Shown in pieces: positions 1 through 64,000 of a stretch of 64,000 nt of DNA. The notes under the pieces were generated by a model. It made no database searches. It saw only the letters and a program-made list of their open reading frames with translations, and was not told where the DNA came from. The stretch comes from Nostoc sp. DedSLP01 (lineage in GTDB: Bacteria; Cyanobacteriota; Cyanobacteriia; Cyanobacteriales; Nostocaceae), in NCBI GenBank assembly GCA_034530875.2, contig JAVRCJ020000006.1, positions 96,001 to 160,000 on the forward strand, given 5' to 3'. The position numbers and the translations under genes are program-made. The number at the start of each line of letters is the position of its first letter. The first letter of the stretch is position 1.

Positions 1-531
1 GTGGAAACAGTTTTAAAAGATGGGTTTATCGCCACAGCTTCACCAGAAACCCTACGCCGCACAACTTTAGGAGGCGAGCAAACGCAACAGAGATACGTCA
101 ATTTAGAAGCGTCGCTCAGAGTTGGCAGCAAAGTCGGCGGTCATTTTGTCATGGGTCATGTAGATGGCATCGGCCGATTGGTAATGGCAGAACAAACCGC
201 TACTTCTTGGGAAATGACCTTTATTGCATCAGAGGCGATCGCACGGTACATTGTCCCCAAAGGTAGCATCGCCGTCAATGGCATCAGCCTTACAGTAGCT
301 GCATACGAGCCAGAATTGTCTCAATTTAAGGTGGCGGTCATTCCCCTCACATACACCGATACAAATCTTCGCTATTTGACTCCTGGGAGTTTGGTAAATT
401 TAGAAGGAGATATTCTCGGCAAATACGTGGAAAAATTCCTCTATTCTGGCAAACCACAGACTACAGACCCTGATAACTATAGTATAAACGACATTACACC
501 CGCATTCTTAGCAGAACACGGGTATTTGTAA
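1..531 (+). CDS. ribE: Riboflavin synthase alpha chain (5'-truncated by window edge)
   Basis: Lumazine-binding motifs VNLEASL, GGHFVMGHVDG, KGSIAVNGISLTV, VNLEGD. Confidence 0.95.
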   Translation: METVLKDGFIATASPETLRRTTLGGEQTQQRYVNLEASLRVGSKVGGHFVMGHVDGIGRLVMAEQTATSWEMTFIASEAIARYIVPKGSIAVNGISLTVAAYEPELSQFKVAVIPLTYTDTNLRYLTPGSLVNLEGDILGKYVEKFLYSGKPQTTDPDNYSINDITPAFLAEHGYL

Positions 532-536
532 TTTAG

Positions 537-637
537 GAATGGGGATTGGCGATTAGGGATTGGGGACTGGGAGTGAGGAGTGAGGAGTTATTATTCTCCC
601 CTTTCCCCCAGCCACTAGTCACCAGTCCCCAGTCCCT
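537..637. repeat. Inverted STRR heptamer clusters (GGGGA(T/C)T / CCCCAGT) between convergent genes
   Basis: ggggatt/gggactg units followed by complementary ccccagt units. Confidence 0.8.
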
Positions 638-638
638 T

Positions 639-2201
639 TTAACTGCCTGGTTTCTGGCTTAACTGAACGGGCTGGAAGCTTCGTACTAACTGGCTCAGAC
701 CGCTTTGTAATTCCACGCCTGGGTCAGCAGCAACCCACCCATTCGGTGTTAGGTGGCGGACTTCAAAGTGCAGGTGAGGGCCTGTGGAATTACCCGTGCT
801 GCCAACTCGACCGATGACAGTTCCGGGTTGTACCCACTGACCCGGTTGAACAAAGATTTCTGACATGTGACCGTAGAGAGTTTGTTCAGCAGATTTGTGG
901 TTGAGAATAACGGTTAAACCGTAACCACCCACCCAGTTAGCAGTCTCCACAGTTCCGGCGGCAGCAGCCAAAACTGGCGTTCCCATAGGCGCACCCAAGT
1001 CTGTACCAGCATGGAAGCGTTGGTTACCTGTAATTGGATGAATTCGCCAACCAAACAAAGAAGTAATGGGAGCAGGAACAGACAGTGGATACATCATTCC
1101 CGTACCGCCATAAGCGATTGTGGGGCTGTAGGGGATTCTTGGCAATACCGAAGCCAGGGAGAAGTCATAAGCTACGGTGCTGGGGCGGGGTGCAACGTTT
1201 CCTTCTGCCATTGGTGGTGGTAGAGTGCCACCGCTTGGTGCGATGGGAGTTGCACTCACTCTCGTGGGGCCAAACTCGCTGGGATTAGGAATAAACCGAT
1301 TCGGGCGGAATGCGGTCTTATTTTCACCAATAGAACCACTTTGAGCAGCACGCCATCTGCTATTGTTACCAGTAGTTGCAATTATTGGTCGCACGGGCGG
1401 AACTACTGGTAATTGTGCGTTTTCACTTCTTCTAAGCCAGCTAGGTGCTGATTTGCGATAGCGTTCGGCTACGCGGTCAGTTTGGGGTGCTTTCACGCAA
1501 ACCCCGCCTAGTACGCTTTGTCCAGAAGGCAAAACGGCTCGACAACCACTAGAACGTTCTGTGAGGATTACGGAATTCGGTGCTTGGTAAGTACCCGTTG
1601 CGCCGGCATCATAATTGTTGGGGTCAATATAGGCGTTATTATAATCCTTGGTTTTTTCAGTCGTTGCTCTGACAGTGTTGTTTGAGTTGTTTGCTGGTTG
1701 AGCAACTTCTGGTAACTTTTCACGTAGCGAACGGGAAGGAGTATTACGCTTTTCTTCTCGTACCCTTACAGGAGCAAGTTGGGAAGTTTCTGGCTTGGGC
1801 TTTGACTGTCTGAAAGTTACAACAGGTTCAGCAGCTTCGATTTTAGGCTTTAACTGTCTAATTGGTTGTTTCGATTGAGCTACTTCTGGCTTGCGTAACC
1901 TCTGTTTGAGTCTGGTTCGCCGTTGAGCAAAGTCCGGCTGTGTTTGACTTGCTTCGGGCGCAACACTCCGTATTTTAAGTGGATTGGCGATCGCTGCTGG
2001 CTGGGAACTTTCAACAGTGGGAACGATATTATCTATTTGTGTTTCCATTTGGGCAGAGACAAAGCCGCCGCTTAGGAGACTGATGCTGCTTAACCAACAG
2101 AGACTCTGTGCTGGTAGCGTCGAGGCAAAACGTTTTTTTGTGACATCTTGCTGTGATAAGTAGTGCAAACGATGATGGGCAGAATTTTTGCGCTGCGTCA
2201 T
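639..2201 (-). CDS. M23 family metallopeptidase with long low-complexity N-terminus
   Basis: C-terminal HAGTDLGAP, YGHM and GNSTGPHLHFEV motifs. Confidence 0.92.
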   Translation of the reverse strand: MTQRKNSAHHRLHYLSQQDVTKKRFASTLPAQSLCWLSSISLLSGGFVSAQMETQIDNIVPTVESSQPAAIANPLKIRSVAPEASQTQPDFAQRRTRLKQRLRKPEVAQSKQPIRQLKPKIEAAEPVVTFRQSKPKPETSQLAPVRVREEKRNTPSRSLREKLPEVAQPANNSNNTVRATTEKTKDYNNAYIDPNNYDAGATGTYQAPNSVILTERSSGCRAVLPSGQSVLGGVCVKAPQTDRVAERYRKSAPSWLRRSENAQLPVVPPVRPIIATTGNNSRWRAAQSGSIGENKTAFRPNRFIPNPSEFGPTRVSATPIAPSGGTLPPPMAEGNVAPRPSTVAYDFSLASVLPRIPYSPTIAYGGTGMMYPLSVPAPITSLFGWRIHPITGNQRFHAGTDLGAPMGTPVLAAAAGTVETANWVGGYGLTVILNHKSAEQTLYGHMSEIFVQPGQWVQPGTVIGRVGSTGNSTGPHLHFEVRHLTPNGWVAADPGVELQSGLSQLVRSFQPVQLSQKPGS

Positions 2202-2291
2202 TTGTTCTCTCAGTTGTGTGTAATTAGCCTAAAGAGATGATGCTAGTGGTTTGCCTTGCCCAAAGAGCGAAATTTTGAACAAACCTCAAAT

Positions 2292-3110
2292 TTAAATGGA
2301 AGATTTATGGTACCCCAAACTGATTGTACCGGGTTGAATATAAATTTCCGGTGTAAATAGTTCTTTTGTCCCATAATTTTCTACATCAATTCGTAAATTT
2401 CCTTGAGGAGTGACGCCAACTACAGTACCTAAAAGATTGTTGACGTAAACTTTATCGCCTATGTTTGTAAGCAAATCTAAATAGCCAGGCAAGAGTATGT
2501 TTATTCCTTCTTGGAAAAGGCACTGCACGCCGGATTCTATTCCTAGTAAAACTGTAGAGGTAAGCATTTCTAGACAAGAAATTGCTCTGTAATTTTGGGA
2601 AGCTTGCCACGATTCCAGATTAATTCCTGTTTCTGGTACTGGATTTGTCCAGTTAATACCTACACCAATTACTGCTTGGGTAATTTGTCCTTTGTTTACT
2701 TTGGTTTCTGTTAAAATGCCGCCTAGCTTGCGACCATTTAAAACTAAATCATTGGGCCATTTGATGCCAACATTGACGTTATATTGGCGCAATTGAGAGC
2801 CAATTCCCCAAGCACTAGCGAAAGTTAGCTGATAGCTTTCATTAGCTTCTATTTTCTGGTCAAAGGAAATCGCTAGCGAAAGATACAATCCCCCAGTTGG
2901 AGAAATCCACTGGCGGCCCCATTGTCCCTTTCCAGCAGTCTGGGAAGTTGCAATTACTACTGTTCCTGAGTTCGCGCCTTGGTTGAGCATGTCCCAGAGA
3001 ATTTGGTTCGTTGAGGAGACACTTTCAAAAAAGTGCAGAGAAAATGGTAAATATGGAGACTTACGCCCTACTTTTAAGGCTGCTTCTAAATTTTGCAGAT
3101 CGAATCCCAC
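2292..3110 (-). CDS. birA: Biotin--acetyl-CoA-carboxylase ligase
   Basis: QTAGKGQWGRQW, KWPNDL, KLGGIL, GVGIN motifs. Confidence 0.95.
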   Translation of the reverse strand: MGFDLQNLEAALKVGRKSPYLPFSLHFFESVSSTNQILWDMLNQGANSGTVVIATSQTAGKGQWGRQWISPTGGLYLSLAISFDQKIEANESYQLTFASAWGIGSQLRQYNVNVGIKWPNDLVLNGRKLGGILTETKVNKGQITQAVIGVGINWTNPVPETGINLESWQASQNYRAISCLEMLTSTVLLGIESGVQCLFQEGINILLPGYLDLLTNIGDKVYVNNLLGTVVGVTPQGNLRIDVENYGTKELFTPEIYIQPGTISLGYHKSSI

Positions 3111-3189
3111 AGCAGTTAACCTAAATTCCGTTGTTCAAGTTAGCATTAATTGACTGATGAGTATATTTTCTGTTTAGGTTTAGTTGAAG

Positions 3190-3957
3190 ATGCACACTTG
3201 GCACTGGCGTAATTGGGAAGGACTGCCCTATTTGACTTGCAGTATTCTGGAAAATTGGCATCACGGTTTCTTTACTCACCAGTTTTGGCCGCGATCGCCA
3301 CAAGATATCACACAAGCACTACAACCAGAGGCATCAGTCTATCGCTTAAAGCAGGTACATGGCAATACTGTTCTCACCCCCCAAGAAATTGCCACGAGCA
3401 CTCTTGAGGATGGTTTAGCAGCGGCAGATGGTTTAATTAGCGAGCAGCCTCTACAAGCTGTTTGGGTCGCTAGTGCAGATTGTACGCCCGTGCTGATTGG
3501 GGATGTGAAAACCCGACAAGTGGCAGCATTACACGCTGGATGGCGCGGTACTGCCAAGCAGATTGTCCCCCAAGCGATCGCTCGCTTACAATCCCAAGGC
3601 AGCCAACTCGACGATTTACGTATTGCTATGGGGCCTGCGATCGCTGGTGAGGTTTACCAGGTTTCTGTTGAGGTGGCTGCCGAAGTCGGAGCCAGCATTT
3701 TACCATATAACGACGAACAAAAAATTGTCTATGAATTACAAAATCTGCCAAATTCACCTTTATTAGAAGACCCAAACCCAGAAAAGGTAAAACTCGATGT
3801 CCGGCGGGTAAATCTTTTACAATTGACAAGTTTAGGAATTAATTCAGAACAAATTGCGATCGCTCCTTATTGTACTTTCCAAAATCCAGACTATTTCTTT
3901 TCTTACCGCCGAGAACAAGAGAAAAAAGTCCAGTGGTCAGGAATTGTTAGCTGTTAA
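3190..3957 (+). CDS. pgeF: Peptidoglycan editing factor PgeF (YfiH family)
   Basis: KQVHG, ADCTPVL, HAGWRG, FFSYRR motifs. Confidence 0.93.
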   Translation: MHTWHWRNWEGLPYLTCSILENWHHGFFTHQFWPRSPQDITQALQPEASVYRLKQVHGNTVLTPQEIATSTLEDGLAAADGLISEQPLQAVWVASADCTPVLIGDVKTRQVAALHAGWRGTAKQIVPQAIARLQSQGSQLDDLRIAMGPAIAGEVYQVSVEVAAEVGASILPYNDEQKIVYELQNLPNSPLLEDPNPEKVKLDVRRVNLLQLTSLGINSEQIAIAPYCTFQNPDYFFSYRREQEKKVQWSGIVSC

Positions 3958-4110
3958 AGTATGAATTAGTAGCCTCAATCGCGATCGCACAATAGATTTT
4001 CAGGATGCTCGAGATTGAGGATTTTTCATACAGCATACTGCAATGCATCTGCTGTAAGTATTTTTACAAATATTAACGTTGAAGTAAAAAATTTTTTACT
4101 AGGTAAAATA

Positions 4111-5157
4111 TCAAGTCAATGCTTCATATAAAACTTCGCGATGTATCAAAGCGCGATCGACTAAAGATTGTATTTGTTCGGCTGATAATGGATCGCCATT
4201 AGCATAATGTTCCATCCAGGTTTTACCAATTAAATTGGAGTCATCTGGTAAAGTTCCTAAATCCCACCCAGGCATTTCCAAGTCTTCCATGAGACGATTT
4301 ACCTTAGGATCGTAACTCAGAGCAAAACAGCGACAACCTTCAGCAGCAGCCATAATTAAGCTGTGCAGGCGCATTCCAATTGCCATTTCGACACCGCGAA
4401 AGACACCTTTTAAAAGTTGCGGATCTTCCAGACACAAAATTTTGCTGACATCTGGAAGTTGCGGTTGAATAGCTTGAGCAATACCTAAATCTTCACTTTT
4501 TTGAAATGGCAGTAGTAATATAAATGCTTGCGTAGCTTTTTGGAAATCCACCAAAGCTCGAGTCAAATTTGCTAAGCGTGTTGGTGTAAGTAGGGGATGC
4601 GATCGCAAAGTTACCGCAACTCTCGGCGCAGGTAAATCCCAAAGTCCCGGTACTGGTTTAGATTCTAATGCCCAAACAGGGTCGGGAGCTATAACACAAG
4701 AAATTTGCCAATCAGCTAATAAAGCAGCACTGGCGCGATCGCGGACGCTGACTTTGGTACAATTACCAAAGGTTTGCCTTGCTAAATAACGGGTTTGCGG
4801 ACGCACCAAGGGACCGATACCCTGTGCCCAAGCTACGGTTTTCAAACCAAATTTCTGTGCCAATGCCATCAGTCCCCCATAATAAAATGGGCTGATAGTG
4901 CTAGTAACATCTTGAATTAGACTCCCACCGCCCCAAATTAAGGCATCACAAGAGCGCAAAGCTTGTAAAACGGGTAAAATAGCCATGCGATTGTGGGTTT
5001 CTACATTGTAGCGATCGCGCGTTTCCTCTGGATTACCCGAAAGCACCACAGGCGTCACATCAGGTGGTAACATTTGCAAAAGCGTTGCCAACAAAGCTTC
5101 GTCACCACCATTACCTTTACCGTAATATCCAGACAATAACGCCCGCATCTTTGCCAT
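4111..5157 (-). CDS. csaB: Polysaccharide pyruvyl transferase CsaB
   Basis: GYYGKGNGGDEA, GGGSLIQDVTS, GMRLHSLI, YDPKV. Confidence 0.93.
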   Translation of the reverse strand: MAKMRALLSGYYGKGNGGDEALLATLLQMLPPDVTPVVLSGNPEETRDRYNVETHNRMAILPVLQALRSCDALIWGGGSLIQDVTSTISPFYYGGLMALAQKFGLKTVAWAQGIGPLVRPQTRYLARQTFGNCTKVSVRDRASAALLADWQISCVIAPDPVWALESKPVPGLWDLPAPRVAVTLRSHPLLTPTRLANLTRALVDFQKATQAFILLLPFQKSEDLGIAQAIQPQLPDVSKILCLEDPQLLKGVFRGVEMAIGMRLHSLIMAAAEGCRCFALSYDPKVNRLMEDLEMPGWDLGTLPDDSNLIGKTWMEHYANGDPLSAEQIQSLVDRALIHREVLYEALT

Positions 5158-5376
5158 TTTAGATTTTGGATTTTAGATTTTAGATTATCAAGTTTTTCCC
5201 CAAAATTGATGAGATACCGTCATCTCACCAACTAATAATAGTTTGGGCTGGGAGTAGGGAGTAAGAATATTCTGTCTAAAGACAATTTATTATAAAGATG
5301 AATTTTCTTGTGGGAAGATGATCTTTGTAGAAAAACAACAGAACTAATTAATCCCCATTCCCCACTCCAACTTCTT

Positions 5377-5712
5377 ATGCACGTCCTTTCGATTCCCACC
5401 TGGATTATTCATATTTCTAGCGTTATTGAGTGGATTATTGCCATTTGGTTGATTTGGACTTATGGCGAACTTACTGGTAACCGTAGTTGGTGGGGATTAT
5501 CTCTTGCTATGCTACCAGCTTTGGTGAGCGCCATGTGTGCTTGTACCTGGCATTATTTCGACAACGCCGAATCTTTGGAATGGCTGGTAACGCTTCAAGC
5601 TACCATGACCTTAGTTGGTAATTTTACACTTTGGGCAGCAGCATTTTTGATTTGGCGTTCTACCAAGTCTACCAGCAGCGTTGCACCCCAACCTATTAAA
5701 TCAAAGCAATGA
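5377..5712 (+). CDS. Ycf49-like (DUF2499) membrane protein
   Basis: LSIPTWIIHISSVIEW and AMCACTWH signature; ATG 5377 preferred as start. Confidence 0.85.
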   Translation: MHVLSIPTWIIHISSVIEWIIAIWLIWTYGELTGNRSWWGLSLAMLPALVSAMCACTWHYFDNAESLEWLVTLQATMTLVGNFTLWAAAFLIWRSTKSTSSVAPQPIKSKQ

Positions 5713-6002
5713 TGTCTAAAGAAACCCTGTTTGCACTTTCACTTTTTCCCTATTTGGGTTTCTTGTGGTTTATCAGCCGCAGTCCACAAATGCCGCGTCT
5801 AGCGCTATATGGATTTTACGGTACTCTTGTTTTCGTTTTCGTCACCATTCCCGCAGGAATCTACGCCCAATTGCATTATGGCAACTCTTTAGCCAATGTA
5901 GATTGGTTACACGGTGGTGCAGAAGTATTTTTAACGCTTGCCAACATCTTGACGGTGTTGGGTTTCCGGCAAGCAGTCCAGGAATTGAAAAATAGGGAGT
6001 AG
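5709..6002 (+). CDS. DUF3593-like membrane protein
   Basis: LFALSLFPYLGFL...LANVDWLHGGAE; ATGA overlap with upstream gene. Confidence 0.85.
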   Translation: MMSKETLFALSLFPYLGFLWFISRSPQMPRLALYGFYGTLVFVFVTIPAGIYAQLHYGNSLANVDWLHGGAEVFLTLANILTVLGFRQAVQELKNRE

Positions 6003-6106
6003 GGAGTGGTGAGTTAGGAGTTAAGAATTGTTTTCTTTGCCTCTTCATTCCCCACTCCCTATTCCCCACTCTCCATTTTTAAGCATTGAGTATAAGGAAG
6101 AAGTAA

Positions 6107-6880
6107 ATGGATGTAATTCCAGCAATAGATTTACTAGAAGGTCGTTGCGTGCGACTGTATCAAGGAGACTACGATCGCTCGCAAGTTTTTAGCGAAAACC
6201 CGGCTGATGTTGCAAAACAGTGGGTGGAACAAGGCGCTACAAGATTGCATGTAGTCGATCTAGATGGTGCAAAAGCAGGTAAAGTAGTAAATCTTCAGGC
6301 AATAGAAGCGATCGCTAATGTGGTATCAGTGCCGATTGAAATTGGTGGAGGATTGCGCGATCGCACCAGCGTAGAACAAGTGTTTAATCTGGGCATACAG
6401 TGGGGAATTCTCGGCACTATCGCCGTAGAACAACCGCAACTAGTACAACAACTGTGTGAAGAATTTCCGGGAAAAATTATTATCGGTATTGATGCCCGTA
6501 ACGGCCGCGTAGCAACTCGCGGTTGGTTAGAAACTTCAGAAGTTTTAGCCACCCAACTGGCTGTAAGAATGCAAGAATTAGGTGCAGCAGCGATTATTTA
6601 TACGGATATTCACCGTGATGGTACGCTCTCAGGGCCGAATTTGCCTGCTTTACGAGAACTTGCTGCTGCAATTTCGATACCAGTAATTGCTTCTGGTGGA
6701 GTTAGTTCTGTTACCGATTTGTTGAGTTTGCTGGCGTTAGAACCCCAAGGCGTGACAGGTGCGATCGTCGGACGTGCCTTGTATACTGGGGATATTTTAC
6801 TTAAAGAAGCATTACAAGCGATCGGACCTGGGCGAATTCAGGATATACCGCCCAATTTTGGGTATTCTAATTTTGCTTAA
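6107..6880 (+). CDS. hisA: ProFAR isomerase (histidine biosynthesis)
   Basis: [33 protein letters not shown]. Confidence 0.97.
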
Positions 6881-7000
6881 TAGTTTCTGTATTTGGTGAC
6901 AAACTCCACACACTGCCCCGGAGTACCAAGTACAGTGGTAGCTCTCTTAACCAGTCCGGCTATTTATTTTAGCTAAACAGCGAACGGTACGGAGGATGAA

Positions 7001-7654
7001 ATGGTTGTTACACTGCAACTGCGCCAAATCGACCTTCAACCAGGGCAGTGCTTGACATTGCGCGATATCGGTTGGACAGAGTTTGAAGCAATTCTAGAGG
7101 AACTTGGAGAACATCGGGCTACACGAGTTGCTTACTATCAAGGGGTGTTAGAGATTCGGATGCCTTCAGCAGAACATGAAGTTGACAAAGAATTAATCGG
7201 CGATATGGTTAAAATCCTACTTGATGAGTTAGCACTTGACTGGGAACCTTACGGCTCGACAACACTAAAGCGAGTGCAAATGGCAGCAGGTGTAGAACCC
7301 GATACCTGTTTTTATATTCAAAATGCTCGCCAAATGATTGGCAAGCGACGGTTAGATTTGTCAGTCGACCCACCACCAGATTTAGCAATTGAAATTGATG
7401 TTACCTCAAAGACCCAGCTTAGTGCTTATGTGGCATTGAGCGTACCTGAAGTTTGGTGTTATGCAAATGGCAAATTGCGAGTATTTGTCTTAAATCAAGG
7501 AGAATATATGGAAATGGAAACTAGCCCCACTTTTGGGAAGTTACCTGTCATTGAGGGGATATTACAGTTTTTGCAACTCAGCCTGACACAAGGATCTAGT
7601 ACAGCACAACGGAGATTTAGGCAGTGGGTACGTCAAGCATTAACACAGCAATAA
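7001..7654 (+). CDS. Uma2 family endonuclease
   Basis: EPDTCFYI, PPPDLAIEIDVTS, VPEVW; RBS ggagg. Confidence 0.92.
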   Translation: MVVTLQLRQIDLQPGQCLTLRDIGWTEFEAILEELGEHRATRVAYYQGVLEIRMPSAEHEVDKELIGDMVKILLDELALDWEPYGSTTLKRVQMAAGVEPDTCFYIQNARQMIGKRRLDLSVDPPPDLAIEIDVTSKTQLSAYVALSVPEVWCYANGKLRVFVLNQGEYMEMETSPTFGKLPVIEGILQFLQLSLTQGSSTAQRRFRQWVRQALTQQ

Positions 7655-7667
7655 ATATGAAGTTCGG

Positions 7668-9011
7668 TTAAATATCGATAGATATAGTTTTGGTAAAACG
7701 AAATTTTTGGTAATGAGCGTCAAGAACATATTTGTGATTGATAGCATCCTCACCAGATAGACGAGTTTCTATTGTCTTTCCTAGAATATCTTTATAGCCA
7801 TCCATTAATTCTGGGGCTATTAAAACCCTCCTCGTTTCTGGATGAATTGTTAGTAAGTATTTATCAAAAAGTCTATGTAAATCCACTCGCAGTAGTAGAC
7901 CATTTGCGATATTATGAGAATCTTGATTTCTATAAGGAATAATGTGCGCTGCTTCAATAACTTCTTCAATATTGCATCCAGTTATTATACACTTAGCTCC
8001 ATAAATTTCTATTAGTGCTTTTTTAAACTCTTCTTGCCCAGGACGAGGTGGAGGTGATTTCTGTTTTTTTATTTTTTCTAAAGTCGATAATTTTTTGACA
8101 AATTCAACATATTTATAATCTTTGGTTACATTTACATAAACCATTTTTTTATATTCTGGATCGAAACCTTCAGGAAATATAGTTTCTTCATCGTAATATG
8201 CTTCTTGTAAACTACTGGCACTATTCAAGCTAGTTTTATCAAAATTAGTTTTTCGTAAGTCTGCCTTACGCCAATTAGAACATTCTAATTTTGATTCATA
8301 TAAAACAGCATGATAAAGGTTGGCTTTTCTGAATTTTGTGTTAATTAATCTTGCTTGTTGTAGATCGGCTTCAGTCAGGTCTACACCATCTAATATTGAA
8401 TTTGTTAAATTTGCTTTATATAATTTAGCTTGTTTTAAGTTAGCTCTCTCTAAATTAACGCTTTGAAGGTTAGCTTCTGTTAAATCAACTCCGCTAAGAT
8501 TTCTATCAACTGCACCTTGATTAACAATTTCCCATATTAACTTATTTTTATCATCGAGTTTTGTATTTTCATCAATTATTACACCTTTAAAATTTGCACC
8601 TAAAACTATAGTATTAGTTAGATCGACACCACACAAGTTTGCATTTTTTAGATTTGCATTGCTTAGAATAGCTCCTTCTAAGTTTGCTCCACTTAGGATT
8701 GCTCCTTCTAGTTTAGCATTATCTAAATTTACCCCACGTAAGTTCGCATAAGCTAGATTAGTATTTTCTAGTTCTGCATTATTTAAATCTGAACCGCTAA
8801 GGTTAATTCCTGTTAGGGTTTCATTCCTAAAATCTGCTGGTTTGTTGTAATTTAAATAAGTTTTCCCTATTTTTTCAAGCATCCAATTATGCAAGTTTAA
8901 ATTACAAAAATCTCTTTCGCCCGCTTTGTAACGTATTAAAAGTTTTATATCTTCGAGTTGTTGCTGATCTTTGATCCAAGCACTACCATTATTAGCTGTA
9001 AATCTTGCCAT
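7668..9011 (-). CDS. Pentapeptide-repeat protein fused to C-terminal HNH endonuclease
   Basis: A(N/D)LxxA repeats over ~250 aa; CIITG...EAAHIIPY...NGLLLRVDLHRLFD. Confidence 0.88.
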   Translation of the reverse strand: MARFTANNGSAWIKDQQQLEDIKLLIRYKAGERDFCNLNLHNWMLEKIGKTYLNYNKPADFRNETLTGINLSGSDLNNAELENTNLAYANLRGVNLDNAKLEGAILSGANLEGAILSNANLKNANLCGVDLTNTIVLGANFKGVIIDENTKLDDKNKLIWEIVNQGAVDRNLSGVDLTEANLQSVNLERANLKQAKLYKANLTNSILDGVDLTEADLQQARLINTKFRKANLYHAVLYESKLECSNWRKADLRKTNFDKTSLNSASSLQEAYYDEETIFPEGFDPEYKKMVYVNVTKDYKYVEFVKKLSTLEKIKKQKSPPPRPGQEEFKKALIEIYGAKCIITGCNIEEVIEAAHIIPYRNQDSHNIANGLLLRVDLHRLFDKYLLTIHPETRRVLIAPELMDGYKDILGKTIETRLSGEDAINHKYVLDAHYQKFRFTKTISIDI

Positions 9012-9283
9012 GTTTTTGGAAAATCTAGATACTTAGATGTAAATAGGAGAGCATTATCGTCAATAATAGCCGTATATTATACTAGTTTTTTGCTAATATA
9101 CTGAGCGATCGTTAGATTGATATATTAAAATTTATACTTTTTGCGTTAAAAGTTAAGGTTTATACATAAGTAAGATTATGTACAAACTTTTTTGAAAAAA
9201 TTTAAATTTTCTTTGATATATTTCTGTAATCGACAATACCCGTAATGTAGATAAAATTGTAGTAGACTTCAAAATTCGATATT

Positions 9284-9403
9284 ATGGCTAGTCAAGAGCA
9301 AAATACCCATCAAGCATTCAATCAAACACAGGCTGACGGAACAAAGAAAAAGAAAAAACTACAGCCGCCTCCAGATATCAAAAAACCAAAGAGAACAGAA
9401 TAA
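9284..9403 (+). CDS. Putative 39-aa Lys/Pro-rich small protein
   Basis: Hand-translated ORF MASQEQNTHQAFNQTQADGTKKKKKLQPPPDIKKPKRTE*; below the ORF track cutoff. Confidence 0.3.
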   Translation: MASQEQNTHQAFNQTQADGTKKKKKLQPPPDIKKPKRTE

Positions 9404-9440
9404 AAATAGAATTCAGAATAATTAGAAAACCAGAATATTA

Positions 9441-9533
9441 TATAGCGATTCTTGTTTGCATTCAAACTATTGTAGGGGCGCACAGCTGTACGCCCCTACG
9501 AATAACCGTATTTTACTCAATTAAAAAGCTATA
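9441..9533. mobile_element. MITE-like element with internal GTAG REP-like hairpin
   Basis: TATAGC...GCTATA ends; hairpin gtaggggcg-N10-cgcccctac at 9472-9499. Confidence 0.6.
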
Positions 9534-9600
9534 TAGCTTGTGAATTTTCCTGAAATTATTAAGCTTGTGTCTCAAATACTCCTGAATTCTGACTTCTCAC

Positions 9601-10680
9601 TTATTTATTTTTCACTTGACTCTTTGCCTGTTCTAAAGCTATTTCTTTCATTGCTTGATATGAGTTGACATTGGAATTACCTTCAATAGCTTTAACTGCC
9701 AAATCCTGAACTTGTTTGAGGGCTGATTCAAGTTGTTTAGAAAGATTTTGAATGCGTGTCTCTTGGTTGGTAATAGTCTGTTCTAGAGATTGCAGCCTTT
9801 GTTCGTAAAAGCGCTTTTGCCCTTCTACTTCTTTAGAATATAAATCCGATTTGATTTTAGCTTGATAGTGGGCAATTCCTTTGCCTTCTTCTGTAGCTTT
9901 TTTAATAGCTGCTTCTTTTTCTTTGGGAAAAGCCTCTACTTTAGCTTTCAATTCTTCAAATTGTTTCTCTCTTTCATAAATTGCTTTTTCCCGTTCAGCC
10001 CACTGTTTTTCTGTTTTTTGGAGTAATTCCTCTAACTGTTTATATAATGCTTTCTGTCTTTGTTCGTATTCGTCATTATCTAATTGCCGTTGCAATTCTA
10101 AATTATACTTGTACTCTGTTACATCGCGTTGCCGAGTTTTATTTAGGCTTTCATTTCGTTCTTTTATCGCCCGTTGATGTTCTTCTTGTTCTTTTACCCA
10201 AGTATTTCTTTCATCTAGTACTTCTTGCAATAAAACTTCCGATCGCTGACTATATTCTTCCTGATAAGCTTTAGAATTATCTTCATAACTTTGGATCAGA
10301 GTATCTAATATACCCTCAGACATTTCTAAATTATGTAACTGTTTTAATTGTTGAATCTCTTCCTCTAAAGTTTGCCTAATTTCTTCTAATTTAGAAGCTT
10401 TAGTTGTCAGTTGTTCTGATAATTCATTAGCAGCACTCCCAAAGCCTAATTGAATTTTTGCTAAGCTTTCAATTGTATTATTCATCTTTTGCTGGACGCT
10501 AGAAAGCTGATTCATAGGTGCTTTTTGTTCTAGTTTAGGCTGTTCCTTACTTATAGACTGACTTTCTTTCACAACTTTATCAAGTTGGGATTTCAGGGCT
10601 GCTTGTTCTTTAACTAACTCCTCATACGCCTGAAGAATTTCCACTTTAGTATTCTTCTCAGTCGGTTTTTTCACCACCAC
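9601..10680 (-). CDS. Coiled-coil-rich protein, probable ZacK (Alr4505-like)
   Basis: All-helical Q/E/K-rich; paralog of neighbour (shared C-terminal QDLA motif); position next to sphR matches recalled Anabaena gene order. Confidence 0.65.
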   Translation of the reverse strand: MVVKKPTEKNTKVEILQAYEELVKEQAALKSQLDKVVKESQSISKEQPKLEQKAPMNQLSSVQQKMNNTIESLAKIQLGFGSAANELSEQLTTKASKLEEIRQTLEEEIQQLKQLHNLEMSEGILDTLIQSYEDNSKAYQEEYSQRSEVLLQEVLDERNTWVKEQEEHQRAIKERNESLNKTRQRDVTEYKYNLELQRQLDNDEYEQRQKALYKQLEELLQKTEKQWAEREKAIYEREKQFEELKAKVEAFPKEKEAAIKKATEEGKGIAHYQAKIKSDLYSKEVEGQKRFYEQRLQSLEQTITNQETRIQNLSKQLESALKQVQDLAVKAIEGNSNVNSYQAMKEIALEQAKSQVKNK

Positions 10681-10743
10681 AACAACCTCCTCTTGAGGAA
10701 TTGAAAATTTAAATTGATTGAGATGCTACCTACAGACTGATAA

Positions 10744-11727
10744 CTATTTAGGATTGGAAGTCCCAAAAGCCCTCAGAGCTAAGTCTTGTGCTTGTTTCAA
10801 TGCAGTTTGTAATTGAGCAGAAATACCTTCTATTTGCTCGTTTTGTTTCTTGATTGTGTCTTCCAGAGATTGAATCTTTAATTCATAGCTCTGTTTGTTA
10901 GATTCCCATTCTTTCTCAAATAAATCAGCCTCAATTTTGGCTTTTTGGCTGGTTTCTTTAATTGCTTCTTCTCTTGCTTTCTTAACGGCTTCTTCCAATT
11001 CGTTAGGAAAGGTAGCTACTTTTTGTTGATAATCTGCAAATAGCGGCTGATGTTGAGTAAGTACTTTTTCTCGTTCTGTCCAGTCTTTCTCTTTCTTTTG
11101 AGAAGTTTCTTGGATTTCTCTTTCTTGTTGACGCTTGATTGCTTCGTAGCTGTCTGTATTAAGTTTACGAGTTGTTTCTAATTTATATTGATATTCTTCT
11201 TCTTCTTGCTGCCGTTCTTTAACTAATAAATCATTATATGCTTTGACTTTTTCTTCATACTCTGATTGGTCTTTCTGCCATTCTTTACGCCTCAGAGCAA
11301 TTTCTTTTTCTAGAGCTTCTTTTTTACTAATACTATCTTGTTCTAGAGTTTTAAGTTTTTCTTGGTGTTCTTGACTTAAAACATCTAAAGTATCGGCAAC
11401 AACTCGAATTTGCTGAAGCTCTTGTAGGCGTTGAGTTTCAATTTCTATTGCTTGGTTGAGTTCATCTAATTTAGAGTTTTCCTGCGCTAATTTTTCAGAT
11501 AATGCATTAACAATACTACCAAACTCTAATTGTAGATCGGCTAAACCCTTAATTATACTATCAACCGTATATGTCGAAGCTGCTTGCAGAATGTTTTGAC
11601 TTTTTGCCTTTTCTGCTTCCTCTTGTTTAGTTGCGATTTTAAATTCCAGCTTTTTCCTCTGGATTAGAATTTGTTGAAATGCTTGCATTAGTTGTTGTTT
11701 GCTGTCCTTGACTCCAACTGTAGTCAT
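10744..11727 (-). CDS. Coiled-coil-rich protein, probable ZicK (Alr4504-like)
   Basis: As above; ATG 11727 preceded by ggag preferred as start. Confidence 0.65.
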   Translation of the reverse strand: MTTVGVKDSKQQLMQAFQQILIQRKKLEFKIATKQEEAEKAKSQNILQAASTYTVDSIIKGLADLQLEFGSIVNALSEKLAQENSKLDELNQAIEIETQRLQELQQIRVVADTLDVLSQEHQEKLKTLEQDSISKKEALEKEIALRRKEWQKDQSEYEEKVKAYNDLLVKERQQEEEEYQYKLETTRKLNTDSYEAIKRQQEREIQETSQKKEKDWTEREKVLTQHQPLFADYQQKVATFPNELEEAVKKAREEAIKETSQKAKIEADLFEKEWESNKQSYELKIQSLEDTIKKQNEQIEGISAQLQTALKQAQDLALRAFGTSNPK

Positions 11728-12185
11728 ATTCCAACTCCGTTCTATAGGCAATAATTTATCGGGTAGCAAGCCATACCAATGACTACCCTATGCAGACATC
11801 AGAGTAGCCTTTACATCGTATTTTTAACGCAGTGTAAACACTGAAATAATTAACAAGCGACACCAAGGTTAGTACGAGTTATCCACATTTGTGTCTTTGT
11901 GTTTTCTAAGTGTATTTTTCGCTTTTGCTTTATAGTATTTTTGTACTAATAAATATACCGAAGCCAATTTATTCTTGTCAAGACAAAAATGAAGCGATTT
12001 ATCAAAATGCTATTGGTAGCTTGCAGCCACAGCGTTTTATAATCTTTTAGATAGGCCGCTGTGGCGAATGTAACTTTTTGTAAAGGAAATCTAAAAGAAT
12101 TAACCCTAGTAGAAGCGCGGTTACACTCAAGGGAGATAATAGATAGAGATCATCCTAATTGATACAAGCACAGTCCTAGACTTTT

Positions 12186-12947
12186 GTGATATCAATGTAT
12201 ACCAGTGAATCGACCAAGTATTCTGCCAGAACGGACATTGGACAAACCAGCCGAATTCTTGTAGTAGAAGATGAAGAGCTAATCCAGGAAATGCTTGCTG
12301 TAGCCCTCGAAGAAGAGGGTTTCGGGGTGATAACGGCCCCTGATGGGCGGTCTGCTGTAGAGTATCTCAAAAGTTTTGAAACCAACTCAGGGGAACTTCC
12401 CTTTGACTTGGTTATCCTTGATTTGATGTTGCCTCAGATCAATGGTTTAGATATTTGCCGTTTGATACGTCATCAAGGAAACCCAGTACCGATTTTAATG
12501 CTCAGTGCTAAGGGTAGTGAAACTGACCGAGTTTTAGGTTTGGAAGTAGGAGCAGATGACTACTTAACCAAACCCTTTAGTATGCGCGAGTTAGTGGCTC
12601 GCTGTCGGGCTTTACTTAGGCGTCAACGCTTAAGTACTTTGCCACAGTTACCAGTACTAAAATTCAAGGAGGTGACCTTAAATCCCCAAGAATGTCGCGT
12701 GCTGGTTCGCGGTCAAGAGGTGAGTCTTTCTCCTAAGGAGTTTCGTCTGCTGGAACTGTTTATGAGTTATGCCCGTAGGGTGTGGTCGCGGGAACAATTG
12801 CTAGACCAAGTTTGGGGCCCTGATTTTGTGGGGGATAGTAAAACCGTAGACGTTCACATCCGTTGGTTGCGGGAAAAATTAGAGCAAGACCCCAGCCATC
12901 CGGAATATATTGTGACTGTACGAGGTTTTGGCTATAGGTTTGGATAA
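12186..12947 (+). CDS. sphR: OmpR/PhoB-family response regulator SphR
   Basis: REC domain (VVEDE, LDLMLP, KPF) + winged helix (KTVDVHIRWLREK); upstream of kinase and phoU. Confidence 0.9.
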   Translation: MISMYTSESTKYSARTDIGQTSRILVVEDEELIQEMLAVALEEEGFGVITAPDGRSAVEYLKSFETNSGELPFDLVILDLMLPQINGLDICRLIRHQGNPVPILMLSAKGSETDRVLGLEVGADDYLTKPFSMRELVARCRALLRRQRLSTLPQLPVLKFKEVTLNPQECRVLVRGQEVSLSPKEFRLLELFMSYARRVWSREQLLDQVWGPDFVGDSKTVDVHIRWLREKLEQDPSHPEYIVTVRGFGYRFG

Positions 12948-13000
12948 TTAGTTGAGATAGTTGTTAGTTTTGAGTAATCACAAAAAAACTAACGACTCAA

Positions 13001-14323
13001 ATGCTTTTATTGGGATTTTTTCTGGGTTTAGCGGTAGGCATTGGGTTTTGGGTTTGGCAACAGGTTCAACTTAACCGCTACCTGAAACGCTTACTCCAAC
13101 CGTTAACCCCGCATTCTTACAAAGTGGGACTGCTGCTGATTCCTGGGTTACGGCAGGAAATTATGCTCTTGAGGCAGCAGCGACAAGATTTGCAACAATC
13201 GCTGCAAGCTTACCAAGAGGTGCTAGAGTTTGCACCAGTAGGATATTTGCAGGTAGATGAAGAAAATCAACTGTTGTGGTGCAATCAGCAGGCGCAAGAA
13301 ATTTTATATCTGCAAAGGTGGCAACCGGGACAGGTGCGCTTGTTGTTGGAGTTGGTACGGTCTTACGAACTAGATAATTTAATTGAAAAAACTCGCGATC
13401 GCCAAAAACCACAAACTAAGGAGTGGGTATTTCACCCATCTTGCGATAATGCGGTAGAAATGCCGACAATAAAATCTTTGACTTTACGGGCGTCTAGCTT
13501 GCCTTTACCTAACGGGCAAGTAGGCGTATTTTTAGAAAATCGTCAACCCCTATTAGATGTAAATCAAGCACGCGATCGCTCTTTTTCCGATTTAGCACAC
13601 GAACTCAGAACGCCCTTGACTTCGATTCGCTTGGTTGTAGAAACTTTACAAAACCGTTTGGAACCACCTTTAAATCGCTGGGTTAACCGCCTGATGCAAG
13701 AAGTCGATCGGCTAATTAGTTTGGTGCAAAGCTGGTTAGAACTCACGCAAATGGAAAGCAATCCCAACATGCAATTGCAAACCGAAGCTGTGGAATTGCG
13801 ATCGCTAATTACATCTGTTTGGGAAAGTCTAGAACCTTTAGCACAGCGACAACATCTGTCTTTAACTTATTCTGGGCCAGAAAATCTCTGGATTAAGGCA
13901 GATCCAGCCCGAATTTATCAAGTTTTTCTGAATTTGCTGGACAACAGCATTAAATATAGTCTTCCTTCTACTTCCATTCGCATCCAGGCAAAAATTTTAT
14001 CAACAGATAATAATGAGGGCAATGATACGCCATCTCTCGAAATAAATCTTATTGATTGTGGAGTCGGCTTTTCCCAAGCAGATTTACCCCATGTTTTCGA
14101 GCGATTTTATCGGGGAGATAAAGCCAGAACTCATTCCCCGCAGGATAATAATTCAGTAGGGGCGATCGTTGGCAATGGTTTAGGTTTGGCGATCGTTCAA
14201 CAAATTCTTTTGGCTCACGGTGGTTCAATTAAAGCAATGAACCATCCAGAAACTGGTGGAGCATGGATGCAAATTCTATTTCCGGAAGTAATGGCAAACT
14301 GTGTAAGCCAAGACTATAGTTAA
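13001..14323 (+). CDS. sphS: Phosphate-sensing histidine kinase SphS (PhoR-like)
   Basis: N-terminal TM, PAS-like region, HELRTPLT, NLLDNSIKY, GLGLAI. Confidence 0.9.
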   Translation: MLLLGFFLGLAVGIGFWVWQQVQLNRYLKRLLQPLTPHSYKVGLLLIPGLRQEIMLLRQQRQDLQQSLQAYQEVLEFAPVGYLQVDEENQLLWCNQQAQEILYLQRWQPGQVRLLLELVRSYELDNLIEKTRDRQKPQTKEWVFHPSCDNAVEMPTIKSLTLRASSLPLPNGQVGVFLENRQPLLDVNQARDRSFSDLAHELRTPLTSIRLVVETLQNRLEPPLNRWVNRLMQEVDRLISLVQSWLELTQMESNPNMQLQTEAVELRSLITSVWESLEPLAQRQHLSLTYSGPENLWIKADPARIYQVFLNLLDNSIKYSLPSTSIRIQAKILSTDNNEGNDTPSLEINLIDCGVGFSQADLPHVFERFYRGDKARTHSPQDNNSVGAIVGNGLGLAIVQQILLAHGGSIKAMNHPETGGAWMQILFPEVMANCVSQDYS

Positions 14324-14351
14324 AAATATCTAGACGTTTGAGATTATAGGT

Positions 14352-15020
14352 GTGGAAGTTGTTCGTTACAGCCCCAATTCTCAGAAACCCCAACTAGCAC
14401 GCGGTATTAGGCGTCTAGAACGGGATGTATTGCGCATGGGAGCTTTGGTGGAACAATCATTTCGCCTCAGCCACCAAGCGTTATTTGCGCGTAATTTAGC
14501 AGCAGCTGAGGAACTTCCCCGATTAGATAAAAAAATCGATCGCTTTTACAGACAAATAGAATCAGATTGTACGGCGATTATGACGCTGCAATCGCCAACA
14601 GCGCAAGATTTGCGTTGCTTGAGTGCTTTTATGCAACTGGTGCGAGACTTAGAGCGCATTGGTGATTATGCTAAAGATTTAGCTGAAATTGCCATTAAAA
14701 TCTTTCCTTATGCACCTCATACGTCTTTACCAGACATTGAAGTAATGTCCCATCACGCTCAGGCAATGTTAGCTACTAGCTTAGTGGCTTTAGCTGATTT
14801 TGATGAAGCAGGTGGGCGCGGTTTAAAGCACCTCGACGATACTGTAGACGATGCCTACGATCGCGTTTATCAAACTTTAGCCCAACAACGCGATGTGCCA
14901 GGCGTCGTCGAGCCAATTGTACTGCTGGCACTGGCGATTCGTTGTCTAGAACGCATGGCAGACCATGCAACTAATATCGGACAAAGAGTAGCATATATTG
15001 TCACTGGTCAACGTTCTTAA
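14352..15020 (+). CDS. phoU: Phosphate signalling complex protein PhoU
   Basis: DLERIGDYA and LERMADHATNI repeats. Confidence 0.95.
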   Translation: MEVVRYSPNSQKPQLARGIRRLERDVLRMGALVEQSFRLSHQALFARNLAAAEELPRLDKKIDRFYRQIESDCTAIMTLQSPTAQDLRCLSAFMQLVRDLERIGDYAKDLAEIAIKIFPYAPHTSLPDIEVMSHHAQAMLATSLVALADFDEAGGRGLKHLDDTVDDAYDRVYQTLAQQRDVPGVVEPIVLLALAIRCLERMADHATNIGQRVAYIVTGQRS

Positions 15021-15135
15021 TTCATCTGAGGCTGCAAAAAAGGCACAGGCTAATTTAAATTAAGCCCTATTGTATAGATTTTTGTCAATGATATGGCTTT
15101 GAAATAAATATCAGAAAATTAAGTTAAATAATTCT

Positions 15136-15165
15136 TTTTACAAAAAGCTTACCTTTTCTTAAACT
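15136..15165 (+). promoter_or_regulatory. Candidate SphR (Pho) box upstream of the Crp-family gene
   Basis: Three 8-mers at 11-bp spacing (ttttacaa, gcttacct, cttaaact) resembling the CTTAACCT-type cyanobacterial consensus. Confidence 0.45.
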
Positions 15166-15299
15166 TGCACAATTAAAGTAGTAGGCAAACAGCTAGATAA
15201 ATTCTGTTTTATCTCAGTAATAGTTAGCTCAAACCAAAAGCTATTCTCATGAAAAATTTTTGATTTGCCTGCTAGTTTTTGCAATAACTTTGGCATATA

Positions 15300-15402
15300 T
15301 ATAGCAATCCTATTTAATTTGTAAAACTACTTATAGAGGGAGGGAGTAGGGAATAGGGAATGGGGAGTAGATTTATTTGTAACTCCTAACAGGATTGCTA
15401 TA
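15300..15402. mobile_element. MITE-like element
   Basis: 12-bp terminal inverted repeat TATAGCAATCCT / AGGATTGCTATA with internal STRR-like purine run. Confidence 0.7.
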
Positions 15403-15529
15403 TAGGACTCATATTGATTTATGAAAAAAAATCAGTACGCCCAAACAAGGCTTCTTTTCCACTCCCTACTCCCCATTCCCTACTCCCTGTTTACGCAAAT
15501 AATTTCATGAATCAAGTCAGATTCCTATA
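15401..15529. mobile_element. Second abutting MITE-like element
   Basis: Imperfect TIRs TATAGGA...TTGATTTATGAAA / TTTCATGAATCAA...TCCTATA. Confidence 0.65.
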
Positions 15530-15596
15530 TAAATATCTAATCTAAAAAATATTAGATTTTTTATAATTGTCAGGTTAAATACTTCAAATAGTCTCG

Positions 15597-16214
15597 GTGA
15601 CTACTTTAGTGATGTATTCCACAATTCTCACTCCCAACTCTTGTGCGGTGTCAAACAATCCTGCTGTAAAAGAACAGGTATCGCACTATTTCTTTACACG
15701 TAGAGAAGTAATTCCGCCTCGCAATGATGTACTTTGGCGCATTGAACGTGGTGCAGTTCGTACCCTAACTTGGGATGAAGATGGAACGTTCATTACTCTT
15801 GGTTATTGGGGGCTAGGAGATATAATTGGCAATGGTTTATCTAAAATTAGACCATATCAAATCGAATGTCTGACAAGTGTAGAAGTCAGCATTGTCCCAG
15901 TTGAATTGTGGCATCAAGATGTCAATGCTTTATTGTCTCACATTCAACAAGCCGAGCATCTATTAGGCATAGTACATCGTAAACGAATTTCCTTACGCTT
16001 ATGGCAATTTCTGCTGTGGTTAAGTGAGAAATTTGGGCGCGACATAGATAAAGGCAAGGTGATAGATATCAATATTACCCATCAGGATATTGCAGAAGTT
16101 TTAAATACAACGCGAGTAACAATAACGCGGCTGTTACAACAGTTAGAGGAAGAAGGAGTAATTTTACGTCACAAGCGTCGCATTATTTTAGTGTCACCAA
16201 AATTAAATAATTAG
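15597..16214 (+). CDS. Crp/Fnr family transcriptional regulator (possibly PtrA-like)
   Basis: ITHQDIAEVLNTTRVTITRLL Crp HTH; degenerate cNMP-binding domain. Confidence 0.88.
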   Translation: MTTLVMYSTILTPNSCAVSNNPAVKEQVSHYFFTRREVIPPRNDVLWRIERGAVRTLTWDEDGTFITLGYWGLGDIIGNGLSKIRPYQIECLTSVEVSIVPVELWHQDVNALLSHIQQAEHLLGIVHRKRISLRLWQFLLWLSEKFGRDIDKGKVIDINITHQDIAEVLNTTRVTITRLLQQLEEEGVILRHKRRIILVSPKLNN

Positions 16215-16369
16215 TAATTTGAATTCAGCAGTATATTAATTTGCTTGTATTAATCACAGAAGATAATGTATAATCGGTGCTGTGATTTTGTGTGAAATAA
16301 CCCAAAAGTAAAGTGTTTTAAGCATTTTACTATGAGTTTGGATTAATAGGTGTGAGTGAAAGTAATAAC

Positions 16370-18001
16370 ATGACAAAGCAATTCTGGAATCTTATTAAAG
16401 TTAGTCCGGCTGTTCTAGCTGCTACATTTTTCGCTGCAAATAGCGCTTTTGCAGCTGAAGTTAACGAGCAAATTACAAATGTTGCTCAGTTATCTGAAGC
16501 TCAAGAGACTAACAACATCGATCAGGTAACATCTGTTTCTCAATTTTCCGACGTTCAGCCTACAGATTGGGCATTTCAAGCTTTACAATCCTTGGTTGAG
16601 CGCTACGGTTGTATTGCAGGTTATCCCAATAGTACCTATCGCGGTAACCGTGCTTTGACTCGTTATGAATTTGCCGCAGGTTTGAATGCTTGTTTAGACC
16701 GAGTTAACGAACTGATTGCTACAGCTACTGCTGACTTGGTAAGCAAACAAGACTTAGCTACCTTACAGCGCTTACAAGAAGAATTTTCTGCTGAATTAGC
16801 AACCTTGCGTGGTCGTGTAGATGCCCTAGAAGCTCGCACTGCTGAATTAGAAGCCAATCAGTTCTCTACCACCACCAAGCTAGTTGGGGAAGCAATTTTC
16901 AACGTATCTCAAGCTTTTGGCGATACAAGAGCAGTTGCAGCCGGCGATCCAACTCAAGACTTAGATGCCAACACCACTTTTGATGACCGGGTTCGTTTGA
17001 ACTTGTACAGCAGCTTTTATGGTACAGATCAGTTGCAAATCCGGATGAATGCTGGCAACATCATCTCTAACGCCGGTGTAACTGGTACTAACATGACCCG
17101 GCTGGGCTATGACGGTAATAGCGGCAACTCTGTTGTGTTCGATAAAATCAACTATGCATTCAACTTCAGCGATGCAGTACGCGTTAAAGTTGATGCTACT
17201 GGTGCTGAATTGTACGAAAACGTTAATACCTTCAACCCTGACTTTGCTAGTTCTGGTAGAGGTGCGCTCTCTCGGTACGGACGTTTCAGCCCCATCTATC
17301 GCCAAGGTCAAGGTGGTGCTGGTTTGACTGTTACTTTCAACCCTAACGGGCCGATCAGTTTGAGTGGTGCTTATTTAGCTAGAACTGCTAACGACCCTGC
17401 TGTTAATAGCGGTGTGTTCAATGGTGATAGCGTTATCTTTGGTCAGTTAAGTTTCAAACCTAACAAAGCGTTTAATATTGGTCTAAGCTACGCCCGTACT
17501 TATCAAACTGATACTATTGCTAACAACCTTTTCCAAGGTACAGGTAGTACTTTTGCTAACAGTCCTTTTGGAGCTGGCACTCGTACTCTATCCAACAACT
17601 ATGGTGTAGAGGCTACTTTCCAATTCAGCCCTAAATTGGCTCTGAGTGGTTGGGGAGGTTATACAACTGCTGATGCTAAAACTGGCCCTAATGCCGGTAC
17701 AGATGCAGATTTTTGGTACTGGGCTGGAGCGCTTGCTTTGAGAGACTTTGGTGGAGAAGGCAATGTCTTAGGAGTTATCTTTGGTCAATCACCTAGAGTC
17801 ACTGATGGTAGCATCAAAGATGTTGCAGCCAACGTTGGTTTAGACGATGATACCTCTTATCACTTAGAAGGTCTTTACAAGTTCAAGGTTTCTGACAACC
17901 TGCAAATCACTCCTGGTGTGTTGGTAATCTTCAATCCAGAACACAACGATGCTAACGACAACATTTATGTAGGTACCCTGCGTACTACCTTCACCTTCTA
18001 A
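16370..18001 (+). CDS. Cyanobacterial outer-membrane porin with SLH domain (Som/OprB type)
   Basis: Signal peptide, FSDVQPTDWAFQAL SLH, coiled coil, beta-barrel ending LRTTFTF. Confidence 0.95.
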   Translation: MTKQFWNLIKVSPAVLAATFFAANSAFAAEVNEQITNVAQLSEAQETNNIDQVTSVSQFSDVQPTDWAFQALQSLVERYGCIAGYPNSTYRGNRALTRYEFAAGLNACLDRVNELIATATADLVSKQDLATLQRLQEEFSAELATLRGRVDALEARTAELEANQFSTTTKLVGEAIFNVSQAFGDTRAVAAGDPTQDLDANTTFDDRVRLNLYSSFYGTDQLQIRMNAGNIISNAGVTGTNMTRLGYDGNSGNSVVFDKINYAFNFSDAVRVKVDATGAELYENVNTFNPDFASSGRGALSRYGRFSPIYRQGQGGAGLTVTFNPNGPISLSGAYLARTANDPAVNSGVFNGDSVIFGQLSFKPNKAFNIGLSYARTYQTDTIANNLFQGTGSTFANSPFGAGTRTLSNNYGVEATFQFSPKLALSGWGGYTTADAKTGPNAGTDADFWYWAGALALRDFGGEGNVLGVIFGQSPRVTDGSIKDVAANVGLDDDTSYHLEGLYKFKVSDNLQITPGVLVIFNPEHNDANDNIYVGTLRTTFTF

Positions 18002-18016
18002 AATCTGAGAATTTAA

Positions 18017-18054
18017 CTAAACAAAACCCCACCTGAAGGTGGGGTTTTGTTTAG
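18017..18054. terminator. Intrinsic terminator after porin (likely bidirectional)
   Basis: 17-bp perfect stem ctaaacaaaaccccacc-tgaa-ggtggggttttgtttag. Confidence 0.9.
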
Positions 18055-18065
18055 GAAAAAATTAG

Positions 18066-18329
18066 CTATGTAGAATTATAATCTTGAGAATTCGATCCAT
18101 CTTTTGGAGGGCGATCGCTACTCCAAGCCCACCACACACAACCACAGTGGCAATAATAGAATTCTTGCCATTTACGACGACGGTCTTCTGTCAGCACAGG
18201 CGATCGCCGATTTAACCAAACTTTTTCTGCTTCCAGGCTACTTGAGGAGCAGCTAGGACAGCAAAATTTATAAGCATGTATTGCCTGATTTGTCCATTCA
18301 GGTGGGAAGGGAGCAAAAGCGTCCATCAT
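18066..18329 (-). CDS. Small Cys-rich (Zn-ribbon-like) hypothetical protein
   Basis: CPSC...CHCG motifs; Trp-rich. Confidence 0.75.
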   Translation of the reverse strand: MMDAFAPFPPEWTNQAIHAYKFCCPSCSSSSLEAEKVWLNRRSPVLTEDRRRKWQEFYYCHCGCVWWAWSSDRPPKDGSNSQDYNST

Positions 18330-18648
18330 GAGGACAAGAAGTAGGGAGTAATAGTGGAGATTAGTGTAATTCAATCAAATGAAAAACACATTCTTAAAAA
18401 CTTAGCGATATTATTGATAATTCTTAATTTATAGAAGCTTTCACCAATAAAATACTTATTTTTAAGCATATTAACCAGAGATTACAAATCACAGGTTAAC
18501 ATAAAAAGTCTTCTCTTCAAGCTAGACCCCACAAATCTATAAAATTCTGCTTGTATAGGCGTATTACCTATCTTACTATTATCAATTATCAAAAACTTGA
18601 TATTTTAGGAACTAGTCAGTATGGACATTATGGCTAATAATTAAAATT

Positions 18649-19251
18649 ATGGAGCCAAATGCTGAAATTCGCCGTCTATTAGATGTGATGCCTGCTTCTG
18701 GCCGGATGACGACAAAAATTGTTAGCAAGCCGGAACAAGCAAAAGTGATTGACGCCTCCTTTCCTCAACCCTGGAATCAGGCGCGACCGATATACATTAA
18801 TTTCGATTTGTGGCGTCGCCTGACAAAGCCGCAAAGAGATTTGCTGCTGTTGCACGTGGTAAGCTGGTTAACGGGTGTGAAGTGGTTTAAACCCGATATT
18901 TATCAAGGTGTAGTGCTGGCTGGGTTGTTGGGTGGATTATTGGAAGCAGCACAATCAGATGTGGTGGGTGTAACCGTAGCAGGAGGCTTAAGTGCGATCG
19001 CTTTTGTTCGCATTTGGCGGACTAACAAATCTCAAGAATCAGAATTAAACGCTGATGCAGCAGCAATTCGGGTAGCACAGCGTCGCGGTTATTCAGAAGT
19101 TGAAGCCGCACAGCATTTGTTATCTGCAATTGAAGCAGTAGCCAAAATTGAAAGGCGTTCCAGTTTAAATTTTACCGAATTGATTCGTTGCCAAAACTTA
19201 CGAGCGATCGCTGGGTTGTCGCCAGTGAGTATGCCAGAAAATTATCAGTAG
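18649..19251 (+). CDS. DUF3318-like membrane protein
   Basis: EIRRLLDVMPASGRM N-terminus; two central TM helices. Confidence 0.8.
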   Translation: MEPNAEIRRLLDVMPASGRMTTKIVSKPEQAKVIDASFPQPWNQARPIYINFDLWRRLTKPQRDLLLLHVVSWLTGVKWFKPDIYQGVVLAGLLGGLLEAAQSDVVGVTVAGGLSAIAFVRIWRTNKSQESELNADAAAIRVAQRRGYSEVEAAQHLLSAIEAVAKIERRSSLNFTELIRCQNLRAIAGLSPVSMPENYQ

Positions 19252-19389
19252 AAATGAGCCAGAAGGTAGAAGGTAAAAACTGCTCATTCAAAGAATTTCA
19301 CGGTTGAGCTTATCTTTTACAAATAATAAATAAAACCCTTTACAAACTAAGGTAAATTTGAACAAAATCAATTTAACTTTGCATTAAAA

Positions 19390-20940
19390 ATGTTAAACAA
19401 CAAAATCATCAAATATACTTCGAGATTACCCTTTAATTCTCCTTGGTTTATTATAATTATTTTTTCAACGCTTGGTTTAATAGGTATTCTCAACCATTCG
19501 ATGTGGCGAGATGAACTCAATCCCTGGCTTATTGTCAGAGATAGTAAATCTTTTGGGGATTTGATTGCAAATATTCGTTATGAAGGTCATCCTGTTCTAT
19601 GGTATTTTTCTCTGGCATTTCTGAGAAAAATAGTTGATAACCCTGCGATAGTGCAAATTTTTCATTGGGTAATTACTGTTGTTTCAGTGAGTCTTTTTTG
19701 CCTTTATAGTCCTTTTAACTATCGACAGAAACTTCTATTTTCCTTTGGTTATTTTGCTTTTTACGAATATCTTTTAATTTCTCGAAACTATGCTTTTAGC
19801 ATGTTATTTGTTTTTACGTTCTGCACAATTTTTTCATCCAGAAAAATAACTTATGCTTATTTGGCAATTTTATTAGGCTTACTAGCAAACAGTAGTGCGT
19901 ATGGTTTACTTGTATCATTTTCTTTAGTATTAACTTTGCTAGCTGAATTTTGTTTTGATAGCAAACATCGCAACAATTATTTTCAACAAAGTAAAAAATA
20001 TGACTTATTTTTAAGTATTTTAATTATTATATTTTCTTTTACTTTATGTATTTATATTATTACTCCTCCAGCAGATAGTTATCTTTATGGTGGGTTAAAT
20101 AATGGTTGGATAATGGAATTAAATTTTCGGCATTTTTTGAGAAGCATTGGTAGAATATTTGGTAGTTATTTATTAATTATTCCCCAACACAAAAGCTGGC
20201 TAGATTTAATTATTTGCACGATAATTGCTTTAATCATTGTAAGTCTAACTTTAATTAAATTATCCAAAAAACCAACTGCTGTATTTTTATATATTATAGG
20301 AAACTTAATATTATTGACCTTTACATACTTGAGATTTCCAGGTATGCCTCGACATTTTGGACATTTCTATTTAATTTTCATAGCATCTTTATGGTTGGGA
20401 AGTTATTTTCAAGATTCTTCCCTTTTATTAAATAAGTTTTCTGTTCGTCCCAATTCACTTACACTTATTCGGGCTGATAAATGGCATCATCTTGCTTTGA
20501 TGTTAATTCTTTATGCCCAGTTTTTGGGAGGTGTTTATAGTTTTTCACGAGATTTAGTTTTACCATATTCTGCAAGCAAAGAAACATCTCAATATCTTCA
20601 AAAAGCTGGGTTAGATAATGAATTTATTGTTGCCAGCCGAGATGCGAATATGGCTCCTTTATCGGGTTATCTGAATCGAAAGTTTTACTATCCCGAGTTG
20701 CAAAAAATGGGCAGTTTTACCCTATTTAATAAAGGTCGTAAAGATGTTGAGCAAGCTGAGATATTAAACCAAGTTAATTCTTTACTAAAAAATCAAGCTG
20801 AGCAAAAGAAAATTTTGTTGATTTTAAATAAAAAATTGGATATCAAGCGCAATGATTTGAAAATTGTGCCGATTAAAGATTTTGAAAGAAACTGGGTCGA
20901 TAGCGAACGATATTATCTTTATTGGGTAGATGAAGCTTAA
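19390..20940 (+). CDS. Polytopic membrane protein, GT-C-like glycosyltransferase
   Basis: HSMWRDE...YEGHPVLWY first-loop motif; many TM helices. Confidence 0.7.
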   Translation: MLNNKIIKYTSRLPFNSPWFIIIIFSTLGLIGILNHSMWRDELNPWLIVRDSKSFGDLIANIRYEGHPVLWYFSLAFLRKIVDNPAIVQIFHWVITVVSVSLFCLYSPFNYRQKLLFSFGYFAFYEYLLISRNYAFSMLFVFTFCTIFSSRKITYAYLAILLGLLANSSAYGLLVSFSLVLTLLAEFCFDSKHRNNYFQQSKKYDLFLSILIIIFSFTLCIYIITPPADSYLYGGLNNGWIMELNFRHFLRSIGRIFGSYLLIIPQHKSWLDLIICTIIALIIVSLTLIKLSKKPTAVFLYIIGNLILLTFTYLRFPGMPRHFGHFYLIFIASLWLGSYFQDSSLLLNKFSVRPNSLTLIRADKWHHLALMLILYAQFLGGVYSFSRDLVLPYSASKETSQYLQKAGLDNEFIVASRDANMAPLSGYLNRKFYYPELQKMGSFTLFNKGRKDVEQAEILNQVNSLLKNQAEQKKILLILNKKLDIKRNDLKIVPIKDFERNWVDSERYYLYWVDEA

Positions 20941-21311
20941 GAAGAATGTGCGAAAGATTGTTATAGTTGTCAGCCAGATTATGCCAAAGAGCTAAAGCAA
21001 GGAACTAATTCTGCTTTCTTAGGCTTTTGTAAAGCTGTTCTGTTATAGCAACTAAAGGTTTGATTATTCTACAAGCAGAATGTGTCGCTAAAACGCCCAA
21101 AAATCAACCTTTTGCGTCCTTCGATCGGCTTGCGATCGCTGAGAAGTAGTTGTGATGGGTAAGGCTACTTTACACTGGAATAAGAGAACCTGTCATGAAT
21201 TGGCTTAGACTTCAGAGACTGAGGAGTTTATGATACCTTTTCGGTGTTAGTTATGAACTACTTACCTCGTGTGCTAAAACTTAATTTAAATTCTGTCAGT
21301 TACTAACGGAG

Positions 21312-21515
21312 TTGATGAGAATGAACTTTATTCTTTTTGCCTTAGGAGTCGTTTATGTAGGTGGCGTTTGGAAGTTTTGGACTGGCTTTGAACGGACTAA
21401 TTTTAATCCAAATTTGACCAATCGCATTGGTCTATCTTTGCTTTGGCCAGCATTATTTATTACTAATCAATCCTACCGTCGAAATTTTAGAAAGGCATTA
21501 AAGGGCAAGATTTGA
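21312..21515 (+). CDS. Small conserved membrane protein
   Basis: YVGGVWKFWTGF...LWP...YRRNFRKALKG. Confidence 0.7.
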   Translation: MMRMNFILFALGVVYVGGVWKFWTGFERTNFNPNLTNRIGLSLLWPALFITNQSYRRNFRKALKGKI

Positions 21516-21677
21516 CTATTAAGTTATCTGAATTTCACAGATAAATACAGCATAATTTAGAATTCGGAACCCAGAATTCAGAATTAAAATAAAATTGATA
21601 CCAGGTTTTGAGGCTAAGTTTACCTACCTCACTTTGCTGGGAATCGGCTGTATATCTTAATCTAAATCTAGACCGTT

Positions 21678-21708
21678 AACCCCCCTTTCCTAATAGGAAA
21701 GGGGGGTT
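21678..21708. terminator. Hairpin between convergent genes (terminator)
   Basis: aacccccctttccta-a-taggaaaggggggtt inverted repeat. Confidence 0.8.
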
Positions 21709-21761
21709 GAACGTACTCATCCTAAAAGGAGAGAATTAGCGAAAGGATAACTTCCTAATGT

Positions 21762-22160
21762 TTATTTGCCATTGGTGAGAAGATGGATTGCTCCACCCAC
21801 TGCTGCACCATCAACAGCATTGCCAAGGGTATCTTTTTTATCGCCAGTAATTACGCCAGTTAATGCGCTAGCACCTGCACCAACTCCGATATCTTGAGCA
21901 GCACTACGGTGACGGCGATCGCCTCTTAGTCCATTTGCACCATTTACGGCTGCACCAGTGGCACCACCCTTAACAGCATTACCTAAGAAACTACCATTTC
22001 CCCTAATAGCTCCGGTGACCACATTGGCAGCAGCCCCAATACCGATATCCCGTAGTACTTGGTCGTCAGCAGCAGCTGGTTTAGCAGGTACTAAAGTAAC
22101 GCCAGCTAAACTTGCAGCCATGAGGCTGGGTAGAAGTGTCCGCTTTAGGATTGTATTCAT
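21762..22160 (-). CDS. Secreted glycine-zipper-like protein with internal repeat
   Basis: Signal peptide ending PAAA; two DIG(I/V)GA...VTG...LGNAVxGxAxG repeats. Confidence 0.75.
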   Translation of the reverse strand: MNTILKRTLLPSLMAASLAGVTLVPAKPAAADDQVLRDIGIGAAANVVTGAIRGNGSFLGNAVKGGATGAAVNGANGLRGDRRHRSAAQDIGVGAGASALTGVITGDKKDTLGNAVDGAAVGGAIHLLTNGK

Positions 22161-22494
22161 TGTCTTAACCTTCTCAAAACATCAAACAATTGAATCAAGT
22201 TCAAAGTTACTGGAGTCAGAGAAATCTGATTTTTTCGTTTGGACAACAGCAACCATTTATTGTTTGAGAACATATATATAGTGACATTGATAAAGTTATA
22301 CCTACTTCTACTAAAAGCATGAAGTTCTACTCAGTCTAGAGAAGGTCTTACCTATACAGTAGGTATTTATCATAACTAGGCATTGACAAAATAAATTAAA
22401 TACGAAATGAAGTCTTTCGGATATGAGAGTTTGATTTGCGATCGCAAACTGGATGGCGTTTACCGTATCTATCCAAAGATAATTAGCAAAATAG

Positions 22495-23205
22495 TTAAAC
22501 TAACTCATCAGGGTTAATATTTAATTCTCTGAGTTTAGCAGCCAAGCGTTCTGAACGCTCCCATCCTGTCTTTAGCATATTGCCTTGATTATCCCACCAA
22601 CGCAACCAAGGTAATTCTAAATTTTGATAGCGACCTTGCCAGATTCCTAATTCTACACCCATTGATTCAATCGGATAATGTCCGCGTTCATTAGCAGGTA
22701 CTAGCTCATATTCACCCCTAAGCAATTGATACACCTCTACACTAGCTTTTTTCACTTCATAAATGCCATAAAAGGGAACTCTAATTGCTTGCTCATAAAC
22801 CCAAAACTTACCTGTAATTGGTGTTTTGTCTCGTTCTTCCTCGTCGCCATTACCAGAGACAAATTCTAAGACAATTAAAGGTGCTACATACTCTTGCCAC
22901 AATACATAAGAACGGCGTACTTGACCATTCAAAGTCGGGGGGACATTTGGCACATAAAACCAATCTGGTGCTTCCGCACCTTTTTCTGGTGGTTCAGTAA
23001 TTCGCCAATAGATACCGCTATCTTGTCCAATGCAATATTGTCCATCGGAATGTAACTTCTGCAAGATTGGTTCAATTGAATCTGTGAGCAATATGCTTTG
23101 AGGATGTTCTTGCAGGTTTTTCACAAAATTGCCGTCAGATTCTGGTAGCTGCGTATGGTCTGGTAGGCTTGATTCAATACCGAGTGGTGTTTGTGCTGAG
23201 GTCAT
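22495..23205 (-). CDS. Uma2 family endonuclease
   Basis: LPDHTQLPESDG, APDWFYVP, PLIVLEFVS. Confidence 0.92.
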   Translation of the reverse strand: MTSAQTPLGIESSLPDHTQLPESDGNFVKNLQEHPQSILLTDSIEPILQKLHSDGQYCIGQDSGIYWRITEPPEKGAEAPDWFYVPNVPPTLNGQVRRSYVLWQEYVAPLIVLEFVSGNGDEEERDKTPITGKFWVYEQAIRVPFYGIYEVKKASVEVYQLLRGEYELVPANERGHYPIESMGVELGIWQGRYQNLELPWLRWWDNQGNMLKTGWERSERLAAKLRELNINPDELV

Positions 23206-23282
23206 GGGAACCTCCTAGATTTGGGGGGTTAATATGTAATATGGCATTTTTGTAGGGCGTAGGGGTGATGGGCTTCACTTAC

Positions 23283-26200
23283 CTAAAATAGCGATTGAGC
23301 TTCTACCTGCGTTTGAACCTCTGTTTCAACTTCAACTTGAGCCTCAACAATAGATGTATAAATTGGAATATCAGCTTGTATTGCTTCAAAACTCACAACT
23401 AAAGAGTATGGAACGCTAGCGTCTGGATCGTTGTTCCAACCTTCATGTCCAACTACTGCAATAGAAAATGCGTCTGTAAGTTCAAATGAATCTACAGCAG
23501 CCCAATCTTTTTGAAGGGTTCCTGCACTTCTGGATACATCTTTAATTATTCCGTGATTATTTTGTTTTCCTAGCATCCATTTAAAAATGCCCTCTCCCTT
23601 TTCTGCATCCTCTGGAGCATCATACTCTTTCAAAACCCTTTTCAGAAAACGTTCTGGATCTTCTCCTTTTTTACTACATTCCCAATCAAGCCAAGTTGAA
23701 AGATATTTCCGGCGATTTCTGCGGGTTCGACGTGGTTGAGCTTTGTACGATAAAGTAACTTCCACAAGAATTTTAAATGACTCTCCTGGAGAACGTAATT
23801 TTTCTGGTAGTTTTACTTGGTAAATATGAGCTTGTTTAGCTACAATACGGCGCTCTCCTGTTGTCATTAAAGTGATCCTATTAGGAGCATTACCCAAAGC
23901 ACGATCAACATCGGGAAGACCATAACCAATTTGACGAAGAACATGCAGTTTATTAACATCATCTGCCATTGTCCATTCAGGCCACCTTGCTGATTGCACT
24001 ATTAAGGCACGGTAAAGGAGACAATTTTCATTAGGTAAATCAGCAGCTATACGTGCAGCAATATGGCTGACTTTTGGTACTGCAAATGATGTTCCAACAT
24101 TATCAGAAGCAAGTGCTGGGCCACCGTTCAAAGTTGACCGTACTAATTCGGGACAAACATCTTTAGAGGTAGTAATAGTTGGAGGTGTACCTTCATCTTT
24201 TACTAAATCTCCACCATATTCAACTACTTCCGGTTTAATAGTATTCCAAATTCCTAATCCAGAACATGAAAAAGCTGAGGGTTGATCCTTTTGTGCAATG
24301 GAAGAATAAGGTGGTGAATTATAAGAATTTGAACCAATGGAACCAACTGTTAAAGCTTGAAAACTTTGTGCTGGATCAGCAATTCTACAGGAACTTTCCA
24401 ATAAATAATCTGGATATTTTCGATTTGCAGTAAGATGTTCTTGAATAGATATTCTTGTAAAGCTAATTCTATCATCTAGAGGTAAGTTTCCTGCTGAGAC
24501 AATAAAGAGAATATCCTTTTGCCATGTTAGATTATCAATAGCTGATGCCCAAGCACTCATATATCGAGTTCTACAAGGAACAGAAGCATTAATAGAATGA
24601 TTAAATAATCTTGTTCCTGCTTTTGTTTGATAAATTTCTACAATTTCATCTAGAAGATTCGGTGGAAATAGTTGCTTAGGTAATTTACAATTTTTATCTA
24701 AAACTCTTGCGTTTTGAATCCAGAAAAGAGTGTTTATACTTTCTGTACGAGGTATTGTTCTTGGATAAAGAACAGCACCAGCTACACTAGTTCCATGTCC
24801 ACCATTAACATAATCAGCAGTTTTATCTATTTCTCCAGGAACCAAAGATATAGAGTTTGCTGTGTCAATGGCTACTTTTAGTAATGGATGTCTTTCTTGA
24901 ATACCACTATCTATAATACATATTTTAGGAGCGTTTAATTTTGGAGGTTCTAGTTTAAATAGGAGGGAAAAAACATCATAAGAATTTTCTTTTTGAATAA
25001 GTTCTACAAATTCATTTGGTTCACTAACATCAAAAATATACGGAAAATAGAAAAGTAAATCTTTTAATCCTTTACCGCAAATTTGAATCCTACATAAGAA
25101 ACAGTCTGGTATATGAGCATATTTATTAATATATCCATCAGTATTTTTTATAACTATTCCCTCATACTCTTTATTTTGAACAAAATCTATAAATTGCTCC
25201 TCAATTTCATATTTACAATTATCCCATTGTTCATAGGATAAATTACGTTGATTAATCCAGTTATTAACTCTTTGAATAAACTGCAAGTTATTTTCATTAT
25301 CTTCTTGTACTGGGTAGTCAGAAAATTGATATTTATTTCCTATACAGGATAATCCTACATCAACAGTATATATCTGAGCATCTTTAACTTGATTCCAATG
25401 CTCTATTAATTCTTGAGAAAGAATGTATTCAGTTTTTTTAGTTCCATCGAAAATTTCCCAAATATTAGAAATTTTTTTATTCACAAAATTTATTGTGAAA
25501 AGTTTTACTAGCTTTTTCTGAAATTCACTAAATTCTTGTTCGTTAACAATCTCAGCAATATAATCTTCTTTTAGTTGACAAATTATTTGATCATTTTTTA
25601 TTGAGGAACTGTCTGAATTATTATCTACATTTTCATTATGTAAACTAATATCAAAAATATATGGAAAGTTAAAAACTAAATCTTTTAATCCTTGCCCTTT
25701 TATCTGAATACGACAAGAAAAACTGTCTGGTAGTTGGGCTAAATTAGGAATATCTTCGTCAGCCTTTTTTAAATAAATTCCTTTATATTCTTGAATAAAA
25801 GCTTTAAATTGTTCTTCTCTTTGTGACTTAATTTCGTCGCGTTCCTGCTCTATTAAATGACGTTTTTTCATCCAAGTATTGATTCTTTGAATAAATTGTG
25901 TATCACTTTCATCAGGCTTACGTTTTGGATAATTGGGAAGTAAAGGTTTACTTCCTATACAAGATATTCCTACATCAACAGTATATATATGGTCATCTTT
26001 AATTTGATACCAATGTTCTATTAAATTTTGATCAAGAATATATTGAAGTTTTCTACTACTATCTAAAATTTCCCATATTTCTGCAATTTTATTACCACCA
26101 AATTCTTGATTAATAAATTTTTCTATCTTTTTTTGCAACTCATTTAGTTCTATATCAAAGGAAATACCAAGAATACATCCATCTTCCAAATCAGCAATTA

Positions 26201-26519
26201 CTTCGATGCCATAAATTTGTAGTCGGTCTACATCAAAAGAAGAAGGATCTATCTTTAAAATAAGTGCAATAGGATAGGGAAGTTTATCTTTTTTCTTTTC
26301 TTCACGTTTTTTTTGAGAATCTTGCCAATCAAATATCAAAGTTTTTATTGAAACCTTTAGTTTATTTCCATGTTCCTGGCGATTATTCAAATTAGCAACT
26401 GTTATTGGATGTCTTCTTAACCCACCTAGTGGCGATGCAGCACGTCCTTCTGTTGTCAGCCTAAGCCGGATATGCGGAAATCCCTGAGAACTTTCAACCA
26501 TTTTTGCTCTAGACACCAA
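23283..26519 (-). CDS. S8 subtilase-family serine protease, IetS-like
   Basis: Triad IIDSG / GHGTSVAG / GTSFAVP; SAGN oxyanion motif; KPEVVEYGG; no signal peptide. Confidence 0.9.
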   Translation of the reverse strand: MVSRAKMVESSQGFPHIRLRLTTEGRAASPLGGLRRHPITVANLNNRQEHGNKLKVSIKTLIFDWQDSQKKREEKKKDKLPYPIALILKIDPSSFDVDRLQIYGIEVIADLEDGCILGISFDIELNELQKKIEKFINQEFGGNKIAEIWEILDSSRKLQYILDQNLIEHWYQIKDDHIYTVDVGISCIGSKPLLPNYPKRKPDESDTQFIQRINTWMKKRHLIEQERDEIKSQREEQFKAFIQEYKGIYLKKADEDIPNLAQLPDSFSCRIQIKGQGLKDLVFNFPYIFDISLHNENVDNNSDSSSIKNDQIICQLKEDYIAEIVNEQEFSEFQKKLVKLFTINFVNKKISNIWEIFDGTKKTEYILSQELIEHWNQVKDAQIYTVDVGLSCIGNKYQFSDYPVQEDNENNLQFIQRVNNWINQRNLSYEQWDNCKYEIEEQFIDFVQNKEYEGIVIKNTDGYINKYAHIPDCFLCRIQICGKGLKDLLFYFPYIFDVSEPNEFVELIQKENSYDVFSLLFKLEPPKLNAPKICIIDSGIQERHPLLKVAIDTANSISLVPGEIDKTADYVNGGHGTSVAGAVLYPRTIPRTESINTLFWIQNARVLDKNCKLPKQLFPPNLLDEIVEIYQTKAGTRLFNHSINASVPCRTRYMSAWASAIDNLTWQKDILFIVSAGNLPLDDRISFTRISIQEHLTANRKYPDYLLESSCRIADPAQSFQALTVGSIGSNSYNSPPYSSIAQKDQPSAFSCSGLGIWNTIKPEVVEYGGDLVKDEGTPPTITTSKDVCPELVRSTLNGGPALASDNVGTSFAVPKVSHIAARIAADLPNENCLLYRALIVQSARWPEWTMADDVNKLHVLRQIGYGLPDVDRALGNAPNRITLMTTGERRIVAKQAHIYQVKLPEKLRSPGESFKILVEVTLSYKAQPRRTRRNRRKYLSTWLDWECSKKGEDPERFLKRVLKEYDAPEDAEKGEGIFKWMLGKQNNHGIIKDVSRSAGTLQKDWAAVDSFELTDAFSIAVVGHEGWNNDPDASVPYSLVVSFEAIQADIPIYTSIVEAQVEVETEVQTQVEAQSLF

Positions 26520-26528
26520 AAATTAATA

Positions 26529-27551
26529 CTAGGAAACTTGGATTTCTGCGATTGCTTCTTCTAAGTGTTCTTGAATCACTAGCTCCTCTCGCTCAAGGAT
26601 TGCTCGTTTAGCAGCATCTTGTGCAACCCTCACGGCTTGAGCCGCAGAAAAATCTTTCATCTGCTCAATGATCCTTGACCAATTGATAGATCCTATTTCA
26701 ATTGCAGATAGTGTTTCCTTTAGTATAAATTCTAGCTCCTGTTCTCCTGGTTTGGGTACTGCAATTAAGTCATCAAATCTTCTCCAAAGAGCAGTATCTA
26801 GAGATTTATTCAGATTAGTTGCTGCGACTAAAAGTCCAGAAGACGGTTGATACTCATCCAAAATTTGAAGAAATGTATTTACTACTCGCTTAATTTCTCC
26901 TACTTCTTGATAATCTTCTCTGGACTTAGCAATCGAGTCACATTCATCCAGAAACAACAAACATGGATTTTTGGAAGCATCCTCAAATACAAGTCTCAAA
27001 TTGGTTGCAGTTTCACCTAAAAAAGACGATACCATTGCATCAAATCGAACTTTCAGTAGTGGTAAACCAGTATTCCAAGCTAGACGCTCTGCTCCTAGCG
27101 TTTTTCCACAACCAGGTGGCCCATATAAAAGAATTTTTTGTCTGTAACGCAGTCCATGATGAGCCAACCTGTCTCTTGCTGCATACTCGCGTTCAATTCG
27201 GCAAAAACGTTTCTCAATATTTTTAGGCAACACCATGTGATGCCGTAGTTTCTCCCTCGGTATGATAGTTACTAGAGGAAGATTAAATCGCTTACTGGTT
27301 GGTAATTCAGTTAAGGTCTCTAAGTTTTCTGGTACTGTTCGCGTAGCGTCTCGAAGAGAAGAAGCAGGTTTGCTGATGTTGGTAGACTTCTCTTTGTAGC
27401 TTTTTTTAGTGATATTCTCTAACTGATCAGCTAAGAGAGTATGTCCCTTACTGCGTTCTTCCTCAATTACTAAATATGTCAGCTTATCAATCGCCTCTTG
27501 ATCTGAACTAGCGATCGCTCTAAAAAATCTCTTGAGAAGCTCTGCTTTCAT
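26529..27551 (-). CDS. AAA+ ATPase, IetA-like
   Basis: Walker A GPPGCGKT, Walker B LFLDECD, ATN, LDTALWRRFD; 9 bp upstream of the S8 ORF. Confidence 0.92.
   Translation of the reverse strand: MKAELLKRFFRAIASSDQEAIDKLTYLVIEEERSKGHTLLADQLENITKKSYKEKSTNISKPASSLRDATRTVPENLETLTELPTSKRFNLPLVTIIPREKLRHHMVLPKNIEKRFCRIEREYAARDRLAHHGLRYRQKILLYGPPGCGKTLGAERLAWNTGLPLLKVRFDAMVSSFLGETATNLRLVFEDASKNPCLLFLDECDSIAKSREDYQEVGEIKRVVNTFLQILDEYQPSSGLLVAATNLNKSLDTALWRRFDDLIAVPKPGEQELEFILKETLSAIEIGSINWSRIIEQMKDFSAAQAVRVAQDAAKRAILEREELVIQEHLEEAIAEIQVS
27337..27360. repeat. 24-nt small dispersed repeat inserted in frame in the AAA ATPase
   Basis: GC-rich gttcgcgtagcgtctcgaagagaa encoding SLRDATRT in an AT-rich gene. 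Confidence 0.6.
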
Positions 27552-27710
27552 ACTGCCTCTCAGTATAAATAGTAACTTTTGAACAATTTAGTACAATAGT
27601 ACTAGATAAATATAGTGTATCGTAAATTGTAACGCGATTACCCTGTGCTTAATCATTATATTAAATTTTGTAAAACAAAAAACATTCTTCTGGTCAGAAT
27701 CTTAGTATAT

Positions 27711-27986
27711 CTAGACATAGCCTGTTTCCTTGAGGTCTATATCGTCTTCCCCTTCAATTAATAGCAAAGTCATCAGATCTCCTTCGACAAATCCTGTTAA
27801 TTTAAAATCGGGCATAGCTTTTAATTCCTCCATCGAAACTTTCTCAGAATAATATTTAAATATCATTTTAATTGCTTTATTTTTATCTAGATAATATTGA
27901 TAACTACTATCTTTCCGCATCAAATTTTCTACTATTTTTGTAATCCGGGCTAGAAGTTCTTGTTTGTCCCTCGAAATTTCCTGCAT
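27711..27986 (-). CDS. Hypothetical protein (91 aa)
   Basis: ORF with good RBS (ggagga); no recognised motif. Confidence 0.6.
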   Translation of the reverse strand: MQEISRDKQELLARITKIVENLMRKDSSYQYYLDKNKAIKMIFKYYSEKVSMEELKAMPDFKLTGFVEGDLMTLLLIEGEDDIDLKETGYV

Positions 27987-28140
27987 AACTTCCTCCCAAT
28001 GATTTACTAAATTACTTCAATTATAAACAATCATCCTCAGCGAACCTCTGCGTTGACCTCAGCGCTCCTCTGCGTTTAAAAAATAAAAAAAGGGCGGGCA
28101 AAATACCCACCCCAAAGAATAAGAGAATATTCTGTTGCTA

Positions 28141-30153
28141 TTAACCCAACAATTTCTTAGCCTTAGCTAACACGTTATCAACGCTAAAACCAAACTTCTC
28201 TAGACAAACACCACCTGGGGCGGAAGCACCAAAGCGATCGATACTAATAATGTCGCCTTCAGTACCGACATACTTGTGCCAGCCAAAACTAGAACCAGCT
28301 TCTACAGCCAAGCGCTTGGTGACAGCTTTCGGCAATACAGACTCTTTGTAAGCTGCGTCCTGTGCTTCAAACAAATCCCATGCAGGTAGGGAAACAACAC
28401 GGACTTTCTTGCCTTCGGCTGTGAGTTTTTCGGCTGCGGTGACGGCGAGGCTCAATTCTGAACCAGTGGCGATGATAATCAACTCTGGTGTACCTTCAGA
28501 ATCAAACACTGTGTAACCACCCTTGGTTACGCCTTCAATGGAAGTGCTTGACAGGTTGGGTACGTTTTGACGGGTGAATGCCAACAAAGTAGGAGCATTC
28601 TGCTTTGCTCTTTCGATCGCTATTTTATAAGCACCAGAGGTTTCTGTGCCGTCTCCGGGGCGAATCACCGTTAAGTTAGGAATAGCGCGTAAGGAAGCTA
28701 AAGTTTCGATGGGTTGGTGGGTTGGGCCGTCTTCACCTTGGCCAATGGAATCGTGAGTCATCACCCAAATTACCCCAGCTTGAGATAGGGCAGATAAGCG
28801 GATGGCAGCACGCATGTAATCTGTGAAGATCAAGAAGGTAGCGCCGTAGGGAATTAATCCCGAACCGTGTAGCGCAATACCATTACAGATAGCACCCATA
28901 CCGTGTTCCCGAACACCAAAGTGGATGTTGGGATTTTGGTATTGCCCTTTTTGAAAGTCGCCTTTACCCTTGATTTCGGTAAGGTTAGAGTGGGTCAAGT
29001 CAGCAGAACCACCGATTAACTCAGGTAAAACTGCTGCTAGTTTGTTGAGGCAGGTTTCCGAGTGTTTGCGGGTAGGTGCGGCTTTATCTTCTGTGGTGTA
29101 AGTGGGTAGTACTTTATCCCAACCATCCGGCAATTTGCTGGTTACGTAGCGTTCAAATTCAGCTGCTTCTTGGGGATACTTAGCTTTGTAGTCAGCAAAT
29201 GCTTTGTTCCACTCGTCTTCATAGCTTGCGCCGCGTTCTACAGCTTTGCGTGTATGGTTGAGGGCGTCTTGGGGAACTACAAAAGGCTCGTATTCCCAAC
29301 CCAAATTTTTACGAGTTAATGCTACTTCGTCTCCACCCAAAGCAGCACCGTGAACGCCAGCGGTGTTTGCTTTGTTGGGGGAACCGTAACCGATGGTGGT
29401 TGTTACCTTAATAAAAGAAGGTTTATCGGTGACAGCTTTGGCTGCTTCTATTGCTTTGGCAATTCCATCTAGGTCAGTGTTACCTTCAGCAACGTGTTGG
29501 ACATGCCAACCGTAAGCTTCAAAGCGCTTGGAAACATCTTCGGTAAATGCCACATCTGTGGAACCGTCGATGGAGATGTGGTTGTCGTCGTACAGAGCGA
29601 TGAGTTTACCTAATCCCAAGTGTCCTGCGAAAGAACAAGCTTCACCGGAAATACCTTCCATGTTGCAACCGTCACCTAAAATTACGTAGGTGTAATGGTC
29701 AACAATCTTGGCATCAGGCTTGTTGTATTTAGCGGCGAGGTGTGCTTCTGCTATAGCCAAACCGACTCCATTGGCAATTCCTTGACCTAGCGGCCCAGTG
29801 GTGACTTCCACGCCTGCGGTCATGAAGTTTTCTGGGTGTCCGGGAGTTTTCGATTCCCATTGACGGAATTGCTTGATATCTTCAATCGATACGCTGTCGA
29901 AGCCTGCTAAGTAGAGCAGGGCATACTGCAACATCGAGCCATGACCTGCGGACAAAACAAAGCGATCGCGGTTAAACCATTTGGGATTTTTGGGGTTAAA
30001 CCGCAAAAATCGATCCCATAGTACAAAGGCCATGGGAGCCGCGCCCATCGGCAGCCCTGGGTGTCCCGATTTTGCCTTTTCTACGGCGTCAATAGCCAAG
30101 AAGCGGATCGAGTTGATACAAAGTTCTTCGAGGGATTGGGTTGCAACAGCCAT
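28141..30153 (-). CDS. tkt: Transketolase
   Basis: [26 protein letters not shown] motif, GVREHGM, THDSIG. Confidence 0.98.
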
Positions 30154-30577
30154 AATAAGATTGTTTTTAACGACGGGTTAGCACTCTTGGTAGCTCTCAC
30201 TCTTGGTGGGGTTACTTTTGGCAGTTAACAGTTTGATTTATTGGGTCGATCCCATATCAACTTGTTAACTGTTTATTAATCACTGAACTCTGATTAAAAT
30301 TTCCCACAGTATCTTTATCATCCCATTCTCGATTGTCGATGGACAAGCGGGATCTTGGGAGTGTGAGGTGATCGATCAAGCTGATAATTGGGTCATGCTG
30401 AACGCTTGGCTCATACCAGAATGATATCTATAGTACTTTTGGGACTGTCATTTTAGTAGACAGGAGGGTGGAGAGGCTCTTGCAGCAGGGGAGAGAATAT
30501 AAGAACTTTTAATTCTTCACTCCTGAGGCACTGCCAACTCCTGAATTCTGACTCCTGAATTCTGGATTTTGACTTTT

Positions 30578-31828
30578 TTACAGGTATTTCTTAAAGGCTA
30601 GTGTGACATTATGGCCGCCAAAACCGAAAGAATTGGATAGTGCCACTTCTACTTTTTGGGCGCGACTAGAGTTGGGCACATAATCTAAGTCGCAGTCTGG
30701 ATCGGGATTTTCGAGGTTGATTGTTGGAGGGATGCCGTCGTTAGCGATCGCCAGTACTGTCGCTACTGCTTCAATACCTCCAGAACCGCCCAAAAGATGA
30801 CCAGTCATCGATTTAGTGGAACTGATTGCTACTTTATAGGCATGTTCGCCCAAGGCTTTTTTGATGGCTGAGGTTTCAGTAGAATCGTTTGCTGGCGTGC
30901 TGGTGCCGTGAGCATTAATGTAGCTGATTTGGTCGGGGGTTATTCCTGCATCCTTCATCGCCAGTTCTATGGCTCTAGCTGCGCCTAGCCCACCGGGTAC
31001 GGGGGAGGTGATGTGATAAGCGTCACAGGTCATACCATAGCCGATCATTTCGGCATAAATGCGAGCGCCGCGACTCAGGGCGTGTTCTAGTTCTTCTAGA
31101 ATTAAAATTCCTGTACCTTCACCCAAAACGAAGCCGTCGCGATCGCGGTCAAAGGGACGGCAAGCACGAGCTGGATCGTCATTACGAAAAGAAAGCGCTT
31201 TACAAGCAGCAAATCCAGCTACAGACAATGGTGTGACAGCCGCTTCTGTGCCGCCGCAAATCATTGCTTGAGCATATCCCCCTTGAATTAAGCGAAAAGC
31301 ATCTCCAATGGCGTTGGAACCAGCGGCGCAAGCTGTGACAGCACAGGAATTCGGCCCTTTAGCACCAGTGTGAATTGCTGTTAGCCCTGCTGCCATATTG
31401 GCAATCATCATCGGTATCATGAATGGACTACAGCGATCTGGGCCGCGGTTAAGGTAGATAGTTTGCTGATCTTCTAATACTTTGATGCCACCAATACCAG
31501 AACCGATCATGACACCTACCTGTTCGGCGTTTAAGTCATTGATAACTAACTGCGCGTCAGATATTGCTTGTTTTGCTCCTGCAACCCCAAATTGGGCAAA
31601 TCGATCCATACGCTTGGCTTCTTTGCGATCCAAATAGTCATGTGGATCGAAATTTTTCACTTCACCAGCAATGCGGCAATCATGGCGAGACGCATCAAAA
31701 GCTGTGATGTAGTCAATACCATTGCGTCCACTTAATAATCCATCCCAATATTCTGTTGGTGTATTACCAATAGGTGTAATCGCGCCAACACCAGTTACAA
31801 CAACGCGTTTACGTGTAAAATCTGTCAT
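30578..31828 (-). CDS. fabF: Beta-ketoacyl-ACP synthase II
   Basis: TACAAG, NAHGTST, KSMTGHLLG, SNSFGFGG. Confidence 0.97.
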   Translation of the reverse strand: MTDFTRKRVVVTGVGAITPIGNTPTEYWDGLLSGRNGIDYITAFDASRHDCRIAGEVKNFDPHDYLDRKEAKRMDRFAQFGVAGAKQAISDAQLVINDLNAEQVGVMIGSGIGGIKVLEDQQTIYLNRGPDRCSPFMIPMMIANMAAGLTAIHTGAKGPNSCAVTACAAGSNAIGDAFRLIQGGYAQAMICGGTEAAVTPLSVAGFAACKALSFRNDDPARACRPFDRDRDGFVLGEGTGILILEELEHALSRGARIYAEMIGYGMTCDAYHITSPVPGGLGAARAIELAMKDAGITPDQISYINAHGTSTPANDSTETSAIKKALGEHAYKVAISSTKSMTGHLLGGSGGIEAVATVLAIANDGIPPTINLENPDPDCDLDYVPNSSRAQKVEVALSNSFGFGGHNVTLAFKKYL

Positions 31829-31864
31829 GATTCAGTTAAAGGTGGCGAAAAAGCGAAGAGTCAA

Positions 31865-31962
31865 GCCAGTGCGTTCGGCGGGTTTCCCGACTTGAAGCAC
31901 CTGGCGTCAAAGCGCCGACTTGCGGCGATCTGTTAGCGCAGCCTTAGCGACGGAGGAGCGTC
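31865..31962. repeat. Cluster of GC-rich small dispersed repeats/hairpins
   Basis: Hairpin gccag...ctggc (31865-31905); GTTAGCGCAGCC shared with 34930-34941. Confidence 0.55.
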
Positions 31963-32072
31963 ACTTTTGAAGACGAAGCAGGCAAAAAATTTGAGATTAG
32001 TGACTAGGTACTGGTGACTAGGTGCGGGAGAAAAATCTTCCCAATCCCCAATCCCCAATCCCCAACTCCTAA

Positions 32073-32327
32073 TTAAGCTGATGTGGCAACTTTGTCGTTA
32101 ATGTAATTTACTGCGTCTTGAACTGTTAGAATTCCTTCGGCAGCTTCGTCGGGAATTTCGATATCAAATTCTTCTTCCAAAGCCATTACTAATTCAACGG
32201 TATCTAAGGAATCAGCACCTAAATCTTCCATAAATGTCGATTCTGGTTTGATTTCAGTCTTCTCATCAACACTAAGTTGTTCGGCGACGATTTTTTTAAC
32301 TTTTTCAAAAAGTTCATCTTGGCTCAT
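32073..32327 (-). CDS. acpP: Acyl carrier protein
   Basis: [14 protein letters not shown] phosphopantetheine site. Confidence 0.97.
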
Positions 32328-32770
32328 GGATATAAATTCCTCAACTAATTGCTAGGATCTCCTCATCATCGGAGACATTTTTTTGAGCATATACATCTTA
32401 TCGTCAAGCGCGATCGCCCGTACACTGCCAAGGGTTTTTCTGTTAGAAAACTCCTGCCCTGACAAAAGAGGACAAAAACAGGGAAAGACAAGGGTACAAG
32501 GAGAAATCAATTTTCTTTGAACGCTTGAACATTAGGGCTTAGTACGCCATCGCTCACAGTATGTAAATGCTTTTGTTTTCCGATTGATTATTGTCTGGTA
32601 GTCTAGAGAGTCAACTTTGCTAGGTTGAAATTTCTTTGCCTCAGAGTGTCTCCCAAAGTCAGAAACCCGGGAAGCCACCGAGTTGCGACTTCTCTTTGTG
32701 TCAGTTATAACACCTCTAAATTAATGCGATAGACTACCAGAGCGATCGCTCTAATTCAAACTATAGTTAT

Positions 32771-33682
32771 ATGCTATCTCAGACACTAAAATACGCTTAC
32801 TTTCCTGGCTGTGTTGCCCAAGGTGCATGTCGGGAACTTTACCAGTCAACTCAAGCCCTAACTCAAGCACTGGGTATTCAACTGATTGAACTCAAAAAAG
32901 CTGCTTGCTGTGGTTCCGGTACGTTTAAAGAAGATTCCCAACTGTTGGAAGATACAGTTAACGCCAGAAATATAGCCCTTGCAGAAGAATTAAATCTGCC
33001 GTTACTGACACATTGCAGCACTTGCCAAGGTGTTATCGGTCATGTCAACGAACACCTCAAGGAATGCCAAACTACTAACCCTGCCTACATCGAACAAGTC
33101 AATGGTTTGCTGCATAAAGAAGGCTGTTCGCCTTATCGCGGCAGTACTGACGTTAAGCACCTCCTCTATGCCTTGGTAACAGATTACGGTTTAGAGGAAA
33201 TTACCAAACGCGTAACTCGCAAGTTAAGTGGATTAAAATGCGCGGCTTTTTATGGCTGTTATCTCCTCCGCGCTCAAAAGTCTATGCCTTATGACGACCC
33301 TTACCGCCCAGAAGCAATGGAAAATATGTTTCGGGCGGTGGGTGCAACACCAATTTATTACCGAGGTCGGACGCAATGTTGTGGCTGGCCGCTTTCTAGT
33401 TATGCCACTACCCAATCTTTTAAGATGGCGGGGATGCACATTCAAGAAGCCATAGCTTCTGGTGCCGACTGTATGGTTACACCTTGTCCTCTGTGCCACT
33501 TAAATTTAGATTCTCGTCAGCCAGAGGTGGAAAAGGTAATTGGAGAAAAGCTAGGTTTACCTGTGTTGCACTTACCCCAGTTGATTGCTTTGGCTGTGGG
33601 AGTGAGTCCAAAAGAACTGGGTTTAGAACGTCATATTGTTTCGACAAAGCCAGTGTTAGAGAAATTGGGCTTTGCTTTATAG
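32771..33682 (+). CDS. HdrB-like CCG-domain protein (probable SdhE-type succinate dehydrogenase anchor)
   Basis: Two CCG domains: FPGC...CCG...CSTC and FYGC...CCG...CPLC. Confidence 0.88.
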   Translation: MLSQTLKYAYFPGCVAQGACRELYQSTQALTQALGIQLIELKKAACCGSGTFKEDSQLLEDTVNARNIALAEELNLPLLTHCSTCQGVIGHVNEHLKECQTTNPAYIEQVNGLLHKEGCSPYRGSTDVKHLLYALVTDYGLEEITKRVTRKLSGLKCAAFYGCYLLRAQKSMPYDDPYRPEAMENMFRAVGATPIYYRGRTQCCGWPLSSYATTQSFKMAGMHIQEAIASGADCMVTPCPLCHLNLDSRQPEVEKVIGEKLGLPVLHLPQLIALAVGVSPKELGLERHIVSTKPVLEKLGFAL

Positions 33683-33756
33683 AGACGCGATTAATCGCAT
33701 CTATACAATAGTCATTAGTCATTGAGAAAAGACCAAGAATTAATGACTAATGGCTT

Positions 33757-34803
33757 TTACTGGCTATTGTTGAATTTACGCTGTAATTGTTTTAAGGATT
33801 GATAAATATCTGGCAAACGATTATAAATGGCTGATGCTTTGAGATATATTTTGTGGGAGACTGCGGGAGTTCCAGAGACAATTTCTCCGGGTGCAACGTC
33901 GCTGTGAATGCCACTTTGAGCAGATCCGATCGCCCCATCTCCGATTTTCACTTGATTGGCGATTCCTGCTTGTCCAGCTAAAATTACGCGATTCCCAAGT
34001 TTGACGCCTCCAGCCATACCAGCCTGACCTGCAATTGCACAAGCAGCACCGATTTGGCAGCCATGACCGATTTGCACTAAGTTGTCAATTACTGTATCAC
34101 GCCCGATTCGTGTTTCTCCTACAGCTGGGCGGTCAACGGCGCTATTGCAGCCAATTACTACGCCATCTTCTAAGACTGTATAGCCGGATTGTTCCATTTT
34201 GAACCACCCAGTACGGGTAGGAACAAAGCCAAAGCCTTCTGCACCAATGACGGCGCCGCTATGAATTACGCAATCTGCACCGATGTGGCTGCGTTCGTGG
34301 ATGGTGCAATTGGCGTGTAAGATAGTGCGATCGCCGATTTTGACGTCTGGATAAATCGCTACATTCGGATGGATAATTGCACTATTACCAATTTCTACTC
34401 TTTGTTCAATGACAACATGAGGGCCGATATAAACATCGCTACCAATTTTGGCCGTAGGGTGAATTACAGCAGTGGGATGAATTTCTGGGACGGGGCGATA
34501 TGGTTGGTAAAAAATGGCGATCGCTTTAGCAAACAACAATCGCGGTTCGGGAGTACTCAACCAGACGATACCACGTTCTTGTGCAAGCTCCTGTGTTTTT
34601 TCATCCTGGGGCAAAATTAAGGCACTGGCATTGGTCTTAGCCACAAAAGATGTAAATTTCGTTCCCTCTACGTAGCTGAGAGTACCGACAGTAGCTTCAT
34701 CAATAGCTGCTACTCCTGTAATGTCTGGGTCATTGTTGGGATTGATGTTCGGGCTATGAGCCGTAGCTGCATCGCCTAATTGGTGTAGGATTTCGCTGAA
34801 TTT
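33757..34803 (-). CDS. lpxD: UDP-3-O-acylglucosamine N-acyltransferase
   Basis: Hexapeptide repeats, GAEGFGF, IDNLVQIGH. Confidence 0.96.
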   Translation of the reverse strand, partial: KFSEILHQLGDAATAHSPNINPNNDPDITGVAAIDEATVGTLSYVEGTKFTSFVAKTNASALILPQDEKTQELAQERGIVWLSTPEPRLLFAKAIAIFYQPYRPVPEIHPTAVIHPTAKIGSDVYIGPHVVIEQRVEIGNSAIIHPNVAIYPDVKIGDRTILHANCTIHERSHIGADCVIHSGAVIGAEGFGFVPTRTGWFKMEQSGYTVLEDGVVIGCNSAVDRPAVGETRIGRDTVIDNLVQIGHGCQIGAACAIAGQAGMAGGVKLGNRVILAGQAGIANQVKIGDGAIGSAQSGIHSDVAPGEIVSGTPAVSHKIYLKASAIYNRLPDIYQSLKQLQRKFNNSQ

Positions 34804-34916
34804 CATTACTAAAAAACGCAAATAAAGTTCTAGAGTTATTACATCAGTAACACGCTAAGATACCATTGCCTTTGGCGATCGGCAATTATGCTGATACATA
34901 TAAATGAATCTAAATT

Positions 34917-34970
34917 AATTACGAATTACGTTAGCGCAGCCGGGCCTAGCCCATTACGAATTACGAATTA
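34917..34970. repeat. (AATTACG)n heptamer run interrupted by a GC-rich insert
   Basis: aattacg x2, ttagcgcagccgggcctagccc, then attacg/aattacg/aatta. Confidence 0.7.
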
Positions 34971-35011
34971 TTTCGTTAATCTACAATCTTTGACTTGAGA
35001 TTTTTAGGAAA

Positions 35012-35722
35012 ATGTTGCGACTTTATCATTTACTACTAGGTTTTATTTTGCTGCTCTTAATCCCGGTAGGAGCAAAATTTATTTTTGCAAACAAACAGAC
35101 GAATCCCCCCGCAGTGTCAAGAGTTTCTAAAGCTGATGAGGGAAATACCTGGCAGAAAATTCTGGGAAATATTAGCGCTCCAACTAACTGGCAAGTTGCC
35201 ATTTGTAATGAAAATGTGCGCTTGTTGTGTGTTTCTTCTAAAGGAAAAGTTTTAGGTACAGTTGAGATTAACGTTTACCCATTAGAAAAGATTCCGGATT
35301 TTCAGAAGAAACTTGTGACTGCGGGTATTCCAACTGGTTCTCAAAGTGACTACCAAAGTTCTAAATACCAAACTCAGCTTTTGGCTGCACTCAAGGCTTG
35401 GGTCGAAGATAACTATGCTACTTTTGCCAAAGACCGTCAAGCTCAATATGGAAGAGATATTATTTTATCAACCTACCCGCCGCAACCAGTACCAGTAGGT
35501 AAACTTCAGGGAATGCGCTATGGCTTCGCCGCACTTAACCAACAAGGTGGAGTACAAGAGCAACATATCGGTCATGTTGCCTTTGATGGCATTAAACTTT
35601 ACGTAATTACCACTGCCTTTGATTCAGGTACGCAAACAGGTAAGTTTGACAAACTGGAGAATTTGGCTATTTTTCAACCTTATTTATACGCGATCGCCGC
35701 AGATTTGCGTTTGCCGCAGTAG
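35012..35722 (+). CDS. Exported hypothetical protein
   Basis: N-terminal hydrophobic helix; 236-aa ORF. Confidence 0.7.
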   Translation: MLRLYHLLLGFILLLLIPVGAKFIFANKQTNPPAVSRVSKADEGNTWQKILGNISAPTNWQVAICNENVRLLCVSSKGKVLGTVEINVYPLEKIPDFQKKLVTAGIPTGSQSDYQSSKYQTQLLAALKAWVEDNYATFAKDRQAQYGRDIILSTYPPQPVPVGKLQGMRYGFAALNQQGGVQEQHIGHVAFDGIKLYVITTAFDSGTQTGKFDKLENLAIFQPYLYAIAADLRLPQ

Positions 35723-35928
35723 GGATTGGGGATTGGGGACTGGTGACTGGGGACTGGTGACTAGGGATTAGGGATTGAGGATTAGGGAGTGGGGAGATGG
35801 AGAGATGGGGATTAGGAAAGGAGAAGTTGTAGTAGTCTTTGCCTCTGCTTCTTATGCCCAGCCCCAAGTCACTAGCCCCCAGTCTCTAGTCACCAGTCAC
35901 CAGTCCCCAGTCCCCAGTCCCCGATTGC
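35721..35928. repeat. Inverted STRR heptamer clusters
   Basis: gggatt(g/a)/ggtgact runs facing caccagt/ccccagt runs. Confidence 0.8.
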
Positions 35929-35929
35929 C

Positions 35930-36817
35930 CTAAATCTCAGCTACCGCCCGTTCAATTAAGCGACGTGACAAAGTTTGCGTACCTGTGTGTTCGTAATAAT
36001 TGGTCGATACATCCAAGAACGCGGCTAGATAGTCTAATTTGTCGTCGGCAACATCCATAAAACCTTGCAAGTGATGAGCAACTTTTTGTGGAGTTAAATT
36101 ATTGGCGTTGACTAGCCCACTCATCCAACCTTTAACTGAGTCAAAGCTTTCGCCGATAAAATTGAGTTTGCTGCCAGCATTGTTACCTGGAATCACATCT
36201 TTGATGTTTTGGAAAGTTGAGTTTTGCTCTAATTCCTGGGGATTTGTCTGATTGAGTCCAGATATTGCTTTGCTGATGAAGTCCGGGCCTAGAGGTATCA
36301 AACCATCAACACAAACTAACGCCACCATACGGATGAGCGATTCACCGCTATATTCTCCCAACGAGGCGACAAAATCCCCAATACTGTCTCCAGGAATGCC
36401 GTTAATTTGGCAGAAGGCTATCAACTCAGCGACTAATTTTAGTGTCAAATCGATAGTTTGGGCTTTGTCAGGTTTGGGAGTGACAGAATTTAAAAAACCT
36501 AACAAAGGAATTTTTTCGCCGACTTTGTTAGCTAAAGCTGCTGCACCAAGGGCTTTATCTGTATTATCAACGGTTTGATACAGCCACAAAGCGGTTTGAT
36601 AGCCTTGGGATTTGTCATTGAATAAATAAATGGCTCGTTCGCCAATTTGCTGAATTAAATCTTCGTCTGTTTCGAGAGTGACTGTCTTAATAGTGTTGAC
36701 GAAACCAACTGTATTTTGCCACTCCCCAGGAGCAACAAAGTCGAGCGATTTTAACAGAGAAACAGTCAAGCCGCTGGTTGGTAATTCATCAACCAACTGA
36801 AAAATCGATTTGCTCAC
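35930..36817 (-). CDS. Conserved hypothetical protein (295 aa)
   Basis: Long ORF with aaggag RBS; co-oriented with upstream lipoprotein. Confidence 0.8.
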   Translation of the reverse strand: MSKSIFQLVDELPTSGLTVSLLKSLDFVAPGEWQNTVGFVNTIKTVTLETDEDLIQQIGERAIYLFNDKSQGYQTALWLYQTVDNTDKALGAAALANKVGEKIPLLGFLNSVTPKPDKAQTIDLTLKLVAELIAFCQINGIPGDSIGDFVASLGEYSGESLIRMVALVCVDGLIPLGPDFISKAISGLNQTNPQELEQNSTFQNIKDVIPGNNAGSKLNFIGESFDSVKGWMSGLVNANNLTPQKVAHHLQGFMDVADDKLDYLAAFLDVSTNYYEHTGTQTLSRRLIERAVAEI

Positions 36818-36865
36818 AAAAGTCTCCTTATTTCAGGTTTATTATGCTGATGTTGGCAATGCGGC

Positions 36866-37375
36866 TCATTTGAGTTTGGCTATACCATTGAGGTTAAATT
36901 TTTCTATCCAATCTGCGCGATCGCTAGCTGTAAATGACTTATCGCGGGAAAGTATTTTTACTTGGTACTTGCCTACTAAAATCGCAGTTTGCGTGCTACC
37001 TATTTCTACTGCCGGATAACCACCAATTTTTTTGGTGCTTTTCGAGAACTTTGCTGCTGCTGCTGGCGTGCTGGTGGTATCGGAAACAGACAGCAAAGCT
37101 ATATCTTTACCGCCTTTTTTCAACTTGGCTTCAGCAAAACCTTTTTTCTCTTGGGTAAACACCCGCTGGTAGCCATCGCTGGCTGCTGGGAAAAATTTGT
37201 TAAATTCGCTACCTTGAGTTGCGTTTTTAGCAACAGCTTGACCGCTTTTTTGGCGACTGCTTTCTTGCTGCGCTTGGTCAAAACGTCCCGGTGTTTTGGG
37301 ACTACACGCTGCTGTCAGCAATAGTACTGAGAGTAGCAACGCAGTTAAAACTCTACGCCCACGGTATAAAATCAT
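36866..37375 (-). CDS. Hypothetical lipoprotein
   Basis: Signal peptide with lipobox-like TAAC. Confidence 0.75.
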   Translation of the reverse strand: MILYRGRRVLTALLLSVLLLTAACSPKTPGRFDQAQQESSRQKSGQAVAKNATQGSEFNKFFPAASDGYQRVFTQEKKGFAEAKLKKGGKDIALLSVSDTTSTPAAAAKFSKSTKKIGGYPAVEIGSTQTAILVGKYQVKILSRDKSFTASDRADWIEKFNLNGIAKLK

Positions 37376-37590
37376 TGTTGGATTCTCCTGATACTTGAGC
37401 TTTGAGGCAATTATCTGCGCTGCTAGTAATTTTGGCCGGAAAATTTACTTTTTGATAATGATTGCTGGATATTTACAGCAGGAGGCAAGAGGCAGGAGGC
37501 AGAAGGCAGGAGGCAGAAGGCATGGGAAGAAAGGGGGCATAAATTCTCTTTCTCCCCACACTTCCCTATTTCCCCATCTCCCTGCCTTCT

Positions 37591-38235
37591 TCACTTGCGG
37601 TAAGCGATGACTGCATAAAACGGATCTCCTCCGGGTGCGCCCAACCACTGTAAAAAGTTCGGTAATGTTGATTTCTGAACGATAACTTCTGGGGTGGTAA
37701 ATCCTGGAACTGAAGCGAAGTAACCCTTGACTAATTCGACTCGTTGTGTTTCTGAAGCATCGCGCCAAACTTGAATTGCCTTTTGAAAGAACATACGGTT
37801 GGAAAAGCTGATAATGGCGACACCACCAGGTTTGAGGATGCGGTGAATTTCAGAAAATATTGCTTCTGGATATTGTATGTATTGCACAGATACGCAATTG
37901 AGAACCGCGTCAAAATCTTCGTTTGGCAAGGGAAGCTGGGGATTTTCGTTGAGATTTTGCACAAAGTAACGATTGAAGCGGGGGTTACGTGCTAGTTCTT
38001 CGGCGTTGAGTCCGTGTCCCTCTACATGGGAAAATTCCATCTCTTCTGGCAGATGAGATACCCAGCTGCTCATCATATCAAAGATGCGGGTGTTGGGTTT
38101 GAGGCGATCGCGATATAAATCCGTTAGCTGTTGAATAAAACCTTCATCGACATGGGTGACGAAGCGCGGATAGGCATAAAATAAGCGATCGTCTGTATCA
38201 TCTAGTTTGAGGCGATCGTTCGGTCTTAGCTGCAT
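37591..38235 (-). CDS. Class I SAM-dependent methyltransferase
   Basis: FYAYPRFVTHVD, DMMSSWVSHLP, ILKPGG, SFSNRMF. Confidence 0.88.
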   Translation of the reverse strand: MQLRPNDRLKLDDTDDRLFYAYPRFVTHVDEGFIQQLTDLYRDRLKPNTRIFDMMSSWVSHLPEEMEFSHVEGHGLNAEELARNPRFNRYFVQNLNENPQLPLPNEDFDAVLNCVSVQYIQYPEAIFSEIHRILKPGGVAIISFSNRMFFQKAIQVWRDASETQRVELVKGYFASVPGFTTPEVIVQKSTLPNFLQWLGAPGGDPFYAVIAYRK

Positions 38236-38590
38236 AAATCTCTCGTGTAGATAACTTTTTTCCAAGATTGCGGCAATTTCAGGTATTTTTAAACCAGCCC
38301 TATGTAACATATTTTAATAAAACTAAGACACATACGGCAGAAGTCAGGAGTCAGGAGTCAGAATTCAGGAGTCAGGAGTAAAACAAGTTTTATTTGTGGC
38401 TTTTAGAGCTAGTTTGTGGTAAACATTCATGAGTCAGGAGCCAGAATAGTTGAAAAATTAATGATTGTATGCTTGCTTAATTCCGTACAAACATCGAGTT
38501 TAGGTATCTCAGCCTGATTAATTCTGAATTCTGAATTCTGAGTTCTGAATTCTGACTTCTTATTGCAGCATTTATTTATTACAAATATCA

Positions 38591-40252
38591 ATGTTTTATA
38601 AATCACAATTATTGCAGTATATTTGGCGTAAAATCCTGCTTTTGGCATCATTCCCTTATTTGAGTTTATTACTTTGGATACTACCTTTATTAATATTTAC
38701 TTCTGGGCATAATAGTCTGATAGCACATGATGAAGCGCTTTACGCTTCCCGCGCGCGCCTGATGTTTGATTCTGGTGATTGGATAGCACCTTGGCAAAAG
38801 GCACATCATAAAACACCAGGCCCTTATTGGTTAATTGCCAGTTCTTACAAGCTGTTTGGTATCAATGATATTAGCGCGCGTCTTCCTAGTATGGTTGCAG
38901 GAATTTTATGCTTATGGCTTGTATATGAAATCGGCAAAATTATCCTGGGTAAAAAATTAGCTTGGCTTGCTGCTGCTATTTTAAGTGTGGAATTTCTCTG
39001 GTTGCAATATTCTCGATTGAGTACGCCTGATGTACCTTTAGTTTTATTGGTACTTTTAGCTATTTTGTCTTTTATCAAAGCAGAATTAAATCCCGTATCC
39101 CGCAAATTTTGGACTTTGCTTGCTGGTTTTAGTTTAGGCTTAGGCTTTTTAGTTAGAAGCTTTATGATTTTTGTGCCAATTATAGCTTTATTACCTTATT
39201 TAATTTGGAACCATCGCCGTCATCGTCATCTTACCAACCCAATTCTATATTTAGGATTTTTTATCGGTTTAATTCCTACTTTCGTTTGGTTATGGCTTTG
39301 TTGGTTACATTATGGTAATCAGAGCTTTGAGGAATTGTACAAGTTTTTTGTATATCAAAGTACTAATGGTAATGACAATTATCAAACAAATTTCTTATTT
39401 TATGTCTGGAATATTCCCTTAAAAGCATTCCCCTGGGCTTTTTTTGGAATTTTAGGTCTATTTTTGGTTTTACGCCATCCTGTTCGCTACAATTTATTAT
39501 TCGTAGGATTTCCACTAGTCTTATTTATTGAAATTAGTATTTTTACTACTCGTTTCTCTCACTATAGTCTTTTCCTTTATCCGTTCGTGGCTTTGTTTGC
39601 ATCTGTGGGTTTAAACTGGCTAGGCAAAATTTATGAGTTAGAAATACCCCCACAATTTCCTCTTCAGAAAGGTAAAAAGAAATTATTAAATTTTTTTGCT
39701 AAAAATAATCTTCCGCGAAACCTTAGTTATGGCTTTGGTGGATTTGGTGTTTTACTTGTCATCGCCAGTTTTGCGATTTTTGGTTGGGGTAGTTCTGATA
39801 TCCGTAAGTATGCAATTATTGGTTTGGCGATGGGGTTGGGTTGGTTAATTTTACCTGTAGTCTGGATTGGTCGTTATCGCTTTGGTAAAAAGTTTCTCAC
39901 GAGTCGTTACTGGGTTGCAGGTTGGTTAATTCCCTGTTGGTTAGCTTTGGCGGCAATGGGTTGTGTAGGCTTGTTCAGTGACTATAATCCTGCTTTAAGA
40001 ATTTTTCTGCAACAAAGTACGATCGCTTCTATTTTGAAAACAAATCCGATATACTTTGTGCACATGGATGATAAAGTTCAAGTCCTTCTGGATTTCTATA
40101 TTTCTATTGATGAAAAACCAGTAAACTCTATCTCCGAAGTACCACCTTTTGCCTATGCTTGGATTTATCTTGATAAATCCCCTCAATTATCCAGACCTCA
40201 CCGCAGTCTCGGTACTGTCAAAGAGTACCAGTTTATTCAATTACTAAATTAG
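38591..40252 (+). CDS. Glycosyltransferase family 39 (ArnT-like)
   Basis: HDEALY, KTPGPYW, SARLPS; multiple TM helices. Confidence 0.85.
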   Translation: MFYKSQLLQYIWRKILLLASFPYLSLLLWILPLLIFTSGHNSLIAHDEALYASRARLMFDSGDWIAPWQKAHHKTPGPYWLIASSYKLFGINDISARLPSMVAGILCLWLVYEIGKIILGKKLAWLAAAILSVEFLWLQYSRLSTPDVPLVLLVLLAILSFIKAELNPVSRKFWTLLAGFSLGLGFLVRSFMIFVPIIALLPYLIWNHRRHRHLTNPILYLGFFIGLIPTFVWLWLCWLHYGNQSFEELYKFFVYQSTNGNDNYQTNFLFYVWNIPLKAFPWAFFGILGLFLVLRHPVRYNLLFVGFPLVLFIEISIFTTRFSHYSLFLYPFVALFASVGLNWLGKIYELEIPPQFPLQKGKKKLLNFFAKNNLPRNLSYGFGGFGVLLVIASFAIFGWGSSDIRKYAIIGLAMGLGWLILPVVWIGRYRFGKKFLTSRYWVAGWLIPCWLALAAMGCVGLFSDYNPALRIFLQQSTIASILKTNPIYFVHMDDKVQVLLDFYISIDEKPVNSISEVPPFAYAWIYLDKSPQLSRPHRSLGTVKEYQFIQLLN

Positions 40253-40334
40253 TCATCAGTCATTAGTCATTAGTGATTTTCTCCTCTACCCCTCGCTCCC
40301 AGTCCCTAAAAAACAGCTATTGCCAAAATCAACT

Positions 40335-40371
40335 AATTTAGATAGCATATAAATATTACGTATGCGAAGTA
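40335..40371. promoter_or_regulatory. Candidate MarR operator(s) upstream of marR
   Basis: TATTACGTATGCGAAGTA (40354-40371) plus an adjacent degenerate copy. Confidence 0.65.
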
Positions 40372-40380
40372 TTTTACTAA

Positions 40381-40848
40381 ATGATTACTACATCTAATCA
40401 ATCTCCAGCTTTAGAGCCGTGGCAGCAAAATCTGGCACCATACAATTTGGGCTACAGAATCAAATTACTGTCTCAACTCATTGGACGCAGGTTTACTGAC
40501 AGACTAGAACCCTTTGGCTTGACGCCATTTCACTGGTTGGTTTTGTGCTGTCTTTGGCAAGAAGATGGTTTGCCTACTTCTAGTATTGGGGACAAACTCA
40601 AACAAGTAGGCGGTACTTTAACTGGGGTATTAGACCGGATGGAAGAACGGGGTTTGGTGCGTCGAGAACGCGATACTCAAGACCGCCGCATCTGGCGAAT
40701 CTGGCTAACGGATGCAGGTAAGGAACTGCAAACGGTCTTACCTCCAATCGCCGCAAATGTCCGTGATGAAGCGATGGACGGTATTTCCCCTGCCGACCGA
40801 GAATTCTTTTCCCAACTCGTGAATCGAGCGATCGCTAACCTATCTTAA
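40381..40848 (+). CDS. MarR family transcriptional regulator
   Basis: GLT...LDRMEERGLVRRE...DRR...LTDAG. Confidence 0.93.
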   Translation: MITTSNQSPALEPWQQNLAPYNLGYRIKLLSQLIGRRFTDRLEPFGLTPFHWLVLCCLWQEDGLPTSSIGDKLKQVGGTLTGVLDRMEERGLVRRERDTQDRRIWRIWLTDAGKELQTVLPPIAANVRDEAMDGISPADREFFSQLVNRAIANLS

Positions 40849-40906
40849 GTATCGTCCCACAATCACCCAACTGGGGGAGGCAACATTAAGATTTATTTTG
40901 GCAAAA

Positions 40907-40969
40907 TATTACGTATACGAAATAAAAGCCGGAGAAAGTCTCGTAAATCAATAATACGTATTCTAAATA
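40907..40969. promoter_or_regulatory. Two candidate MarR operators upstream of the EmrA-like gene
   Basis: Near-palindrome TATTACGTATACGAAATA (40907-40924) and TAATACGTATTCTAAATA (40952-40969). Confidence 0.65.
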
Positions 40970-41010
40970 AACGTCAGTTAATTAAATCATTCTGCAAGGA
41001 GTTAAAAATT

Positions 41011-42504
41011 ATGGGTGCCAATACTTTAAACGGACGCAAAGATAACAGAACCCCAGTTTTAGAACCAGAATTGATTAAAGATTCAGAAACTTTAGAAGCT
41101 ATGACCGCACAGACAACGGAAGCGCCTGTTGTCACTCCCAATAAAGAGACAGCGCAAGCACCTGTCGTCACTCCCGAGGTAGAGAAAGAAGTTCCACCGA
41201 AGCGTAAAAAACCCATTGGTTTGATTTTGGCAGGATTAGGCGTAGGTGCGATCGCCGCAGGTGCTTTTGGCTATAACTATTGGCAATATTCCTCTACCCA
41301 CCAAGAAACAGATAACGCCACAGTTGTGGGAAACATTCACCAAGTTAGCAGCCGCATCCCCGGAACTGTAACCCAGGTGCTGGTGAACGACAATCAACTG
41401 GTGCAACCGGGACAATTGTTAGTCAAGTTAGATCCGCGGGACTACGAAAGTAAAGTCCAACAAGCGCAAGCAGCCTTAGAAAATGCTCGCGGTCAGGCGC
41501 AAGCTGCCCAAGCGAATATCGCTTTAGCTTCACAAACCACCAGCGGTAAGACAACTCAGGCGCAAGGAGATGTCAGCAACGCTGTAGCGGCAATTTCCAC
41601 CGCCCAAGCAGCGGTCCAAGAAGCGCAAGCTGGAATACCAGCGGCGCAAGCAGAAGTGAAGTTAGCCCAAGCTGGAATTCCTGCCGCCCAAGCGCAGGTA
41701 GCCCAAGCAAATGCCAACTTGGAAAAAGCCCAAGCAGATTACAACCGTTATAACGAATTGTATCAATCGGGTGCGATCGCTCGCCAGCAATTAGACACAG
41801 CTAAAGCAGCATATAATGTGGCTGTAGCGCAGAAAAATGCTGCCGTTCAGGGTGTAGAACAAGCGCAAGCGAGATTATCCTCAGCTAAAGTTGGCGTCGC
41901 CAAAGCCCAATCTCAATTAGCACAAGCCCAAGAAAGTGTAGTCAGCGCCCAAGCACAATTGGCTGCATCCAAGGGAGGATTGCAACAAGCGACAGCAGGC
42001 GGCCAAGATACAGCAGTCAAACGCAACCAATACGAAGCAGCCAAAGCAGCGATCGCGCAATCAGAAGCATCTCTGAAAGACGCTCAATTGCAACTATCTT
42101 ACGTTAATATTACGGCTCCTAGTGCCGGACGCGTGGGTAGAAAGAACGTCGAAGTTGGTAACCGAGTTGCAGCGGGAACGCCGTTAATGGCGATCGTCGA
42201 TAATCAAAATTGGGTAGTTGCAAACTTCAAAGAAACCCAATTAGAAAACATGCGGCCGGGAGAACCGGTAGAAATCAAACTGGATAGTTTCCCTCATCAC
42301 ACCTTTACTGGTCATGTTGATAGTATTTCGCCAGCTTCCGGCGCTCAGTTTGCCTTATTGCCACCAGATAACGCTACAGGTAACTTTACCAAAATTGTAC
42401 AGCGCATCCCAGTCAAAATAGTTTTTGACCAAAAGAGTATTCAAGGATACGAATCGCGGATTACACCAGGTATGTCTGCGGAAGTTGCAGTGGAAGTTAA
42501 GTAA
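41011..42504 (+). CDS. HlyD/EmrA family membrane fusion protein
   Basis: TM anchor, TDNA, long A/Q coiled coil, ANFKET, LLPPDNATGNFTKIVQRIPV. Confidence 0.93.
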   Translation: MGANTLNGRKDNRTPVLEPELIKDSETLEAMTAQTTEAPVVTPNKETAQAPVVTPEVEKEVPPKRKKPIGLILAGLGVGAIAAGAFGYNYWQYSSTHQETDNATVVGNIHQVSSRIPGTVTQVLVNDNQLVQPGQLLVKLDPRDYESKVQQAQAALENARGQAQAAQANIALASQTTSGKTTQAQGDVSNAVAAISTAQAAVQEAQAGIPAAQAEVKLAQAGIPAAQAQVAQANANLEKAQADYNRYNELYQSGAIARQQLDTAKAAYNVAVAQKNAAVQGVEQAQARLSSAKVGVAKAQSQLAQAQESVVSAQAQLAASKGGLQQATAGGQDTAVKRNQYEAAKAAIAQSEASLKDAQLQLSYVNITAPSAGRVGRKNVEVGNRVAAGTPLMAIVDNQNWVVANFKETQLENMRPGEPVEIKLDSFPHHTFTGHVDSISPASGAQFALLPPDNATGNFTKIVQRIPVKIVFDQKSIQGYESRITPGMSAEVAVEVK

Positions 42505-42599
42505 TACCAAAGTGCTTTCTGCCTCTGACTTGAGAGAGGCGTCTCTAGATGAGGCGAGATGATATTTATGAAAGCAGATTGGTATAAAACAAACTTGAT

Positions 42600-43877
42600 A
42601 TGAAAAAATTGGTATTACCTGCATTAAGGTCAAGAAACTACCAGCTATTTTTTGCCGGACAAGGTGTTTCCTTGATTGGGACGTGGATGACGCAACTTGC
42701 AACGATTTGGCTAGTTTATGATTTGACAAACTCCCCATTAATGCTAGGAGTTGTAGGATTTTCGAGCCAAATTCCGAGCTTTTTTCTAGCCCCTTTTGGT
42801 GGAGTATTTGTAGACAGATTTTCTCGATATCGTACCTTAATTGGCACGCAAATCTTGGCGATGATTCAGTCGTTAGCATTAGCGGTGCTGGCGCTGACTG
42901 GGGTAATTCAGGTATGGCAAATCATCGCCTTGAGTTTGTTTCAAGGATTTATCAATGCCTTAGATGCACCAGCACGGCAAGCATTTGTGCCGGAATTGGT
43001 CGAACGCAGGGAAGATTTAGCCAACGCGATCGCCATTAACTCTACAATGGTCAACGGTGCGCGATTAATTGGCCCTGCGATCGGGGGTTTACTAATTGCT
43101 GGTATTGGAGTTGCCTATTGTTTTTTAATAGATGGTTTGAGCTACATTGCTGTTATCGCTGCTTTGTTGGCAATGAAAGTTAAACCTTGGCAAAATTCCA
43201 TCAATGATGGTAATCCCTTGCAAAAAGTTAAAGAGGGATTTGTATATGCCTTTAACTTTCCCCCAATTCGAGCAGTTTTATTACTATCAGCTTTAGTTAG
43301 CCTTATTGGATTACAAAATACTATTCTCGTACCAATTATTGCCGAAGAAATTCTCAAAGGTGGCGCAGAAACCTTGGGGTTTTTGATGGCGGCTTCTGGA
43401 GTTGGAGCCTTATCAGGTGGTATTTATCTCGCTACACGCAAAACAATTTTGGGAATTGGTAAATTCATTGCTTTAGCTCCAGCAATTTTAGGAATTGGCC
43501 TGGTTAGCTTTTCTTTATCTCGATTTTTACCACTTTCTTTATTCAGTATGTTATTTGTTGGCTTGGGAACAATTCTGCAAATTGCCGCTAGCAATACATT
43601 TTTACAAACAATTGTGGAAGAAGATAAACGCGGCAGATTGATGAGCTTATACACAATGTCATTTTTGGGAATGATTCCCATAGGTAATTTATTAGGAGGT
43701 GCATTAGCAAATCGGATTGGCGCTACCAATACTTTATTTTTTGATGGTATAGCTTGTATTATCTTCTCTATTATTTTTAGCAGGCAGTTACCTGCTTTAA
43801 GACAAATAATGCGTCCAATTTATCAGGAAAAAGGCATTTTAAAGAGTAATGAACCTGAAGATAAAAAATATCACTAA
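42600..43877 (+). CDS. MFS transporter (H+ antiporter-3 / DUF894-like)
   Basis: RNYQLFFAGQ, DAPARQAF, RLIGPAIGG; 12 TM helices. Confidence 0.9.
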   Translation: MKKLVLPALRSRNYQLFFAGQGVSLIGTWMTQLATIWLVYDLTNSPLMLGVVGFSSQIPSFFLAPFGGVFVDRFSRYRTLIGTQILAMIQSLALAVLALTGVIQVWQIIALSLFQGFINALDAPARQAFVPELVERREDLANAIAINSTMVNGARLIGPAIGGLLIAGIGVAYCFLIDGLSYIAVIAALLAMKVKPWQNSINDGNPLQKVKEGFVYAFNFPPIRAVLLLSALVSLIGLQNTILVPIIAEEILKGGAETLGFLMAASGVGALSGGIYLATRKTILGIGKFIALAPAILGIGLVSFSLSRFLPLSLFSMLFVGLGTILQIAASNTFLQTIVEEDKRGRLMSLYTMSFLGMIPIGNLLGGALANRIGATNTLFFDGIACIIFSIIFSRQLPALRQIMRPIYQEKGILKSNEPEDKKYH

Positions 43878-43934
43878 ATGTATAAAATATAATCATAAAT
43901 TTTTTGCTACTTCACCTTGAGTTGAAACAACACT

Positions 43935-45530
43935 ATGGCTAATACAGGTGTAATTCGTCAGCAAGGGCAAAATCCTGCTCTACCACCAGATCGGGTACCG
44001 CTAAGAACCTGGATTGGTGTATTAGCAAGTATGCTTGGTGCATTCATGGCGGTATTAGATATTCAAATCACGAATGCTTCCCTGCAAGATATTCAAGCCA
44101 GTTTAGGGGCAACTCTAGAAGAAGGTTCTTGGATTTCTACTGCGTATCTGGTTGCTGAAATTGTAGTAATTCCTTTAACAGGATGGTTATCAAGAGTCTT
44201 TTCTCTGCGACGCTATCTGTTAGTAAATACTGCATTATTTATTTTCTTTTCTATATGCTGTGCTTGGGCGTGGAATTTGAATTCAATGATTTTATTCCGC
44301 GCTTTACAAGGTTTTTGTGGAGGAGTACTCATTCCTACCGCGATGACAATTGTCTTAACGACCTTACCAGCATCAAAGCAATCAGTGGGGTTGGCTGCAT
44401 TTGGTTTTAGTGCAGTTTTTGCTCCATCAATCGGGCCGACATTAGGAGGTTGGCTAACTGAAAATTTTGGTTGGGAATATAACTTTTATATCAATTTAAT
44501 TCCAGGCGCATTAATGTTAGCTGGCGTTTGGTATGGAATTAAGCAAGAAGCAGCCCAAATTAGTTTACTCAAACAAGGTGACTGGTGGGGAATTATTGCA
44601 ATGGCGATCGGATTAGGTTCCCTGCAAGTTGTTTTAGAAGAAGGTAGCCGTAAAGATTGGTTTGGTTCGGCGTTAATTGTGCGTCTAACTGTAATTGCAG
44701 TAATTTTTCTAGCAATATTTTTCTTTATAGAATTAACTCGCAAACAACCATTTATTAATTTGCGGCTGTTGTTTAGGCGTAACTTTGGTTTAGCCAGTAT
44801 TGTGAATGTATCTTTGGGTGTAGGATTGTATGGTTCAATTTATATTTTACCGTTGTATCTTGCTCAAATTCAAAAATATAATGCGCTACAAATTGGTGAA
44901 GTATTGATGTGGGCTGGGATTCCGCAACTATTTATTATTCCTTTTATACCTAAATTGATGCAACGCTTTGATGTGCGTTTCATGGTCGCTGTTGGCGTAA
45001 CTTTATTTGCCGTAAGTGCATTTATGAATGCTGGAATGACTAATGAAACAGGATTAGATCAGTTACGCTGGTCGCAATTTGTACGCGCAATGGGACAACC
45101 TTTAATTATGGTACCTCTGAGTTCTATTGCCACTGGTGGATTAAGTCCAAAAGAAGCAGGTTCAGCGAGTGGTCTATTTAATATGATGCGGAATTTAGGA
45201 GGTTCTATCGGAATTGCTTCTTTGGCAACTTTATTAACAAATAGAGAGCAATTTCACTCCAATAGATTGGGCGATGGCATATCTTTGTATGACCCGACAA
45301 CTCAACAGCGAATTGACCAGATGACACAGTATTTTATCAGCCGAGGAGCAGATTTAAGTACGGCACAAAATCAGGCGATCGCATCTATATCAAATATTGT
45401 ACGTCGCGAAGCATTTGTCATGGCTTTTAACGATTGTTTCTACTTTATTGGCATTGCTTTATTACTAAGTGGAATTGCCATTTTATTCTTTAAAAAAGTC
45501 AAGGCAAGTGGTAGTGCTGTCGCTCATTAA
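43935..45530 (+). CDS. DHA2 family MFS efflux permease (EmrB-like)
   Basis: FMAVLDIQITN, WISTAYL, GPTLGGW, RNLGGSIG. Confidence 0.93.
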   Translation: MANTGVIRQQGQNPALPPDRVPLRTWIGVLASMLGAFMAVLDIQITNASLQDIQASLGATLEEGSWISTAYLVAEIVVIPLTGWLSRVFSLRRYLLVNTALFIFFSICCAWAWNLNSMILFRALQGFCGGVLIPTAMTIVLTTLPASKQSVGLAAFGFSAVFAPSIGPTLGGWLTENFGWEYNFYINLIPGALMLAGVWYGIKQEAAQISLLKQGDWWGIIAMAIGLGSLQVVLEEGSRKDWFGSALIVRLTVIAVIFLAIFFFIELTRKQPFINLRLLFRRNFGLASIVNVSLGVGLYGSIYILPLYLAQIQKYNALQIGEVLMWAGIPQLFIIPFIPKLMQRFDVRFMVAVGVTLFAVSAFMNAGMTNETGLDQLRWSQFVRAMGQPLIMVPLSSIATGGLSPKEAGSASGLFNMMRNLGGSIGIASLATLLTNREQFHSNRLGDGISLYDPTTQQRIDQMTQYFISRGADLSTAQNQAIASISNIVRREAFVMAFNDCFYFIGIALLLSGIAILFFKKVKASGSAVAH

Positions 45531-45690
45531 AAGGCCGAATGAGTGTGGAATGCTTCCGTCGTAATGAATAAGGGCATTGGGTACTTTATCCTTATGAAAA
45601 AGGAGACGAGGTACATTTAGCGAGTGTTGATTTTCGTTGTGCCATTGCAGCAATATATAAAGATGTAACAGTAGTAAAGGATAATAATTT

Positions 45691-46449
45691 TTAATCCAAC
45701 ATTTCTGGGTCAATTCCTAAAGCATTTAGTTGTTCAACAGAAAGATTACGCAATTTCTCTACAATTCTTTCTCGCTTTTGTCGTTCAACTTCAGCGCGTT
45801 CTTCACCTGTTAGCAGTAAATTTCCTTGTGCATCCCACCACCGCAACCAAGGTAACTCTGCATTCTGATATAAACCCTGCCAAATTCCCAACTCTACCCC
45901 TAAAGGAGCAATTGGGTAATGTCCTCTTTCATTGGGTTTCATTAGTTGATAAGTAAAATCGGTGAGATGATACACCTCAACCTGAGCTTTTGCTACTTCA
46001 TAAATTCCATAATAAGGCACTCGAATTGCCTGCTCGTAAACCCAAAACTTGCCAACATTTCCACTTTCTCCTTGAGATGGCGGTGTTTTATCTCGTTCTT
46101 CTGAACCATCTCCAGAGACAAATTCCAACACAATTAAAGGTGCAACATACTCCTTCCACAGGACATAAGAACGCCGCATTTTACCATCGAGAGTAGGCGG
46201 TACATTGGGTACATAAAACCAATCTGGTGCCTCTGCGCCCTTTTCAGGAGGATCTGTTAATCGCCAGTAAATACCAGAATCTTGTCCAATACAATATTGT
46301 CCGTCAGGATGACGTTGTTCCAGAACAGGTTTAATTGAATCTGTAATTAAGATACTTTGGGGATGCTCCTGAAGATTTTTCACAAATTTACCATCTGAAT
46401 CTGGTAACTGAGTGTGGTCAGGTAAAGTTAATGCCGATAAGGAAGTCAT
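45691..46449 (-). CDS. Uma2 family endonuclease (close paralog of 22495-23205)
   Basis: LPDHTQLPDSDG, APDWFYVP, PLIVLEFVS. Confidence 0.92.
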   Translation of the reverse strand: MTSLSALTLPDHTQLPDSDGKFVKNLQEHPQSILITDSIKPVLEQRHPDGQYCIGQDSGIYWRLTDPPEKGAEAPDWFYVPNVPPTLDGKMRRSYVLWKEYVAPLIVLEFVSGDGSEERDKTPPSQGESGNVGKFWVYEQAIRVPYYGIYEVAKAQVEVYHLTDFTYQLMKPNERGHYPIAPLGVELGIWQGLYQNAELPWLRWWDAQGNLLLTGEERAEVERQKRERIVEKLRNLSVEQLNALGIDPEMLD

Positions 46450-46628
46450 AGGCTTTAACCGAGATTATATTTATATTTTGTTTATTATCTTAATAAATCT
46501 AACAAGCTTTGTTTCATAGAGTACTTGATATTTATGAATTTTGCACTCGTTAAATTTGCAATTAAGTATGCTTTTTGAATTCATGTAACTATATAGCAAT
46601 GGTTTAGATTTGTTTCACCAATTGAAAA

Positions 46629-47324
46629 TTAATAGATGGTAAGAAAAGATTTAAGCGTATTGAGTAATGGTTGTATAAATATATCCACTATTGGCTTTGT
46701 AAAACTAAGCAGAACCCCAATAGCAATCGCAAAAACAAAAGCCTGTTTAACAGAATAATTTTCTATTTTTTTCTCCATATCATCCAAACGTTTTACTAAA
46801 TAAGGAAGAGAAGAAACTAAATCAGGACTATTAATTAAGTCGGTTGGAATTGAATCATAACCTATCTTGTTTCGTGGATTTTCGTCTGCTTTATCCAAGT
46901 CTGTATACCATATAGCAAAAACCCTCTCACCTCTTCCTACATGAAAGTTAAGAGGCCCAGCATTATAAACAGCAAAAATTAGTTTTCCACTATAGCCAGG
47001 ATCGACATGAAAACCTGAAACATTGATCAGTCCACTTGATTTAAATTTAAATTTAATCGAAATAAATGCAAGTGCATTGTTAGGAACTTTGATTATTTCA
47101 GAAGTCATCAGAAATGCAAACTGTCCTGGAGGTATAGCAACAGTTTCTTTCTCTTTTAAAAGAATTTTTTTCCGATCTTTCAAAGGTGTATCAGGAAGGG
47201 CTGAAATATAAATTTCTTCCCCTAAACACAATTCATACGATGCAGACTGAATTTGATCGGCATTAAATGGTTCAATTAAATTAGGAAGATGAGATCTCAA
47301 AGTTTGTGATGACCAAAAACTCAT
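46629..47324 (-). CDS. dCTP deaminase/dUTPase-fold protein with C-terminal TM helix
   Basis: QSASYELCLG, IPPGQF, VDPGYSG, GERV; hydrophobic tail AFVFAIAIGVLLSF. Confidence 0.8.
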   Translation of the reverse strand: MSFWSSQTLRSHLPNLIEPFNADQIQSASYELCLGEEIYISALPDTPLKDRKKILLKEKETVAIPPGQFAFLMTSEIIKVPNNALAFISIKFKFKSSGLINVSGFHVDPGYSGKLIFAVYNAGPLNFHVGRGERVFAIWYTDLDKADENPRNKIGYDSIPTDLINSPDLVSSLPYLVKRLDDMEKKIENYSVKQAFVFAIAIGVLLSFTKPIVDIFIQPLLNTLKSFLTIY

Positions 47325-47854
47325 TTGTTTATCCGCAAGATATCGTTTAGTGAATGTTTTATCTCCACAGAGGCTAAACGTCGTCTAGACTCTTCTAAAA
47401 TAGAAATATTTCGTGAGTGTGCTTCACGAAGTAGAAGGTAAAAAAACTTTCGTATATTTCTATTCCAGGTAGCTCGAATCGGGTAATCTTCTTGGTGATC
47501 TGTTGCTTCACAAGCCTTAGCGAGTTCAGCAAGGAGCAGAATATATTCATCAATGAAATTACCGTTAATAGAATTAATTTTATCAATCAGCAGCTCTTTT
47601 GCTAAATAAATTCCTAATAAGTTACTTGCAGAAACAATCATTATAAATGAATCAATAAATGCCCTATTGTTTTCTGCTGCTGATATAGGTATAGATGAAA
47701 GAATTCCGAGATATTTAACGAGATGCAAGGCAATATGATTCATTCGCCTAGAAATATCAAGTACAACTATTTCATGATGGTAAATTTCATCATGCTTCAT
47801 TTGTAGACGTTGATAAGCATTTAATTCTTCAGTTGAAATTAGTTTGTTTAACAT
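47321..47854 (-). CDS. Hypothetical all-alpha protein, possibly degenerate MazG-like NTP pyrophosphohydrolase fold
   Basis: LNAYQ start and LHLVKYLG / AFID / AELAKACE spacing resemble MazG-type helices; ATGA overlap with the Dcd-like gene. Confidence 0.5.
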   Translation of the reverse strand: MLNKLISTEELNAYQRLQMKHDEIYHHEIVVLDISRRMNHIALHLVKYLGILSSIPISAAENNRAFIDSFIMIVSASNLLGIYLAKELLIDKINSINGNFIDEYILLLAELAKACEATDHQEDYPIRATWNRNIRKFFYLLLREAHSRNISILEESRRRLASVEIKHSLNDILRINK

Positions 47855-48096
47855 GACGTTTACACTGATTTAATTCTTAAAATTTAGTCAGCCTATCTCC
47901 CTTAATTTAGGTATTTAGAGAGTTAGAATAACAATTTTGTATTTGACACCCTCATATTAGTGACTAAACAGACTGTAATCTTTACAACACCTTTAAATGA
48001 GTGATTAAACTGATAGCTTTTTTATAATACATCAATAAGTATAAAGAGGTATAAAGTTACCGCAAGTCATCTGTAATCTAATTAACAGTAGCTCAA

Positions 48097-48192
48097 TATA
48101 GCATTTCCTGTTATGGTGAAGTACAAGGTAGAAGCGAATAGCTTTGCGCCTCTACAAATTTCTGTACCTCAATTTGATTGGGAACCGTTATA
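48097..48192. mobile_element. MITE-like element with GTAG hairpin (same architecture as 9441-9533)
   Basis: TATAGC...GTTATA ends; gtagaagcg...cgcctctac hairpin. Confidence 0.55.
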
Positions 48193-48319
48193 ATAGCATT
48201 TTTTCTTTTATTATCCTTAAATATTACTTGAAAAATGTTATTAGTTTACAGTGATTATTCTACCATTCAACAAGCACAGAATTTGATTTTGTTATATTAT
48301 TTGAAATCTCGTATTTTGT

Positions 48320-49453
48320 CTATACTATAGAATTTAAGTTTAAAGATAATTCCTGAAAATTACTATTATTCAGTTGTTGCAGATTATGAATACTGAAATT
48401 TGGCAATTTATACTCTAAGCCTTGTTTTACTTTGCTGTTAATTCGCCATTTAGGTGGATAAAAATAATCAATGGGTTGAGGCGTTGAAATAAATTTAGAC
48501 TTTATCTTTTTACGATTACTTTTCAAATCAGGAAAAGCTGCTCGGCAGTATTTATCAGTTTCACAAAATAAATTTTGACAGTCTATAGCCTGTAGCGGAC
48601 GACCCCAAAGTGATTGAAAATTTAATCCCAAACGCTGAAATTCTTTCTCTTGATTTTCAGTCATCCAATGAATAACATCTGTATATGTTTTACCTTCTGT
48701 ATCAATAAAACATTTGTTAATACCACGTTCGGCACCTGGGCCTGCTATAGTAAAACTATTCTCGTCAAAGTTGATAATTTCACTATAGTTAATATCTGTG
48801 GCTAATTGGTAAGCCATAAACTTACCCAATAAGGGATATTCTTGAATTATTTGAAAAACAGCTTCAAAACTTTTGGCTTTGACTATGTTATTTACTACCC
48901 TATCTTGGACAACCATTTTATCAATTAATGCTAAATGATTTTGGTGTTTTTTATCATAACCGAACTCTTTGCTGGCACAAGACATATAGGCACTAGTATA
49001 AATAACATACCCAAGATTCATCGCTTCTTGCAAGATGTTTGAATATACATTAAAATCAAAGTTAGATAATGTAATATAGTCGCCTATTTGTTTCTCTAAA
49101 TATTCCCAGGTTTCTATCTTATTAAAGATTTTAAATAGTAAAATTCTGAAGATTACTTCTTCTTCATTTTTGCTTCTATTATCATCATAAATTACGTTTT
49201 TAATCAGATATTGTGAAACGCGATCGCTTGCTCGATATGCGTTACAAAACTTATAAGTATTAATAATGGGATCGCTTGTCCAAGGCGGTGGTAGATTGTT
49301 AATTTTGTTGAAAAATACTTCTTGGCGCATAGCAGCAAATCGCCAATAGGTATCAAAAATTTCTTGTCTTACTCGCATATACTGTTCTCTTGGCTTGCGC
49401 TCATCAGTTTTGCCTCTAGAAATCTGATTATACGACAACTGTCGTATAATCAT
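48320..49453 (-). CDS. 5-hmdU DNA kinase-like / aGPT-Pplase1-family helical protein
   Basis: RQ...PPPWTSDPII..YKFCNAYRASDRVSQ, FKIFNKIETW, FMAYQLATD, GPGA..G, QNLFCETDKY. Confidence 0.75.
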   Translation of the reverse strand: MIIRQLSYNQISRGKTDERKPREQYMRVRQEIFDTYWRFAAMRQEVFFNKINNLPPPWTSDPIINTYKFCNAYRASDRVSQYLIKNVIYDDNRSKNEEEVIFRILLFKIFNKIETWEYLEKQIGDYITLSNFDFNVYSNILQEAMNLGYVIYTSAYMSCASKEFGYDKKHQNHLALIDKMVVQDRVVNNIVKAKSFEAVFQIIQEYPLLGKFMAYQLATDINYSEIINFDENSFTIAGPGAERGINKCFIDTEGKTYTDVIHWMTENQEKEFQRLGLNFQSLWGRPLQAIDCQNLFCETDKYCRAAFPDLKSNRKKIKSKFISTPQPIDYFYPPKWRINSKVKQGLEYKLPNFSIHNLQQLNNSNFQELSLNLNSIV

Positions 49454-49529
49454 CTACAGCGATCGCATTTTTGACAAACTACCTTCAAAGCAAATGTTTT
49501 TAACTTTTATCTCTTGAAAAATATAACTT

Positions 49530-50198
49530 TTATGAAATACTAGGATCGTCTGCTTTTTTTATTTCTTCCAAGATTTTTTGAACTTGATTAACTTTTTCAT
49601 TTCTATTCTGTTCTTTAAAAATATTTAAAGCTTTCTCTAGAGAAGAGATTGCCTCATCTTGTTTATTTGTTTGCCACATTGCCAGAGCAAAGTTAGTTAG
49701 TGCTTCAGCATAATTCGGATTAATTTCTAAAGCTTTCTGGTATTGAGAAATAGCGTCTTGCCAGCGATTGTCGCTAGCATAGACCATACCAATAGCATTG
49801 TAGGCTAAAGCATATTTTGGCTGGAGGCGGATCGCTTCTTTGTAGGCGCTAATTGCTTCTTCTGATTTCTTTTGCCGAAAAAGTACGTTTCCTAGTTGAA
49901 AGTGTCCAAAGGCATCTTTAGGAAATTGTTTAATGAATTTGCGTAAATTTTCCTCTGCACCCTTCAAGTCTCCTTGATTGTACAAAGCATTGGCTTGTTG
50001 GAGAATTTGCGATCGCTCTGATGGCCCTTGGTCTGAAAATTGCGCTAGTTTCTGTATTTGTCTTGTGGGATACTGTTGAGGCGAATGCAAAGAAACTGCT
50101 AATACTGATGGTGATAGACCAATTGCAGTGATGATACTCAGTGTTATGCAGCTCAAAGGTTGAACAAATGCTGATTTCAGTTTGTTGTTCGCTTTCAT
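49530..50198 (-). CDS. Exported tetratricopeptide repeat protein
   Basis: Signal peptide + TPR units (EAISAYKEAIRLQPKYALAYN). Confidence 0.9.
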   Translation of the reverse strand: MKANNKLKSAFVQPLSCITLSIITAIGLSPSVLAVSLHSPQQYPTRQIQKLAQFSDQGPSERSQILQQANALYNQGDLKGAEENLRKFIKQFPKDAFGHFQLGNVLFRQKKSEEAISAYKEAIRLQPKYALAYNAIGMVYASDNRWQDAISQYQKALEINPNYAEALTNFALAMWQTNKQDEAISSLEKALNIFKEQNRNEKVNQVQKILEEIKKADDPSIS

Positions 50199-50286
50199 CG
50201 CCCTGAATGCCTCAATAGTGTTCTAATACTTATGATAAATTGCAGGTGCGTTACCAGGTAACGCCCCACAATTAATCTAGAAATTG

Positions 50287-52260
50287 CTACGCGCCTTCGC
50301 GCAATTTATCCAACACGCCTCTATCTTCTAAGGTAGAAGTATCGCCAGATACTTCTTCTCCCGCAGCGAGATTTCGCAATAATCGCCGCATAATCTTACC
50401 CGATCGCGTTTTCGGCAAAGCATCCGTAAAGCGAATTTCTCCAGGACGGGCGATCGCACCAATTTCTTTGACAACGTGTTGCTTGAGTTCTTTACTCAAT
50501 TCCTCACTTCCCTGGTAAGTGCCTTCTAATGTCACAAAAGCAACTACCTCTTCTCCTTTGAGTTCATCCGGCTTACCCACTACCGCTGCTTCTGCAACTG
50601 CTGGATGGGAAACTAAGGCTGATTCAACTTCCATTGTACCGAGTCGGTGTCCTGATACATTCAATACGTCATCAACGCGACCCATTACCCAGAAGTAACC
50701 ATCTTCATCGCGTCTAGCGCCATCACCAGCAAAATAAGTATAGTTCCCATCCTTGGGGGGGATGTGTTCCCAATAGGTGCGGCGGAAGCGTTCCGGATCG
50801 CCGTAGACTGTCCGCATCATTCCCGGCCAAGGATGGCGTACTGCTAAATAACCGCCTGCATTGTTGGGTACGGCATTTCCTTCTAAATCTACGATGTCTG
50901 CAAGAATTCCGGGGAAGGGAAGAGTTGCAGAACCGGGTTTAGTGGGAATTGCCCCTGGTAGGGGTGTAATCATGATACCGCCAGTTTCCGTTTGCCACCA
51001 AGTATCAACGATGGGACAGCGATCGCCACCAATCACGCGATGATACCACATCCAAGCTTCGGGGTTAATCGGTTCGCCGACGGTTCCCAGCAATCGCAAC
51101 GAAGATAAATTTCGCGCCTTGGGATGTTGTTCGCCCATCTTAATAAATGCCCGAATTGCCGTAGGTGCGGTATAAAAAATATTGACGCCGTATTTTTCAA
51201 TCACATCCCAGAAACAACCGGGATTAGAAGCACGGGGCGCACCTTCATACATGATGGTTGTTGCGCCGTTGGAAAGCGGGCCGTAGACAATGTAGCTGTG
51301 TCCAGTAATCCAACCTACATCGGCAGTACACCAGTATACATCTGTATCTTGCAGATCGAAAATCCACTTGGTGGTGATATGGGTATACAGATTATAGCCA
51401 GCAGTTGTATGCACCACACCTTTGGGTTTGCCCGTACTGCCGGAAGTGTAGAGGATAAACAGCATATCTTCGCTGTCCATCGGTTCGGCGGGACAATCTG
51501 CCGATGCATTTTTTTGCAGTTCGTGCCACCAATGGTCGCGTCCGCCTGACTGCATATAAGTTTCTTGTCCGGTGCGCTTGACAACAAGGACATTTTCTAC
51601 ATTGGGAACAGCACCGTTAGCTAAGGCTTTATCTACCTGTTCCTTGAGAGGAACGATCGCATCTTTGCGCCAGCCACCATCAGCAGTAATTACCAACTTA
51701 GCTTTAGCATCAATTAAGCGATCGCGTAAAGCTTCGGCACTAAAACCACCAAATACAACGCTGTGGGGTGCGCCAATTCTGGCACAAGCTAACATGGCGA
51801 TGGCAGCTTCGGGAATCATTGGCATATAAATACCAACGCGATCGCCTTTTTGTACGCCTAGTTGCTTCAACACATTGGCAAACTGACAAACTTCTCGGTG
51901 CAATTGGGCGTAGGTAAGGGTACGCGAGTCTCCTGGTTCGCCTTCCCATATCAGTGCAGCTTTATTTTTGCGCCAAGTAGTGAGGTGTCTGTCAAGACAG
52001 TTGTAAGAAATATTCATCTTACCGCCAACAAACCACTTAGCAAAAGGCGGTTGCCAATCTAGGACTGTATCCCATTTTTGGAACCAAGCTAATTCTGTAG
52101 CTGCCAAATCTGCCCAAAATTGCTGCGGATCGGCTTTAGCTTTGTCAGAAAGGCGCTGATAGTCTTCTAAGCTTTTGATATGGGCGTTTTGTGAAAATTC
52201 CGGGCTAGGATGGAAAAGGCGATTCTCTTGTAGGATTGATTCTATGGTTGGTTGAGACAT
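50287..52260 (-). CDS. acs: Acetate--CoA ligase
   Basis: [32 protein letters not shown]. Confidence 0.98.
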
Positions 52261-52457
52261 AGTTTATCAGCGCGATCGCTATAGTTACTAAAAACTATTC
52301 TTAGCCCAGTTATGGTGTAGTGTGTTTAGATTTTCATTAAGCTGGGTGGAAATTGCTGAGTTATTAGTCATTCTGTGCGTCTGTGCGTCTCCCTCATTTT
52401 TTCCACTTACCACCCTCGATTGCTAAAACTAACGTCAGTAAAGTCGAGCTTAGACGC

Positions 52458-53261
52458 TCATGCTTTCCGAGCAACAACGTAGTAAATTAACTCCTCATGC
52501 CATACACCATGCTCAGTTTCTAGTGCAGCAATCTTATCGTCATAACTAGCTTTAATCTGGCGAATTTTTTGGCGTTTTAATTGCCGTAAGGGATTATCGA
52601 TATGTAGCCAGAATTGCCCATTCCATCTGCTTTGTGCTTTTTCTAAGCTTAGGTAAGTCCCCATCTGTCGAGGATGAATTTCAATTTGGGTAAATTTGGC
52701 TTGAGTTAATACGTTTTGAATTCGCTCTGGCGTTCCTAATGGTTCGTGCAGATTTGGAAGTGTAATTCCATGTTTTGCACAGGCTTCTACAATCGACAAT
52801 GCTAAATACGAATCTTCAGAGGAGCAAGTAAATGCGATAAATCCACCGAACTTGAGAAAACGATACCAATTTTCGAGAATCTTAGGAATGTTGGGAAAAA
52901 GCACGATCGCGTAAGAACAATAGATCGCGTCAAACTTATCTGGTTCAGTCTGATATACTTGTGCATCGACTTCAATTAGCTCAACATTTGATAAGTTTTC
53001 GGCTTGAATTTTCTGTTGAGCAATCTTAAGTAATTCTGTTGCGATATCAATTCCAATTACAGAGCCACTTGTACCAACTTTTTGAGCTGCTGCGATCGCA
53101 ATATTTCCCGTTCCCGTTGCAACATCTAAAACACATTGCCCAGGAGATAGACTTGCGTAGTCTAAAAGTGCAATTGCGCGATTGAGAGTAACATCATTAT
53201 CATAATTCGTCCTTCCATTGTAAAAATCGATAAGTTCCTGTTTGTATATCATAAATAACAA
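52458..53261 (-). CDS. Class I SAM-dependent methyltransferase (UbiE-like)
   Basis: VLDVATGTG, GIDI, FDAIYC, LKFGG. Confidence 0.88.
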   Translation of the reverse strand: MLFMIYKQELIDFYNGRTNYDNDVTLNRAIALLDYASLSPGQCVLDVATGTGNIAIAAAQKVGTSGSVIGIDIATELLKIAQQKIQAENLSNVELIEVDAQVYQTEPDKFDAIYCSYAIVLFPNIPKILENWYRFLKFGGFIAFTCSSEDSYLALSIVEACAKHGITLPNLHEPLGTPERIQNVLTQAKFTQIEIHPRQMGTYLSLEKAQSRWNGQFWLHIDNPLRQLKRQKIRQIKASYDDKIAALETEHGVWHEELIYYVVARKA

Positions 53262-53517
53262 CAGTTTAGGATAACAAAGGGCAAATCAAATAGGCTGAAA
53301 TTAATGCTTTAATATTAAGGGTAGACTATTTTAATTATTCAGCATCAAATCAGCCCATCATTATTTAAGACGCGAACAACAGCTTACTTATCAATTAATG
53401 CCATTATTAAATCTCAATGAATTTCCGATGCAATAGAGTTATTACAAGTTTTTAAAAGCATCTGCAAGTTAGTCAGTTTTCAGGAATAATGATTGTAAAT
53501 TGCGGGGCTATGCACTC

Positions 53518-54246
53518 ATGTCTGAACCTGCTACTTTAGAATTCATCTCTGATAATACTTTAGAAGATGAAGTTATATTTCCTCCTGGTGATTTATATAG
53601 TGACGAACCACCCTTGGAAAGCGACCTACACCGAGACCAAATCGATTTGCTGATTCGCCTACTTAAATCGTGGTGGCGAGAAAGGCAAGATTTTTATGCT
53701 TCTGGGAATTTGACAATTTATTACAGTCCTAACCAGAAAAAATCAGAATACTTCCGAGGTCCAGACTTTTTTGTAGTTTTGGGAACCGAGAAAAAAGACC
53801 GTAAAAGTTGGGTTGTTTGGCATGAAGACGGCAAATATCCAAATGTAATTGTAGAGATTTTGTCGAACTCAACAGCAGCAGTTGACAAAGGCTTTAAAAA
53901 ACAGATTTACCAAGATACTTTTCGCACACCCGATTATTTCTTGTTTGACCCGATAACAATTGAGTTACAAGGATTTCATCTAGTAGATGGTAAGTATCAA
54001 AATATTCAAACCACTACTGATGGACGTTTATGGAGTCAGCAGTTAGAACTTTACTTGGGAGTTTATGAAGGTAAATTAAGATTCTTTACTGCCGAAAATC
54101 AATTGATACCATCATCTGAAGAACTAGCCCAACAAGAAACTTTACGTGCCCAACAAGCAGAAGAACGCGCCCAACAAGCAGAACAAGAAATTGCTAGACT
54201 GCGCGAACTTTTGCGTACACAAGGCATTAACCCTGATAATATTTGA
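53518..54246 (+). CDS. Uma2 family endonuclease
   Basis: SDEPPLESDLH, GPDFFVV, PNVIVEILS. Confidence 0.92.
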   Translation: MSEPATLEFISDNTLEDEVIFPPGDLYSDEPPLESDLHRDQIDLLIRLLKSWWRERQDFYASGNLTIYYSPNQKKSEYFRGPDFFVVLGTEKKDRKSWVVWHEDGKYPNVIVEILSNSTAAVDKGFKKQIYQDTFRTPDYFLFDPITIELQGFHLVDGKYQNIQTTTDGRLWSQQLELYLGVYEGKLRFFTAENQLIPSSEELAQQETLRAQQAEERAQQAEQEIARLRELLRTQGINPDNI

Positions 54247-54566
54247 TGAGATGAGCAAATTCACATAGACACTTTACAGTTAAAATTAAATATAAATTTA
54301 TTGAAACAGCGAACAGCGAACAGTCAGCTAAGGCGTATTCAGGGAAATTTAGAGGACGTTGGAAAAGTAGTAGCCGATGTATATAAAACTTTAAATATTC
54401 CTGCTTCAGGAAGAGTTGGAGAAGTTGATTTTCCAGTTTTTATGCTACGGAATATCGATACAAATCTACACTTGACAAATATTCTCTTCTACCCAAAGTA
54501 TGAAACTGACTATAAGTAACTAATTTACTGTTAAAAAAGCGTTAGTATCTGAAAGTAGGGCAGCGT

Positions 54567-55259
54567 TTGCAAGCAAAACAGATTAAGGAGAAATTAAAAT
54601 CCCTCATCGAGCAAGCTTCCTCGATAGATCCTAATTTGGCAAAAAGATTAGATGAAATAAACCGTTGGGTAAAGGATATCAAACCGGGTTCCCTGACGGC
54701 TAAACCTTTTGTTATTGCTTTTCTTTTAGAACTAATTACGGACTCGACAATTTGGTTGATAATAAAATCCTCATCTTCGCCAGAAGAACAACAAGCAAAA
54801 TTTGAGCAAATGACACCAATTGAAAGATATTGGTACGGTTACCTTTTTCCAAGATGGATTAATGCAAATGATTCCAAGTTTTATATTTGGAAACAAAAAT
54901 TAATGGCAGGTGAATTCGATCGCCGCGATGATGATATTATTAAAGATATAGCCCAAGATATTATTCAGCGAGAAGGTGATTTTTGGCAGCGTTATATTGC
55001 CGACCTCTCTATGGCGACAGACCTAATAGTTAGTAATCGTAACAATCAACCACTTTGCATTCAAGTTACCAGCGTCAGCGAAGAACTTAATCAACAAAAG
55101 TACCAAGCTTGGCAAAATACACTCCGAGCCTGGGAGATAGAGAGAGGATTGTTCTTAAGTTACAATCCCAAGGATGCTAATTTTGTCAACCAACTAGTCA
55201 ACGTAGCACTGTATAACAGTGATTATCTTTCTGGCGGGAAATATTTAAAATTTTCCTGA
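54567..55259 (+). CDS. Hypothetical protein, possible PD-(D/E)XK-like C-terminal domain
   Basis: 230-aa ORF; TDLIV...LCIQVT spacing. Confidence 0.6.
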   Translation: MQAKQIKEKLKSLIEQASSIDPNLAKRLDEINRWVKDIKPGSLTAKPFVIAFLLELITDSTIWLIIKSSSSPEEQQAKFEQMTPIERYWYGYLFPRWINANDSKFYIWKQKLMAGEFDRRDDDIIKDIAQDIIQREGDFWQRYIADLSMATDLIVSNRNNQPLCIQVTSVSEELNQQKYQAWQNTLRAWEIERGLFLSYNPKDANFVNQLVNVALYNSDYLSGGKYLKFS

Positions 55260-55285
55260 TATTTCCGGATTTCGATTTCGAGAAT

Positions 55286-55768
55286 TTGTATTCTAGCTTA
55301 CAGATTTACTTGCTCATTACAGCTTTTATGCCTCACAAAAGAGAAACTCACACCTACAATAATGTAGATAACTTTGCCGAAGCTTTAGCAACAGCAAGAC
55401 AAATGCAGCAGAACTGGCTAACTTATGGCGTCGATTTTGTGAATTTTTATGTTGAAGATGTAGATGGAGACTGGTTAGAAACCTGGGGAAACGACGAAAT
55501 CTTAGGTAATTCTCGATTACGTACTATTAAAGAATTTTTGATAAGCGATGATAATGTAGCTGTAAAAGTCAGGCAGTATTTAGGAGAGCGATCGCTATTC
55601 GATTTTGCAGTCAGTTTAGAAGAATATTGGAGAATTGCTGAGGTAGATGACAGATTAGCGGCTGTGAAAAATCTATTAGCTGGTTGTGAAAATAATATTG
55701 ATAAAGACGACATCATCTTAGTAGATTTGGCTAATAGTCTCTTGGTGAAGTTAGCAGATATTTTGTAA
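55286..55768 (+). CDS. Acidic hypothetical protein
   Basis: ORF (probable start MPHKR at 55328); no recognised motif. Confidence 0.6.
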   Translation: MYSSLQIYLLITAFMPHKRETHTYNNVDNFAEALATARQMQQNWLTYGVDFVNFYVEDVDGDWLETWGNDEILGNSRLRTIKEFLISDDNVAVKVRQYLGERSLFDFAVSLEEYWRIAEVDDRLAAVKNLLAGCENNIDKDDIILVDLANSLLVKLADIL

Positions 55769-55870
55769 AATTTTAAATCACAAAACCAGACGCGATAAAT
55801 TGCTTGTAGAGACGGCGAGGTATCGCCTCTTTGTTATGGAGAAGGTCAGACAAATATGATTTCTATAGCT

Positions 55871-56122
55871 CTAATAATCTTTGAGATGTGCAATCTTTAT
55901 CACTGTTAATAGTAAGGATCGATCCTCAATTTGATAAACAATGCGATATTCACCCAAACGAACTATATATAGCCGTTCAGTATCCTTCAATGGGTGAGCA
56001 TCTTTTGGACGTGGATTTAATGCTAGCTCCTCTAGCTTTTGTGCTAGTCGTTGCTGCGCCTCTGAGTGCAATTCTACAATTCTTTGCACAGCTGAAGGTG
56101 CTAATGCTACTTGATAGCTCAT
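55871..56122 (-). CDS. RelE/ParE family toxin
   Basis: MSYQV...LALNPRP...YIVRLGEYRIVYQI...VIKIAH. Confidence 0.88.
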   Translation of the reverse strand: MSYQVALAPSAVQRIVELHSEAQQRLAQKLEELALNPRPKDAHPLKDTERLYIVRLGEYRIVYQIEDRSLLLTVIKIAHLKDY

Positions 56123-56388
56123 ATCCCTAGCTCTCTTTTAATGTCTTCCAAGGATGTTGTCCCCAGATCTGCAATTTCTTCTAGTAATGTATAAGCATCT
56201 CTGAGATCAGTCTCATCTAACCTTGCTTCAATTAGCTGATGCATCTGCTGTGTTGAGGTAATTTCAATCCCAGGTTCTTCTCTAAGTTTGTCAGTTAATG
56301 CATGAAAAGCTTCTATATCGTCTTGATGTTTTAATAGATAAGCTCTTAACTCTTGTTTAGTCATCGCTTGAAAATTTGCCTTAGTCAT
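56119..56388 (-). CDS. Putative antitoxin: DUF6887-like N-terminus + acidic antitoxin-like tail
   Basis: FQAMTKQELRAYLLKHQDDIEAFH; DLRDA...SLEDIKRELGI; ATGA overlap with toxin. Confidence 0.7.
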   Translation of the reverse strand: MTKANFQAMTKQELRAYLLKHQDDIEAFHALTDKLREEPGIEITSTQQMHQLIEARLDETDLRDAYTLLEEIADLGTTSLEDIKRELGI

Positions 56389-56589
56389 AAATATCTCACC
56401 TTCCCATTTGGCAATATTTCTACTTCAAAGCTTTGTCCAGCAAGAATGTAAATGTGTTTAGTCCGTTCATCTAATCTCACCAAGTAAATTGGCAGGTACT
56501 TGGGAGTAACTAGAATTTTTTGCCACCTTTTAAGGGGTTTGAGGGGTCTAAAACCACTGTAAATTGAGTTTTTGATCTGAAGTTGGCAT
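56385..56589 (-). pseudogene. Disrupted DUF6888-like gene
   Basis: MPTSDQ start at 56589 is out of frame with YLPIYLVRLDERTKHIYILAGQSFEVEILPNGKVRYL*, whose stop overlaps the next ATG. Confidence 0.65.
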
Positions 56590-56624
56590 CAATGACAGCT
56601 GTGCTACCCTACAAGAGTTTTATT

Positions 56625-56771
56625 GCAACTCCAGAACGTACTTTAGTAACTAAAACATATTCGTTAGTTACTCTAGAACATGTTTTAGTTACTCTAGAAC
56701 ATGTTTTAGTTACTCCAGAACGTGTTTTAGTTACTCCAGAACATGTTTTAGTTACTAAAATGCGTTCATTA
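56625..56771. repeat. Seven-unit 21-bp tandem repeat
   Basis: Consensus GTTACTC(C/T)AGAAC(A/G)TGTTTTA; four near-perfect central units with degenerate flanks. Confidence 0.9.
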
Positions 56772-57202
56772 ATAAGTTAAAAAGTATTTTCATTAGCTCA
56801 AATTCTATTTAGCTTATCATTTAATTACTTTATATAATTAAAAAATTAATTTATTGAGAACAACTTTAGTTTTATTTATAAAAAAACGAAAATTTGCAGC
56901 AAAAATATCACAAGTATAAATAAAACTTAGATGGAATCAAGAACCAATTATGGTTAATTTATCAAATGATGAGTTTTTCTAAGCGAGCGCCTTAAAACTT
57001 GTCAAAAGCGAATATTAAAACTTTTGGTGTATTGACTTACACGCCAAATACCCCAGTAGTAGGGTCATTGCACCCATTTAACCCTCTTCAGAATGCAGCA
57101 CAACCACGTTAAGCTGGATCGAGGTGGCAATTTACTGCGCTCTTGAATAAAAAAATCTCTCTTCCTGTGAAATTTTAACTTTTCCTGCTTGAGAAACTTG
57201 GA

Positions 57203-57928
57203 ATGCTAGACAGAATTTTTGATTACCTCAACTTTCATTTCAGCGTTGAAGCCCCGATAGTCCTGCTGATCCTGATATTTTTAGAGGCGGTGCTATCAGC
57301 TGACAATGCGATCGCCCTCGCTGCTATCGCCCAAGGGCTAGAAGACAAAGAACTTGAGCGTAAAGCTTTAAACTTTGGTTTAGTTGTTGCCTACGTGCTA
57401 CGAATTACCCTAATTCTTACCGCGACTTGGGTGCAACAATTCTGGCAATTTGAATTATTGGGCGCTGCCTACTTGCTATGGCTTGTATTTCAACACTTTA
57501 CCTCAGAAGAAGGCAACGGCGCTCATCATCACGGGCCGCGTTTTAGTTCTCTATTACAAGCCATCCCCGTGATTGCATTTACAGATTTAGCATTTTCCTT
57601 GGATAGCGTCACAACTGCGATCGCTGTTTCTCAAGAAAGATGGTTAGTGCTAACGGGTGCCACAATCGGTATTATTACGCTGCGTTTCATGGCGGGATTA
57701 TTTATCCGTTGGCTAGACGAATATGAAAATCTAGAAGATGCAGGCTATATAACAGTTGCTTTTGTGGGTTTGCGACTCTTATTAAAAGTAGTGAACGATA
57801 ATTTAGTCCCACCAGAATGGCTAATGATTACAGCCATCTTCCTGATTTTAGGCTGGGGATTTTCCAAACGCGTTGGCGCTGCCGAATTACCCCAAATCGA
57901 ACCGGAAAAGACTGAACTACCGAAGTAA
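57203..57928 (+). CDS. TerC family membrane protein
   Basis: LEAVLSADNA, DLAFSLDSV. Confidence 0.92.
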   Translation: MLDRIFDYLNFHFSVEAPIVLLILIFLEAVLSADNAIALAAIAQGLEDKELERKALNFGLVVAYVLRITLILTATWVQQFWQFELLGAAYLLWLVFQHFTSEEGNGAHHHGPRFSSLLQAIPVIAFTDLAFSLDSVTTAIAVSQERWLVLTGATIGIITLRFMAGLFIRWLDEYENLEDAGYITVAFVGLRLLLKVVNDNLVPPEWLMITAIFLILGWGFSKRVGAAELPQIEPEKTELPK

Positions 57929-57944
57929 AAAGAGGGCAGGGGAA

Positions 57945-58055
57945 GCAGGAGGTGTGGGAGGTGTGGGAGGATGGGGAAGAAATCTTTCCCCCCACACTCC
58001 CCACACTCCCCACACTTCCCCATCTCCCTACTCCCTACTCCCTACTCCCTACTCC
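57945..58055. repeat. Inverted simple-repeat cluster between convergent genes
   Basis: ggaggtgtg units, ccccacact x3, ctcccta x5. Confidence 0.75.
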
Positions 58056-58498
58056 CGCAACCAGGCTGTTAAATGCGGTTGCCAATTTACTAATTCTTCA
58101 TCCTTAAACCATAAGGCTATTTCTCGTTGGGCGGTTTCTTGAGCATCGGAACCGTGGATTAGGTTGCGGCCGATATTAATGCCAAAATCGCCGCGAATTG
58201 TTCCCGGTTCGGCTGATAAGGGGTTTGTTGCACCAATGATTTTTCTGGCAGCTGCAACGACGCCATCACCTTCCCATACCATCGCTACCACGGGCGCAGA
58301 AGTGATAAATTCGACTAAGCTACCAAAGAAGGGACGTTCCTTGTGGACATCATAATGTTGTTCAGCTAATTCTCGGCTGACTTTCAGGAACTTTAAACCA
58401 ACTAGGGTAAAACCTTTAGTTTCAAACCGACGGATAATTTCACCCACCAATTTGCGCTGTACGCCGTCTGGTTTAATTGCTAAAAATGTGCGTTCCAA
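58049..58498 (-). CDS. ndk: Nucleoside diphosphate kinase
   Basis: [25 protein letters not shown]. Confidence 0.98.
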
Positions 58499-58729
58499 AG
58501 CTATCTCCCAAAACTTAATAAAGTTTTTATCTAGTCAATTGTCCATTGTTATTTGTACTTTGTTCAAGCGTTTTGCACTCATGACTAACGCTTGATGACC
58601 AATGACAAATAACATCAGACTCTTGACCAATCAGAGTTTATCTCAGAAATTAACCTTGGGTGCATATCGGTTCTGAAACGAATGCGCTAAATTGTTAATT
58701 CGTGGGTGAAACACAGAGGTTAGGAAGAA

Positions 58730-60748
58730 ATGGGTGTTGAGTCAACTGCTACATCTGACGAGGTGGTACTACTACCGTCCAATGGACACAAATCTGACGT
58801 GAAAAATCATAAACAAAAAAAGCTGTTACCACCAAGTACTACCACAGGAGATTTACCTCGCTCCTGGAAAATTGAGGATAGCGAAACACTATATCGCATC
58901 GAAGGTTGGGGACAACCTTATTTTTCTATTAATGCTGCTGGTCACGTTACCGTTGCGCCGAAAGGCGATCGCGGGGGTTCTCTAGATTTGTTTGAATTAG
59001 TTAACGCCCTAAAGCAGCGCAATTTGGGACTCCCGATGCTCATTCGCTTTTCCGATATTTTAGAAGACCGGATTGAGCGGTTGAATGCTTGTTTTGCCAA
59101 AGCGATCGCCCGTTACAACTACCCTGGTGTCTACCGTGGCGTCTTTCCTGTCAAGTGCAACCAAGAACGGCATTTAATTGAAGATTTAGTCAAATTCGGC
59201 AAGCCCCATCAATTTGGTTTAGAAGCCGGTTCCAAGCCAGAATTAATGATTGCTCTGGCTATCCTAGATACGCCAGGAGCATTGTTAGTTTGCAATGGCT
59301 ACAAAGACCAGGAATACATTGAAACCGCAATGTTAGCCCAAAGGCTAGGGCAAACACCAATCATCGTCTTAGAACAGATTGAAGAGGTTGATTTGGTGAT
59401 TGCAGCCAATCGCCAGTTAGGTATCAAGCCGATTTTGGGCGTCCGGGCGAAACTCAGCACCCAAGGTATGGGACGCTGGGGAACTTCCAGCGGCGATCGC
59501 GCTAAATTTGGTTTGACTATGCCTGAGATTATCGAGGCAGTTGACAAATTACGGGATGCTAATCTGCTGGATTCTTTACAGTTGATGCATTTCCATATCG
59601 GTTCGCAAATTTCTGCCATTAATGTAATTAAAGATGCCATCCAAGAAGCCAGCCGCATTTACGTAGAGTTGGCGATGCTGGGGGCAGATATGAAATACCT
59701 CGATGTCGGTGGTGGCTTGGGCGTAGATTATGACGGTTCCCAAACCAACTTCTACGCATCGAAAAATTACAACATGCAGAACTATGCTAACGATATTGTG
59801 GCAGAGTTAAAAGATACCTGTGCAGAACGGCAAATTACCGTACCAACACTGATTAGCGAAAGCGGACGAGCGATCGCTTCCCATCAGTCGGTGCTGATTT
59901 TCGACGTTCTCAGTACCAGTGATGTCCCCCTCGATTCGCCAGAACCACCCCAAGAGGGAGAATCCCCAATCATTAATTACCTCTGGGAAAGCTACCAATC
60001 CATCAACAAAGAAAATTACCAAGAGCTTTATCACGATGCGGCACAATTCAAAGAAGAAGCCATCAGCCGCTTTAACTTGGGAATTTTACGCCTTAGAGAA
60101 CGAGCCAAAGCCGAACGCCTCTACTGGGCTTGTTGTCAAAAGATTTTGAACATTACAAGGCAGCAAGAATACGTACCCGACGAACTGGAAGACCTGGAAA
60201 AAATCATGGCTTCCATCTATTACGTTAATATGTCGGTGTTCCAATCGGCACCAGATTGTTGGGCGATCGACCAATTATTCCCCATCATGCCAATTCACCG
60301 CTTGGATGAGGAACCAACGCGGCGGGGAATTTTAGCAGACCTCACCTGTGACAGCGACGGCAAAATAGACCGCTTTATTGACTTGCGCGATGTCAAATCG
60401 GTTTTAGAACTCCACCCCTACAAAACAGGAGAACCCTATTACTTGGGCATGTTCCTCAATGGAGCTTACCAGGAAATTATGGGTAACTTGCACAATTTAT
60501 TTGGCGATACTAACGCCGTTCACATTCAATTAACGCCCAAAGGCTACCAAATCGAACACGTAGTTAAAGGCGACACCATGAGCGAAGTGGTCAGCTACGT
60601 CCAGTATGACTCCGAAGATATGGTGGAAAACATCCGCCAGCGCTGCGAAAAAGCTTTAGAGGAAAAGCGCATTACTCTAGCCGAATCTCAGCGACTTCTA
60701 CAAACCTACGAACAGAGTCTTAGAAGGTATACGTACCTAAATAGTTAG
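58730..60748 (+). CDS. speA: Biosynthetic arginine decarboxylase
   Basis: FPVKCNQ, EAGSKPE, HFHIGSQ, DVGGGLGVDYDG, TCDSDG. Confidence 0.97.
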   Translation: MGVESTATSDEVVLLPSNGHKSDVKNHKQKKLLPPSTTTGDLPRSWKIEDSETLYRIEGWGQPYFSINAAGHVTVAPKGDRGGSLDLFELVNALKQRNLGLPMLIRFSDILEDRIERLNACFAKAIARYNYPGVYRGVFPVKCNQERHLIEDLVKFGKPHQFGLEAGSKPELMIALAILDTPGALLVCNGYKDQEYIETAMLAQRLGQTPIIVLEQIEEVDLVIAANRQLGIKPILGVRAKLSTQGMGRWGTSSGDRAKFGLTMPEIIEAVDKLRDANLLDSLQLMHFHIGSQISAINVIKDAIQEASRIYVELAMLGADMKYLDVGGGLGVDYDGSQTNFYASKNYNMQNYANDIVAELKDTCAERQITVPTLISESGRAIASHQSVLIFDVLSTSDVPLDSPEPPQEGESPIINYLWESYQSINKENYQELYHDAAQFKEEAISRFNLGILRLRERAKAERLYWACCQKILNITRQQEYVPDELEDLEKIMASIYYVNMSVFQSAPDCWAIDQLFPIMPIHRLDEEPTRRGILADLTCDSDGKIDRFIDLRDVKSVLELHPYKTGEPYYLGMFLNGAYQEIMGNLHNLFGDTNAVHIQLTPKGYQIEHVVKGDTMSEVVSYVQYDSEDMVENIRQRCEKALEEKRITLAESQRLLQTYEQSLRRYTYLNS

Positions 60749-60858
60749 GGAATAGGGACTGGGGACTGGCGACTGGGGAGTAGGGATTGGGAATATATTA
60801 TTTCTCCCTCATCTCCCTACTAACCATTACCCAGTCCCCAGTCCCCAGTCCCCAATTC

Positions 60859-62028
60859 CTAATTCGCGCTTGTTCCCAGTAATTCCTCTATCGCTTGTCG
60901 CTCAACAGGGGTATGGGATGGTACTGTTTGACGAGCATCGGTAATCAGCCAGTCTAAAGCTGCGGCTTGAACATCAATTGCAGCACCAGTTTTATCGACG
61001 CAATAACGTCCAAACACCAGCTTATCTACTAAACGGACTCCGGGGCCGAGGCGCGACCATTCAAAAATGACGCTGTTTTCTACTGTTGCGCCACTGCATA
61101 TCCAACAGTTAGGGCCAATCATTGCCGGGCCGACGATTTTAGCTCCGTCTTCTATTCTTGTCATCCCACCAATGTAAACTGGGCCTGTAATGTCTACTTT
61201 GTCCCAATTGACGGCAACATTTAAGCCAGTGTAGATACCAGGGGCAACTTCATGACCGGGAATTTGCACGTTTTTGATTTCACCCAGGAGTACGCCGCGA
61301 ATCGCCCGCCAATAATCTGGTACCTTACCAATATCTACCCACTCAAAGTCCATAGGAATGGCATAAAAAGGAGCTTTGATTTCTACGAGTTTCGGGAACA
61401 ATTGGCTACCAATGTCGTATTCAACGCCAGAAGGAATATAGTTAAATACCTCTGGTTCAAAGATATAAATACCAGTGTTGATGTTGGTGCTAAGGGCTTC
61501 TTCAGTTGAAGGTTTTTCTTGGAAAGCTTTAACGCGACCTTCTTCGTCGGTGACAACTACACCGTAACTAGAAACTTCTTCCTTGGGGACAGATTTCGTA
61601 ATAATAGTAGCGATCGACCCTTGAGCTCTATGCCATTTAACTGCGGCAGTTAAATCCAAATCGATTAAAGCATCACCGCACAATACGACAAAAGTATCAT
61701 CAAAAAACGGTGAAAAGTCTTGAATGCGGCGCATTCCTCCAGCTGAACCGATGGCTTCGCCTACCAGTTTACCGTCGTCGTCTATTTTCCCTTCAAAAGA
61801 ATAGGCAATTTGTACGCCAAATCGCTGACCGTCGCGGAAATAGTTTTCTATTTCCTCAGCTAAATGACTAACATTGACCAAAATCTGGTCAAACCCATGT
61901 TGGCGTAACAGTTCCAGCAAAAACTCCATCACTGGCTTTTGCAGGATGGGCATCATCGGTTTGGGCATAGTGTACGTAATCGGACGCACGCGAGTACCCT
62001 TGCCAGCTGCGAGAATCATCGCTTTCAT
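60859..62028 (-). CDS. NDP-sugar pyrophosphorylase (CugP-like UDP-glucose pyrophosphorylase)
   Basis: ILAAGKGTRVRP..PKP, FQEKP, C-terminal left-handed beta-helix. Confidence 0.85.
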   Translation of the reverse strand: MKAMILAAGKGTRVRPITYTMPKPMMPILQKPVMEFLLELLRQHGFDQILVNVSHLAEEIENYFRDGQRFGVQIAYSFEGKIDDDGKLVGEAIGSAGGMRRIQDFSPFFDDTFVVLCGDALIDLDLTAAVKWHRAQGSIATIITKSVPKEEVSSYGVVVTDEEGRVKAFQEKPSTEEALSTNINTGIYIFEPEVFNYIPSGVEYDIGSQLFPKLVEIKAPFYAIPMDFEWVDIGKVPDYWRAIRGVLLGEIKNVQIPGHEVAPGIYTGLNVAVNWDKVDITGPVYIGGMTRIEDGAKIVGPAMIGPNCWICSGATVENSVIFEWSRLGPGVRLVDKLVFGRYCVDKTGAAIDVQAAALDWLITDARQTVPSHTPVERQAIEELLGTSAN

Positions 62029-62260
62029 AAAAGTTTATTCCTCAACCACAAGCCAGTTTACTTTCATTAAATGACACTTAATCATCAGTTTTTATTTCTG
62101 CTCTAAGATATCCCTCCAAACAGGGATAACAGTAATTTAGTGGTTATTGCAACCATAGGTACACTTAGATGACAAGCGATCGCTTATCTTTTCAATTTAC
62201 TCGGATTTTCATACTCAAGCAAAAATATGTCAATTATCTGTAGAGCGAGTTTTACATTAT

Positions 62261-63091
62261 TTAGTTCATCGATTGCTCGATAGCTTTGTAGTTGTTAGTC
62301 GAATCTGTAAGCAAACGAACTTTAATCTCATCGTAAAATTCCTCTTGAGATAACTCTACTTTGGATTGAGCCGAAAGTAGTAATAACGCCCAGAAAACGC
62401 TAACTAGGTGACCGTGTTTAGAGTCGTGTCCAGAACCATTTTGAGATGATTGCCTTGTCTGAGTCCACAACTGTACGAGTTGTTCTAAATTCAACCAATT
62501 TTGTTCTAAAGATAGCTCTTTTGCCGATAATTTCATCACTTGCTCTAGTTCTCCAGCTACTTCTGTGAGATTTTCTTGGTGAGCTAGTTCTAGAGCCTGC
62601 CGCATACTTTGGATGCTAGGCTGACGCCTGGGACGGATGGGTTTGCTGGTTTTCTCTACGAGTTTGAGCTGGTTAGCCATAATCTGTAATTGCTCAATTA
62701 ACTCTTGCAGAGTTACCCGGCGTTTTGGTGGCGGCATTGCTGCTGGACGACGACGCAATTGCCGTTCTAATGGTAGACGAGGGCCATGAGGTAAGATTCC
62801 ATCTGCATCTTCCAATAGAGAATCATCTAGTACACCATCTTGTGCATCTTCTACTGTTGACAATTGCATTAAGGTATTAGCTTTGAACAATACCAACATT
62901 GATGCTGATAAAAAGGCTTGTCCAGATTGAGACAAGTCAGTTTCGTAGCGTTTTCCTATTGTCTCTGGCGCCATCAATTCTAAGTAACGATCGATCACCT
63001 CAATCACTTGGACATCCCAAGGGTCAATTTCCCCCTGCTCGGCTTGATGAATCAGCAATGTAATTGTTTCTAACAGCTCGGAAGCTTCCAT
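62261..63091 (-). CDS. scpA: Segregation and condensation protein A
   Basis: EIDPWDV...FLSASMLVLFKA; C-terminal FWALLLL...VELSQEEFY kleisin end. Confidence 0.88.
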   Translation of the reverse strand: MEASELLETITLLIHQAEQGEIDPWDVQVIEVIDRYLELMAPETIGKRYETDLSQSGQAFLSASMLVLFKANTLMQLSTVEDAQDGVLDDSLLEDADGILPHGPRLPLERQLRRRPAAMPPPKRRVTLQELIEQLQIMANQLKLVEKTSKPIRPRRQPSIQSMRQALELAHQENLTEVAGELEQVMKLSAKELSLEQNWLNLEQLVQLWTQTRQSSQNGSGHDSKHGHLVSVFWALLLLSAQSKVELSQEEFYDEIKVRLLTDSTNNYKAIEQSMN

Positions 63092-63272
63092 CAGCAGCTA
63101 CTTAAGTTAATTAATCAGAGTCGAAAAACCTAAGAATAACAGAGGGAGTGGTGAGTGGGGAGTGGGGAGGTGGGGAGATGGGGAGCAGAGGAGCTGGGGG
63201 GAAGTTGCACTAACTCTTTCCCCTCTGCCCCCTATCCCTTCTGCTCCCCTGCCTCTTCCCCATACCCAAATA

Positions 63273-63467
63273 TTAAAACCGCCACCAAGTTCTTTGAGCA
63301 TAACTGATAATTCCGATCGCGATCGCCCCCAGTAACAGCAGCCAAATAATTCCACCCGGGATAAACGTGAGAATGCCAAAGCCTCTGAGTATCCAGATGG
63401 CTAGGCTCATACCAAGAAATATACCGAAAATTTGGATTAACCTACGATTTAAAGAAGATTGGCTCAC
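63273..63467 (-). CDS. Small two-TM membrane protein
   Basis: LRGFGILTFIPGG; RBS gagga. Confidence 0.7.
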   Translation of the reverse strand: MSQSSLNRRLIQIFGIFLGMSLAIWILRGFGILTFIPGGIIWLLLLGAIAIGIISYAQRTWWRF

Positions 63468-63936
63468 TTAGTTTTCCTCTCAACTCAACAGACATTACAT
63501 TTAGTATTGATATTCAGTTATGAAGATACGATGAAATTTGAATGTCATCAGAAATAACACGCAAAAATTAGCAGACACTAACTAACAAAAGCCACCAAAT
63601 ATCCAAGAAAGTTTCTACTGAGGTATTTTCTAGAATTAGCCTTGGTAGCTGAATATTTAGATCGTGTTTGTGCCATTTTAGCTGTTAAAAACTTGATTTT
63701 ATATTTACGAATATTGCTTTAAAAAATTTTTACTTAAGTGTTGATTGTGTTAATTGTGATAAGGAATACTTTTTTTGCAGTAAACTAACTGAAATAATTA
63801 TCAAAAAATTAGTGTTTCCGGAAAGAACAAGTACTAAACTGGAACTAAAATTTAGTGGATTGAATCTGGATCGAGTGTAATAGCTTGTAGTTTCAATCTT
63901 TTTAGGTGGATAAGTTGAGGAGCGACGGAAATTATT

Positions 63937-64000
63937 ATGTCTGCGTCTGATATATTAAACTCAATTATTGCAGGTTCCAATATGGCTTGGAGTCAAGATA
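63937..64000 (+). CDS. Possible 5' end of a CDS running off the window
   Basis: ATG opening MSASDILNSIIAGSNMAWSQD; gaggag upstream. Confidence 0.35.
   Translation, partial: MSASDILNSIIAGSNMAWSQD

Follow-up and report, generated by a model that had tools for sequence, protein, structure and literature searches.

Two adjacent genes of Nostoc sp. DedSLP01, here called B and C, encode dUTP-binding folds of unrelated origin with conserved pockets in which the canonical catalytic residues are replaced, and C is nearly always accompanied by a partner of the all-alpha NTP-pyrophosphatase fold, either B or MazG and rarely both. B is an undescribed family outside those of Pfam, NCBIfam and PADLOC, and the B-C pair is undescribed as far as literature and database searches reach; no paper on it was found in the literature searched, most subscription journals lying outside that scope. 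In the best explanation, which we hold tentatively as possible rather than probable, B-C would be a mobile anti-phage module with Kongming-like pyrimidine-nucleotide sensing, in which C would serve as the membrane effector and B would bind or buffer the nucleotide; it would be docked here beside a gene of the A family from the nucleotide-modification cassettes related to DS-4. The features, numbered within the window (the whole 64,000-nt stretch analysed), are as follows.

49530..52260, minus strand, flanking TPR and acs, core genes marking the insertion site, outside the module
48320-49453, minus strand, gene A, ORF of 377 aa, PF18723 protein with a helix-hairpin-helix (HhH) glycosylase-like fold
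48097..48193, strand not given, MITE-like dispersed repeat of ~96 bp with imperfect terminal inverted repeats (by eye)
47855..48096, minus strand, region upstream of B with blastn matches to loci L033, L035, L117 and L118
47321-47854, minus strand, gene B, ORF of 177 aa, dimeric-dUTPase / all-alpha NTP-pyrophosphatase fold
46629-47324, minus strand, gene C, ORF of 231 aa, Dcd/trimeric-dUTPase fold and membrane helix
45691..46449, minus strand, flanking Uma2 gene (PF05685), outside the module

As originally noted, A, B and C are three co-oriented AT-rich ORFs between TPR/acs and Uma2 (GC 0.32-0.33 vs 0.409 genome-wide), and the stop of B overlaps the start of C in an ATGA, by which C is predicted to be translationally coupled to B. 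All three genes are genuine and intact, and purifying selection acts on them (dN/dS 0.17-0.22 for B and 0.20-0.40 for C; 0.07-0.08, strong, for A). A and B are separated by a 465-bp gap containing the ~96-bp repeat. The content of the TPR-Uma2 slot is highly variable between loci, empty included, with the Uma2 gene kept even where the slot is empty (locus L011), and 27 of the 51 closest A loci have acs nearby. No defence island was seen in the 64-kb window, the module being flanked by acs, TPR, Uma2 and an efflux operon. The reported lack of a thymidylate synthase homologue was confirmed, with no ThyA-type enzyme found anywhere in the 99.8% complete genome (control detected in 10/14).

C matched PF22769 (Pfam E 8e-18), reached 74.6 bits against the 92.8 cut-off of TIGR02274 dCTP deaminase and gave E 0.23 with PF00692. 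Its predicted layout is a Dcd/trimeric-dUTPase fold, for which PDB matches were also obtained, at residues ~11-150, a coiled-coil-like stretch and a membrane helix at ~195-213; a late hydrophobic segment was present by hydropathy in 130/139 homologues. The catalytic Ser/Arg/Glu columns, which we take to be S111, R115 and E138 of E. coli dCTP deaminase, hold F/A, S/A/F and A/S in C, the Glu being absent from 139/139 homologues and the Ser kept in 1/139; the genome's own housekeeping Dcd has lost none of the three. An active dCTP deaminase was rejected on these columns (139 homologues), and "dCTP deaminase" is a misleading, widely applied label for the family. Trimeric dUTPases carry a motif-3 Asp, a motif-2 Ser and a C-terminal motif-5 arm; in C, the Asp is kept in 133/139 homologues, the Ser is lost and the C-terminus is a hydrophobic helix. 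C resembles the dCTP deaminase / trimeric dUTPase superfamily (PF22769, TIGR02274) in fold and in motif-3 D-P-G, and differs by the replaced deaminase residues, by a new invariant NVSG[FL]H motif within the invariant pocket motif NVSG[FL]HV[DE]PG and by the coiled-coil-like stretch and membrane helix at its C-terminus. The earlier suggestion of the membrane-anchored Dcd-fold protein as the likely effector is supported; the single predicted helix could be a plain anchor.

No Pfam or NCBIfam match was obtained for B, and PADLOC-DB 2.0.0 (2023), checked for an already named system, gave 0 matches for A, B and C and for 81/81 B-family members. The structure model of B (pLDDT 87.6) matched the staphylococcal phage Dut 5myd (VIA Z 12.7, rmsd 2.8 A, 142 residues), C. 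jejuni 1w2y (Z 9.6) and L. major 2yay (Z 9.0), and these three dimeric dUTPases were the only rows at Z>=8 among 48,161 chains. Foldseek of B to a dimeric dUTPase gave prob 0.99, TM 0.59 and E 0.31, with no match at E<=0.001 for the model of either A or B, and the ESM Atlas gave a feature match to a dUTPase_2 cluster (0.92); PDB sequence searches with the A and B profiles returned nothing meaningful. Of the MazG-like assignment made for B originally, the all-alpha NTP-pyrophosphatase fold stood by the structure model, and a plain MazG was rejected (no Pfam MazG match; Z 6.4 with MazG 1vmg vs 12.7 with the larger dimeric dUTPases, the closest folds).

Residue equivalences between B and Dut were taken from a weak HHalign match (E 0.033) and a MAFFT register, from sequence alignment only. 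In this register, B keeps the Dut Q/D/D/S/N positions (Q-x-x-x-D, D, S, N), the base-binding Gln/Asp among them. The acidic Glu, Glu, Glu, Asp set of dimeric dUTPases is presumably Mg-binding; phiNM1 Dut Glu positions correspond to H44 (81/81) and K47 (81/81) in B, position 65 is variable and non-acidic with no Glu, and D68 is the sole acidic metal-ligand position kept, by which the canonical metal-ligand Glu appear to be replaced. Q18, D22, H44, K47, Y48, D119 and E122 are invariant in the B family. B shares its fold with the dimeric dUTPases (PF08761), but has no PF08761 match, 8-9% identity, His/Lys/hydrophobic residues at three acidic positions and an extra conserved CE-x-x-DH-x-E motif.

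B relatives numbered 541 among 50%-identity representatives, and full B was present in 5/389 family genomes; a phylum sample of 401 genomes gave only the own B gene and one marginal match, and B was absent from five further genomes examined. T4-like Acinetobacter phages encode intact B homologues with 15/16 checked conserved residues present; in a scan of viral contigs using the B alignment, 0/12 pattern matches were confirmed. In Natronomonas, the place of C after B is taken by a SLATT-like DUF4231 gene and a TIR gene, and MazG_C-B chimeras in Nostoc show repeated deletions.

The 377-aa protein A matched the HMUDK/aGPT-Pplase1 profile as anticipated (PF18723, aGPT-Pplase1 / HMUDK_hel; Pfam E 1e-109, 366.6 bits vs a cut-off of 25, profile positions 2-280 of 281); the aGPT-Pplase families reportedly come from Iyer et al. 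2013. Its reading as a 5-hmdU DNA kinase was not upheld. The P-loop (Walker A) is absent in A and present in the phage kinase control, A matches PF18723 only, and the phage 5-hmdU DNA kinase (5-HMUDK) is the separate Pfam family PF18748, for which a profile search found no match in this genome (control likewise silent); "5-hmdU-kinase-like" is a Pfam-name artefact because A is the helical, non-kinase domain. "Nucleotide kinase domain" is likewise a misleading, widely applied label for the A family. By its structure model (pLDDT 92.9; VIA Z 10.4 Qng1, 10.0 gp46, 8.8-5 HhH glycosylases), A has a predicted fold like those of helix-hairpin-helix glycosylases and phage amino-acid:DNA transferases. 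The likeness to the transferases gp46/gp51 (PF18724) is at the level of this HhH-like fold only, with no Pfam match to PF18724 and an HHalign probability of 0.1 against one Pplase2 sequence. With phage aGPT-Pplase1 (M6 gp55-like), A shares PF18723 membership (25%, E 1e-21; 504 phage records), the HhH-like fold and the invariant Cys. Cys297-Glu298 is invariant in 41/41 sequences aligned, and, when aligned by eye, QNLFC of A corresponds to the Pplase2 ETVLC bearing the catalytic Cys. The core of A is intact; its C-terminal tail is non-conserved and falls short of the length seen in most Nostocales relatives.

PF18723 is present in 45/251 family genomes, and the usual Nostocales partners of A are DUF1643 and MazG/MazG_C: after A in the 51 closest loci, DUF1643 was found in 44, MazG/MazG_C in 43 and full B in only 2. 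Neither partner was found in this genome (controls likewise silent), nor was a kinase or ThyA partner. The DUF1643 motif presumably resembles UDG-fold proteins, an assignment unsupported by HHalign (shallow alignments), PDB sequence search and the Atlas.

The proposed three-gene cassette does recur, with A, B and C together at this locus and at L117, L035, L033 and L084, the same cassette in L094 and a B-C-A order on plasmids L090 and L095; A-B-C is found in cyanobacteria and on proteobacterial plasmids. A fixed three-gene operon was rejected, B-C being found without A (L089, L091, L096, L118) and A being mostly followed by DUF1643/MazG. The unit is B-C. C follows B in 15/20 B loci (5/20 are without C), and B or a MazG domain lies within 6 kb of C in 38/43 C loci (both in 1); neither B nor the MazG N-domain is present in 5/43, three of which also lack MazG_C. 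These locus counts are not independent because the loci were collected by searching with A, B or C and many of them are related. The neighbour of B-C is A, DUF1643 or UDG depending on the locus. A is found with B, independently, in Rhizobium, Sinorhizobium, Acinetobacter and on two haloarchaeal plasmids, and it ends 15 bp ahead of B in L084. A B-C fusion (one 414-aa record on one short contig, possibly a sequencing error) was not counted as evidence. A predicted complex of two B chains with three C(1-190) chains scored 0.00, which speaks neither for nor against binding.

B-C is patchy in distribution and mobile. Among 72,556 plasmids, B was found in 10, C in 9 and both in 6, with A in 5/10 B plasmids, and dS of B and C was below dS of A and acs in 3/3 comparisons. 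The region upstream of B is conserved even without A, matching L033, L035 and L117 by blastn, and A-less L118 at 69% over 173 nt, and is probably B-C's own promoter region; a sigma-70 promoter scan gave 16 matches where 15.8 were expected by chance.

The A family is represented in DS-4 (working id NTTI), a validated E. coli anti-phage system which, according to the DefensePredictor paper (PMC13092281), comprises a thymidylate synthase, a dNMP kinase, a PF18723 protein, a TIR protein and a fifth protein, with a weak effect in one row (lambda, -log EOP 0.93, small plaques). The same paper lists a C-family protein predicted as defensive (log-odds 5.05). "Undescribed", as the cassette had been called, applies to B and, as far as searched, to the B-C pair. 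The present locus shares with DS-4 the PF18723 protein and the nucleotide-modification theme; it has none of the other DS-4 partners, and the DS-4 gene list in that text names neither B nor C. XRE/ImmA-regulated nucleotide-modification cassettes are also predicted to be defensive there (Fig. 6F text, PMC13092281), their parts including TS-like, ACPS, MazG/MazG_C, UDG and PF18723 proteins. A, B and C are each found as exchangeable components of such cassettes, whereas the Nostocales locus is without the XRE/ImmA switch, TS and ACPS (0/51 A loci) and is a stripped-down version of them. In Kongming (KomA/KomB/KomC; bioRxiv 10.1101/2024.12.20.629578, PMC13454610), a base-modified dNTP is read by the NTP-pyrophosphatase-fold sensor KomB, in which hydrolysis is lost by a Glu-to-His change (PMC13454610), a change paralleled by H44 of B in the register above. 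By analogy, a similar reading of modified dNTPs is proposed for B and C. Kongming differs in that its signal is a purine (dITP), its fold HAM1/ITPase and its effector a Sir2 NADase, and in having an adenosine deaminase; none of the domains of KomA (deaminase), KomB (HAM1 fold) and KomC (Sir2) occurs in A, B or C and none is homologous, the folds of B and C being dUTPase-type and the putative effector a membrane helix. The predicted link of the locus to anti-phage defence and non-canonical pyrimidine nucleotides is supported.

In the proposed mechanism, a uracil-type triphosphate (dUTP, 5-hm-dUTP or a derivative) would accumulate upon infection from phage, cassette or host enzymes and bind the trimeric head of C, and ligand-bound C would damage or depolarise the membrane, aborting the infection. 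B would bind the same nucleotide and set the threshold by buffering, slowly erasing or co-sensing it, a job that MazG/MazG_C may take in other loci. A, often found beside the pair but separate from it, would be a base-recognising enzyme with a glycosylase fold and a Cys nucleophile, and would either produce modified uracil or act on it. The intact B homologues of T4-like phages fit a sponge or eraser role. A wider version, which we consider doubtful, makes B-C the pyrimidine counterpart of Kongming in bacteria and archaea: the alarm would be a uracil-type triphosphate (dUTP/hm-dUTP) from modified-genome phages or cassette enzymes, the dead trimeric dUTPase-membrane helix protein C would read it and kill, the dead dimeric-dUTPase-fold protein B would gate, and T4-like phages would have captured B as a sponge.

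Direct interference without signalling is an unlikely alternative, in which B and C would be active re-specified pyrophosphatases destroying phage modified dNTPs (hm-dUTP, dUTP, hm-dCTP), A, like UDG/DUF1643 elsewhere, would attack or mark modified bases in incoming DNA, and the helix of C would only localise it. It agrees with the motif-3 Asp and invariant pocket of C, with D68 of B and the invariant D119, E122 and histidines, which could form a new metal site, with the alternation of A, DUF1643 and UDG beside B-C, and with the alternative partner MazG, which keeps the canonical acids E34, E62 and D65 in 51/51. However, it leaves unexplained why two enzymes would serve one substrate and why a membrane anchor is conserved, and the replaced motif-2 Ser of C, the three replaced acidic ligands of B and the carriage of B by phages themselves argue against it.

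It is quite unlikely that the genes are chance neighbours at an insertion hotspot, A being an orphan of an A-DUF1643-MazG/MazG_C operon and B-C an independent, non-defence unit (nucleotide sanitation, stress signalling or toxin-antitoxin-like addiction). The strong purifying selection on A, the independent A and B co-occurrences and the 15-bp spacing in L084 weigh against this, and the B-C unit's own upstream region and lower dS, the variable, even empty slot, the deletions in the chimeras and the missing usual partners of A (controls silent) weigh for it. Modification of host DNA, with A modifying thymine or hm-uracil and B and C managing the precursor pool as in phage hypermodification, is highly improbable. 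A does resemble phage Pplase1, share the gp46 fold and carry the QNLFC motif, but, unlike in the phage Pplase1/Pplase2 systems, no kinase, hydroxymethylase or Pplase2 partner was found in this nearly complete genome (no ThyA/dUMP hydroxymethylase-type gene, no PF18748 match and no tblastn match to phage kinase or Pplase2), and the phage clade-1 gp55 is dispensable for the 315-u product in M6, according to PMC8989533.

Under the preferred reading of B-C as an anti-phage sensor-effector module, the pair is a minimal, testable two-gene unit from a widespread nucleotide-modification cassette family of which DS-4 is the one validated member. If C is a dUTP/hm-dUTP receptor-effector, base-modified-nucleotide immune signalling would extend from purines to pyrimidines, a bacterial way to detect modified-genome phages would be shown, and a function would be given to >500 distant B proteins without a Pfam entry, T4-like phage members included. 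Two misleading widespread annotations, those of A and C, are corrected.

The ~96-bp repeat in the A-B gap folds no better than shuffled sequences (z 0.10). Twelve other matches to it lie in the genome (a separate search gave 8 at E<=0.001), and its core (48107-48189) is absent from the orthologous A-B gap of L117; it is a recent insertion.

As the original prediction described, the three genes are co-oriented, AT-rich ORFs, and an ATGA overlap joins B and C. They lie on the minus strand at low GC (0.32-0.33 vs 0.409 for the genome), with acs and a TPR gene upstream and a Uma2 gene and an efflux operon downstream:

46629-47324, minus strand: gene C, 231-aa ORF
47321-47854, minus strand: gene B, 177-aa ORF
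48320-49453, minus strand: gene A, 377-aa ORF

The 465-bp gap between A and B holds a MITE-like repeat of ~96 bp, which is a recent passenger because its core is absent from the orthologous gap of locus L117 and the repeat has 12 further matches in the genome. The B-adjacent part of the gap is conserved in L033, L035, and L117 and, since it is conserved even in L118, where gene A is lacking, we read it as the probable upstream region of B-C itself. Purifying selection acts on all three genes (four comparisons; dN/dS 0.07-0.08 for A, 0.17-0.22 for B, and 0.20-0.40 for C). No defence island was found in the window, and two other low-GC stretches (0.27-0.37) lie at 8001-12000 and 25001-28000. In L006, L009, L012, L028, and L035, the TPR gene between acs and A is flanked by short duplicates of the 3' end of acs, which hints that insertion has occurred there repeatedly.

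A kinase role for A, predicted originally as 5-hmdU-kinase-like, was rejected. A has no Walker A motif; an M6-like phage encodes its kinase as a P-loop protein of its own (PF18748), and the adjoining aGPT-Pplase1 is PF18723, the family of A. Structural matches to the A model (pLDDT 92.9) are DUF2419, an N-glycosylase of queuine salvage (Z 10.4, rmsd 5.4, 235 aa), gp46, a phage transferase (Z 10.0, rmsd 4.2, 226 aa), and a series of HhH DNA glycosylases (Z 8.8-5). Its invariant QNLFC297 aligns by eye with ETVLC of Pplase2, a correspondence not detected by HHalign; gp46 Cys247, within that motif, has been proposed to attack pyrimidine C6 (PMC11472151). When the M6 pathway was reconstituted, formation of the 315-u product did not require clade-1 gp55 (PMC8989533).

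Gene B has no Pfam, NCBIfam, or PADLOC match, and its sole profile match is phrog_19333, of unknown function; its family comprises 541 representatives at 50% identity. Among 48,161 chains, only three dimeric dUTPases reached Z>=8 against the B model (pLDDT 87.6; Z 12.7, 9.6, and 9.0), and the next match was MazG (Z 6.4). By the tool's warning, helical models can score this high by chance, but here the top four rows belong to a single superfamily, and the best named Atlas clusters were dUTPase_2 (0.92) and MazG-like. In a register taken from sequence, B keeps Q18, D22, D68, S75, and N78 of the phiNM1 Dut (PF08761), and three Dut glutamates, which bind Mg, are replaced by H44 (81/81), K47 (81/81), and, at position 65, a residue that varies but is not acidic; B thus looks like a dUTPase fold that is either rewired or dead. 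D119 and E122 are also invariant, and several histidines nearly so. The site of the phiDI Dut has been described (PMC5608427).

Gene C has a Dcd/dUTPase fold, scoring under the Dcd cut-off. In the 139 homologues compared, F/A fills the column of the deaminase Ser (S in one case), S/A/F that of the Arg, and A/S that of the Glu (never E); the housekeeping Dcd of the same genome keeps all three. N101, S103, G104, H106, P109, G110, and N121 are invariant, and D108 is kept in 133/139. A hydrophobic segment follows residue 150 in 130/139 (19-residue mean >=1.8), preceded in the window by a charged, coiled-coil-like stretch.

From 549, 80 A loci were kept, and neighborhoods were compared in the closest 51. 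A is followed by DUF1643 in 44 and by MazG/MazG_C in 43; C is present in 17, full B in 2, and acs nearby in 27; TS, ACPS, and ImmA were found in none of the 51. A-DUF1643-MazG/MazG_C is a conserved three-gene unit in its own right. It is also the commonest Nostocales form in the TPR-Uma2 slot (L001-L051), there without TS, ACPS, or regulator. DUF1643 (L001:9309-9809) carries motifs NPS...VNLF...AWG...HP that we take to be reminiscent of the UDG fold, which neither a shallow profile comparison nor Atlas supported. The MazG partner retains its canonical acids.

In nine Nostoc loci (L006, L007, L008, L010, L012, L015, L016, L020, and L028) a shared deletion has joined MazG_C, in frame and after residue 293, to the final codons of B, and the coupling to C is retained. 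Eighteen loci without full B match the B/C junction, and 17 of them retain 55-76 bp of B before the C start; from these remnants and junctions we infer that C entered as B-C and that lineages later lost either B or DUF1643-MazG. In 3/3 comparisons dS is lower for B and C than for A and acs, as for a module that may have moved more recently.

The A-B-C order recurs in L117, L035, L033, and L084, and full B occurs in 5/389 family genomes (PF18723 in 45/251). B is followed by C in 6/6 metagenome loci. Among 72,556 plasmids, B was found in 10, C in 9, both in 6, A in 21, A with B in 5, and all three in 3, ordered B-C-A in Rhizobium and Acinetobacter (the latter with A in two pieces) and set in an XRE/ImmA cassette in Sinorhizobium. 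B-C without A adjoins DUF1643 (L089, L091, and L118) or UDG (L096). In L096, L098, L099, and L100, where XRE/ImmA/C1-peptidase cassettes carry either MazG/MazG_C or B together with C, a divergent uracil-DNA-glycosylase-family gene takes the place of A. On two haloarchaeal plasmids B adjoins A and C is missing; on one of them SLATT-like and TIR genes come after B. On that Natronomonas plasmid (L092:4117-6545), a zinc-ribbon protein, B, SLATT-like DUF4231, and TIR form a row divergent from the PF18723-like gene, placing B with different putative effectors. In L085:151-1452, B and C share one open frame (414-aa record P0329), on a single contig and possibly through sequencing error. After removal of own-genome and duplicate loci, C is present in 15 and A in 9 of 20 B loci, and of 43 C loci B is present in 15, a MazG domain in 24, both in 1, and neither in 5; searches with A, B, or C supplied these loci, many of which are related to one another.

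Distant B was matched by seven phage records. The Acinetobacter phage Ac42 protein, which keeps 15/16 checked residues, lies between dexA and a topoisomerase gene (L101:3989-4579), and homologues occur in phages 133, Acj61, and Pseudomonas phage DT01. The phage protein is a candidate anti-defence sponge or nucleotide enzyme.

B and C are two unrelated dUTP-binding folds, each of which has exchanged its catalytic residues and gained a new invariant pocket. The pair is translationally coupled, mobile, membrane-anchored through one partner, and associated with base-recognising enzymes. Our tentative preference is that a uracil-type triphosphate would rise during infection and gate C as a membrane effector, that B (MazG elsewhere) would bind or remove the same nucleotide and so set the threshold, and that phages may retain B as sponge or eraser; B could equally be the sensor. 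Two alternatives are each rather unlikely: direct destruction of phage modified dNTPs, and a chance neighbourhood with a non-defence role. The precedent is Kongming, signalled by dITP, whose precursor phages deplete (10.1101/2024.12.20.629578), and in whose sensor KomB, a pyrophosphatase fold, His takes the place of Glu and hydrolysis is absent (PMC13454610). The original prediction is thus supported in part: its membrane Dcd-fold protein stands as a candidate defence effector, but its kinase does not stand. Against the gated-effector reading count the absence of a defence island from the window, the five C loci with neither B nor MazG, the B loci that lack C, the single predicted membrane helix of C, and the lack of PADLOC matches for A, B, C, or the B family.

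DefensePredictor (PMC13092281) validated DS-4, comprising TS, dNMP kinase, PF18723, TIR, and a fifth gene, one row giving -log EOP 0.93 with small plaques for lambda; it names aGPT-Pplase, MazG, MazG-C, and dUTPase domains as predicted and unvalidated, and its predicted defence proteins include one of the C family (log-odds 5.05). B-family motif searches in part of its supplementary tables returned no B member, and the literature searched, at the level of paper listings, returned nothing on B-C. This kind of cassette is already known; what is new here is the pairing of B with C, together with the B family.

Modification of host DNA is very improbable. ThyX is present and no ThyA-type gene was matched in the genome (search control found in 10/14); PF18748, PF18722, and PF07799 were not found by profile search, in which positive controls were also silent, nor by tblastn with real family members. 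Host thymidine hypermodification would therefore appear to lack its known machinery here. The ThyX (Thy1) match itself (contig C32, 38895-40904; L105 and L106) falls into two segments separated by ~1.45 kb in a single 716-aa open frame, the pattern expected from an inserted intein.
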